From positions 31,248,001 to 31,312,000 of the forward strand of contig NC_043001.1 of assembly GCF_006345805.1 (NCBI RefSeq): a stretch of DNA of 64,000 nucleotides. Reading direction: 5' to 3'. Source of the stretch: Octopus sinensis. Its lineage: Eukaryota. Numbering within the stretch: position 1 is the stretch's first letter; every line of letters starts with the position of its first letter. The position numbers and the translations under genes are program-made. The notes under the pieces were generated by a model that had not been told where the DNA came from, did no database searches, and saw only the letters and a program-made list of their open reading frames with translations. This document shows, piece by piece, positions 1-64,000 of this stretch.

Positions 1-662
1 TACAGTGCCTATCTTCCACACATATATCACTGCCTACCTCTCCTATAGCGTAAGGTAACCACAGTTGAGAGCAGTAGTCCAGACGGCCGAGGACAAATGT
101 CTTCTATAGGACCAGCATAGTTTCCTTGTCCCTTGTTCTAAAGGTTTTCAGAATACATTCGGCCATTCATCTACACACTGCCAACATGCATGTGAAACGA
201 GGAACCGTTACTCGGTTATCTCGGTTCTCTCCTTGTTTCTTTCTGTGTTCTGACGTAATGTTGCTATGTGAACCCGAGTTCGATTTTTGTATTGGGTAGA
301 TAGCATGGGGGCCAAGTCTTGGATGGATTTTAAAATTGATGCGAACAGCATTTGGGCAAAATTGATGGAATAATTTCCACGTAACACAAATGATGTAGCG
401 CTCCTGGCGGCGTTGGAGAGAGTAGAGGTTGAGTTTTTTAGTCAGCCCCAATAATCAACGCCTCTCATGCTGTCTGTCTGTCTTGTTATTGATCTCTGGA
501 ATGCTTCTGCTTTCATAATGAGTTGTTTCATATCGGGGGACCACAGTGGGCAACAGTACTCAAGTAGAGTAGAGAAGGATGATGGTGTGGGCATCTCTAG
601 ACCGGAAAGTTCTCAGAATCCAGAAGTACAACTTGCAGGCCAAGTCAACCTTGCTGTTTACG
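1..662 (-). mobile_element. CR1-like LINE ORF2 3' fragment, a near-identical second copy of 2199-2859, ending at an assembly gap
   Basis: The sequence matches 2199-2859 apart from a T6 vs T5 homopolymer. The minus-strand ORF 167-451 (KKLNLYSLQRRQERYII) is typical of the CR1-type RT C-terminal region. Confidence 0.85.
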
Positions 663-762
663 NNNNNNNNNNNNNNNNNNNNNNNNNNNNNNNNNNNNNN
701 NNNNNNNNNNNNNNNNNNNNNNNNNNNNNNNNNNNNNNNNNNNNNNNNNNNNNNNNNNNNNN
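663..762. other. Assembly gap (100 N)
   Basis: A run of exactly 100 N, as expected for a fixed-size scaffolding gap. Confidence 1.
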
Positions 763-904
763 TGTATGTCAAATTTTAGCCACAATTAAGAAAGAGCATT
801 TGTACCAACATCCTAAAATTTCAGCTTCCTACGTACATGTAGCGTTCATTTTATTAAAATAAAAAAAAAACATTTTCATATCTTCAGACTAGGTATATAT
901 ATAA

Positions 905-949
<45 letters not shown>

Positions 950-1749
950 CTACCACACACACACACACACCACACACACACACATGCACCACACATATAT
1001 ATATATATATATTATATATATATATATAACACATACATAAGCACACATAAACACACATAGATATATATGCATATATACACACACTTCGATGCAACCATTC
1101 TCATGTTTTGTAACCCAAAAAACCTCGACACACCAATAAATCAATCAATAAATTAATGTACTAATTATTTTACTAACATTCCAATTAGTTGATAACTGAA
1201 GGGAAATACAACCACTGCATATGTTTTTATTGGTAGCATGACCGCAAAGTACAGCGCTTTTCTTTCACTACACGATTTTGACTATCTCGTAAAACAAATA
1301 AAAACACAAACATTTTACTAATTTACAGACGCTGAAGGTTCTGTGAAATTGGAGATACACGTTGAATAAGCTGACTTGTTACTGAACAACGATAGAGTGT
1401 TGGGCAGAGGGGATGTAATTTATCTTCCGTGTATCAGCTTGCCTGATACAATCCTTCCGACAATATATTACAAAACAAAGCGAAAAGAAACGTTATTTAT
1501 TAAAGAGCAATGAATATATCTAAGTTGGGCGTAAGCAATGTAAGCGTAAACTATATAAATGCAAAAAATATAAATATATACAAACGAAAGCCAAAGTAAA
1601 TGATCAGCAAAAAGCAGAGACAAGAATATCGAGCAAGAAGTTAGAGACAAACCCACACAACCTAGTTCGTAGTTTGTCTTACAACTTCTGCACCGTCTGA
1701 GTAAAAATTACTCCAAGATGGCAGAAAGGATCTTAATCAGATGATATCT

Positions 1750-1943
1750 TTTATGTCTTTCTTTAACTTGTTTCAGTTATTGGACTGCGACCATACTTAA
1801 ACAAGTCTAGTCGAACGAATCGACCCCAGTACTTTAAGCCTGGTGCTCATTCTTTCTCTATTTTGCCGAACCGCTAAGTTACGAGAGACATACACGAACT
1901 AACACCGGTTGTCAAAAGTGGTTGGGACAAGCACATCAACAAT

Positions 1944-1994
<51 letters not shown>
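1750..1994 (-). mobile_element. Old 3' half of the ~450-bp microsatellite-containing SINE family, ending in (CA)n
   Basis: Contains tgtttcagttattggactgcgaccat...gccgaaccgctaagttacg...ggacaagcac, a degenerate match to the copies at 12487 and 60299. Confidence 0.7.
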
Positions 1995-1995
<1 letters not shown>

Positions 1996-2000
1996 ACACA

Positions 2001-4842
2001 ATAAATAAATAACCACCTGAGTTATTTTTTATTCTTCAACTAACTTGGGACTTTCCATTGGTTTGGGCCTGGAGTTTATAGCTGACGAAGGAATACATGC
2101 AGTAGGTATAACCCTTTGTGGATTTGGTGACGTTATGTATTCAGTCAGTACTTGTGGATGTGTGCATAACTGGAGGGACAAAGTTTGGTGCCAGCTCCTA
2201 CAGTGCCTATCTTCCACACATATATCACTGCCTACCTCTCCTATAGCGTAAGGTAACCACAGTTGAGAGCAGTAGTCCAGACGGCCGAGGACAAATGTCT
2301 TCTATAGGACCAGCATAGTTTCCTTGTCCCTTGTTCTAAAGGTTTTCAGAATACATTCGGCCATTCATCTACACACTGCCAACATGCATGTGAAACGAGG
2401 AACCGTTACTCGGTTATCTCGGTTCTCTCCTTGTTTCTTTCTGTGTTCTGACGTAATGTTGCTATGTGAACCCGAGTTCGATTTTTGTATTGGGTAGATA
2501 GCATGGGGGCCAAGTCTTGGATGGATTTTAAAATTGATGCGAACAGCATTTGGGCAAAATTGATGGAATAATTTCCACGTAACACAAATGATGTAGCGCT
2601 CCTGGCGGCGTTGGAGAGAGTAGAGGTTGAGTTTTTAGTCAGCCCCAATAATCAACGCCTCTCATGCTGTCTGTCTGTCTTGTTATTGATCTCTGGAATG
2701 CTTCTGCTTTCATAATGAGTTGTTTCATATCGGGGGACCACAGTGGGCAACAGTACTCAAGTAGAGTAGAGAAGGATGATGGTGTGGGCATCTCTAGACC
2801 GGAAAGTTCTCAGAATCCAGAAGTACAACTTGCAGGCCAAGTCAACCTTGCTGTTTACGTTGGAATTCCAGCTTAGATTGTTATCAACAATCACTCCAGG
2901 ATATCTGGTATTGTTGGATGAGACTATGGAGTCGCTCGAGGGAAAACCATATAGTAATTTCAGAGTTTCCTCCTTCCCAAAGTGGATCAAATCAAACATC
3001 TTCATTTAAAAGAATATTGTTTTTTTCTGCCCATTGGACAATAGCAAACAGATCTGACAATAGCAAACAGATCTGTTCGGTCTCTCATGCCGTTTATGGC
3101 TTTCTGGAGTTTGGAATCATCTGCGAAGATTTTCAATGCAGAATGTTTGATGAAATTTACTATGTCGTTAATGTAAATAATGAAGATGAGTGTGCCCAAC
3201 ACAGTACCTTGTGGAACACCACTACTGACTTTGGCTGAGCTGGATTGTATTTCCTCAAACACAACATGTTGGGTTCTGTTCGTCAGGAAACACTTTATCC
3301 ACTGCAGCAGCTTTCCACAGACTCCAATGTTGGGCAGTTTCTTCAGCAGGATTTAGTGGTCCACTGAAATCAAGGTATGTGACATCAGTGTTGGAGCCTT
3401 CTCACAACGCTTTAAGATGTCATCAAAATGGTGCAGAAGCTGTGACAGACAGTCCCTGCCATCACGGAAACCATGCTGGTTGGGGTTCAGCAGATTCTTG
3501 TCTTCGAGGAAATGAGTTAATTGCGATCTCACCACCCTCTCAAATACTTAATGATATGAGAAGTGGGACAAGGAAACAGGCTGGGAAAGAAAATGATCAG
3601 GAATGTAGCCTGCATCAAGTGAGTTTCTCCAGAGCTCAGCTAGAGGGAGTGCAATTTGATATCGACACATCTTTAGGACAGTGGCCGGGAACTTATCGGG
3701 ACCTACTGCAGAGTTGTGTTTGATTTTATTTATTTCTCTTAGGATACCAGGAGCACCAAATTTATGTCATATATGGTTAGTTGAGGGTTTACATCACTAA
3801 TACAAGCCAGATCAACAACATTAGCGTTACTGAAAACAGAGCAGTATTGTCTCTGCAGTATCTCGGAAATGGATTTTGCATCATCATGTAGAGTGTTGTT
3901 CTTGTCAACCAGCGGACCAACAGTGGAAACAGTGTCTTTATGTGTTTTGTCTTTTTGCAAATAAAAACGACATTTTGGGATTGAGTTTTATTTTCTCGAA
4001 GGCCCAACTCTCTTCAGCTGCTCTTTGTTAATGATGGTCATCATGCTTTTTTGGAGGTTGTGTTTTTTTCGATTCGAGCGATGCAATGGCAGTCGAATGG
4101 GTGCATTGCTGTTGGCAGTATTTAAGTTGGTTGATTTTCTTGTTAATTCTTTTTATTTTTCTGATAATTGCTCTTCTATTTCTAGGGATTCTGATTTGTA
4201 TACTGATCTTAATGGAGTATGTTTTGCGCATATATGTGTCACCGTATCTGCAAATGTCTGCCTTGATGAGTTTATGTTGTGGATGTGTGCGTGCTTGAAG
4301 GCCCACTACACTTGCGAAAGATCATGATTGATTGCATCCTAGTCTCCGTTATGAAGATACATAGTGTCAAATGGATGGACTGGAGAGATGTCTCTAGATT
4401 TGATCTTTGGGTGGTAGAAACTCAGATCCCAGAGAACCATGTCATAGTCTGAGAGTGGTGGTGTTTTTTTTTTCCATTGCAATATTGAGGATCCTTGTGG
4501 TCACTGAACACTAGATCCAAGATGTTTCTATGACTCCTTGTTGGTACAAGAACAAGTTGGGTCAGGAAAAACGCATCCATGAAATCAAAAATCATTTCGA
4601 TTGCTTCCTTATCAGGGAGGGATTGAGGTGGAAAAACCTGTTTTCAAACCGTTAGTGGACCAATCAACATTGGGAAAGTTGAAATCCCCCATCATTAATA
4701 TGTTGTCAGCATGACAATGATGGATGAAACATTCCTAGAAGCGTGGTAAATGAGTTAGGGGTGGCCTATAGAGCTTAACTACTATTAAATTGCTGGTTTT
4801 ACTAAACACAGGAGTTGCTTCACAGTAGCCGTTGGTATCTAT
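2001..4842 (-). mobile_element. 5'-truncated, frameshifted CR1-like LINE (APE endonuclease + reverse transcriptase pseudogene)
   Basis: Minus-strand translation gives APE motifs YRPP and GDFNFPNVDW (~4660-4800) and TQLVLVPTRSHRNILDLVFSD. It also gives GPDKFPA..LK, NQHGFR (3353-3535), the RT core GVPQGTVLG..FIIYINDI..FADD (3002-3262), and the C-terminus ...SPKLVEE* followed by a (TATT)3 tail. Confidence 0.92.
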
Positions 4843-5721
4843 ACACACACACACACACACACACACCACACCACACACACATATATTATATATATATATT
4901 ATATATATAAAATATATTTATGTATTTATACATATACATATATATATATAGGTATATATACATATATACATAAAAATACAAAAATGGGACAAGAACGCAA
5001 CATGTATATATGTATATATGTATATGTATACACATATATACATATATATATATATTGTTGTACATATACATATATATATATTTATATACATATACATATA
5101 TATATTATAGACATATACATTATATATATATATTTATATACATATACATATATATATAGATATATTATATCATATACATATATATATATTATATTTATAT
5201 ACATAATATATATATATATTTATATACATATACATATATATATATTTATATTTATATACATTATACATATATATATATTTATATTTATATACATATATAT
5301 ATATATATATTTATATACATATACATATATATATATTTATATTTATATACATATACATATATTTTATATATATATTTATACATATACATATATATATATA
5401 ATATATATATATATTTATATACATATACATGTATATAAATATATATGTATATAAATAATATATATATATATATGTATATGTATAAAATATATATATATAT
5501 ATGTATATGTATATAATATATATATATATATATATATAATATATATTTATATACATATACATATATATATATATATATATTTATATACATATACATAATA
5601 TATATATATATATATATATATTTATTACATTAACATATATATATATATTATATATATATATCTATATATTTATATTTATAACATATATATATATATATAT
5701 ATATTTATATACATATACATA

Positions 5722-5754
<33 letters not shown>

Positions 5755-5767
5755 TTATATACTATAC

Positions 5768-5802
<35 letters not shown>

Positions 5803-5805
5803 TAC

Positions 5806-5836
<31 letters not shown>

Positions 5837-5992
5837 GTATATAATATATATATATATATATATTATATATAATAATATATATATTATATATACATATACA
5901 TATATATATATATATATTATATATCTATATATTTATATACTATATATATATATATTATATATAGAATATATATATATATATATATGTATATT

Positions 5993-6039
<47 letters not shown>

Positions 6040-6040
6040 G

Positions 6041-6071
<31 letters not shown>

Positions 6072-6080
6072 GTATATTTA

Positions 6081-6122
<42 letters not shown>

Positions 6123-6211
6123 TTATATACATATATATATATATATATATTATATATACATATACATATAATATATAACATATACATAATCTATCTATAT
6201 ATATATATATA

Positions 6212-6260
<49 letters not shown>
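4843..6260. repeat. Compound (CA)n / giant degenerate (TA)n-TACA / (GA)n microsatellite array
   Basis: About 1.3 kb of almost pure A/T with recurring tatacatatacata units, ending in (GA)n at ~6217-6259. Confidence 0.95.
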
Positions 6261-6261
<1 letters not shown>

Positions 6262-6455
6262 ATATACATAAATATAGTACATATACCCATTTATATATTC
6301 AAATACACACACATTTACGTGTATATATATATATATATTTATATACAAACATTTATATACATATATGTCTATGTGCGTGTGTGAGTGTGTACACGCACAT
6401 ATGTATATACGTACGTAAGTACATAGGTGTAGATACGGATATACACATACAAACA

Positions 6456-6486
<31 letters not shown>

Positions 6487-7099
6487 ACACGGAAGAGTGA
6501 GATTGAGATGTTATTCACTAAATAAAACCAGGGAAAAAAAACAAGAGACGAAATGAAAATGAATGATAAGGATTCTCTGGGATGCTGGGTTTCATCTCAT
6601 GGACTTTATGATTCTAAAATAGCAGAATTAATGAAACTGAGATGGTATGAAGAACAATGTCTATAGTTACAATGGTAACCATAGCAGCGGCACTTGGTTA
6701 CAATAATCACAACAGTAGCAACAACTGATATTGCTGAGATTTGCAACAGACATATATATACTTAAACATACATGTAATATACATGCGCACGTGCACACAG
6801 GCGCACACATACAGACAGAGGAGGAGATAGAGGGGAGAGTGTGAGGAGGGAGGTGTTTGGTGGCAAAGATATCGCTAGGTACAGAGAGAGGGATTGAGGG
6901 GTAGAGATGATCAAAAACGGAAGAAAGATATCAAGTAATATTGACAAGGAAAATAAGGATAGAACTGGCGTCAGCATGATGTAACAGAGGCAGATTCAAG
7001 TAGAATTAACCGTAATAACTGCACAAATAACAATAGGTGGTCAAAGAAATAATTAATGAACAAACGTAAAATAGACGGACAAAAATGATAGGATTAGCT

Positions 7100-7288
7100 A
7101 AACTGACAAAGAGATGAATAGAGAGTCAGACAGGTAGCTAGATACACAGACAGACGGACATATTGACTGACAGACTGACACACAGACAGACAGACAGACA
7201 CACAGATAGGCTTATTTAGTGATAGACAGACATATAGAGAGATAGACAGACAGATAGAGAGATAGGTAGGCAGAGAGACAGACGGACG

Positions 7289-7323
<35 letters not shown>

Positions 7324-7411
7324 CAGCAGACAGACAGACAGACAGACCAGCAGACAGACAGACAGACAGACCAGCAGACAGACAGACCAGCAGACAGACA
7401 GACAGACAGAC

Positions 7412-7478
<67 letters not shown>
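7100..7478. repeat. (GACA)n/(GATA)n compound tetranucleotide microsatellite
   Basis: Runs of cagacagac, ccagcagacagacagacaga and gatagatagata. Confidence 0.95.
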
Positions 7479-7715
7479 CAGGTTGAAAAAATGTTTCGCT
7501 GTATGAGATATGCGAATCTCCAGTCAGTGTTCAAAAGAGTCGTTCGTAAATTGTGATAAATTGTTTCGGAGTATTTAAAAAGTGCTCGTTGCTGAAATGG
7601 TTATGGAACACTGAGATAATATCTAAACTAGGTCCTTATTTCCTTTCTCTATAGTCAAATCCTACAAAAGACAGTCTATTTTTTTATTCGGTAAGTAACG
7701 AGGAAGCCTCTAAAT

Positions 7716-8118
7716 CAGGGGCTCTCAACCATTTTTTACCAATGGACTCCTATGATTACTATTTTATTCTGGACGTTCTCGGAACAATTCGATGTTTAAA
7801 AACTAATTTTATAGAAACTTCTTCCAAAATTCATATTTTGGTTTTCACATTAATTTCTATTGGTTAAACTACGTAAAATGTTAGGAAAAAGAAACCCAGC
7901 TTTCTTGCAATACATACCAATGCATACATCTAAAGTAAATTTTCTTTTCAGGGACCCTTAAAATACTACAGTAGGTCCCCAATTTACTATTTTGCTTGGT
8001 GGACCCCCAAATTCTTATATGGACCCTCAGGTGCCATATGGACCCTCAGGTGCCATATGGACCCTCAGGTGCCATATGGACCCTTAGGTGCCATATGGAC
8101 CTCGATTGAGACCTGCTG
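7716..8118. mobile_element. hAT (Charlie-like) MITE
   Basis: Imperfect TIRs (caggggctctcaacc / reverse complement cagcaggtctcaatc). An exact 8-bp TSD CTCTAAAT lies at 7708-7715 and 8119-8126, resembling the NTCTARAN Charlie target. Confidence 0.8.
8018..8101 (+). repeat. 19-bp minisatellite (tatggaccctcaggtgcca) x ~4.4 inside the MITE
   Basis: Head-to-tail units with no spacers and one C>T variant. Confidence 0.95.
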
Positions 8119-8639
8119 CTCTAAATGAATATTCGATCTGCAAGAAATAACAGCCGAATTTCACTCACATTACACTACTCAATTATATATATAAGATCAT
8201 GGCTCAATAAGAATATCGTCATAAGGCCTCTGTCACTCGAAAAGCATGGTCGAGATATTTTGAAGACTGACAGTCATGCAAGTCTCTTCTCTCAACTATA
8301 TCAGTGTCCCTCCAAAGGAATAGATCGTCAATTTGGCCCATTATAACTCGGCGCTAGTGCTGTCGTAGACATTATTATCAGAACGCAAGGTATCGTGACA
8401 GATTCCGCGAATCATCGAGTTCAACATCTTACCAGTTCCGCCAATCCACTGCATTGGGTTGGTTTCATTTTTATCGACACTGAAAAGATGAAGTATAAAA
8501 CTGAACTCAGCGGAATTCGAACCCAGAACGCAAACAATCGGAACAAATAGCGGATGCATTCTAGTCAACGTTCTAAAGACTGTCAATTTTTCGCTTGAAT
8601 GTAGTCTTTATCTGCTTCTAAAAATGATGGAATGGCTTG

Positions 8640-9050
8640 AAAATAACTAAATTAGAAAGAACGAGAGAACATACACTTGATCGTTCGACCTGATAGAATT
8701 AGATGCTAAATCTCCTTCAAATTACATCTTACCGTCTTAAAATGAGGAAGGATACATTAAGCAATGTACTGTCGGATATACAAACAGGATGAAAGTTCAT
8801 AGCCAGAACACCTTTCATGATAGGCCTGCTATTTGGCTCAAATCATCCCAATAAGACAACGAACCAAAGCTTGCTAGATGATTGAGTTTTACTCAAATCA
8901 CAATGTACCGTCTTTAAAAAATAAACAGAGGTCACGTTAGATAATGTTGTCCTAGAAACACTATGTTTGAAGGGCAGAATGATCATGGCTTCAACGGGGT
9001 TGGCTATAACGATATTGGATCATAGCCGACTTGCTGCTAAACAATAATAA
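8640..9050 (+). mobile_element. Two old copies of an abundant short retroposon family (aaatctccctcaaatcacaccctactgtctt...ggctggaatgcctttgatcatagg...aacaacaa type)
   Basis: The same motif order recurs at ~10640-10950, 13440-13600, 34870-35250, 38480-38710, 53690-53900, 54720-54900 and 63430-64000. Confidence 0.55.
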
Positions 9051-9419
9051 AAACACCAACATTTGCAGTAAAGAAGGTCGAATAATTTACGACCCAAGGA
9101 TAAAACTCAGTTCTGAAATGTGCATTGGAGCCTCCCACAATCTGAATAATCAAATAAATACGCGTGGCAGAATGGATGAAGAACAAACACCAAAGTCGGT
9201 TTGCAAAGGGGGAAAAAATAGATTTAGGAAAAATGAAAAAAAAAACTCTGCAACTATATAAATTTGAATTGAATTATATATATTTCTTTGTAGGTTAATC
9301 TTTTTTTTTTCGTTTTTACCTAAATAACTTTAAAATTTCTGCTCTTATTATTCTATGTTAATTCTTTTGCTGCCATGAATTTGTGGACAAACTTCAGTTG
9401 CCTGATCGAAAATACTGTT

Positions 9420-9786
9420 AATGAGAGGTTTATATATATATATATATATATACATATGTAAATATATATAAAATATATATATATATATATATATAAACAT
9501 ATAAATATATATATTAAATTATATATATATATATATATATAAACATATAAATATATATATTAAATATATATATATATATATATAATATATATCTTTATAT
9601 TATATATATATATATATATATATATCTTTATATACATATAAATAAATAGATATATATCTATATATAAATATATAAACAGATATATATATATATAATTATA
9701 TAAATATAAATATAGATATATACATACACACACATATATATATATATATACATATAGGTCACTTGTTATGCTAGTACATCTCCGTA

Positions 9787-9828
<42 letters not shown>

Positions 9829-9830
9829 CT
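9420..9830. repeat. (TA)n-rich low-complexity tract
   Basis: Near-pure AT sequence with repeated aaacatataaatatat units. Confidence 0.9.
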
Positions 9831-10959
9831 TCCTGACAAAAAAAAAAGACAACGATAAAATAAATAAATGCATGCTTATAACCCGTAAGTAAATAAAACG
9901 GCGTGCGAACAGAGGAAGAGATATAAAGATATCAGACAACAGAGAGAACGCGCAGTTCAACTTCCTTACCTACCACCTTTGCCAAAAATCCTCTGTGTAT
10001 GTGTGCGTGTGTGTGTGTGTGTTTGTAGCTATTAAAATTCCAGCAAAAGTTTTGTTTGCAAACCTCGTTCTCGATAGAGTAAAGAATATTGGAGGTAAGC
10101 CAACGGAATAAAAGAAAATATCATAAAAAACTAAGCAACAGGGCGCCATTAAGCAATTTCTGCATGGTATTTACACTAAGTGATGAGATCGCAGTTGGTT
10201 GGCAACGTGAAGAGAATAGTGTACGAGTAAAACGCGGTTGAGAGGAAAATATTCAGCAAGGAGCCCACAGTAGAAAAATGGATAAATACAAAAAATATAA
10301 AGCGAAATTTGAAAAATTTGTCCACAAATCAAACATTAAAGGTTTTGACGTTAGATTGGAGTTGTTATTTAGTTATTTCGCCTCAGGTTATCCCTTGAGC
10401 AAATCTAGCCGTAATTATCCGGCCCCTTTTTTTTGTTTTTTCGTGTATTGATGGTGATTTTAAGGCTGCTGTTATGAGGAGGACGAGTGACAAAGTTCAT
10501 GATCTTTCATTGACTCGACTGTTTATTGAAGTAGTTTTTAATTGTCGTGTCTAAAATTTGAAGTTTGGTAGATGAGAAATCTCTTACGTATAACTGTATT
10601 GCCTTAAAAACAATGTGCATAATGGAGAAATATACAACGCCTGGCAAAAAAGGTGGGATAGTCACGGCTGGGACATAGTTTAATATAAGTCTGCATGATC
10701 GCAGGTCTCAGCGGAGGATAAAGAATATCAACAACTGTTGCTTATCAACAAATTCTCATTACCATCGAATGTTAAAAATACACATACATCATCGTACTTA
10801 AATTCCATCTTGCACTCTCTTATCACATATTTGGATATCTATATATACCCTACTCAGAAAGCCCTATCTTCCGTTTTGGGATCCACTGTTCTAAGACAAA
10901 TTCACATCTACTCGATCAGGGCTGATCTGAATTACACATAAACAGCAACATCAAGTAAA

Positions 10960-11335
10960 GGCGCAATGGCCCAATGGTTAGGGCAGCGGACTCGCGGTCG
11001 GAGGATCGCGGTTTCGATTCCCAGACCGGGCGTTGTGTGTGTTTATTAAGCGAAAACACCTAAAGCTCCACGAGGCTCTGGCAGCGGGTGGTGGCGACCC
11101 CTGTTGTACTCTTTCGCTCCAACTTTCTCTCACTCTTTCTTCCTGTTTTTTGTCCCCGACTTCCTACGCAACCGCTGAACCTGGATGCGCATTCATCCAT
11201 CCGTCGATGCTCTTGGTGTCGGGAGTTGACCTGCTTTCTCTTCTGCAGGTCTTACGAATAGCAAAGGACCACATTTCGGACTTCTCCCATCTTGCGAGAT
11301 CTGGGACAAAGACCGTTCGCTCAATATAACAGCAG
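10960..11335 (+). mobile_element. tRNA-derived SINE (Arg-like head), variant 3' half
   Basis: Head ggcgcaatggcccaatggttagggcagcggactcgcgg...ggtttcgattccc has A- and B-box-like motifs. The 5' part is shared with 25062. Confidence 0.75.
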
Positions 11336-11712
11336 CAACATCAAACGACTTTCTTATCCACTGGCCAACGTCTAACACAAATTCAACTCACTTATAGCAA
11401 CTGACTTTTACGAATGTAGGTAACGTAATGTTAGCTTTCAACTTGATATTTACTCATACTTCTTTCTGCATTTACACAAAATTTAAAAAACGATATCATA
11501 AACGTTTATTCATCATTCAATCCTGGATTGTCCAAAAAAAAAACTGTAATTTATATAAATACTATTAAATCACTGACAACCTTTGGTTATTATTGGAAGC
11601 TGTGTGCCTTAGTAGATTGGTTGAAGGGCAAAGTCGAGCTCGGCAGAATTTGAACTCAGAACGTAAACACTGACAAAATGTCATTGAGTATTTTGCCAGT
11701 GTGCTAATGATT

Positions 11713-12129
11713 CTTATTTCTTTACTGCCCACAAGGGGCTAAACATAGAGGGGACAAACAAAGACAGACAAAGGGATTAAGTCGATTACATCGACCCCAG
11801 TGTGTAACTGGTACTTAATTTATTGACCCCGAAAGGATGAAAGGTAAAGTTGACCTCGGCGGAATTTGAACGCAGAACGTAGCGGCAGACGAAATACCTA
11901 TTTCTTTACTACCTACAAGTGGCTAAACACAGAGAGGACAAACTAGGACAGACAAACGGATTAAGTCGATTATATCGACCCCAGTGCGTAACTGGTACTT
12001 ATTTAATCGACTCTGAAATGATGAAAGGCAAAGTCGACCTCGGCAGAATTTGAACTCAGAACGTAGCGGCAGACGACATACGGCTACGCATTTCGCCTGA
12101 CGTGCTAACGTTTCTGCCAGCTCGCCGCC
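11713..12129 (-). mobile_element. Dimeric SINE (ggcggcgagctggcagaaacgttagcacg head plus two tandem ~185-bp body units)
   Basis: Two tandem gagttcaaattccgccgaggtcgactttgcctttcatcctttcggggtcgat...ccccttgtgggtagtaaagaaata units on the minus strand. Confidence 0.85.
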
Positions 12130-12486
12130 TTAGCAAGATATGTACAGTATATTAAAACGCTTTAGTAGATTGTGTATATTGAGCACGTGTTATTGATTAT
12201 TGCCAAGATACAACGGTAAGGGGGCGTTACACAATAGGTTTTGTAGGAACCTGTTAGTACAAATTAGAATTAGGTCCTAGCATATCGATCGGCTGATTTG
12301 AAATCCTACCAGGAGCAACTTTTTAGTTGTTGTTGTTTTTTTTTTCCATTGGGCGTCAATAAGGCATCAATAAAGACATATAGAGCGTAGAAACAAAACG
12401 GCCGAACGGTTATTATCGGCTGACAGATCTTGAGATCAATTCTACCTGAGACGTTGTGTATATTTCAGAAGCACAATTTATGATAT

Positions 12487-12703
12487 ACTCTCTTTTATTC
12501 TTTTATTTGTTTCAGTCATTTGACTGCGGCCATGCTGGAGCACCGCCTTTAGTCGAACAAATCGACCCCAGGACTTATTCTTTGGAAGCCCAGTACTTAT
12601 TCTATCGGTCCTTTTTGCCGAACCGCTAAGTTACGGGGACGTAAACACACGAGCATTGGTTGTCAAGCGATGTTGGTGGGGAAGGACAAACACAGACACT
12701 CAA

Positions 12704-12734
<31 letters not shown>

Positions 12735-12905
12735 CATATATACGACGGGCTTCTTTCAGTTTCCGTCTACTAAACCCACTCACAAGGCTTTGGTCGGCCC
12801 GAGTCTATAGTAGAAGACACTTGCCCAAAGTAACACGCAGTGGGACTGAACTCGGAACCATGTGGTAGGTAAGCAAGCTACTTACCACACAGCAACTCCT
12901 GCGCG
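12487..12905 (-). mobile_element. Full-length tRNA-derived SINE with internal (TA)n(TG)n microsatellite
   Basis: Head ggcgcaggagtggctgtgtggtaag...ggttcagtccc, then body, microsatellite, and 3' end ccagcatggccgcagtcaaatgactgaaacaa plus (taaaaga)n. Confidence 0.9.
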
Positions 12906-13886
12906 TATATAATAAAATTTATCATAATTCAATTACAAGGAAACAAAGAAACAGCATAAGTGAGTTGGAATAAGGAAAAGGGGGCTGGAATTAAGGAGCA
13001 GAAGATGGAAGAGAAGGAGGCAACAGATTGCACACCTCAGAATAAATTGGGTATTCAGTCGCGCCTCGGGGTCATGACCTCGATGGCATTACCGCGGAGA
13101 ATTGTCAGCGAATCTCACTGATGCAGCCACTCCAGCGCGGGACTGATTTATGATATATTTCTCCGTTGACCTATTTGTTTTCAATATATACAAAATTACC
13201 AGGATAAGATTGGAGCCCAACGCAAAGGATCTATCTCTAACTTCGTTTAAAACTTTAAAGCCAGAGCGGGATACTGTCCCGCAAACGTTTTGCACACATT
13301 AACATGTTTGTAACCAATATACTAAAATCATTTCAAACGAATTAAACTGAGTTTTGCTTATGTAAGAAATCTATTATTCGAGCGCTCGAGAAAAAGAAGT
13401 TGCTACTGCTGCTATCATTTAGTCCTAATCGAACAGAGCTATGATAGAAGGCTTCCCACAGTCGTGATTGTCTCGTATTTTCAGACATTCTATCTAGGAC
13501 CCACATTTTCCCTGGTGTTTTTTTTTAATAGCAGTGAGGGGTCATTTGAAGGTTAATTAACTAATATTTCTAGCTGGTAGAACGGCCATATAGAATCCCC
13601 ACCGTTGACTAGTTGTCAGAAACACTAGAACGCTTTGCATTCAGTAGTTAATCTCCTTTTTCTAGATTCTAAATTCGAATCTTTTCGACTTCGACAATCT
13701 CGCTGGCATTGAAAAAAATAAATACCAAGAAATAGTAAAGATATTGTGATCTCGTCAATCGATTGTACCCACACACAACCTTTGACTAAGTTGCCTTTGT
13801 GCCTTGTCAATCAAAAGCGAAATCAAAGTAAACAATATTACTTAAGAGGGCCACTTTCAGTAAAATTATTAGATCCGAATGCAATA

Positions 13887-14106
13887 CAGTAATCTCTTGA
13901 CTATCGCGGGTGTTACGTTCCAAATCCCTGCGATAGGTGAAAATCCGCGAAGTAGAAACAGTACTGTACTGTGTGTTTTTATTATTATTTTTATAATTTG
14001 TATATATTTATTTTATTATAAATGCAAAACAACACCACGGAGGAATCGACGTAAGCTTAAATAATAAACCGCGATAGGTGAACCGCGATAAGATGAGGGA
14101 TTACTG
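13887..14106. mobile_element. Tigger/pogo-like Tc1-mariner MITE
   Basis: TIRs cagtaatc(t/c)ct and gagggattactg, with TA on both sides. A second copy lies at 59933-60147. Confidence 0.75.
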
Positions 14107-14168
14107 TATACCGTTATGTTCCCACCAAAGAATTTATCTTCATATAATGACTAATAAGAAGGGTACTT

Positions 14169-14583
14169 GGATCTTTTCGGTTTGAACGACAGTTTTTAAC
14201 ATAATTTCTAGGTAACTAAAAATTTTTTAACTTCGTAAACTGGTAGAATGTGTTTATAAAACATCTTTTTCCCTTGGTTTTATTGAGAAAATTCTATAGT
14301 TTGTAAGATATTTGTTGTTGTTTTTTTTTCTTCAATTTCTGCAATTTCAACCAATCAATTACGTCCATTGAGGTAAAAAAAACATTCTGTGCCGTATGAA
14401 TGTGTCCCACGTTTAAGAAACAGATTGGGTTTATTTACATTTGTGAAGAAAAAAAGATACCCTTCCCCAACCCCTAACCCTAAAACAGATTGAAATGCAA
14501 TAGATCGATAATAGGGTCATAATTATGGGTGACAATTTCATATGACACCGCTAGAAAAACTGCCGTTCAAAACGAAAAGATCC
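14169..14583. mobile_element. MITE with 29-bp GG-starting TIRs and 8-bp TSD (Merlin-like), copy 1
   Basis: TIR ggatcttttcggtttgaacg(g/a)cagttttt. Flanks are GGGTACTT and TGGTACTT. It carries internal ccctaa repeats. Confidence 0.85.
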
Positions 14584-16262
14584 TGGTACTTTAAAGAAAC
14601 TTTCTATAAAAGAAATCTAGTTAAGCACTACAGCATAATACATTACCCCTCGCCTCACTCTATCTCTAGTCGTAACCGTTTCGCTCTGCTGAGGTCGCTT
14701 ACATATTTTTTGAGAAAAGCACGTTCATACCATTTAGTCTACTTATTAGCTGTGAGAATGACACGAACACCGTAACATGTCAACACTACTTATTTAAATA
14801 TTTGAGATCATGTGACTTGGTTAAATAACTTTCTTTTCCAGGGCCGCGATGACTGGCGGGAGGAAGGAGGGAGTTATTCTCAAGCAGGAAAACAGGGTTC
14901 AAATGTTTGCGACAGAATGGATGCTGCTAACTAAAGAATCACAGTGGCCAAGTGGAGGTGTTAAGACAAGCGATGGACTGAATCTAATTCCCAATTATTC
15001 AGTGGTAAACTCTTACTTTACATTTTACTTATATACAGATGTAAATAAAGGCAAGATGTATGTGGCATCTAATCAATGGTTACTCACATGGATGCGTTCA
15101 TACTTCGCAAAGAAATACAAAATTTGTACACAAGGAAATTTCTGAGCTCTTCCATACCAACAAAAACAAAAAATGGAGCTAATATTGGCCATCATTCCTA
15201 TTGACTTAAATAATTGGTTCTTTTCGGTTTGAACGGCAGTTTTTTAAAATAATTTCCACGTAACTAAACACTTTTAAACTTCGTATACTGGTAGAATGCG
15301 TTTATAAAACATCTTTTTCTCTTGGCTTTATTGAGAAAATTCTATAGTTTGTAAGATATTTGTTGTTGTTTTTTTTTCTTCAATTTCTGCAATTTCAACC
15401 AATCAATTACGTCCATTGAGGTAAAAAAAACATTCTGTGCCGTATGAATGTGTCCCACGTTTAAGAAACAGATTGGGTTTATTTACATTGTGAAGAAAAA
15501 AAGATACCCTTCCCCAACCCCTAACCCTAAAACAGATTGAAATGCAATAGATCGATAATAGGGTCATAATTATGGGTGACAATTTCATATGACACCGCTA
15601 GAAAAACTGCCGTTCAAAACGAAAAGATCCTGGTACTTTAAAGAAACTTTCTATAAAAGAAATCTAGTTAAGCACTACAGCATAATACATTACCCCTCGC
15701 CTCACTCTATCTCTAGTCGTAACCGTTTCGCTCTGCTGAGGTCGCTTACATATTTTTTGAGAAAAGCACGTTCATACCATTTAGTCTACTTATTAGCTGT
15801 GAGAATGACACGAACACCGTAACATGTCAACACTACTTATTTAAATATTTGAGATCATGTGACTTGGTTAAATAACTTTCTTTTCCAGGGCCGCGATGAC
15901 TGGCGGGAGGAAGGAGGGAGTTATTCTCAAGCAGGAAAACAGGGTTCAAATGTTTGCGACAGAATGGATGCTGCTAACTAAAGAATCACAGTGGCCAAGT
16001 GGAGGTGTTAAGACAAGCGATGGACTGAATCTAATTCCCAATTATTCAGTGGTAAACTCTTACTTTACATTTTACTTATATACAGATGTAAATAAAGGCA
16101 AGATGTATGTGGCATCTAATCAATGGTTACTCACATGGATGCGTTCATACTTCGCAAAGAAATACAAAATTTGTACACAAGGAAATTTCTGAGCTCTTCC
16201 ATACCAACAAAAACAAAAAATGGAGCTAATATTGGCCATCATTCCTATTGACTTAAATAATT
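14584..16262 (+). repeat. 1047-bp tandem duplication
   Basis: 14584-15215 equals 15631-16262, and identical ORFs appear at 14542/15589 and 14849/15896 (offset 1047). Confidence 0.95.
15216..15630. mobile_element. Hybrid copy of the same MITE (left part from copy 3, right part from copy 1)
   Basis: The left flank AAATAATT belongs to the 16263 copy and the right flank TGGTACTT belongs to the 14169 copy. Diagnostic bases switch at ~15327-15368. Confidence 0.85.
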
Positions 16263-16688
16263 GGTTCTTTTCGGTTTGAACGGCAGTTTTTTAAAATAAT
16301 TTCCACGTAACTAAACACTTTTAAACTTCGTATACTGGTAGAATGCGTTTATAAAACATCTTTTTCTCTTGGCTTTATTGAGAAAATTCTATAGTTTGTA
16401 AGATATTTGTTGTTGTTTTTTCTTCAATTTCTGCAATTTCAACCAATCAATGACGTCTATTGAAGGTGAAAACATTGTGTCGTATGAATATGTCCCTTGT
16501 TTAAGAAACAAATTGGATTTATTTACATTTCTGAAGAAAAAAAGATACCCTTCCCCCCACTCCTAACCCTAACTAACCCTAACCCTAAAACAGATTGAAA
16601 TGCAATGGATCGACACTAGGGTCATAATTATGGGTGACAATTTCATATGACACCGCTAGAAAAACTGCCGTTCAAACCGAAAAGATCC
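16263..16688. mobile_element. Same MITE family, copy 3
   Basis: TIRs as above, with an exact 8-bp TSD AAATAATT at 16255-16262 and 16689-16696. Confidence 0.9.
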
Positions 16689-17922
16689 AAATAATTTTCT
16701 CCGGTAAATACACGAGTAAGTGAAATTGTTACGACTGAGAACCGAACCTGGATCGCGATCATTTTTCCACCTTGAGCAACAACGCTAACAGTTCGCCAGC
16801 TACGCTGCTTACATGCTCGTCGTACTGAATTACGCCTACAGAAAGGAAACACTACAATATCTGAAGACGACTGTCGAAGTACAATATTTCATCTGTCTAT
16901 CTCTGCGCCATAAAACTGCTTGCATCAATAACAACGCCAACATCAAATACAACACCGGTAGCAGTGTTAGTTACGGAATAAAAACCGTCGATTCTGACAT
17001 GGGTATATAAATCACTGACTGTGAATTCAACATGGAAAGCGAAAAGCTCTAGCAAGAAGTTTCTGAAAGTGGCTCAATAATAATAATAATGATAAACTGT
17101 TCACATACTTAACTGCAAACGGTAGGTCACCGTATTATGTATTTCTCGTAAATCACCTATCTGTATTTTATCGTTAGAAAATCAATTGTCTACACATTTT
17201 CATATTGTATAAAACCTTGACATTTTTATTGTTTTTATTTATTATATATTTATTTATTTGACACACTTGGGGGGCAAGAATGAGTAAAGGATATTACTAG
17301 ACTATCATACAATATATCGATTCCCACCGAGGAAGTGTTAGATACACGGGCGATACATATTGATCTCCATTAAGATAGATGTTCATTCACACACACACAA
17401 ACACACGCACATTGACTTTACAGCTTCTCGAGCAATAACAGATCTGAATTAAACGATCTTATATTTATAAAGAAAATAAAAACTGTTGACTATGCACATT
17501 AACAATAAGAAATCTTTTGGTTTGGTTGCAGCGTGTAACAGTCTTATAGTAAAAAGCTGTCCGACGTTCAGCGGTTAGGCATTTTGAAGTATTTACTTTA
17601 AAAACAATCGGTAAAAAAATTCTGATTTATAATGAGAAAAGCATTATATGTGATATACAGGTTAAGAAAAAACATTTTTAATTTGTTTGGAAAGTGTAAA
17701 GTACGAAGCTGTCTGGTATTCAACAGGCATTTTAAAGTATTTCATGGCTGTGCGCCTAAGCTTGTTTTGCAACCACGTGGTTTCAGATTCAATCCTATTA
17801 CGCAGTATCCAGAGCAAGTGTCTTCAAGTACAGCTCCCGGCCGACCAATGCCTAGTGAGTGAATTTGGTAGACAGAAATTGCAAGGAATCCCGTTTCAAT
17901 AACTGGTATAGCTTCTAGTTAG

Positions 17923-18156
17923 AAGGCAGTGAGCCGGCAGAAACGTTAGCACGCCGGGCGAAATGCTTAGCGGTATTTCGCCTGCCGTTACGTTGTGAGT
18001 TCAAATTCCGCCGAGGTCGACTTTGCTTTTCATCCTTTCGGGGTCGATTAAATAAGTATCAGTTACACACTGGGGTCGATGTAATCAACTTAATCCGTTT
18101 ATCTGTCCTTGTTTGTCCTCTCTGTGTTTAGCCCCTTGTGGGTAGTAAAGAAATAG
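17923..18156 (+). mobile_element. Monomeric SINE of the 11713 family
   Basis: Runs from gagccggcagaaacgttagcacgccgggcg to ccccttgtgggtagtaaagaaatagg. Confidence 0.85.
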
Positions 18157-18175
18157 GTATAGCTTCAAGTTAGTC

Positions 18176-18210
<35 letters not shown>

Positions 18211-18214
<4 letters not shown>

Positions 18215-18590
18215 CAACAATTGAGGGTAAAATTAATTAATTATTAATCAATTCACCAAGTGTTCAGTATGCAAAGGGACCATTTAAGGCGAATTCAATT
18301 ATTACATTATATAAAAGGGCTTAGTAAAATAAATTACTTTGCCGCATACTGAACTCATTAGAAATAGCAGCTAAAAACTTTTTTAAAACTATTTCTAATA
18401 CTAAAGAAAACCTCTCTCATAAAGTGTTTGCTCAACTCAACTCACGAAAGTTGAGTTGAGTTGAGCAAACACTTTATGAGAGAGGTTTTCTTTAAGTATT
18501 AGAAATAGTTTTAAAAAAGTTTTTTAGCTGCTATTTCTAATGAGTTCAGTATGCGGCAAAGTAATTTATTTTACTAAGCCCTTTTATATA

Positions 18591-18592
<2 letters not shown>
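18211..18592. mobile_element. Foldback (palindromic) element between (TA)n tracts, copy 1
   Basis: Arms 18306-18445 and 18450-18592 are near-perfect reverse complements around a GAAA loop (18446-18449). Confidence 0.85.
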
Positions 18593-18628
<36 letters not shown>

Positions 18629-19230
18629 CTGTGTGTGTGTGTGTGTGCTTGCATTTGTGTTGCGTTTGTTCCACCGTTTGACAACCGTGTTGGTCTGTTT
18701 AGGTTCTCGTCGCCTAGCAGTTCGACAAAATAAACCCGATAGGACTAAGTGCCAGACTTAAAAAGGAAATACATATTGAGATCTATTTGTTCGACTGGAC
18801 CCTTCAAGCAGGTGTCCTGAAAGAAGTAGAAGGTAAACGATTTCATTTGAGAAAACTTAATTGAAGAATTGTGTGAGTAACGATTACGTGTTAAGTTTTT
18901 GATAATGCAGATCGGTATTTTTAAATTTTATTTTATTTATATTTATCTATTGAAAAGGGTAAATTTAATTTCAGGCATATGGCCCATATATGCCATTGGT
19001 CGGAACGCAAAAGATGAGAATAGGCGTAGAAGTGGCTGTGTGGTAAGTAGCTTGCTTACCAACCACATGATGGTTCATTACCCCTGCGTAGCACCTCGGG
19101 CAAGTGTCTTCTACTGTAGCCTCGGGTCGACCAAAGCCATGTGAGTGGATTTGGTAGTCGGAAACAGAAAGAAGCCTGTCGTGTATATATATATATATAT
19201 AATATATATATATATAATATATATATATAT

Positions 19231-19612
19231 AATTTCAACAATGAGGGTAAAATTAATTAATTATTAATCAATTTCACCAAGTGTTCAGTATGCAAAGGGA
19301 CCATTTAAGGCGAATTCAATTATTACATTATATAAAAGGGCTTAGTAAAATAAATTACTTTGCCGCATACTGAACTCATTAGAAATAGCAGCTAAAAACT
19401 TTTTTAAAACTATTTCTAATACTTAAAGAAAACCTCTCTCATAAAGTGTTTGCTCAACTCAACTCACGAAAGTTGAGTTGAGTTGAGCAAACACTTTATG
19501 AGAGAGGTTTTCTTTAAGTATTAGAAATAGTTTTAAAAAAGTTTTTTAGCTGCTATTTCTAATGAGTTCAGTATGCGGCAAAGTAATTTATTTTACTAAG
19601 CCCTTTTATATA

Positions 19613-19614
<2 letters not shown>
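19231..19614. mobile_element. Foldback element, copy 2
   Basis: Palindrome 19327-19614 with loop at 19468-19471. Confidence 0.85.
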
Positions 19615-19650
<36 letters not shown>

Positions 19651-20045
19651 CTGTGTGTGTGTGTGTGTGCTTGCATTTGTGTTGCGTTTGTTCCACCGTT
19701 TGACAACCGGTGTTGGTCTGTTTAGGTTCTCGTCGCCTAGCAGTTCGACAAAATAAACCCGATAGGACTAAGTGCCAGACTTAAAAAGGAAATACATATT
19801 GAGATCTATTTGTTCGACTGGACCCTTCAAGCAGGTGTCCTGAAAGAAGTAGAAGGTAAACGATTTCCATTTGAGAAAACTTAATTGAAGAATTGTGTGA
19901 GTAACGATTACGTGTTAAGTTTTTGATAATGCAGATCGGTATTTTTAAATTTTATTTTATTTATATTTATCTATTGAAAAGGGTAAATTTAATTTCAGGC
20001 ATATGGCCCATATATGCCATTGGTCGGAACGCAAAAGATGAGAAT

Positions 20046-20460
20046 AGGCGTAGAAGTGGCTGTGTGGTAAGTAGCTTGCTTACCAACCACATGATGGTTC
20101 ATTACCCCTGCGTAGCACCTCGGGCAAGTGTCTTCTACTGTAGCCTCGGGTCGACCAAAGCCATGTGAGTGGATTTGGTAGTCGGAAACAGAAAGAAGCC
20201 TGTCGTGTATATATATATATATAATATATATATATATATATTATATATATATATATGTGTGTGTGTGTCTGTCCCCCCAACATCGCTTGGCAACCGATGC
20301 TGGTGTGTTTACATCCCCGTAACTTAGCGGTTCGGCAAAAGAGACCGATAGAATAAGTACTAGGCTTCCAAACAATAATTCCTGGGGTCGATTTCCTCGA
20401 CTAAAAGCGTTGCTCCAGCATGGCTGCAGTCAAATGACTGAAACAAATAAAAGAGTAATG
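20046..20460 (+). mobile_element. tRNA-derived SINE with internal microsatellite
   Basis: Head aggcgtagaagtggctgtgtggtaag and 3' end gcagtcaaatgactgaaacaaataaaaga. Confidence 0.85.
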
Positions 20461-20999
20461 AAAGAAAGTAAGAATCTGAGGAGTCGAAGTCAACTTGGGG
20501 AAGTGATCGGTCCGATAAATCCAGGCTTGTCGTTCGGCAGAGACGTCAGAAGACTCTCTGAGTCAAAGCTATTTGGTAACACAACAAACACGCTTATGAA
20601 TCACACAGATTAATCAACATCCGCCACACGGTATGAACGAATTTATTCCGCGGTAAGTCTGTGTTAAATAGAAAATCCAATTCAAAATACGAAGAGAGCG
20701 CTGTGTTGCAGAGCAACAGACCGTATGTTCTTGTATTTTGTTTGGAGTTCGAGAAAATTTATTATTTGTGAGTTAAGAAGCTAGCAACACAGATTTTCTT
20801 TTTTATTAATCGATCGTATTCATTTTAATATATCGATATTTCTGGCAAATGGTCCTTATACATACGCACACAGACATTATACAACACTTACACACATTCA
20901 TGATTATATATAATTATTCGTTTACGTATGCATATATGTGTGTTTAAATATATTCATGTATGTTTATCTGTATATATATAAATAACCATTATATATATA

Positions 21000-21058
<59 letters not shown>

Positions 21059-22734
21059 AGAATTCACACACAAAAAAAAAGACGAAAACAGTTGGTGTAG
21101 ACAACAAACAAATGTATTAGTATAACGCTCGGGACGTGAAAAAGTATTTAACATTTCGAGCCTACGCTCTTCCACGGAAAGAACACAAGAGGCAATTGGT
21201 TGCGAACGATCCGTATTTTATCCTGTTTGCCGTTGTCGTGCTATCGTCCTTTTTTCGGCATGTTGTGTATTGACAGTTTCCGTTTGTTGTGTTTTTTCTG
21301 TTCTACCTTTGATTTTATATATATATGTGTGTGTGTACAGAGAGAGAGAATACAATCGCACTCAGAATGTGCAATATTTCCGGCTGCCTACACGTGTGTG
21401 TGTGACAAAGACTCATGATTGATCGAATTATTGCTGACATAAGAGAGAGTAACAGAGAGACTGGGAAGAATTTATGTTTTTATTTGCGTTTCAATAACTG
21501 GTATAGCTTCTAGTTAGTCGTTCGATCTATCATCTTAAAAATGGCACCACACACACACATCATAGTCGTATTTGAATATTTCCTGTGTAGATCCTGGCCA
21601 TTTTGTGATTATCTGCTTGCAACAAATATCGATATATTTTTTAACTCTATCAACATAAATATTTTAATTTATCTGTTTCCAATCCAATATGTCTATTTAT
21701 CTCACTTTATATCTAGATATTATAAGGCAGTGAACAGAAACAGTTGTAGCATGTTGGATATTATACTGCTTGCTATATGGTTTCGCTCTCTGTGCTCTGA
21801 GTTCAAATCCAGCCGTGGTCAATTTTGTCTTTCGTTCTTTGGGGGTCGATAAAAAGAAGAATGAATCCATGGTAGTAGATTGGCTCAACCATAAGAACGT
21901 CCGTCGAACCTTGCGATATTTGTCACCGCGTGTTTATTTTCTAAGTTCAAATTTCTCCATGGCTTATCTGGGTGGTAGACTTAATGTGTAGCACGGTTTA
22001 AACCACCACATTACTTAAGCGATACTTGCTAGCTAAAGGATACAGTTCAGTATGTTTGAAAGTAAATCTATTTCGCTTTGATAGTTATTCTGTTCTTTTT
22101 AGATTTCTCATTAACATAGCCGTCAGTCAAATGATAATTTGGTAAAAAAAAAAATTAAGCACACTTAAACAGAACGCAAAACAACGTCTCAGTGTATGTG
22201 TCGCAAAATAAGAAAAAGGCATTCTTTATAAAAGAAAAGAGCTTTATTAGAATGTAAGTAAATTACTTTGTGACTTAAATTCACTGCAACAGAGATTCCT
22301 TTGCCGCAGGCAACACTACGCATTTCGGCATGTATGTGTGTGTAGTGGTAATGGATTTCTGGCATTCAAGAATGAGGATTCGCTTGTTCCATCAACTGAA
22401 TTGCCTGTTACTGAATGAACGCTTAAGTGGCTCAGCATTCTGCAGACGTGTATTCTTAACGTAATTCTCAGACAGAACCAGTGTGACACAGTGCGTGACA
22501 ACGCTGCAGCTTTTGAATTATAAGTACAATCCAGCCAGCGATCTTCAAAACAGTTTCTATCCATTTTCATTCACAGGGTACAAGTCGATCCGAAATTTTA
22601 GAAAATGGCATTTGGCTAAGGTACCACACTGTAAGATCGAACCCTGGGACCGCGTGGCTGCAAAGCGAATGGTTGCAAAACGAACTTAACCATTTGGCCG
22701 TGCTGTGCCTTCATCATATATATATATCCTTTCT

Positions 22735-23110
22735 ACTGGAAAGTACAAGGTCTCAAATTTTGGGGGAAGGGATCAAGTCAATTATATCGACCCCAGTGCG
22801 CAAATGGTACTTATTTAATCGACCCCGAAAGGATGAAAGGCAAAGTCGACCTCGGCGGAATTCGAACTCAAAACCTAACAGCAGATGAAATACCTATTTC
22901 TTTATTGCCCACAAGAGGCTAAACACAGAGGGGACAAACAAGGACAGACAAACGGATCAAGTCAATTATATCGACTCCAGTGCGCAACTGATACTTATTT
23001 AATCGACCTCGAAAGGATGAAAGGCAAAGTCAACCTCGGCGGAATTTGAACTCAGAATGTAGCGGCAGACGAAATACTGCTAAGCATTTCGCCCGATGTG
23101 CTAACGTTTC
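22735..23110 (-). mobile_element. Dimeric SINE (11713 family)
   Basis: Two tandem body units plus a head, on the minus strand. Confidence 0.8.
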
Positions 23111-23285
23111 TACCATTGATACTGTGTAAACTAAGATCCCCGTTGACAAGCCGCTGGTATACATAGTGTTAAACACTTTCGGTAAGTAAATTAGGGATTC
23201 CTTCATACTGTAACTGCTGCATTTGTTGAGTATATAAACAGTTTGGCTGATTGTTTCTCTGGAGATTGTCAAAATGAAGTAGACG

Positions 23286-23326
23286 CCTCTGATGAGAACC
23301 CAATAAGGTTCCAAAATCGATTAAGG
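23286..23326 (+). ncRNA. Minimal type I hammerhead-ribozyme motif with one core substitution (GAAA>CAAA)
   Basis: cct CTGATGA gaacc caataa ggttc cAAA atcgat TA agg. Stem I is cct/agg, stem II is gaacc/ggttc, and stem III is the palindrome AATCGATT. Confidence 0.55.
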
Positions 23327-23396
23327 ATTCATTTTTTTTCAGTCTGCGAAGAAATGGCTAAAGATTTTCCCTGTTTATAATTATACCATATGTTAC

Positions 23397-23436
<40 letters not shown>

Positions 23437-25061
23437 CCCCATCACACAAACACGCTTGTTTATGTTTGCACCCATTTAGATATAGTATGTGTACATACTA
23501 TAGGCTCTGTGTAATTGTCACGAGTTCTGCTGGTAACGTGTAGCCCGGTACAACCGGCTGTATGGCTGGGTTATCGGCGACTAAACCAGTTCCTTCATCA
23601 GACTTACCTGGTGAAGAGGGTTGCAAGAAGCGCGTCGAGACAAAACAACATCAGCCAAAATATGTATGACCCCCCCAACGTAGGGTAAACGATTATTTAT
23701 CAATTGCGTAGGGTCACAGAAAAACGCATGGTGAAAGAACACCATGATGGCTTCTTAGTTCTTCTTAGAACATCTGTGCAGGAGACTGATAAAGTCTAAG
23801 CGTAGTAAGGCCTGAGTGTCGTTCATCCGAGCCTATGCTGGGCCAGCAGGAAAAAAGCTGTGTCATTTGAAAAGTGAGTGCTGTTCGGTACTCACTCCAT
23901 TACCTATAATCGATTTTACGCAGAGAAACTTCTCGAAAAACTCGCAATGGGAAAACAGAAATGTTAACTTTGCAGTTTATGTTGCAAGCTGCTGGGTGGA
24001 CGAATGAGCCATCTCAGAAGTCACCAGCGACAAGTAAATAATGCCAAGAGGCGCTATCAATGTCCAGGAAACGGTCGTGCTTGGACACAAGCTTACTTTC
24101 ATTGTGTGTGTCTGTATATATACCAGTCTCTCTGTACGTATGTGAATTTATGTGCGTGTGTGTATGTCGGAGAGATAACATATGAAATAGAGAAAAAAAT
24201 AGTGAAAGCGTAGCAACACGAAGCTTGATAAGTGGGACGTGATTTGTGTAAATGACATACGATATCAGAAACATGTGAAATATCGAGAAATTGATAAGTG
24301 TCCGAAAAAATCAGAGAAAGATAAAGAGATTATCCAGAATAAAATAGGGTTTCTTCGTTTGCGTTTTATTTTTGTTTTCGCTGTTCATTTTTGTTAAAAA
24401 ATAACATTCGATTCTCATTCCTTTCAAGAATTATATAAACAAAAAAAAACTTTTGGCGATAAATTCTTTTATCTTATTGTAGCCTAAAAATACATTTAAC
24501 ATATCCATTGCTAGATACAACTACTAGCTATGACAATTTGTATGGTGTGTATGTGTGCGTATGTGAGAGCAAGTACGTGACAAAAACCTAATATGGTCTA
24601 GAAATGAAAATGGAATCGGATTTTCAAAATGATTCATAACTATTAACGAACAGTTTCAATAACCACTACATATTTTTTACTCTTTCGTCGAGCCATGGAA
24701 AAGGTATTTGTCCAAGATGTCACTCTGTGTGATCGATTTCGGGGATCTCATCACTACGAAACAAACATTTTTAGCCACTCACCCATGCCTACCGTAGTTC
24801 TATATAAACTGTCTGAAATAAAAGACCCTTGTTGCTCGAACGTAGAGAAATCGCCAAGTACCAGTTGTCTATTCGATTAAGGTTGTTGTGTGATTAAACA
24901 AACAAACAGCAACTGACTTATAATATTTGGTTTCGAACCTCTGCATTCTAAGCTGAAATTCTACGAAAGTCTACTTCGTCATTTAACTTCAAGGTCAGAA
25001 ACAATAAGTATTCCTCTATAAAACCAGCCCCGTACTTTGTCGGTAGAATTACTAATATGGT

Positions 25062-25450
25062 GTGGAGGCGCAATGGCCCAGTGGTTAGGGCAGCGGACTC
25101 GCGGTCATAGGATCGCGGTTTCGATTCCCAGACCGGGCGTTGTGAGTGTTTATTGAGCGAAAACACCTAAAGCTCCACGAGGCTCCGGCAGGGGATAGTG
25201 GTGATCCCTGCTGTACTCTTTCACCACAACTTTCTCTCACTCTTACTTCCTGTTTCTGTTGTACCTTGTATTTCAAGGGGCCGGCCTTGTCACTCTCTGT
25301 GTCACGCTGAATATCCCCGAGAACTACGTTAAGGGTACACGTGTCTGTGGAGTGCTCAGCCACTTACACGTTAATTTCACGAGCAGGCTGTTCCGTTGAT
25401 TCGGATCAACCAGAACCCTTGTCGTCGTAACCGACGGAGTGCTTCCATCC
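25062..25450 (+). mobile_element. Full-length tRNA(Arg-like)-headed SINE with TSD
   Basis: Head ggaggcgcaatggcccagtggttagggcagcgg. An 11-bp TSD actaatatggt lies at 25051-25061 and 25451-25461. Confidence 0.9.
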
Positions 25451-26944
25451 ACTAATATGGTAAGTGCTTAATTTTGGGGGCTAATTTCATACTGTTGTTG
25501 AGCCGCTAATCAGTTCTGATGGATCAGAGGTAAGACCGATGCATTCAAGTTGTGGCTGTGACGTCTTTTGAAGTAACTAGGGTTACGTTATCTGAGGCAG
25601 CTTTAATATGATGGTTAGTCATATGTTCTTCACTGGCTGTTCACAATATTAGGTAGGCTGTGTGTGTAGACGATGACCACACTAAAGTTCGAGTTATTAA
25701 ATATCTTAAGCTGCGTCGTTATATTTACAAATGTACACCCAATAAATTAATGGAACAACAAATACTGGATATTATGAAAGTGATGCAAGGAATTTTAATT
25801 ATTGCGTATATTTTATGTGATACTCGATATTACAAGTTAAGGTGGGTGCTTTTCGTCGCGTAAAAGAGTAAAAGAGTATAACAAGCATATTACATTAAAA
25901 AAATGAGACTAAGTCGCTGAGGCAAACAACATAGATTACTCTAGACGGCTGGCGGCTCTTGATCTGAGTTTGAATTCGCCAGGAAAATTGGCGAGATACT
26001 ATCTGATGAGAGAAACGCAATATGACTCATATAAACTTGGGCTCAAGTTGAATTCGTTCGGTTATTTATTACTGTCAGCCCCTAATTTCTAGGATCTTCG
26101 GCCAGACTGTTTGGCGCGAAAACTTGCTGCGTTAGTTCAGCTTGTCTCATAAGCCATTACAAGTTAGCTAGTACTGATTAGTAGGACCATATTCATGTCG
26201 GCGTTAATACATTTAATGGCAATGCTTCTCTTTTTATGGAAATACATTAGTCCGTGTCTCTACACTGGGAAAATCTGAGTTCTGGTTCAAATCAGTCAGT
26301 GTCTCTCTATATGTCATTTGTTTTTTAAGACGATATACGACAGTATGAAGAAAATTCGACTTCAATTTCTAGCATGCTTCACGTAAAGGACTCCCCCCCC
26401 CCACTAACTCGACGAAGTCCGTAAAAACCGAACGTGGGACCCAGTTTCAATTTCGATGAGGAATTCATTTAGATAACTTACGTTATTAAGGCCCCCTCCA
26501 CTCCAAACAGCGGTAGCATTACAAGAACTTCACATATGGTGCTCATACTAATACAGTGACGTGTGTTTATAAAGGAAATTAATACAAACACGACATATGT
26601 CACTTAGTACGACATAAGTGACTCTGTTTTTTTTTATATATAATCCAGGTAGAAATAATTACATTTTATTTGTCAACTTGAACGAGTATAATCTTTTTTC
26701 TTTCGTTTTATAATCTTTAGCCGTTACGGCTACGATCATGCTAGAGTACTGCCTTCAGAGGGGTGTGTGTGTGTGTGTTTTCATTCTTAGGGTTTCTCGC
26801 TATGTGCGGTCCATTTTGGAGGAGTGAATAATCACCTTCGAATAAACACATAACTTCTGCAACACGTATAGAGTACACTTTCTTCCGTTTCTATAATCCA
26901 AACGTTTATGCGTGAGAACACGCGCGCGCGTGCGCGCGACTCTT

Positions 26945-27297
26945 TTATCTTTTACCTGTTTCAGTCATTAGACAGCGGTGATGATGGGACCCTGCCTCGA
27001 AGGGGCTTAGTCGAGCAAATCGACACCAGTGTTTATTTTTAAAACCCGGTACCATTCTACTGAACTCTTATGCTGAAACACTAAGTTACGGGAACACTAC
27101 CACGTGACGACGGAAAAAGGACAGACAAAGGGATTAAGTCAATTACATCGACCCCAGTGCGTAACTGGTACTTTATTTAATCGACCCCGAAAGGATGAAA
27201 GGCAAAGTCGACCTCGGCGGAATTTGAACTCAGAATGTAACCGCAGACGAAATACGGCTACGCATTTCGCCCGGCGGGCTAACGTTTCTGCCAGCTC
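26945..27297 (-). mobile_element. Adjacent SINE fragments (3' half of the microsatellite SINE plus a monomer of the 11713 family)
   Basis: tgtttcagtcattagacagcgg...taagttacgggaac is followed by atcgaccccgaaaggatgaaaggcaaagtcgacc...gccagctc. Confidence 0.75.
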
Positions 27298-28659
27298 ATA
27301 TATACACGATATAGGAGCGGATCCGTTAAAGGCACAAAAGGAAAAGATGGAAGCGGTGTTAATTCACGGACAAATATCGTTCAGACATGTGAAAATTGTT
27401 ACAACATGTGAATGTTGGCCTGGATGTGCTTTACTGGATTTATTTCATTACAGTACTTCGTTATGCTGAGTTTAAATATTAACAAGATGGAATTTGCTGA
27501 GGTCAAATGAAATAAGTACCAGTGAAGATAATCGGTTCAAAGAGTACAGTGTGCAATAGTCATCACCATTGATATTGTGCCTAGTAAAAAGATACCAATA
27601 TTAGTCAATATTTGTCACCTTATTTTGGGGTAGTTGACCTCTTCAAGGCAACCTTCTCAAATAGTCACAGTTGCCAGTAGCATAACTGTCATGTCGGCTC
27701 TGTGTTGTCGTCATCACGAAACTCAAGTGAAGTAAAGACATTATGCAACTGTTACGTAAATAAGCACGTTTTAGTGACTCAATATCATGATATTAGATAT
27801 ACACTATTACAAATTTCCTGACGAGAAAGAAAGAGTAAAAGAAACCGAAAGAAAATGAGAGAGAGAGAGAGAGACAGAGAGTGGGGTGTATGAGGAAAAC
27901 GGTAGATGATCCACGCTTGCTTTAAATTGCTTCTCTCAAGCGTACGCAATCGTTCGCCAGGAGTATCACATTCTTCATTATATCAATTCAGGTTTTGTTT
28001 ACTTCGAATTACACAAACATTAACGAAACAGTTAGTGAGGGTCTCTTGTTTGCTGACGCTGTGCACAACAAAAGGTCAGAGGGAACTGACATTAACCAAC
28101 AAAAGTAGACATCTGACAAGGGCTGCAACATGAAACTAAAACACAACTCCACCTTCAACAACCATTCGCCTCATCAGGCATTTATTTTGCAATGCCAACA
28201 ATGATCAAACTCGCCATCAGCTTAGATATACTAGCGAAGAAAATTATGTGGCGTGTTTATAATATGGTGGTAGCGATTGTGCAAAGTATTGGCGGTGGTG
28301 GTGAGTTACTGAGTACTGCGTGTTTGTGACTGTAAACCGATCCAAAGGACAATTTAGGATGACTTACTTAACCTTACACCACCATTATAGCTATTAGGTA
28401 GATAGAGAGACAAAGAGGTATACAGTTAAAGCAAGAAAGAAAGATATATATAGTTATAGATAGATAGATAGTTAAAGATAGTTAGATATATATATAGTTA
28501 TATATATATATAGATAGATAGATAGATAGATCATAGGCCACTTAAATATCGGTCGACAAAACAGTTGAATAATGTTATCTCTCAGAATACATGCGCTGGA
28601 GCGTTGGATCAAATGACACACACACACACATTTATATATGATGGATTCTCTTGTCGTGG

Positions 28660-29272
28660 GGGTTCAGTAAAATAAAGCGTTAATCATGTTCTGTGGACAC
28701 GAATGTGTCCCTTGAGACCTGCTGGTGCCTGCAAACCTTTTTTGGTAAATGGAACAAGTTGAGGACTCAGTTTGCTTGAGCGCTTGTCGATCATTGACAA
28801 TGTGTTTTCTTGAGTGGATGGCAAGATTTGTTTTGCTTTGTGCCAAAAAACCACAATGACAGGTAAGGTTTCCATTAAGAGGAGCAGCGTTTTGCCAGCG
28901 TGCCTGCCTTCACGCCTGCTCGAAGTTGGTCCCGATGCTGGTGGCGACTTTGCTCCAATCTTTGACCTGAGAAGCAGTACAGGTGCCAGGTCGTGCGTTT
29001 TGACGCTTTGTTTTCCCCAGGAAGAAAAGGGAATGTTGCATCGCTTCAGATAGTTTTACACTATTTGATTCAACGCTCCGGCGCATGAATTCTAAAAAAA
29101 ATAACGGCATTCAACTGCTTTGTAGTCTGATATTTTATATATTATAATTGTTGATTAATTGCGTCAGGAATTTTCCAATACAAATTTGTAGTTTTACATT
29201 AAAAATGTTAATTTTGCCATAATATTGTGTATGTGTGTGACAAAAAACGAAATTACTTTTTTGCCAACCCTG
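28660..29272 (-). mobile_element. Probable Tc1/mariner end with decayed internal sequence
   Basis: The minus strand starts TA-cagggttggcaaaaaagtaatttcg, which is TIR-like, followed by a relatively GC-rich broken reading frame. I found no partner TIR. Confidence 0.4.
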
Positions 29273-29884
29273 TATGTATGCATGTATGTATGCATGTATG
29301 TATGCATGTATGTATGCATGCATGCATGTATACGTATGCATGTATGTATACATAAATATATATACACACAGTTACATAACCACACATACACATATACATA
29401 CATAAGCATATATGTATATATACATATTCATACATATATGCATAGTCTCGCTATGCCTTATCGAAATATCAAAATGTATGTATGTATAGATAAAGATTGT
29501 CAGAAAAATTCGTTCTTTATATATCTAGTTTAGTTATTTGAATTTTATTTTGTTTATATTTATTTATTTGTGTCATCTCTACTCTTCATCTGCAGCATTT
29601 GTTTAATGCTTTTGAAAGTTTTAAAAATTTTAACTCTTTGCATACACATTACGCTGGAATGTCAAGTAGAAAGAAAAAAAAAACACGAATTTATCTAACA
29701 ACCCAATATATTCTTTTATTACGGTTACAAAAACTCTTCACAAACTGTTTCTCAGAGCTTCCGTTTACTGTTAGTCGGTCAGCTGTCATCATACAAAACG
29801 TTGTGAAGATTTTTGCAGCTTTAATAAAAACATGTTACTCTTAACTTCGGTATTCGAGTAAGATATTATATATACATATATGAA

Positions 29885-30220
29885 AGCGCATGGCTCAGTG
29901 GTTAGTGCATCGAGCTTACGATCGTGAGGTTGTGAGCTCGAATCTCGGACCGGGATGCGTGTTGTGTTCTTGAGCAAGACACTTTATTTCACGTTGCTCC
30001 AGTTCACTCAGCTGTAGAAATGAGTTGCGACGTCACTGGTGCCAAGCTGTATCGGCTTTTGCCTTTCCCTTTGAAAACACTAGTGGCGTGGAGAGGGGAG
30101 GCCGGTATGCATGGGCGACTGCTGGTCTTCCATAAAACAACCTTGCCCGGACTTGTGCCTGGGAGGATAACTTTCTAGGTGCAATCCCATCGTCTGTGTC
30201 GTGACCGAAGGGGGTCTCAG
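29885..30220 (+). mobile_element. tRNA-headed SINE with a conserved-type central domain
   Basis: Head gcgcatggctcagtggttag...ctcgaatctc, centre ttcttgagcaagacactttatttcacgttgctccagttcactcagctgtagaaatgag, and 3' end gtgaccgaagggggtctc. A partial copy lies at ~57585-57790. Confidence 0.8.
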
Positions 30221-30340
30221 ATATATACATATATATACATAGTTAATCCAAACATGAAAACACAAAGAGAAAACACAACAACGCGAGGACGGGGAATAAG
30301 TATAGTGTTATTGGACGCTCAGGAAAGGAAAGAAAGAAGG

Positions 30341-30376
30341 ATTTAACGTCTCGAGCGGAGCTCTTCATCAGAAAAA
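30341..30376 (-). ncRNA. Minimal hammerhead-like motif in a short Penelope-type repeat (GAAA>GAGA)
   Basis: Minus strand: tttt CTGATGA a gagc tcc gctc GAgA cgt T aaa. Confidence 0.5.
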
Positions 30377-30684
30377 TAGGAAAAGGAAAGGTCCAAGGAA
30401 GGGAAGGCGGAGGAAAAAAATCGTGGTCACATATAGGCGCGGGCGTGGCTGTGTGGTAAGATGCTGACTGTATGTATTCTGCATATTCATATATTTGTGT
30501 GTGTGTATGTTTGTGTATGTACCTCTGCTTCCTTGCGTGTGCGTGTTTGAGGGTGTCTATGTGTATGAGTTTGTGTATATATATCCGAGTTTGTATGATT
30601 GTGTATAGAACAATATATTAATCAATGAAATTCCAACTTTTACTATTTGCAATTTTTACAATTATACAATCTTACAATATTGAA

Positions 30685-30726
30685 ATAAACTAGTACTTTC
30701 ATGCATTACGCAATCATCAGGTTTAT
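30685..30726 (-). ncRNA. Minimal type I hammerhead ribozyme
   Basis: Minus strand: ataaac CTGATGA ttgcg taa tgcat GAAA gtac TA gtttat. Confidence 0.72.
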
Positions 30727-30788
30727 GTAGTGACAGTCGTTTTCCACAATTGACACAGTTGTGGATTGTGGGACACGATTGTCCCTAC

Positions 30789-30830
30789 ATAAACCTGATG
30801 ATTGCGTAACGCATGAAAGTACTAGTTTAT
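30789..30830 (+). ncRNA. Minimal type I hammerhead ribozyme
   Basis: ataaac CTGATGA ttgcg taa cgcat GAAA gtac TA gtttat. It has a 6-bp stem I, the stem III palindrome AGTACT, and a CUA triplet with predicted cleavage after 30824. Confidence 0.75.
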
Positions 30831-30899
30831 TGCAATAAACTAGTACTTTCGTGCGTTACTAGTACTTTCTGAGAAGAAAATAGGAAAGATGATGAGTCC

Positions 30900-31300
30900 A
30901 AGAGAGGAGGACGTTAAGATTTCTTGTATGTAATTCTATTTCACCAGGTGACTGAAAAGACCTTCTGGAGATGCTGGATGTTGAAGGACTCGATAGATTT
31001 AATATACCGTTCATACGTATGGTCCATGTCTCACACCCAACAAGGAGATTGGGAACACAAGCTGCTCAGTGGACAAGAATTTTAATATATAGACTAAGAT
31101 GGTCGTTTTGAATGAATCTCTTTCTGAGCCTTCCAGAGTCTTTCAACAGCCTATCTGAGGCAGTTCAGTATCTTCTAGTCCAATGTGCGATCACTGGAAA
31201 TGATGCCACCTAGGTTTACTGAACTGAAAGGTTGTGGGTAGACAGCCATTGACAGATGACCTCAGTTTTCTCGGTTTCAGTTTTCACTGGCTCTCAGATC
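30900..31300 (-). mobile_element. Old RTE (BovB-like) LINE RT C-terminal fragment
   Basis: Broken minus-strand frames give LGGIISSDRTLD*KILN, LSLYIKILVH*AACVPNLLVGCETWT and IESFNIQHLQKVFSVTW*NRIT. Confidence 0.75.
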
Positions 31301-32012
31301 CGTTCTTTTATACGCTGTATCTGCTGGTTTGATGACAACCAGAGAACAGCATACTGTAGTTAGCTGCAGTATATCATATTGTAGTTCAAGGATCTATAAA
31401 GGTCTGAGCTAGGTAGCGACCTACTGCCTTCTGATGTTGAAGATTCCTGTCGAGTCTTTTCAATATATTAAACAGTGCGTATAATGTGTGATATGAATAC
31501 AGTTAGGAGCACTTTGATAATTAGTAGATATCATTTGAGGTACAAGTACAAAAGTTGAATGTCATTCAACTTTATAACACGTATATTTACATAAATACAT
31601 ACAGAACATACAGATATACACGAACATAAATACAAACACGCACACACATTATCAGAAAGTTGTATACGCAACACAAAGCGCACATTATTATCTGATTACA
31701 AATATATATCTTTATCTTATATTAAACTTTTAATACTTTTTGATAGTATTAAAAAAAAAAATAATAAATATTAAATAAATAAAAATAAATAATATATATA
31801 TATATTTTTATAATTTATAAGTTTAAATTATTAATTTAAATAATTTAAAAAAAATTTAACTTTAATTTAAATATTAATTGGATTTTTAGATTTTATATAT
31901 TTTTTAATTAATTTATTTCTATGCATTGGCTTATGATTTTCACTGTTTGATTTGCCTAATAGTGGTTTTATCTCTAATTTAATATAATATATATATATAT
32001 ATATATATGTGT

Positions 32013-32061
<49 letters not shown>

Positions 32062-32516
32062 GTTGTTGTGTTGTTGGCATCCTTTTGTCTCAGGAAACAA
32101 TGAAGTTGCGCATAAACTAATCCAGTCTGGTTTTTACATTTCATGTCCTCTCCAGTTTTGCGCAGCCCTGGGCTGGATGTAAGAAAATCCTGGGTAGCCC
32201 AATCGCCAGGATTCCTCTCTCGACCTTGCTGACGTAGTTCAAAGGGGTACAGAGCATTACGTTTGGCACCAGCTTGCTTGCAGGAGCTGCCGGAAGAGTG
32301 TCAAGTCGAACACTAAACCGCCTACAGGGCTCCACTCCGTATTTCTTTGAAGATTGTCTCCTTTCCGTAACCCTACATAGGGGCCCATACAGGGTACTGT
32401 CAGCCGGAGCCAGCTGAGCCCGGGACTCGTGTCAGGCAGGGTATTCACTCCCTGAAGTAGTGAAGAAAATCGCTATCCACTACCTAATACATACACATAT
32501 ATATATATATATATAG

Positions 32517-32551
<35 letters not shown>

Positions 32552-32640
32552 TAAAATATTATTTGAGACAAAACCACTATTTTGCAAACAAACAGGAAAG
32601 ACTTAATCAATACATAAAATTTAATAAATAGTCAAAAAAA

Positions 32641-32686
32641 CCGCCACTACAATCGTTTCTTGTCTTGATCGACAATCTTCAGGTGG
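32641..32686 (-). ncRNA. Type I hammerhead ribozyme with an intact core
   Basis: Minus strand: ccac CTGAAGA ttgtc gatcaa gacaa GAAA c gatt g TA gtgg. All three stems pair and the triplet is GUA. Confidence 0.75.
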
Positions 32687-32812
32687 ACTTCCAATCTAAA
32701 AAATCAAAATTTTAAAATATAAAAATAATACTTTTAAATAATTAAAGTATAAATGAAAAAATATAAGTATATAATCCATATATAAACCTATATATAATCC
32801 ATATCGAAAATA

Positions 32813-33865
32813 TAGACTAATTACCACGAATTCCCTAAAAAAAAAAAAAAAAAAAAAAACCATGATAAACAAAACTCTTAAAAACATATAACGATAAAAT
32901 CTCCCTTTGCTAAACTCTATAACAAACCTATAAAGTAAACCCCTAACCTAAACATTCACACACAAATACACACACGTAAACCACAGACTCACGACTTATA
33001 CACATACCTATACTAACTTATAAACCTCAATATACAACAAAACCCACTCCCTCCCCACACAGACAAATTAACACATACATCCAAAACCTAAATAACAAAC
33101 CCATATACACATTCACACACAAAACACACACTCACACGCAAAACACTCACACACAAAAGATATACATATACTCCCTCACATACGCCTATACATACTCACT
33201 AAACTCGACATATACAACAATACTTACACACCCACAAAAAACAATATACATTTATGAGCTTTAACTCACCTTAGCATCTCTAACAAACAACTTGCAGTAA
33301 CCCAATCCCATTCTCTATACCTACCTCACTACTACACTATTCCATTCACATTCCAAGCAACGCTAGTCCACCACCCGGTTATTCACGTGGTAAAACGAAC
33401 ACCACTCAAAAATTATGAATGAAACAATGTAAAAAAATAACCAACACCTAAAATAGACAAAATACCACGAATTACCTAAAAAAAACCATGATAAACCAAA
33501 ACTCATAAAAGCATATAACGATAAAATCTCCCTTTGCTAAACCCTATAACAAACTTATATAGCAATCCCCCTAACCTAAACATTCACACACAAAAAACCC
33601 ACACGTAAACCACAGACCCAAACTTATACACAAACCTATACTAACTTATAAACCTCAATATACACCAAAAACCACTCCCTCCCCACACAGACAAATTAAC
33701 ACATACATCCCAAATCCTAAATAACAAACCCAAATACACATTCACACACAAACACACACACACACAAAACACATACACAACAGATACATATGCTCCCTCA
33801 CATATACGCATATACATACTCACTAAATCTCGATATATACAACAATATTTACACCCACACTCATA
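32813..33865 (+). repeat. Two diverged ~420-bp direct repeats in a strongly G-poor (A/C-rich) tract
   Basis: Units at ~32813-33235 and ~33454-33860 both begin tagac..a.taccacgaatt.cctaaaa...accatgataaac and share cgataaaatctccctttgctaaac. Confidence 0.85.
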
Positions 33866-34414
33866 CAGATAAATAAATTAATTATACAATTAAAAACTCA
33901 CAACCAATCTCATATACATAAACACTCTTATGAAAACAACAATAAATACATCGTAATTAACCAGAATATCAAAAATAACATTATGACATAAGGATAAATC
34001 AAATACATACTTACAATTCAGTTACAAATACTGTGAATCTTTCCCGAGGGAGAAGGAAAAAATCGGGTTTACCATATATATTCCGGAAACGTCGGAAATA
34101 ATTTGGTCTTGATATTTCTAGAGAGAGATGAATCACTTTGAATTTCAAATATATGCTGAATTATTAAATTATTTGGTTAAAAGCTGCTTGACAAGACTCA
34201 TAGATGGATCGATATCATTATATTGTCTAGTTATCATATCCTTTCCCAAAGACCCAATGGCATGATAAGGACCACATCCGGAACAGGATATCTGATGTAC
34301 TATGACTAGTATTACAGCTAATGAAAATTGTACATTATAAAACATTTCGTCGTGTGTGTGCGTGTGTGTGTGTGTGTGTGTGTTGATGGATGATGTGTAA
34401 GTAGAAATACATCA

Positions 34415-34812
34415 GAGCTGGCAGAAACGTTAGCACGCCGGACGAAATGCTTAGCGATATTTCGTCTGCCGTTAAGTTCTGAGTTCAAATTCCGCCGAGG
34501 TCGACTTTGCCTTTCATCCTTTCGGGGTCGATAAATTAAGTACCAGTTACGCATTGGGGTCGATGTAATTGACTTAGTCTGTTTGTCTGTCCTTGTTTGT
34601 CCCTCTCTGTGTTTAGCCCCTTGTGGGTAGTAAAGAAATAGGTATTTCGTCTGTTTTTATGTTCTGAGTTCAAATTCCGCCGAAGTCGAGTTTGCCTTTC
34701 ATCCTTTCGGGATCGATAAATTAAGCACCAGTTACGCACTGGGGTCGATATAATCGACTCAATCCGTTTGTCTCTCCTTGTTTGTCCCTTCTTGTAGGCA
34801 TTAAAGAAATAA
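34415..34812 (+). mobile_element. Dimeric SINE (11713 family)
   Basis: Head gagctggcagaaacgttagcacgccgg plus two body units. Confidence 0.85.
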
Positions 34813-35315
34813 GAAATACACACATATATATCTAACGAGTAGGTTAGTACGTAGTTTTTTGTACAGCTAAAAATAGCAGCAAATCACCCTCAAACCACAT
34901 CCTACTGTTTCAGGAAAAGACATATCGCATTATGTAAGCCCAAGTACATTATTCCTGAAAAAGTGGAATGGTCATGGTTGGAATGCCTTTCAATTAGGAC
35001 TAATTTGGTATTAAATGACAATAACAACTTGAGGATTTTGCTACGGACTCAGAAATCCTCCACAAACAACAAACTACTGTCTTAAAAGAAGGACATATTG
35101 AATCATGTAGTGTGCGGCTCGCTTTGCCTTAAAAGAAAGAAAAAAGGTAGAATGGTAATGAGTAGAATGTCTTTGATTTTAGATCTACTCAACTAGGAAA
35201 ACTTGGGGCAAAACAACATTATAATCAGCAACAACAAAAACAACTTGAGACACTTGTGATAAACTGAAAGATCATTATTTTACTCTGAAGACTTGAGCGC
35301 CGCACTGAATGCCTG

Positions 35316-35737
35316 GGATCTTTTCGGTTTGAACGGCAGTTTTTCTAGCGGTGTCATATGAAATTGTCACCCATAATTATGACCCTAGAATCGATCTATT
35401 GCATTTCAATCTGTTTTAGGGTTAGGATTAGTTAGGGTTGGGGGGAAGGGTGTCTTTTTTTTTTCACAAATGTAAATAAACCCAATCTGTTTCTTAAACG
35501 AGGGACATATTCATACGGCACAGAATGTTTTTTTTACCTCAATAGACGTCAATGATTGGTTGAAATTGCAGAAATTGAAGGAAAAAAACAACAAATATCT
35601 TACAAACTTTAGAATTTTCTCAATAAAGCCAAGAGAAAAAGATGCTTTATAAACACATTCTACTAGTATTCGAAGTTTAAAATTTTTTCGTTACCTAGAA
35701 ATTATGTTAAAAACTGCCGTTCAAACCGAAAAGATCC
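35316..35737. mobile_element. Merlin-like MITE, copy 4 (opposite orientation to 14169/16263)
   Basis: Perfect 29-bp TIRs, an exact 8-bp TSD AATGCCTG at 35308-35315 and 35738-35745, and internal ttaggg repeats on the + strand. Confidence 0.9.
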
Positions 35738-36454
35738 AATGCCTGAATTTTTAAACCACTTTCGTTTTGTTTGTAAGTGGAATTTGCCTTTCCTTCCTTC
35801 TGGATTGGTAAATGAACTACCAGTAAAATACTAGGGTCTGTTCAGTTACCCATAACGTCTCCATAAAAAAAAAAAACTGGGGCCTGTGTCTCATCAAGAC
35901 AAATCATTATTAATTAGTGAGTTGACAGAATCGTTTAAGCGGTATTTCTTCCGTCTCTTCACGTTCTGAGTCCTAAATTCCACCGAGGTCAACTTTGCTT
36001 TTCATTATTTCAGTCAATAAAATAAAATACTAGTCATGTACTGGGTCGATTTTTATCGACTAATACCCTTTCCCTGTTATCGCTAGCCTTTCCCTAAGTT
36101 AGAATCAATTATTTATTGGTGGATTGGCTGAATCGGTAGAGCACCATACCAAATGTCTTACACTGTTATTTGTGTATCTCTACGTTCTGAGTTCAAATTT
36201 TGCCGAGGTCGTTTTTGCCTTACGTTTACCCACCGTTTATAAAATATGTGCCTTTCAAATACTGGGCTTGATACAGTCGTCCGACGTCACTTCTACAATG
36301 TATGATCTTGCGTCGACGTTAGAAACCATTATTTATCACTCCATATTACAGTAACGAGCACCATATTGTAAGATGTTATATTTCAGGTGAACCGAATTTG
36401 CAACCCGATATCGATTCATTGACATATCTATAACACGTAAATGCGCTTTAAAAA

Positions 36455-36858
36455 GGCGCAGGAGTGGCTGTGTGGTAAGTAGCTTGCTTACCAACCACAT
36501 GGTTCCGGGCTCAGTCCCACTGCGTGGCACCTTGGGCAAGTGTCTTCTACTATAGCCTCGGGCCAACCAAAGCGTTGTGAGTGGATTTGGTAGACGGAAA
36601 CTGAAAGAAGCCCGTCGTATATATGTATGTATATATATATATGTGTGTGTGTATGTTTGTGTCTCTGTGTTTGTCGCCCTGGCATTGCTTGACAACCGAT
36701 GCTGGTGTGTCTACGTCCCCGTCGCTTAGCGGTTCGGTAAAAGAGACCGATAGAATAAGTACTAGGCTTACAAAGAATAAGTCCTGGGGTCGATTTTCTC
36801 GACTGAAAGCGGTGCTCCAGCATGGCCGCAGTCAAATGATTAAAACAAGTAAAGAGAG
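36455..36858 (+). mobile_element. Full-length tRNA-derived SINE with internal microsatellite
   Basis: Runs from ggcgcaggagtggctgtgtggtaag to ccagcatggccgcagtcaaatgattaaaacaagtaaagag. Confidence 0.9.
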
Positions 36859-38352
36859 TGTTGTATATTTTATATTTATGAACAAAATTCTCTAAGATTT
36901 TCATCAAATATGGCAGTACTTCTCAGAATTCTTTATAGAATAAATTAGCGCCTCAGGTTGTGACCCTTTAGGGCGATGGAAAATTATATGTGGACACTGG
37001 AGACACAGGATTGGTAAGATGCAATAAATGCATTTATACAATTTTAGTCTTTGTCTCCTATTTCAATATTAACTTTAAAATCAAAATTAGTGTAAAAATT
37101 GTGATAAATAGCTTGTTTGCGACAATCGCAACAACAACAGTAACAATAACCTCAATAACTATATGCAATAATAACCGAATTTCAAATGTAAATACGTTAA
37201 TAAACAAAACTGAATATATACCACCTATGCATGAATATTACAAATAAGAAACTGAAGCATAAAAAGCATTGTCAAAATTTCCGGCTATTTCCATAAATGC
37301 AATAAAGGCGGCCACCGCACCTGTTGCTTGAGGTAAAGTCCTGACTTGGATGTGCATGTATATACATAAATACATATTTGAACGTTGTTGATTCTAACTA
37401 TGAATGCCATCTGTTAATCTCATAATCAGCCACATGTAGAAGCGGTCATGTGCACGTGGACAGAAAATACACCGGAATATTATAATAAATTTCAGCCGAT
37501 AAATACGAGGGTCTATATGAAACCGAAGGAACACGCACCTGCATTTTGGCCGAATCTATGTCCTTCAGGTTGAGTCAATAACTAAAGTTAAATATGTGTC
37601 AAATATCTGCTTATAGTAGAATGGTATTGTGGTTAAGTAATCACACGCTTCAAACTATTGCCCGGAAGTAAATCGTTCTAACTTGGTATTATTAAAAATG
37701 ATTATTAAAAATGTATGTGGATAGTGTTGAATGGTAACAAGGGGGCGTCGAAAAAGTGTTATTTAAAAAAAGATGCGATAATTAATAAAGCTTGTTGTGG
37801 AACGGTGGAATAAGGTGCGGACAGGGAGACGAATTAAGTACTGTACAAAATTTGGGAACTGCACTATATTCTAAATTCACACATTCTAAGTTCAAATCCC
37901 GCTGATGTCGACACCATTTTTCACTCGTTCAAACTTAGTAAAATAAACAACAGCAATATTCTGAAATAAATCGATCGATCAATATTTACCCCCATATCCC
38001 TGTGAAACTGGCTTTACGACTAGTCAAAAGAGATTATTATTTCAATCCAAACGTAACATCAAATGCTAGTATTCAATACTGCAATTCAATAGCGGTGAAT
38101 TCTGTTAATGATGTTGGTCGTGGCACACACATTAAATCATAGGGTATAAAATCCAAGAACGTTATATAATAATGTTTTAGCATCAGTATACGCTTTAGAT
38201 GTATGCATTGGTGGGGGTGGAACACTGTGTAATATATTTGACTTGTGTATTATTAACAAATATTTAGCGATAATATTTAAATTTATGTTTGTTTTAAATT
38301 AGAGATGTATTTATTAATGGGTAATATGTGTGTGTGTGTACATTTAGGTATA

Positions 38353-38388
<36 letters not shown>

Positions 38389-39189
38389 CATGTGAGTTTC
38401 AAATAAGCGATATATTTATTGATGGGATGGGCATTAGATGGTGAGGCTAGTTAAGATATGTTGTTAATAATACGTGGTTATGTACATCTCAGTTTATCCA
38501 CTGTAATTTCAGAGAGCCAGTAAAGACTCTCTGAATAACAACCAAATCTTCCTCGAATTGTACCTAAATATTTTTAAAAGGGCGTTTTGAATAAGATGAT
38601 CCTAAGTGGACAGTGTTTTATTAAAAAAAAACGGCACGGTGAACACGGATGGAACATCTTCCATTATGGCGCCTACCCACTTTGACCTGAGCTAAACAGC
38701 CACAGAAACAACTCAGCTGATCCTTCTTTTTCTTTTTCTCTTCCTACAAAGATACTCTATATAGAACTAGGTTCGTGGTTCACGAAAAGCCAATAGATAC
38801 ATTATTCTGGAGTATAGTATGGCAAGGAAACAAATCACTGCTAACGCAACTGCAACACCACACGCGCGCACGAGCGCGCGCATTTAAATTATTAACGTTA
38901 ATTACGTAATTATATAAATGATATTTATATTCCAAGAATCAGCTGTCGAAATCTGTTGAATTATGAATCACATATAAGATGTGGTTTTATTCTAAATGTG
39001 TTGCTTTTAAATATAGTTTGAGTAGATTCTGTGTATATCCATGCCAAGTTTATTCCATCAATATTTATTGCATTACGTATAAGAGATTAAACGATATGTT
39101 AATAATTGAACTCTTAAATACCGTGGATATATTCTTATCACATTTTATACCTTGACTCACAACATAAACACACACACACACACACACAC

Positions 39190-39600
39190 ATTATCTTTTA
39201 CTTAAGTCATTAGATTGCGGCCATGCTGGGGCACCGCCCTGAAGAACTGTTAGTCGAATGGATCGACTTCGGTCCTTATTTATTTTTAAGCCTGGTACTT
39301 TATTCCATCGGTCTCTTTTTGAAACCGATAGAATATGTACCGGCCTCTTTTTGCTAAATTACGGGGACGTAAACACACCAACACCTGTTATCAAACGACG
39401 GTGAGGGAAAAACACAAAGACACACACACGTGTGTGTGTGTATATAATATATATATATATATACATTGACGGGCTTCTTTCAGTTTCTGTCTACTGACAA
39501 GGTTTTTTTCGGCTTGAGGCTATAGTAGAAGACACTTGTCCAGGGGGACACGCAGTGGAACTCAGCCTTCAGCCATGTTGTTGGGAAGTAAGCTTCTTAA
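39190..39600 (-). mobile_element. Older copy of the microsatellite-containing SINE
   Basis: Runs from agtcattagattgcggccatgctggggcaccgcc to gaggctatagtagaagacacttg. Confidence 0.75.
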
Positions 39601-40164
39601 AACTGCTAGGCCTGAATATTTCTATCCTCTTGATTGATGATTGGGAGCCTTAGATCCATCCTAGTTGTTGCATCGTTATACTCTCTTTAGATTGAATAGA
39701 ATCGAAGGGTCCTGAATTCTGTTCTGATTCGATCTACTGTTGAGACTACTCCTTTGGCCTTCGCTGCTTCGTACTCACATACAAACAATAAGAGCTTATG
39801 CTCAGAGCTATCCTTCCAACTCGTTTTACTACCTTTTGAGGATGCCAAGCCCAGACCACCAGCTTAGTTATACCACCGGTATAGCTGCGAACACATTAGT
39901 GCCCTCTGCTTTGACAAAAGCTAAAGGGTGACTCATTCCCTGTTGTCTTATAGCATATCTTATAGCATACTATAGGATTTCTAAGCCTTGGCTTATTGCT
40001 AGATAATCCTTAATTTTTACAACTATTACTTTTGTCTCAATGGGTTTCTAGCAATCCTCGTCGACAAGCCAGTATGGTGGGGAAAATAGTTTAGTCAGCC
40101 ACACTCCGGGGTATGCCACATGTTGTACCGAGTTACATGTTACCAGCAGTACCAATGAGTAACC

Positions 40165-40213
<49 letters not shown>

Positions 40214-41187
40214 CACATATATATGTATGTATGTATATTTCATCGTGTCAAACCGTTAATCCCGACATTTCCGCTTTTTTTTTACCTCTCATACCTTTCT
40301 GTCGCCTCGAAACGTCAAAGTCTTTTCCATTCTTCCTGAGCGTCCAACTAATACACCTGTTTGTTGTTCCGTTACCTATCTTTGTCTCTTGTTTTCTGTA
40401 CATTTGAACCGTGTGTGTGTATGTGTGTGAAAGAGAGTGTGGAAGCGCGTGACCTTGTAATTAGGCTGTTCGACTCACAAGCATAATTCAATTCTTGGAT
40501 CGTGCAACGCACTGTGAAATTCAAGAAACTTCATTTCACATTGTTCCAGCTCATTTGTACCAACCGAGTTTTTGTGCAGCTCTTTTTTCCTTCCAGTCCC
40601 CACATCCTGGATGTGCCACTGGGTCAAGTGGTGGAGGAGAGTCGAAGGAGTATCTGTGTCTGCTCGTGACTACATAGGAACTTAAAATTATTAGCGAACG
40701 TATGTTAAAAACAAGCCATATTCTTTCGCAGCTAACGGTTCTCACTTTACGCACGCACGCACACACACACACAAACACACAACAAAAAATCAAAAGCAAT
40801 GGTGAAAATCGTTTATTTATAAAAACTCTTCGAATATTCCTAAATACATGAAATGCAGCAATAACAATAGCACACGGATTGTGTTGTTGTTATTGCTGTT
40901 ATTGGCTAGCGCTAGAGATTCAATGTTTTTCATTTGATTTTCTTAACAAAATTCGAAGACTTTTTATATCTGTATAGAAAAAGAAAGGAATATCTCCATT
41001 ATTTTTCTTTAATATTAATATACTACACTAGACACTACCAAGAACTTTTATTCCTGTATAACATGTATAAGTAGCTTGCAATACTTAATGAATCTAGGAA
41101 GCACATCGATGTCTTGTATCAACGAAAAATCAGCTTGTTAGAATCAAACATTGTTCACATTATTGAATACAGTTTATAAGTTATAAC

Positions 41188-41720
41188 TTATCATCATCAT
41201 CATTGTTCGACCGTGGTCGAGACAATGGAATTTACTATGCTACGCCAGACTTCACGGTCCATCATAGCATTAGGGAGGTCCTGTTGCTGGATGCCTGTAT
41301 CCCTGGAGATTACATGAGGGTAGGAGAGTGTGCGTCCTCTGGTATTGCGAGTAGATGGCTTCCAGAGGAGAAGAGGAGAAATTGTCTCGTTTTCAGCTCT
41401 ACAGCAATGTCCAGCAAATTGGTCTCTCCTACCTTTCACAAGAGATGATACAGGTGGTAGTTTTCCATATATTTGTATTTTGGTTGGATGACGCTTCCAC
41501 GAGAGATTTTGAGCTCTCATAAGGAGGCGAGTGTAAGTTCCATCCAACCGCCTCTCAAGCTTCTTTGATAAAGTCCCGGTTTCTGAGCCATATAGTAGAA
41601 TTATTTCGACTGTGGCTTTGAAGATTTTAACTTATAAGCTATAAGACCCAACTGAAACTCTAACGTATCTCACAAACTCGGCTCGCAGGGAACTTACCTC
41701 TACTTAACACTGTTGCGCAT
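41188..41720 (-). mobile_element. RTE-clade LINE 3' end with (TGA)n tail
   Basis: ORF 41200-41547 reads DGTYTRLLMRAQNLSWKRH...RRDQFAGHCCR...AMMDREVWRSIV, with a tgatgatgatga tail. Confidence 0.85.
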
Positions 41721-44189
41721 ACATATCCATGCGTCTACGTCTTATGTTATACATGCAATCTGATGTTCACTTCTTCATCAATTCTGACAGATTATAATGC
41801 AAAGAGTAAAGTATAATGTGAAGAAGATTAAATTGAGTTGTTTACTGATAATACGGATTGAAATCATATTTCTAAAAACAACCGAGATAAAGTACCAAAA
41901 ACATATATGGATATCAATGAATATAATATTTGCAAAGGAGAGTAAGGTACCCACGTCAAAACACTATGAACTAACAACAGCAGTTGCTTGTTCATGGAAC
42001 CACTTCGCTGGTTCTGTGCATGTGATGAGAATCTTAAATGGACCGGGGGCACAGTTTTGCATACACGACACCTTTAGAATATGGTTACAGTACTCGACAT
42101 ACAACAGACTAACTACAAGTTCTGCGAAAGTATTTCCCGATTATGGTGGAGGAGTGTAGATGCGGTAGTGTCTTTTACTTTAGAATATGTATTTTGTTAG
42201 ACTTGTATAATAATTACTAAAATCGTGTGATTCAGCTCATAAAATCTTAGATAACGTTTCTTTTTTTTCATTATTCCAAAGTTTGACTTATTAACTGCAT
42301 TATTCCTTTACATACTTAAAATTGGTTGAAGGAATGCACTCAAAAATCTTGAGTAGATGAAAAGTATCAAATATCTATTTACTACATGTAAAAAGTCAAA
42401 TTGCAAAGAAACCTTGATTTTATATCAACGTTCACTTGACGTAAAGTCCATTGACATGGGCTTCTATAACTATACATTAAAAAAATAGAAGCATCCCCAA
42501 TATTTTGCAAATCTATTTCCAATCCTAACAGACATATATCGGTAGGTATAAACTCCAGCTTAGCCACACGAGGGAAGGGTTTGTATGGTTTGAACTCGAA
42601 CCTATAAGCTGCAAGTACTAATTTAATCATTCAGTTAGTTTGTCTCATCAGACATGAGTCGGTCATCTGTGGGGTTTTTTGCTTTCCATTTATTTTTGTT
42701 GGTGCAGGACCATTTCGTAAGTCTGTTATTCATTCTATAAAGTATCATTTTCATTTGATAATTTCGTCAATCAATGGTTGGCAGAATAAATAGCGAAGCT
42801 CTGCCAGCAGGATGTTAAAATATCTGAGACCACACAAACTGCAATGAATCTGTTGTAGTTACTTGACGTTGCTACCCACCGAGGCAAACGTTGCACCCGA
42901 TTAGAAAGAGCTTACCGTCCCAAATCGACCCCCCAGAAAGATAGGTTGTTCAGTTAAAAAACCAGATTACCATGTGAAGAAACTAAACATTTAAGTGTGT
43001 CATCAGTTAGCTTACACACTGCGTCCTTGTTGCATTTCCTCGTCTCGGGGAAGAAAATCTGTTTTTTTTTTTTGTTTATTTCTTATAAAAAGAAAAGAGT
43101 GTTATGTATTTCGTGCTGGTAGTTTGGTATATCAAGAAACCACAGACATAACGTACTCGCTGTTCAAAGTTGCTTGACACCATCCCTTCACTGATCCGGC
43201 GGGTTTTATGAAGTGGATGATCGATCGAGTATTCAATGCATTGGTTCTTTACGATGAGACAACCAATATTTATCAGTATCTAAAGAGAAGTTTCGCCCAT
43301 GCATCATTAGAATAGCAACGAAAATATCTCTCGCAGAGTTTTCTTTATGACAACATGAAGAATCTAATCTTCTGACGGAGAGATGATGTTTTCGCGATTG
43401 TGCAAATTAAGTTCAGTAAACTGATGTAGAAATAGTACGAAATTTACGATATAACAACTTAGAAGTAGATAGGGAAATGTATACTTGATAAATAAAAGTC
43501 AATAAATATGTCAGATGTCGCGAAGGTTTGATAAACGGCATAGTTTTACTGTCAGAAAACAACCCAATAAAACAAGCAAAAATAAATCATAACTCCTTTT
43601 TTTATTGTTCTGGTATCTTTCTTTTATATTGTTTTCTGTGAGTTTGGCACGATATACGTATCGATGACAATATCAAGTGATCCTCGTAAGTGCGTATTTT
43701 TATAGAGGGACATTATTCATAAGGCTTTCTCTCTTCCACTCTCTGTTTTTATGTACAGTAGGTTTTTCTTCCTACGTATACTTGAGCATGCGCGCGTGTC
43801 CATACACACACTCAATCACTCATCATGCACACAAACACACACACGTGTATCGCGTGTGCTATGTACGAAGTTTGATAGGATTCATCCTTCTGAAAGATAT
43901 TAACAAGAAATCGAGTTTCATAGTTGGAACCTAGAAAACTTCACAGTGTAGGAAGAATATTAGTGTATTTTGAGACGTATGAAGGAAATGGAATAAAGAC
44001 TAATGATGTTTCTTCACGAACATAACCACCGTTAAGGAAATGAATTTGCTGAAAATTAACACGCTTGTCTACTTTACCAGTAGTTCCTTCACCGTTTTAT
44101 CTACAATATATCAGACAAAACGAAATGTTTGTTAAAACTTATGCTGCTTTACTTATTAAATATCCTGAGAACGCTGATGAATGAGTAAT

Positions 44190-44595
44190 ATCCATTTCTT
44201 TACTACCTACAAGGGGCTAAACATAGAGTGGACAAACAAGGACAGAAAAAGAGTTTAAGTCGATTACATCGACCCCGGTGCGTAACTGGTACTTAATTTA
44301 TCGACCCCGAAAGGATGAAAGGCAAAGTCGACCTCGGCGGAATTTGAACTCACAACGTAACGGCAGACGAAATACCTATTTCTTTACTACCCACAAGGGG
44401 CTAAACACAGAGTGGACAAACAAGGACAGACAAAGAGATTAAGTCGATTACATCGACCCCAGTGCGTAACTGGTACTTAATTTATCGACCCCGGAAGGAT
44501 GAAAGGCAAAGTCAACCTCGACGGAATTTGAACTCAGAACGTAACGGCAGACGAAATACGGCTACGCATTTCGTCCGGCGTGCTAACGTTCATGA
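44190..44595 (-). mobile_element. Dimeric SINE (11713 family)
   Basis: Two tandem body units plus a partial head. Confidence 0.85.
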
Positions 44596-44972
44596 CTGAG
44601 TAATATCGAATAACTAACGGGAGGTCGGTGGTTTTTATCATACCACTGGGTCTATAGTGTACCTCAGTGATCAACTCACAGGGTTTAGTCAAACGAATCC
44701 ACTTCGATGCTTATTCTGTCTGTTACTTTTGCCGAGCTACTAAGCTACAGGGACGTAAACAAATCAAAATCGGTTGCCACGATGTCGAACAAACACACAA
44801 ACGTATGTGTGTGTATACGTGTACCTATACGACGGGCTTCAACACAGTTTCCGTCAACCAAATTCACTCACAAGTCGGCCTGAAACCATGTGGCTGCCAA
44901 GAGTTTCTGAGCCATAGCCATAATGTCTGCGCGGGGGGTGGGTTATACAATGATGTGCATACTCATTCTTAA

Positions 44973-45229
44973 CATATTCCGGCGAATTTGAGCGTGAACA
45001 TGCTAATCGCTTTTGTATTTCGTCTTCGGAGAACAACTTCTTCCTTCAGACAATGTGTATTGATAACATACTCGATTTAGATGTAGATGACTTCGAGACA
45101 CCAGTGTTTGGAAATTATTGTGTCTCTTCTGTCAAAGCTAACCGCGTCATACCGTCTGAAAGAAGCTGCTCTCCGAAAGCAAAATACAACAGCGATTAGC
45201 ATAGTCGCGTTCAAATCTACCCGAGTATG
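44973..45229. mobile_element. TTAA-flanked MITE with ~85-bp imperfect TIRs (piggyBac-like)
   Basis: TTAA at 44969-44972 and 45230-45233. The arms (cata.tc.gg..atttga.cg.gac.atgctaatcgct.ttgtattt) are mutual reverse complements. Confidence 0.65.
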
Positions 45230-45544
45230 TTAAAAAAGAATGAAAGGCAAAGTTGACTGCAGCGGGATTTGAACCCAGATATTAAAAAAGTTGATGCTTT
45301 GACGATTCTTCCAATCCACTGCCTTAATTATTTAACATCATCTAAAATTTCTTCCTTAAATAAAACAAAAAAAATTGTCTCATTAATATTATTTATTCCT
45401 AATTAAAAACGTAGGTGCACTGGCAGAAATCGTTGGGTAGCGGAAATAAAAAGACAAAAAAAAAGTTACCGCTTTTACGTTGAGTTCAAATTCCGTCGGA
45501 GTTGCCATTACCTTTCAGTTCTCTGAAATCGATGAAATAAGTAC

Positions 45545-45931
45545 CTATTTCTATTTCTTTATTACCCACAAGGGGCTAAACACAGGGCGGACAGACAAAG
45601 GGATTAAGTCGATTACATCAACCCCACTGCGTAACTGGTACTTTATTTATCGACCCCGAAAGGATGAAAGGCAAAGTCGACCTCGGCGGAATTTGAACTC
45701 AGAACGTAAAGACAGACGAAATACCTATTTCTTTACTACCCACAAGGGGCTAAACACAGAGAGGACAAACAAGGACAGACAAACGGATTAAGTCGATTAT
45801 ATCGACCCCAGTGCGTAACTGGCACTTATTTAATCGACCCCGAAAGGATGAAAGGCAAAGTCGACCTCGGCGGAATTTGAACTCAGGTCGACTTTGCTTT
45901 TCATCCTTTCGGGGTCGATTAAATAAGTACC
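45545..45931 (-). mobile_element. Dimeric SINE with an inverted 5' segment
   Basis: Two body units on the minus strand are followed by 47 bp of body in the opposite orientation (45885-45931). Confidence 0.8.
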
Positions 45932-46069
45932 TGACAAGTACTGAGACGATTTAATAGGCAATACCCTCTCCACAAAAATTCGTGAAATTATCATAATTTG
46001 AGAAATAAAAACGTATTTATTTAGTTATACACTTAAGGTGTTAAACTATCAGAAATTTATATTATGTAA

Positions 46070-46150
46070 CTAAAGGGCATGACTATCTTGACTAAAGGAC
46101 ATGACTATCTTGACTAAAGGACATATCTATCTTGACTAAAGGACATATCT
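46070..46150 (+). repeat. 22-bp minisatellite (ctaaaggacatgactatcttga) x ~3.7
   Basis: Unit starts at 46070, 46092, 46114 and 46136. Confidence 0.9.
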
Positions 46151-48429
46151 AATTACGTCCCTCAATACTCAGAGTTGATATATTCAAAATCGAGTTCGAT
46201 AAAAAAAATACACGATACAGTGAGGCACATCTAGTCAGCTATATCCTTCTTTCAACAAATTTGTGGTCTTGTAATTTGGTAAAATAAGCCAGTGTTGATT
46301 TATTTAACTCTGTAGGTAACTTGTCAGGTAAGATAACGTTAATCTACGAAGCTGAAGTAAATAAATTGCAAATGTGCTTATTTGTGACTCTCTAAATAAG
46401 ACATACTTTTGGATGGTTTAGTATCTATGCGTGTGTAAGAGAAAGAGAGAGAACTATAGAGAAAGAGAAAACTAAAGAGAGGGAGAGAGAGAAGAGAAAG
46501 AAGAGAGTGTGTACGTATAACTGTGCCTGATTAAGTACCTGTCATTGCACGCAGGTGCTACTTATAAGGTGTTGCTTATGAAATCCGATGTTTACGCTTT
46601 ATACGAGAAATTGGGTGATGGAGATAGTATCCCCTTCTTATGTAAAACTGAATACAACTGTCTGATTCCGTTTAATATTTCTGCTAGAATGAATTAATGT
46701 TTAAAACGTGTGATCATATCAACAGACACGCGTCGGATTCATAGAAACTGCTGAAAACAATATGTCTGCCAGTTGAGAGAAATATTCAATGTTATAAGAG
46801 AAGAGTATTTCTACAGTGTGTAGTTTTAAACGCTTCTAATACGTGCCAAGTGGTTTGTAATATCTCTCCGTACAAGCAATACTTGGAATGTATCTTTCAT
46901 CGTATCAGACTACAGTCGACACTGGATTTCTAATGAATCACTGAAAGAATTTTCATCAGTTTTTTTCTTCTCCTTTTTGCAAAGTGGACGTCATTTTCTT
47001 TTCATTCTATTTTGTAATTTTTTAAGACTAATTCTTTCTTTTCTTTTTTTTTTCTTCTCTAACTACATCTATGAATACTGCATTCGACACCTATCTTTTA
47101 ACAAGTGGTATTAGAATCTCAAACTTTATTGGTATTATAATTATACTTGGGTGCATACTAGCAAACAAATTTTATTCGACTCACACTTTGCTATCTGTTA
47201 TGGTCCGAACATCGATGTTAGGTTTCTTCAATTTGAGCTCTCTGGGGTTAAGCAATAGCAATAACTTTCCTTGTCGTAACACCAGTACACTCCCGAAATC
47301 ATTTACGTCAGAAAGTATATATCATTACCACAACCAGCATAGCCACAATACAAGTGTATCCTCTCTTTATTTACTCTTGAATAAGGGGTTAACTTAATTA
47401 CAACATCCTTCGATCTTATTCAATTTTTTTTTCCTTTAAAATACAATTATCTTTCTTCGTCCATTACAGCCTAGTATTTCAAATATTACAGCAGTCTGTC
47501 AACCAGAAATTCAATCGTCCTCATTGAATTATCAATAACCATTTGCTATACTTGTTCATCTCGCTTTGACCGTGCTGTAAAGAACTGGTAGGTAACAGAA
47601 CAAGGCCTATTGATAAACGCGAGAACGTAGATGTCTCATCCTATCCGTAATAGATTGTACTTCTTCAGACATATCCATACAAATACATTGGACATCTGCA
47701 AGTCTACAAACATATCTAAATGGTTCTTAAACAACTGCCGAGGTAAATAGTAGCAATCTTCAGTAAACAGTTACAATCTTCCATATACTTCGCCGTCTAA
47801 TGCTATTTCGAAAAGAGCAATAAACAGTCTAGACAATGAATAAATGATAGTTTGAAACTATATATGAATAGGGACGATTGTGTGTGTATGTGTGTCGTTT
47901 TTTAGTGTGTGTGCGTGTATGAGCATGTGTGTGTCGAAACTGAACTCATACCTATTACTCAGTGAATATCTTTAATTAAGGCAGTTGAGCTGGCAGAATC
48001 GTTAACACGCCGGGTAAAAAGCTGAGCAGCATTTCGTCCGTCTTTACGTTCTGAGTTCAAGTTCCGCCAGGGTTGACTTTGCCTTTCATCCTTCCGAGGT
48101 CGGTAAACTAAGTACTATTTGAGCACTGGAGTCAATGTAATCGACTTAACCCCTTCCCCAAACTTGCTAGCCTTGTGCCAAAATTTGAAATCAATCTTAT
48201 AGCTTTAACAATTTCCAAATGTCGTCTCGTCTCTTTTTGCTGAAACATTAAGGTTTTGAAACTGCCCAAAAGCCATTAAAATTAACATGTTTTAGCATGT
48301 TTGACAAACATGCTAAAAATAGTTGTCAAATCTCCCTCAAATCTAGGTTTTAAATCAAGAATATCATCCCAGGTATATAGGAAAAACCTGGAACGTCTTT
48401 ATTTATTGGTTCGATTATAGCTGGAGTGA

Positions 48430-48935
48430 GTGAGTCTAAACAACAACGTCCAACAGAAAGAAGCAAAGTTCAAAAGTTTAAAGCAGTGTTTGCTATCTGC
48501 CACGTGAAATCTGCAGAGCCGCAGCACGGTAGTGGCAGACAGCATTCTGGACGCGTTGAAGAGGAGACTGGAACTCTACCTATGACTCTGTTGTTGTCCT
48601 CAACAACCTGCTGGAGAACAATAGGGGAGCTGTCCACGGCTGAAGTTGCAGACCTTCGCTGATTTCGATGTCAGCTTCCTGACGGAGAACGCCCAGGTGA
48701 TGTCTAATGTTGCCAAGGCCTTGGATAAAATCCAGGGTGAGGACCAGGCCTACCATGGGAGCCTTCTGCCAACTTTAGCAGCTACCGTCATGAAGTTGAT
48801 GGAGGCCAAGTTCAATCATATGTACTGCAGTTCTCTGATAGACGCAATACTGGCAGGCATCACGAAAAGGTCTGGACTCCTCGTGGAAGACCTGGATTAA
48901 CAGCTGGCCGCTGCCTTCCACCCCCAAATTTTGCC
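48430..48935 (+). pseudogene. hAT-superfamily transposase remnant
   Basis: Reads NLQSRSTVVADSILDALKRRL, then after a frameshift FLTENAQVMSNVAKALDKIQGEDQAY.GSLLPTL...YCSSLIDAILAGITKR...*QLAAAFHP. This matches the hAT catalytic-region pattern AL(D/K)xLQG...A.ALHP. Confidence 0.8.
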
Positions 48936-50991
48936 TGCTATTATACTGCTCCGAGTAATTTCATTCTCCCATCATATCTCATCATTTGTAAATACAGAGG
49001 AAAATGGGAGACAGGATGTGTGATTGTTTCTAATATAAGCGCAAGGTCAGACATTGGGGATTAGTGGATTAGTCGATTGAATCAACATCAGCATATGACT
49101 GACATTATTTTATCGATCCAGGAGTAGAGTTGTAAACATAATACCGAGGATGAATAATAAAGACTGAGTAATGAAAGACGAAACCTTCCCGGATGTGCTA
49201 TACTTTATCCTTCAGGAAAGTCGAAAAATCGAATCTGGCAATAGGATGTAGGGATGGACGGAACTAAAAACTTTAATGCCTTTTAGCTTGATGATCCAGA
49301 GTTTCTGATCGTTTACCACCTTCACTCTATAACTGTATGAAGAAGTCGGAAATAAAGTGTTGTGTATGAATACATGTATTGTTTGCTTATATGAATGAAT
49401 CAGAACGGAAATATTGCCTAGATGCATTTGTCTCCAGGGCTTCTTAGTCTAATGTAATCATCTTTCTAAGACAGACGGTGTGTAAGTTGTAAGAGCATTA
49501 AGAAAGCGCAAATCTCAGCCAAGGCAACACCAACGTCCTCTCAACGATTAGCCAGAGATGATTTTTAAAATGAGAATATCTGAAATAAACTCGACTGCTC
49601 TCACAAACGAGAGTACTAAAAATGACCCTGACCGCTCTCAAAAGTTAAGTAAAAAAAAAAAAAACGGAAAATAATCCAGAATCTTGACCGGTACCGGATC
49701 GATCCCAAAATCTAATCAGTTCGTGCCAGTCACGAGGCCTAACATTCCTGAAAGTTTCATCCGCTTAAGAAAGTTTCATTGAAGAGTTTCTTAAGCCAAT
49801 GATTCTTAACTATTTATGTTCTATAACACCACTAAAGTTATGGAAAGCGCTCACACTTGGCAGCCACTAACACAAAAATGTTGTATACTTGCAGTCTATA
49901 GGTCTGCCAGTCGCTTCGTTTTATGGGTCAGCTGTAACGCAGCTACCACTCTTAACGCATTGCGTTAATGTCCGTCGAGGTTATCATTTGCCTTTCATTC
50001 TTCCATAAGTACCAGTAATAAACTGGATTCCAGTCAGTCACTGTGCTCAGCGTTTACAAACTCAGTTATGAGTCTATTCACGCAAAATCAATAATTTTGA
50101 CTTCCCTAAATTATCTGCTAACACCGCACTCCAATCATTTTCAAATGCCGTTCAAGAGTTTGGACCTGGAGATCTCCATTTCCAGCGACTTCGAAGGCCA
50201 CCTCCCAGTGGTGTCGGGCGTCAACGAAGAGCCCTCGACTACAACAAGACGACCAAAGTTTTTTTTTCCAAGGTCTGGGGTCTCCCGCCCCTAAGCCCTA
50301 GACCATCACCTAATCACCCTTACCCGTCTTGTTGCTTAACAACAACAACCATTTTCAAAGAACATCTTGTATGATGCTCTCCTTCCTGATTATATACGCA
50401 TTGATCCAATTAAACCTTTTTGGTTCTGACTTTGGTCGAGCACAGCAGCAATATTTTGCAGCGTTTAGTGCCGTCGCTGCAATTCGAAGTGCAAAAATCT
50501 GCTTCAATAAACTCAGTCCAAGTGGAAGCTAGAACGATGATGATGATAATGATGTTCCACCGAAATTAACTTCGTTTTTTATCCTTCCAGAGCCGATAAA
50601 GATACATATTTATCAGAAGCATAGTGGCCCCATTCAGACGACTGATGTTCAAGGTTTACAAAAACAGGACTTCAGTCTGTTCAGTAGACGAAAGATTGCA
50701 ATTTGCTCTGTCAATATTTATATTTTGTTTAATAATATCCATAGTGATGTATCAGTCTACTTAGTTCTTGATATTTGATCAACACTAGTCGTCGGCAAAC
50801 GCGTGCGCGCGCGCGTGTGTGTACGTGCGCGATCTGAATATGTTGATAAAATGCAAAAATAAGGCGTGTAGTGAAACAAAAACAAAAACAGGAAATTTCA
50901 CTACAATGTGACATTAATGTTAATGCATTATAAAGATCTAATACGGTGATAAACATTGCCTCCACACATTCACTACTAATGTGCGATCTTT

Positions 50992-51046
<55 letters not shown>

Positions 51047-51379
51047 TACATACATGCATACATACATATGTACGTACGTGTGTCTTTCTTAAGCAGTTTA
51101 TATAACTGTCCTTATATTCCTCCCTCTCCAACTTCCATTTTCTTTCTCTCAATCCGACTATACAAACATTTCTGAACCTTTCAAAATATCTTGAGGCACG
51201 TTTAAGCGTGTGTGTGTATGTAAGCATTAATACATACATATGCGTGAGCGCTTATATGGGAGCGGTATTTTTGTCTTATAGTTTATAACCTAGTTAAGTA
51301 TCAGAGAGGAAATTAAACGGAATTACGAGCCACATCTTTTCATACGGTTTTCTTTAGTAATGATTAAATCTTCTATCTT

Positions 51380-51680
51380 TTATTCTTTGCTTGTTTTGCA
51401 GTCATTTGACTGCGGCCATGCTGGAGCACCGCCTTGAAGGGTTTTAGACGAACAAATCGACCACAGTACTTCTTTATATTTCTATATCATGGTACTTATT
51501 CTATTAGTCTCCTTTTGCCGAACCACTAAGTCACGGGAACGTAAACTCACCAACACCTGTTGACAAGCGGTAGTAGGGGACACAGATACATATACATACA
51601 CACACACACAGACACACACACACACATATATACGACGAGCTTCTTTCTGTTTCCATCAACCAAATCCACTCACAAGGGTT
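51380..51680 (-). mobile_element. Microsatellite-containing SINE, partial
   Basis: Runs from gcagtcatttgactgcggccatgctggagcaccgcc to caaatccactcacaagg. Confidence 0.8.
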
Positions 51681-52341
51681 ACTATTATGGCCCACTTTGA
51701 CAAACCAATAATCCCCCACCGGTTGTCATGCGGTGAGGAGGACAAACAAAGACACACACAATATATATGCATATATATATACGATTGGCTTCTTTTAGTT
51801 TCCGTCTATCAAATCCACTCACAAGACTTTGGTTGTTTTTCTTTATTAGAGACAAGAGCTCAAAGAGGATTATAAAAAAAATACAATCAACGTTGTTACG
51901 GAATATGAGACTTGAAAAACGTGTAGCTCGACAAAGTTGTATAAAAGCGAAGGAAGAGCGAAGTAAACCAGATATAAATGTAAAATGATATATATACACA
52001 ATAATTAAATAGGACGTTAATTAATTTTGAAAAGCGTGTAAAACATTTTCGTTTACTCGCCCAAACACGGTTCGGAACAGTATGGCCAGTTTTTGGTCGG
52101 TGCCTACTACAATTCTGCCCTTCCATCATTCTTTGTAGAGTTCTGGTGTACCCAAAGACACTTCTTAGAATTTTGGAGCTTTGGTAGGTTAGGCGTAGCC
52201 CAATGTATTTGGGTTCTTTACAGTAGCCATATTTTGGAGATGAGCACTTTATAATACGCTGACGTTCGCATGTTTAAAAGCGTCTTCTGAAAACATTTCA
52301 CCTAAAATTTCGAAAGATGTTTTAATATACATATCTACTAA

Positions 52342-52780
52342 GGCGGCGAGCTGGCAAAATCGTTAGCACGCCGGGCGAAATGCTTAGCGGTATTTCGTCT
52401 GCCGTTACGTTCTGAGTTCAAATTCTGCCGAGGTCGACTTTGCCTTTCATCCTTTCGGGGTCGATAAATTAAGTACCAGTTACGCACTGGGGTCTATGTA
52501 ATCAACTTAATTCGTTTGTCTGTCCTTGTTTGTCCTCTCTGTGTTTAGCCCCTTGTAGGTAATAAAGAAATAAGAACTGTTCGCATGCCGGGCAAAATAA
52601 TGCTTAGTCGCATCTCGTCCGTCTTTGCGTTCGGAGATTAAATTCAGCCGAGGTCGACTTCACGTTTTATCCTTTCGGAGTTGATAAAATAAGTACCGAT
52701 TGAGCACTGGGATCGATGTAATCGACTTACCCTATCCCCCGAACTTGCTGGCCTTGTGCCAAAATTTAAAACCAATATGC
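52342..52780 (+). mobile_element. Monomeric SINE (11713 family) followed by an older related copy
   Basis: Starts ggcggcgagctggcaaaatcgttagcacgccgggcg at 52342. A second degenerate body lies at ~52575-52780. Confidence 0.8.
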
Positions 52781-52789
52781 ATAACTACT

Positions 52790-53560
52790 GCGTCTTCGCT
52801 TCCTCCTGTCATACTGCTGTGAACCTAATGACACTTTCCGGAGGAGGAGGAGTCCCCTCATCTTTTGTCTCGCTTTCGTTGGCATTCACTTTTTGTGGGG
52901 AGGGGCACTGATTGCTATGGTTGAGGGATGAGATGTCTAACCACTTATTTCCAGGACTGGGAATTAGGTGGGCTTCGTCATTTCCGGAGCTGTGACGGAT
53001 AGAGCTCTAGAAACTGGGGTCTGTTGGTCTTGTAGTTTACTCGGGAGCTCACCGCTGCTTTCCTCACTCTTCCACTTTTCTAGCCTTTCCAGTTCTTTGA
53101 GGCAAAAGTCCTTCAAATGGCCTTAACTGCCACATATATTACAACTAGACCTTTTGAAATACATCGTCAACTTCATACCCTTTGTTTCGGTGCTCTCAAC
53201 TCTGGTATGGCCATGTTGCGCGTTCTAGGATTCAAAAGTTCATCCTAACCCCTCCCACATATCGCCTCAAATAACTATTGCGCTAACCACACGTCTATAC
53301 TGCGAAACAAAGATAACGAGCACGGGTCAACATTGTTGCCAATGCCTTTGGATTTCACTTCTATAATTTTCTGCTCTAAATGATGAAATAGATGTATATC
53401 TAACTGTTTCAGCCTGTGTTTTTGGCTGAGTGCCCGGTCCTGAAAGCACAGCAGTCACATAAGCCTTTCTACGATTAATCTAAAAACTTTCTGCCAATAT
53501 TTCGTGGGGTGCTTCTTCTAGTTGCTCTTAGGAATGGAGGTGGAAACACCTACTAGCCTA
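52790..53560 (-). pseudogene. Decayed gag-like / LINE ORF1 fragment with a CCHC zinc knuckle
   Basis: 53143..53102 on the minus strand reads C-N-I-C-G-S-*-G-H-L-K-D-F-C (CX2CX4HX4C) within a GC-richer segment. The segment boundaries are approximate. Confidence 0.55.
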
Positions 53561-55384
53561 GGCATTATCTTTCCTGACTAATTTATTTGACTATGTCTGA
53601 ATGTTGTCGTCGTTACCGTCAGCATGTAGAATACTTAAACTGTTGGAATTAATTTATTTTTCAATTAACTAGTCATTACTTATTTCTTTTTTGTCGTAGG
53701 TGTTCAGTCTACGGTCTAATTTGCTTTTAATGACTTTTTCTTTGTTTTGTGCTCCGACCTATGATCAAAGGTAGTCTAACCATGGCCATCCGTCTTTTGT
53801 GACTACATACACAATCCAATATACCTTTTCCTTTTTAAAACGATAAAATGTGATTTGAGAGAGAGGGAGATCTACTGCTATCTCTAACAGTTCGAGCGAC
53901 AACGTCATGGTTTCTTCATTGGTGCCCTGGGTATTGTACATAAATCAGGTCATTAAGAATGAAGTGTCCGATTTTGAACTGAAAGTTTATTTTACTTTAT
54001 CGCAACAAAAAGCAATGCACCTAAATTATCAACACAATTTTTTATCTATCCATGAGTGCACAAAAATTGATTTACAAGAGAAAGCTTACAATATAATCAG
54101 ACACCATGAATTGCATTTCGAAAAGTGATGATGTAACTCTTCAATGTTGTAAAACAAAGAATTGTCAGGATAAAACATTAGAGTTACGACTGTCAAACTT
54201 GGTACATAAGGAAATCGGACCTTTCATTCTTAAAGACCTGATACCTGGGTATATGAGGTGATGTATAATAGTGCTATCTTAAAGTATGGGCACACTGGGC
54301 AGTTACCCTGGAGCCTCACGAGTCTAAGGGCCCAACTTTGATATGTGTATACTGTGGCGTGCTGTCAATAAATAAATACTACAGGGTCCAGTGTTTCGAT
54401 TTGCCGGGGAGCCTATAATACTTCCAAGTCGGTCCTGGTATACACTCAATAGGGTTGAAGCTTATTGTAGCAACAAACTGTGTTCTTTCGAATATCTAAG
54501 TTATCCTTATTTTTTCCTGTTAAGGGATCAAGTTCGAAACAAGAAGATAAATAAATGAAATAGCGAGATCCAGTACTTTATAAATACGTACAGGCACGTA
54601 TTTATAAAAAGGAGAAGATTACAGCTGATTGGATTCATCGAGGTATGCATCAGCCGCCTTTATTCTATCCAAAATTACATGCAAAACTCAATATTTGTTG
54701 TCTTTTTAAACTCAAGTCAAACAACTCGGATCAAGCTGACAAACATGTGATCAACGCTGTTCAACCTCTAAGCAGAGCATGTTTTCCTCATGACATAGTT
54801 TATCAAAGAATATATCATCCAATATGACCCTCCCTTTTTAAAGTTGATAGGGTGTGGTTTCTGATGACATAGTTTATCCAGGAATACATTATCTAGCATT
54901 CCCTTATTTATTTATTTTTTTCAAGTCAGTAGAATGCTGTTTGGTATTCAAAATAAGTCGAGCGAATACAAAAAGAGGCTCTCGCAGTTGAAAGCAAAAC
55001 GTTGGAGGGTGAAAATAAAGAGCTGTGGTGATTTTCCTCCGACTATCAACATCAGTTAGTAAAATAACAAATGCAGTATTCACAAGAGTTTGGTCATTAC
55101 TCTTGCCCTTTTCAACATTTATTCTCGCCATTCATTGGACTGCAAACATGTTGAAGCATCGTCTTTGAGAGGTATGTTTTTGTCAATAATATCCATGCCA
55201 ATACTTATTGCATTCTGATACTTCGATCGATTTCTTTTTATAGAACGGCTAAGATTTACTTTTTTGACGTAAAGTGGTGCAATTCGACGATCAGATTTAC
55301 ACCGTTATACACAAATACGAGCATGTGCATAAGTTGATGCTGTATGTGTGTATACAAGCACATATTTACATAAACATATACATA

Positions 55385-55737
55385 GGCGCAGGCGTGGCTG
55401 TGTGGTAAGAAGCTTGCTTCCCAACCACGTGGTTCCGGGTTCAGTCCCACTGCGTGGCACCTTGGGCAAGTGTCTTCTACTATTGCCTCGGGCCGACCAA
55501 ACCCTTGTGAGTTGATTTGGTAGACGGAAACTGAACGAAGCCCGTCATATATGTGTGTGTGTGTAGTGTGTGTGTATCTCTGTTTGTTCCTCCCCCTCCC
55601 TCATCATGGCTTGATAACTTTTAGAATAAGTACTAGGCTTAAAAGGAGTAAGTCCTGGGGTTGATGTGTTCGACTAAAGGCGGTGGTCCAGCATGGCCGC
55701 AGTCAAAATGACTGAAACAAGTAAAAGAATAAAAGAA
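55385..55737 (+). mobile_element. tRNA-derived SINE with internal microsatellite
   Basis: Runs from ggcgcaggcgtggctgtgtggtaag to gcagtcaaaatgactgaaacaagtaaaagaataaaagaat. Confidence 0.88.
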
Positions 55738-56155
55738 TGTATTACGTACAACAGGCTCCCACACAGTTTTCGTTTATCAAATATTACGCACAAGGTATTA
55801 ACGTAAGGCTACAGTAGAAGATATTTGCCCGAAATGCTGTGCAGTGAGATCGAACCCAAAATTTCCTTGCTGCAATGCAACTTCTAAACCTGCGCACAAA
55901 GTTGTTATGAATGAACTATAAATAATTTGCTAAACTACAAGTGAACCTTAACTACAATGACCCCCAGCGTTACAAAAACTCTACTTACGAAATTCTGGAC
56001 TTAAGAAAATTGTAGAAACTATAAATTTTTGGATACATCCCACAATTCTGCACGTACTCGGATATATTTTAGGAATTTTTGATACAGAAACCGATAAATA
56101 TACATATATATATATATAAATCTAAATATATATATATATATATATAAATACAGTG

Positions 56156-56439
56156 TACATTTAAGCACATAAGAGGTATCCGTCATAGGATTCCTTTCAC
56201 GCTAGAAGGAGCAGCTAAAGTCCAAACAACTATTAGGGATAAAAACTCAAAGAGAATGAAGATTAAAAACATTTACCATCTATTTCCTGAACCATGGTTT
56301 CAGACTTTTTTTACTGCTAAAAAAAGTTTGGAACCATGGTTCAGGAGAGTTTTTATCCCTAGTAGTGGTTTGGACTTTAGCTGTTCCTTCTAGCATGAAA
56401 GGAATCCTATGACGGATACCTCTTATGTGTTTAAATGTA
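56156..56439. mobile_element. Foldback MITE with ~95-bp TIRs and an inner palindrome
   Basis: tacatttaa.cacataagaggtatccgtcataggattcctttca.gctagaagga.cagctaaagtccaaac is present at both ends in inverted orientation, with TA termini. Confidence 0.85.
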
Positions 56440-56536
56440 TTTATATGAATAATATATAGTCCATTGACTAATTTTTCTACACGCTAGGCCACTGGTAGTA
56501 AAAATTTATAAAATTTTTATTACCCTGATATTATTA

Positions 56537-56586
<50 letters not shown>

Positions 56587-56667
56587 ACACACACACACAC
56601 ACACCACGCGCGCGCGCGCATTAATATTCTCTATTCTTATTGTGCTTTTTACACATTCTGATCGATC

Positions 56668-56902
56668 CATCATCATCATCATCATTGTTCGACCGTGGTC
56701 GAGACAATGGAATTTACCATGCTACGCCAGACTTCACGGTCCATCATGGCATTACGGAGGTCCTGTTGCTGGATGCCTGTATCCCTGGAGATTACGTGAG
56801 GGTAGGAGAGTGTGCGCCCTCTGGTATTGCGAGTAGATGGCTTCCAGAGGAGAAAAGTAGAAATTACCTCTTTTTCAGCTCTACAACAATGTCCAGCAAA
56901 CT
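56668..56902 (-). mobile_element. RTE-clade LINE 3' end, shorter copy of the 41188 family
   Basis: Reads QFAGHCCRAEKEVISTFLLWKPSTRNTRGRTLSYPHVISRDTG, with a (TGA)n tail. Confidence 0.85.
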
Positions 56903-57177
56903 GGACATGTGCTAACAAATACATACATGTGCTAACAAATACCTCCTTTCGACAATGTAAGCTTTCATTCAATCAAGACACCTTTGGCCTGACGAGTAGC
57001 CTGCAGTATACACCTCGCTAAGATATTTAACCACTTCCGAGGTTCCACTCGCAATCAAACATATACAACTCGGATCTTATCTACTCCATTCCTTAACTTT
57101 TGTATTCGTATTTGCATACACGGCAACCTTGGTCGCCTACCGTGAAATATAAAAAGGACTTTTTCAGGTTATCTTAA

Positions 57178-57379
57178 CCCATATTAACCCACTGTCCTCG
57201 TTGATTTATTTACTGCAAAAGAGGTTAACTGGACGCAAAATAGTGCTTGTACTTATTCAACCATTGTATTTGGTTTATTTACTGCAATAAATGTTAACTG
57301 GACGCTTCCGTATGTTTGTTATCCCCATTTATATAACTATCTTCAAAATTTCGACAGGGTTAACCTGGGTTAAGATGGG
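57178..57379. mobile_element. piggyBac-like MITE
   Basis: TTAA|cccatattaaccca ... tgggttaagatggg|TTAA, with an internal direct repeat tttatttactgcaa..gttaactggacgc present twice. Confidence 0.7.
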
Positions 57380-58435
57380 TTAATAGAAGTAGGAGTAATG
57401 AATGGCCAAAATTTGGGGGAAGGGACGGTCATAAAACATTAGTATTTGAAGTCAGGTCAACACACATTCCCATATTCGCATAGCTCATAGGTTAGATATT
57501 CTCCAACTGTTGTACTGAAATTTGATATGGGCCATTTATACGGATGGTTAACCTATAATATCTGGTGATTGTTGCTATGAAGCACTTAGCTGCAAACATG
57601 AGTTGCGGCATCACTGGTGCCAAGCTGTATCGACCTTTGCCTTTCCCTTAGATAACATCAGTAGCGTGGAGAGGGGAAGCTGGTATGTGTGGGTGACAAC
57701 TGGTCTTCCATAAACAACCTTGCCCGGACTTGGGCCTTGGAGGGTAACTTTCTAGGTGCAATCTCATAGTCATTCATGACCGAAGGAGGTTTTTATATAG
57801 TGAGAGAGAAAGAGAGAGACGGAGAGAGAAAGAGTGACACAGCCAAAGGGACAGACAGACAGACAGACAGATGGAATAAATTGCTTTTAGAAATAATTTA
57901 TTTTCACGATCATCTTTCCTGTCAATCACCACCATAATTTTATTGAACGTACTTAATTTTATTGACCGTACAGTACATATAGTATACAGCATCACACTTG
58001 TTCAGAATCGTTAGAAAGAGATCCTCTGTTCGAAGTGAAGGCAATAAAACCAGAAGGTATCGTAGAGATTACGTTGGACTTGATGCTTAGATACAGGAGA
58101 AAAAAAAAGTCTACTACATTCCCAGAAAAGAAAAATTAAAATTTGCAACGTCTATAATAGGAAAACTATATGACAATAAGAAAAATTAGGTCAAATAGCG
58201 AGGCAACTACTCCCTTAACTGTCCAAGACTCCATGCATCAACAGGAACGGCATCTTGGTGTGTGGGATAACGATCAGACTAGATGTAATGTGTCGAGCCA
58301 ATAATCACAATTTTTATTCAAGTTAAAAGCTAAAAATTTATTCCTATCTCTTCCCTAATAATATTTCTCTTCAAATGATTGTTTTGTATGTGTACCGTAC
58401 TCATATATATATATATATATATACATACATACATA

Positions 58436-58662
58436 CGGGGTGGTCCAAAAGTAGGTTTACAGTTATTCAACTATCTCTTTCGCATTCATATATCAACAGT
58501 TTAGATCTTATAAAAAAAATGAAAATATTATTCTATGGTAAATTAATTTTGTCAAGCTTCTTTTCCAGTTTGTAAGATACAAATTTAAATGTAATAAAAT
58601 GTTTTTAAAAGAAATTTAAGGTACCTACGTGATAACTGTAAACCTACTTTTGGGCCGCCCTG
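58436..58662. mobile_element. Tc1/mariner MITE
   Basis: ~30-bp TIRs c(g/a)ggg(t/c)gg(t/c)ccaaaagtaggtttacagttat, flanked by TA. Confidence 0.85.
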
Positions 58663-58743
58663 TATGTATGTATTTATGTTTGTTTTATGTTTTCCAGTTT
58701 CAGCTCTTGAGCTGTGGCCATGCTGGGGCACCGCCATTTTGTT

Positions 58744-59042
58744 AAAAGATTGGTGTTCAGTTATATCGAACAGGCTGCCAGCCGACGACTATTCACAGGC
58801 GCGATCCCACTACTGCTCGACACGGAGTCTTTTGCCTGCTGCGTTTCCGCCCTGGGCCGAAGCGACCCTCCTTAGACAACCTGGTCCTGATGAGCTCCCT
58901 CTCCAGCACCATATTGATGCCGAGCTTAGCGCGGAGACCCGATCGCCATAGAAGACCGACTACCAGTACTCCCATCCTCAAACCGGTCAACCAACCAAGC
59001 CTCCGAGTAGCTGGATTACAGGAGCACGACACAACTCCCAGC
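58744..59042 (-). ncRNA. RN7SL: Full-length SRP (7SL) RNA copy (gene or retrocopy), 299 nt
   Basis: The minus strand aligns end to end with metazoan 7SL as I recall it. It includes gctggg...cctgtaatccagctactcggaggc (Alu domain), gcgatcgggtctccgcgctaagctcggcatcaatatggtg, helix 6 gag-GGAG-ctc, helix 8 cccagggcg-GAAA-cgcagcagg and cagtagtgggatcgcgcctgtgaatag, and ends in TTTT. Confidence 0.93.
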
Positions 59043-59049
59043 AAATATA

Positions 59050-59490
59050 TTCTTTTGTTTCAGGCATTTGACTACGACCATGCTGGAGCACCGCCTTTAG
59101 TCGAACAAATCGACCCCAGGATTTATTCTTTGTAAGCTTAATACTTATTTTATCTGTCTCTTTTGCCGAACCGATATATATATATATATATATATATATT
59201 TACGGCTGGCTTCTTTCAGTTTCCGTCTACCAAATCCATCCACAGGCCTTTGGTGGGCCCGAGGCTATAGTAGAAGACACTTGCCCAAAGTGCCACGCTG
59301 TGGGACTGAACTCGGAATCATGTGGTTGGGAAGCAAGGTACTTACCACACAGCCACTCCTATATATACATACGACAGGCTTCTTTCAGGTTCCGTCTACC
59401 AAATTCACTCACAAGGCTCAAGGTGCCACGTAGTGGGGATTGAACCCGGAACCATGTGGTTTGGAAGCAACCTCCTTACTACACAGCGTA
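59050..59490 (-). mobile_element. Microsatellite-containing SINE directly upstream of the 7SL copy
   Basis: Its 3' end gcatggtcgtagtcaaatgcctgaaacaaaagaatatatt abuts the 7SL 5' end. The head is partly duplicated. Confidence 0.8.
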
Positions 59491-59545
59491 CATATGATGA
59501 TTTAGTTATATTGTAAATAGTTATTTAATACGTAATAAAGAGTAA

Positions 59546-59636
59546 CCACCACCACCACCACCACCACCACCACCACCATCACCATCATCATCATCATCAT
59601 CATCAGAAGAAGGAAGAAGAAGAAGAAGAAGAAGAA
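59546..59636. repeat. (CAC)n(CAT)n(GAA)n compound trinucleotide repeat
   Basis: Read directly from the sequence. Confidence 0.95.
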
Positions 59637-59932
59637 CATCTTCGGAACACATGAAAACCTTTGGGGAAATGAGCATCACGTTACAGAATGCTATGTTGCG
59701 ACAAAGTTTTCAGAAACGCAGCACATCCGTAACGCGGGTAATTCAAACATATCACTGCACATACACACATGTATTGTATACATCCAAGCATTTATATATA
59801 TATGACAACGAAAAAGTGTCGTTGGTTGAGATCAACCCTCATCGTGTGCACATTGGCATATATGTTTTGTTTACTATCTATAAATGCAATTGGCCACCAG
59901 TTGCCCGTTGCTCATCCACTGATGTCTGCTTA

Positions 59933-60147
59933 CAGTAATCCCTCGCCACATTGCGGTTTACTTATCGCAGTTTAATATTTAAGCTTACGTCGATTCCTCC
60001 GTGCTGTTGTTTTGTATTTATAATAAAATAGATATATAATAAATAATAATATATATATACGATATAGTACTATTTCTACTTCGCGGATTTTCACCTATCG
60101 CGGGTGGGGATGGGGAACGTAATACACGCGATAGTCGAGGGTTATTG
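59933..60147. mobile_element. Tigger/pogo-like MITE, second copy (inverted relative to 13887)
   Basis: TA|cagtaatccctcg ... cgagggttattg|TA, with shared internal cttcgcggattttcacctatcgc. Confidence 0.75.
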
Positions 60148-60190
60148 TATTCGATCGTTGTGTGTGCATATGTGTGTGCTTGCACGTATG

Positions 60191-60238
<48 letters not shown>

Positions 60239-60298
60239 TGTGTGGGTGCATCTATATTTATGCATATGACTGTGTATATATATATGTGTGTATATATG

Positions 60299-60652
60299 AC
60301 TCTTTGACTTGTTTCAGTCATTTGACTGCGGCCATGCTGGAGCACCGCATTTAGTCGAGCAAATCGACCACAGGACTTATTCATTGTAAGCCTAGTACTT
60401 ATTCTATCGGTCTCTTTTGCCGAACTGCTAAGTTACGAGGACATAAACACACCAGCATCGGTTGTCAAGCGATGTTGAGGGGGCAAACACAGACACACAA
60501 ACATATACACACACATACATATATACGACGTACTTCTTTCAGTTTTCGTCTACCAAATCCACTCACATGGCTTTGGTCGGCCCGAGGCTATAGTAGAAGA
60601 CACTTGCCCAACACACAGCCACTCCTGCGCCTGCTTACCACACAGCCACTCC
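60299..60652 (-). mobile_element. Microsatellite-containing SINE
   Basis: Runs from tgtttcagtcatttgactgcggccatgctgg to ttaccacacagccactcc. Confidence 0.88.
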
Positions 60653-60746
60653 TTCAACACCCGTATTATAATTTTAATATAAATTACCCATTATGGTGTT
60701 TTTAGTATGCTGGCCACTGATAAATTCATTAAATAATGATTTCATC

Positions 60747-61088
60747 CTTACCAACCACATGGTTTGGGGTTCAGTCCCACTGTGTAGACCCTTGGGCAAG
60801 TGTCTTCTACTATAACCTCGGGCCGACCAAAGACTTGTGAGTGGATTTGGTAGACGGAAACTGAAAGAAGCCCATCGTATATATGTATATATATGTGTGG
60901 GGGGGTGTATGTTTGTGTGTCTGTGTTTGCCCCCCCCCCCCCCCCCAGCATCACTTGACAACTGATGTTGGTGTGTTTACGTCCCTGTAACTTAGCGGTT
61001 CGGCAAAGGAGACCGATTGAATAAGTACTAGACTTACAAAGAATAAGTCCTGGGGTCAATTTGCTCGACTAAAGGCGGTGCTCTAGCA
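60747..61088 (+). mobile_element. Microsatellite-containing SINE, head-to-head with 60299
   Basis: Runs from cttaccaaccacatggtttggggttcagtcccac to ctcgactaaaggcggtgctctagca. Confidence 0.88.
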
Positions 61089-61309
61089 TCAAACACGACG
61101 CATGAGCGCTATGATTTTACCGAACGACCTGCACAAATCGACGGTGTATGAACAAGCGCATGCGTCAGGTGTGGAAGTGATCGCAGAGCAACGAGAGATG
61201 AAATGTTCTCTCAATAACAAAACGCACCACCCGGTCTAGGAATTGAAATCACAATCTAGCGATCATGAGTACAACACCCTACACACTAAGCAGTGTGTAT
61301 ATCTATATA

Positions 61310-61845
61310 CAGGGTGTCCCCAAAAAATGTATACACTTGCTGCAACAGTCTGTCATGCCAAGCATTAGAGAGGACTTTGAACAGGAAGAGTTTTATTTCC
61401 AGCAAGATGGGGCACCTCCACACTACCATCGCGATGTTAGATCCTTTCTTGATGGGATCTTGCCAAGCAGGTGGATTGAACGGAGAGGTTTTGTCGAATA
61501 CCCTCTACGTTCACCAGACCTCACACCACTAGACTTCTTTTTATGGGGATACCTAAAGGACAAAGTCTACGCACAGAAACCTGCAACAGTCGTTCAATTG
61601 AGGGCAACCATTGAACATGAATGTACGAATATCCCAAGGGAATTGTTCCATGATGTGTGCCATTCCATCGCTTCGCGTTGTCAGCAGTGTCTGGAGCAGA
61701 ACGGACATCAGTTTGAGAACATGCGATAACGAGACAATAGAATGATATTTGTAAATTCTTTTACATGTTGAAAATTATTCGAATTATAATAAACCCTAAA
61801 TTTACAATTATTTAAGGTGTGTATACATTTTTTTGGGACACCCTG
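61310..61845 (+). mobile_element. Internally deleted Tc1/mariner transposon of the DD41D (rosa/Visitor) type
   Basis: 27-bp TIRs cagggtgtccc(c/a)aaaaaatgtatacac with one mismatch and a TA TSD. The open frame FYFQQDGAPPHY...RSPDLTPLDFFLWGYLKDKVY has 41 residues between the second and third catalytic D. Confidence 0.9.
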
Positions 61846-62260
61846 TATATATATGTGGGTATGTGTATGTGTGTGTGTAATACAAAGATACAAAGAGACT
61901 CCCAAACATTCGCAAAATGGCTTGTTCCCAGCATAGGCATACGTCTGCGAGAGTGTATATGTAGTTCGTGTGTGTGTGTGTGTGTGTGCTAGTATATAAG
62001 AAAATATCACGGAAAGCAGTGTAAATAACGGACAGTCAAGACTATTGAAAATGTTGCAAGACACAACGAAAATGTTATGAAAATAAAATTAAGAAATAAG
62101 TGGAAATTATACGGGTGAGTGTGTGAAATTATAAGGCACGAAAAGAAAATGACTCTCCCCCAGGCACAACAGAATATGCTTCAGCACACGAACTCACATA
62201 AAGAATCTTGCAAACAAAATCCAAAAACGAAATAATGGAATGCTTTAAAAATATACAATA

Positions 62261-62425
62261 GGCGCAAGAGTGGCTGTGTGGTAAGTAGCTTGCTAACCAA
62301 CCACATGGTTCCGGGTTCAGTCCCACTGCGTGGCATCTTAGGCAAGTGTCTTCTGCTATAGCCCCGGGCCGACCAATGCCTTGTGAGTGGATTTGGTAGA
62401 CCGAAACTGAAAGAAGCCTGTCGTA

Positions 62426-62464
<39 letters not shown>

Positions 62465-62750
62465 CATGGCCACAGCTCGTGAGCTGAAACTAGAATCAAT
62501 CAATCAATCATATGTATGTGTGTTTGTTTGTGTGTCTGTGTTTGTCCCCCTAGCATTGCTTGACAACCGATGCTGGTGAGTTTATGTCTCCGTTACTTAG
62601 CGGTTCGGCAAAAGAGACCGATAGAATAAGTACTGGGCTTACAAAAATAATAAGTCCCGGGGTCGAGTTGCTCGACTAAAGGCGGTGCTCCAGCATGGCC
62701 GCAGTGAAATGACTGAAACAAGTAAAAGAGAAAGAGTAAAAAGAGTAAAA
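62261..62750 (+). mobile_element. Full-length microsatellite SINE with a nested short retroposon tail at ~62461-62510
   Basis: Head ggcgcaagagtggctgtgtgg. The inserted cagcatggccacagctcgtgagctgaaactag(aatc)n sits inside the (TA)n. The tail is (gtaaaaga)n. Confidence 0.88.
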
Positions 62751-62919
62751 GCTTCGTGACTTCCCGAGTTTATTTACTCGCTTCACGAGAGGTCGTCTTC
62801 GCGGTCGCTTAGCCTGCTAGATGTAGCAGCTAAATCTCTTCTCAAGTCAAACAGCAAAATGAAGGTAGACGGAGACACCTTGCAGTGCTTGATATTTAAT
62901 AAATGAATAAATATGCTTT

Positions 62920-63313
62920 TCTACAGTAGGCAAAAGGGCCCGAAATTTTTGGGGAGTGAAGGCAATCGATTAGATTGACCCTAGTACATAACTGGTACTT
63001 AATTTATCGACCCCGAAAGGATGACAGGCAAAGTCGACCTCTGCGGAATTTGAACTCAGAACGTAACGGCAGACGAAATACCTATTTTTTACTACCCACA
63101 AGGGGCTAAACACAGAGAAGACAAACAAGGACAGAGAAACGGATTAAGTCGATTATATCGACCCCAGCGCATAACTGGTACTTATTTAATCGACCCCCGA
63201 AAGGATGAAAGGCAAAGTCGACCTCGGCGGAATTTGAACTCGGAACGTAACGGCAGACGAAATGCCGTTAAGCATTTCGCCCGGTGTGCTAATGTTTCTG
63301 CCAACTCGCCGCC
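62920..63313 (-). mobile_element. Dimeric SINE (11713 family)
   Basis: Two body units plus head ...gccaactcgccgcc. Confidence 0.85.
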
Positions 63314-63535
63314 GTAATAAACGAATAAATATATAAACATGATGTTCACGGTCGGAACGTCTTTCTCCATGAATCGGTCTTCCCGGCTATACCTGACCAA
63401 GGCTAAAGATCAAAATATTTTTCGTGGAGCCAACGAAGATCACTCGACCAGTTAAAAATAGCAACCAAATCTCCCACAGATCTTCATTATACCATCTTAA
63501 TAGAAGGGATGCACGTTGGACAATATAATCACAGA

Positions 63536-63643
63536 TATAGAAAGAAAGAAGGCAAAAAAGGAGAGAAAGAAAGAAAGAAAGAAGGCAAAAAAGGAGAGAA
63601 AGAAAGAAAGAAAGAAGAAAGAAAGAAAGAAAGAAGGCAAAAG

Positions 63644-63674
<31 letters not shown>

Positions 63675-63920
63675 CGGCAAAAAGAGAGAAAGAAAGAAAG
63701 AAAGAAGGCAAAAAGAGAGAAAGAAAGAAAGAAAGAAGGCAAAAAGAAAGAAGGAAATAGGAAGGAAGGAAGGCAAAAAAGAAGGAAAGAAAGAAGGAAG
63801 GAAGGAATGCAAGAAAGAAGGAAAGAAGGAAGGAAGGAAGGAAGGAAAGAAGGAAAGAAAGAAAGAAAAAAGGAAGGAAAGAAAGAAAGAAGGAAGGAAA
63901 GAAGGAAAGAAGGAAAGAGA
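63536..63920. repeat. ~385-bp polypurine (GAAA)n/(GGAA)n tract with higher-order units
   Basis: The + strand is almost purely A/G, with recurring gaaagaaagaaggcaaaa(a)gagagaaa units. Confidence 0.95.
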
Positions 63921-64000
63921 TGGGATGAGCACAGCTGGAATATATAATAAAGTCTGTCTTGTCTGCTCCAACGGGGCTGACCTTAAGGACAAACAAACCG

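Follow-up and report, generated by a model that had tools for sequence, protein, structure and literature searches.

A complete SRP (7SL) RNA sequence lies tightly packed between retroposons in the Octopus sinensis genome, and the question raised by this locus is whether the sequence is a working SRP RNA gene, a copy made from RNA, or the head of a mobile family. In the prevailing view, a SINE arises when a reverse transcriptase that has begun on a LINE tail switches to a small Pol III RNA, and to our knowledge the intermediates of SINE birth have rarely been seen outside mammals. The whole stretch of DNA that was analyzed, 64 kb in length and called the window here, contains one assembly gap of 100 N at 663..762.

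The 7SL sequence is complete from end to end. A cmscan search of the whole 64-kb window with Rfam matched Metazoa_SRP (RF00017) at 58745..59042 on the minus strand over model positions 1–299 of 299, with a score of 241.1 bits against a gathering score of 70 (E 4e-65). Base 58744, directly after the match, is the fourth T of CTTTT (58748..58744), and with it the feature measures 299 nt (58744..59042). The preliminary description of this DNA had already read a complete 299-nt 7SL ending in TTTT on the minus strand and had proposed an Infernal check against the Rfam model; the full-length match bears that reading out. A second SRP-like match was absent from the 64-kb window even in a permissive scan at E<=1, the remaining matches of which were sub-threshold, microsatellite-driven noise. 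Helix 8 (gcg-GAAA-cgc) and the loop of helix 6 (GGAG), both picked out in the preliminary description, are seen in the cmscan alignment and equal the Rfam consensus. The same alignment shows the conserved S-domain loops (helix 6 GNAR and helix 8 GGAA) and the UGUAAU motif of the Alu domain, which is present as CCUGUAAUCC.

Five 7SL genes from other invertebrate assemblies, recovered via spurious ORFs, served as comparators; they score 266–278 bits and are 77–79% identical to the window copy. Canonical consensus pairs number 96 of 120 in the window 7SL and 98–100 of 120 in the comparators, leaving 24 non-canonical pairs versus 20–22, and the window copy shows 12–13 compensatory double changes relative to the comparators. 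In structure, the window 7SL is essentially intact, nearly to the degree of the real genes. At the 68 highly conserved consensus positions, the window copy deviates five times and the comparators three to five times. Three deviations, G14U, G108C, and A183U, are private to the window copy relative to the comparators. G14U turns the loop L2 from UGGC, the form shared by every comparator and the Rfam consensus, into UGUC, and G108C breaks a pair. In the structure of the human Alu domain, loop L2 pairs with the other loop through G13 and G14. The CpG content of the 7SL is not depleted, with 20 observed and 22.7 expected. With one or two hits at conserved sites, the window copy shows about what a slightly aged, neutral copy of 2–4% divergence would carry, which is weak evidence for such a copy.

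A close relative of this 7SL is found in Octopus bimaculoides. A 7SL copy of that species was spuriously translated into the 60-aa UniRef entry A0A0L8HPT1 (P0020), which a homology search aligned with the sense ORF 58793..59044 of the window at 55 of 60 identical residues (92%). Mapping of the five differences showed that P0020 keeps the consensus G108, has U183 in common with the window copy, and carries two derived changes of its own. Octopus therefore has two or more 7SL copies or orthologues that differ slightly from each other. The antisense ORF that spans the junction between the 7SL and its downstream neighbor (58664..58951) has as homologues only 7SL ORFs of other animals, with 55–74% identity. 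Exact look-ups of this antisense ORF and of the sense ORF matched no record.

The downstream neighbor is the 3' end of a retroposon. An 8-nt linker, AACAAAAT (58736..58743, minus strand, read directly), separates the T4 of the 7SL from the two-hairpin module GGCGGTGCCCCAGCATGGCCACAGCTCAAGAGCTGAAAC (58735..58697, minus strand), which is called tail2 here; this immediate succession of 7SL, short linker, and retroposon tail agrees with the preliminary description. Hairpin 1 of tail2 reads GGC.GGUGC....GCAU.GCC and hairpin 2 reads CAGCU-CAAG-AGCUG, after which come AAAC and the A-rich terminal repeats TGGAAAACATAAAACAAAC (58678..58696, minus strand, read directly). Together with these repeats, the module comprises 58 nt (58735..58678). 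In related tails, GGCGG is preceded by CTAAA, CTAACAGTTCTTCAG or CTAAAACCCTTCAA; the linker could be part of the parent element of the tail, A-rich sequence added post-transcriptionally or without a template, or a piece of the original flank.

The identity of this tail had to be revised. The preliminary description took it for the 3' terminus used by the dominant SINE of the window, and this part of the description fails: identity to the dominant SINE tail (consensus GGCGGTGCTCCAGCATGGCCGCAGTCAAATGACTGAAACAAGTAAAAGAATAAAAGA) reaches only about 84%, and tail2 shows compensatory changes in a hairpin and has terminal repeats of its own (AAAACATA-type in tail2 versus AAAAGAAT-type in the dominant SINE). 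The window has 10 occurrences of the tail core GGCGGTGCYCCAGCATGGYC, with 0 expected. Tail2 is marked by diagnostic bases, i.e., C for T in the loop of hairpin 1 and A for G between the hairpins, and its hairpin 2 is built from CAGCU/AGCUG as opposed to CAGUC/GACUG in the dominant tail, with two pairs changed on both sides. The same two-hairpin structure is predicted for tail2 (−17.5 kcal/mol, z = −3.3) and for the consensus of the dominant tail (−18.1 kcal/mol, z = −4.1), and hairpin 2 is lost in decayed SINE tails such as that of the SINE directly upstream of the 7SL. The two compensatory pairs and the consensus-like fold thus argue that tail2 came from a working tail lineage and not from a decayed SINE copy. 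Tail2 belongs to a separate, structurally intact sister lineage of the dominant SINE tail, and its parent may be a LINE and not a SINE.

A second, independent copy of the tail2 lineage, recognized by the shared diagnostic bases, lies on the plus strand at 62463..62510 (CAGCATGGCCACAGCTCGTGAGCTGAAACTAGAATCAATCAATCAATCA, 48 nt; 82% identity to tail2 over 51 nt). This copy is 5'-truncated inside hairpin 1, reads CAGCATGGCCACAGCTCGTGAGCTGAAACTAGAA followed by (TCAA)n, and is embedded in the internal (TA)n of the full SINE copy at 62268..62729. Its form suggests that the tail2 lineage often aborts early and favors TA repeats, and its shortness shows that reverse transcription was broken off early, which is the point where templates are switched.

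Other tails and LINE remnants are present in the window. Two older SINE relatives on the minus strand (39193..39600 and 51373..51570) have an extra 9–11 nt (CAGTTCTTCAG and AACCCTTCAA, respectively) before the GGCGG hairpin, and the copy at 39.2 kb has the GGCGGTGCCCC variant in common with tail2; on these grounds several tail subfamilies coexist. The C-terminal end of an RTE-like LINE ORF (...FAGHCCRAENE...) lies at ~41195..41547 on the minus strand, and a Pfam match was absent for this fragment. We rejected this RTE-type LINE fragment as the partner of the tail; it ends in (ATG)n and is without the hairpin module. Pfam scans of four ORFs of the window gave no match, and a literature search with the tail sequence found no paper.

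Upstream, the 7SL meets the tail of another retroposon. This element, SINE1 (59054..59372, minus strand, found by BLAST to other copies), is a tRNA-type copy of the dominant family with a head, (TA)n, and a 3' part with the tail, and is without its first 5 nt and about 60 nt of its middle. As the preliminary description stated, the 5' end of the 7SL abuts the tail of this separate SINE: the tail of SINE1 reads ...CTGAAACAAAAGAATATATTT up to G1 of the 7SL, with ATATATTT between the tail and +1 of the 7SL. The distance from the end of SINE1 to 7SL position 1 is 6–11 nt, the spacer reaching 59043. A T4 is absent between the SINE1 head and the terminator of the 7SL. SINE1 differs by about 8% from the local SINE consensus and looks older than the 7SL, though subfamily differences blur this comparison. 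It begins in or beside the GTATGTATATAT with which a still older, internally deleted SINE head ends (SINE-A, 59385..59487, minus strand, about 68% identity to full copies). The window was also scanned for tRNAs, and none was called, the SINE heads being too diverged to be called tRNA. A 7SL inserted into one SINE tail, with the flanking tails as duplicates, is rejected in agreement with the preliminary description: the two flanking tails differ at ~9 of 42 positions, with compensatory changes and other terminal repeats.

On the far side of tail2, a 257-bp MITE follows directly (58421..58677), bounded by 46-nt terminal inverted repeats whose arms (58421–58466 and 58632–58677) are 91% complementary, and whose core CCAAAAGTAGGTTTACAGTTAT occurs only at these two sites of the window. 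A (TA)n, read directly at 58399..58420, stands after the MITE on the minus strand. Unique DNA is therefore absent on both sides of the 7SL, with SINE1 upstream and tail2 downstream. The window holds two further features. A Tc1/mariner-type transposase fragment at 61265..61729 (plus strand, 154-aa ORF) is 86–89% identical in protein to entries from the orb-weavers Nephila pilipes, Trichonephila clavata, and Argiope bruennichi, a cephalopod entry being absent among the best matches, and this transposon may possibly have been transferred horizontally. A tandem duplication of ~1.02 kb that includes a SINE head spans about 18400..19200 and 19430..20210, with stretches of 100% identity at an offset of 1024, and twin sub-threshold mir-87-like matches lie at 18408..18487 and 19430..19509.

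The surroundings of the 7SL were compared with those of the comparator genes. Upstream DNA is unique and AT-rich in all five comparators, three of which have TTTATAAAC at about −38..−30. In the window, the 3' part of a SINE takes up positions −1 to −100, which upholds the earlier statement that a unique upstream promoter region is missing; hairpin 2 of SINE1 stands at −30, AATATATTT occupies −9..−1, and a TATA-like element near −30 is absent from this region. At the other end, all five comparators have at least seven T within the first 14 nt, versus exactly T4 and then AAC in the window. T4 can still terminate Pol III, and the missing extended T-run is only suggestive evidence against a functional SRP gene. 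When homology begins at +1, closes with a minimal T-tract, and has foreign retroposon sequence immediately outside it, this is the signature of a copy made from RNA. Taken against the comparators, the start at +1, the minimal T4, and the foreign flanks thus point to an RNA-derived copy. Among the comparators, two 7SL genes of one invertebrate assembly (L001 and L004, ENA sample ERZ25069870) are 99% identical and have a common upstream block of >100 nt with TTTATAAAC near −35, the picture given by real multi-copy 7SL genes.

These comparisons bear directly on the view that the sequence is a genuine ancestral SRP RNA gene beside which SINE1 upstream and a 5'-truncated tail2 element downstream were inserted later and independently. 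We regard this as unlikely. The full length (241 bits), the intact helices with the protein-binding loops of helices 6 and 8, and the undepleted CpG are what such a gene would show, short tail2 fragments do insert on their own, and insertions are piled up in this region. However, the promoter region would have been displaced and be without a TATA at −30, the terminator is only T4, and the conserved G14 and G108 carry private changes. Moreover, two insertions in the same orientation would have landed 6–11 nt and 8 nt from the transcript ends. A same-strand SINE end at most 11 nt upstream combined with an element start at most 8 nt downstream is expected by chance at ~1e-6, a figure that assumes about 11 tails and some 20 starts of elements across the window and that clustering in TA-rich hot spots would raise.

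Template switching accounts for the arrangement at better than even probability in our judgment: 7SL-tail2 would be a one-off chimeric retropseudogene formed in target-primed reverse transcription, of the U6/L1 type. Its 5' part comprises an entire small RNA, from +1 through the 3' end of that RNA, and its 3' part is a 5'-truncated retroposon end in the same orientation. A LINE reverse transcriptase would have started on an RNA with the tail2 3' module, i.e., on the LINE itself or a dependent SINE, with the two-hairpin element and the terminal repeats acting as its recognition module; the partner would be an autonomous LINE whose 3' end carries GGCGGTGCCCCAGCATGGCCACAGCTC..GAGCTGAAACTRGAA. After about 58–66 nt of the tail RNA had been copied, early abortion would have let the reverse transcriptase jump to the 3' end of the abundant SRP (7SL) RNA and copy it to its 5' end. 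The product, 5'-7SL-(AACAAAAT)-tail2-3' (59042..58678), would then have been integrated in a TA/A-rich site at the end of or beside an older SINE. We infer the template switch itself, the order of the insertions, and that this copy does not serve as the working SRP gene. The preliminary description had offered a one-off template-switch chimera or a 7SL-headed SINE family mobilized through the dominant tail; its chimera is favored by the 7SL running from +1 to T4, the 5'-truncated module in the same orientation, and the lack of unique flanks and of a TATA at −30, and the tail of the dominant SINE is the part that has to be given up.

The role of SINE1 in this event may be read in two ways. It may have been gained by a second jump, as a third part of one cDNA, or be an independent insertion into the same hot spot. 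SINE1 ends in TTT right before +1 of the 7SL, and the block is bordered by TA-microsatellite on both sides if the MITE is discounted. Flank repeats around a bipartite or tripartite unit, sought by eye, gave only TA/A-rich low-complexity matches, the MITE standing at the 3' end; the SINEs of the window have short or no target-site duplications. The adjacency is explained equally well if the insertion was nested in the A/TA-rich end of a SINE that was already there.

Small-RNA chimeras of this kind are known from other hosts. Small-RNA/LINE chimeras, including 7SL-L1, have recently been catalogued in mammals (bioRxiv 10.1101/2025.02.02.635956), and tripartite SINE-U6-L1 and WEIRD-MgSINE-MGL chimeras are documented (PMC2104539). 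Like mammalian U6/L1, the rarer 7SL-L1 (bioRxiv 10.1101/2025.02.02.635956), and the WEIRD-MGL 'MINE' of Magnaporthe (PMC2104539), the octopus sequence has a full-length Pol III RNA with its own T-tract at the 5' side. As in the U6/L1 type, this RNA is joined head-to-tail with a 5'-truncated retroposon 3' end in the same orientation, and a template switch accounts for the join. Unlike U6/L1, the 3' partner is a hairpin-type ('stringent') tail with short repeats in place of the poly(A) end of L1, a cephalopod is the host, the flanks hold only TA/A-rich matches, and the retroposon part of ~58 nt is essentially the bare recognition module. The order of SINE, small RNA, and retroposon 3' end, in one orientation and with junctions at the RNA ends, recalls mouse B2 SINE-U6-L1 and Magnaporthe WEIRD-MgSINE-MGL (PMC2104539). 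Those tripartite units are enclosed by direct repeats of 14–16 bp, whereas only TA-rich sequence is found on both sides here, and SINE1 (~8% from the consensus) looks older than the 7SL (~3–4% or less from P0020).

The locus can also be set beside 7SL-derived families and genes. The head is 7SL-derived as in the SINE1 families (Alu, B1, and hagfish SINE1-1_EBu), the hagfish family being a chimera of 7SL with an older SINE that has a non-L1 partner (PMC7245038). Unlike these families, the octopus element is present in one copy in 64 kb and retains the S domain and the terminator. The retrocopy families P7SL_MD and P7SL_Cpo also keep a full-length 7SL, but they carry poly(A) in place of the hairpin tail. 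With metazoan SRP RNA genes (RF00017), the sequence shares the full-length match, helices 2–8, UGUAAU, and the GGAG and GGAA loops; it departs from them in the missing unique upstream region, the minimal terminator, U14, and the broken pair at 108. Judged by title and abstract, none of the papers that our literature search returned describes 7SL-derived elements in cephalopods.

It is improbable, in our view, that the sequence is a member or founder of a SINE family with a 7SL head that propagates in octopods, mobilized by a partner LINE that recognizes the hairpins. The 7SL head would then supply an internal Pol III promoter, and read-through of the weak T4 would add tail2 to the transcript. 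A small-RNA head with a minimal, intact LINE-type recognition tail is the architecture of a SINE, hagfish SINE1-1_EBu was born from such a chimera (PMC7245038), and another, slightly different 7SL copy exists in O. bimaculoides (P0020). However, a single 7SL stands in 64 kb against 10 or more ordinary SINE tails, the S domain is undeleted, unlike in Alu, B1, and hagfish SINE1, and T4 (58748..58744) lies between head and tail as the first T4 downstream of the SINE1 head. Both the intact terminator and the retained S domain speak against an efficient SINE. Copies of the junction were absent from protein-ORF collections, which carries little weight as these collections hardly contain octopus DNA. 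Metagenome scans with an octopus-specific 24-mer of the 7SL and with the SINE tail core each gave 0 hits, a negative that carries no weight in a collection devoid of octopus DNA.

Two separate events, in which a plain 7SL copy (a retrocopy or a DNA-level duplicate) and an unrelated 5'-truncated tail2 reached the same TA/A-rich hot spot, are unlikely: TA-microsatellite does stand on both borders (GTATGTATATAT before SINE1 and (TA)10 after the MITE), the other tail2 fragment also lies in (TA)n, and a TA-targeting MITE landed here too, but that the two should lie within 8 nt and in one orientation is still improbable, and a tail-less 7SL RNA is without a recognition module for a hairpin-dependent reverse transcriptase, so a tail or a switch is needed for it to be copied at all.

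For genome annotation, the Rfam SRP match at this locus should not be taken as a working SRP RNA gene unchecked. The chimera reading would leave a complete 7SL joined to little more than a bare two-hairpin, non-L1-type module in a SINE-dominated cephalopod genome. Even as a single dead copy, it would indicate that the retroposition machinery of octopus captures 7SL RNA by template switching. Should further copies with this junction exist elsewhere, octopus would have an invertebrate equivalent of Alu/B1 and hagfish SINE1. And if the sequence does belong to a SINE family, it would represent a third independent origin of the SINE1 class and the first outside vertebrates, at a stage before the loss of the S domain and the terminator.
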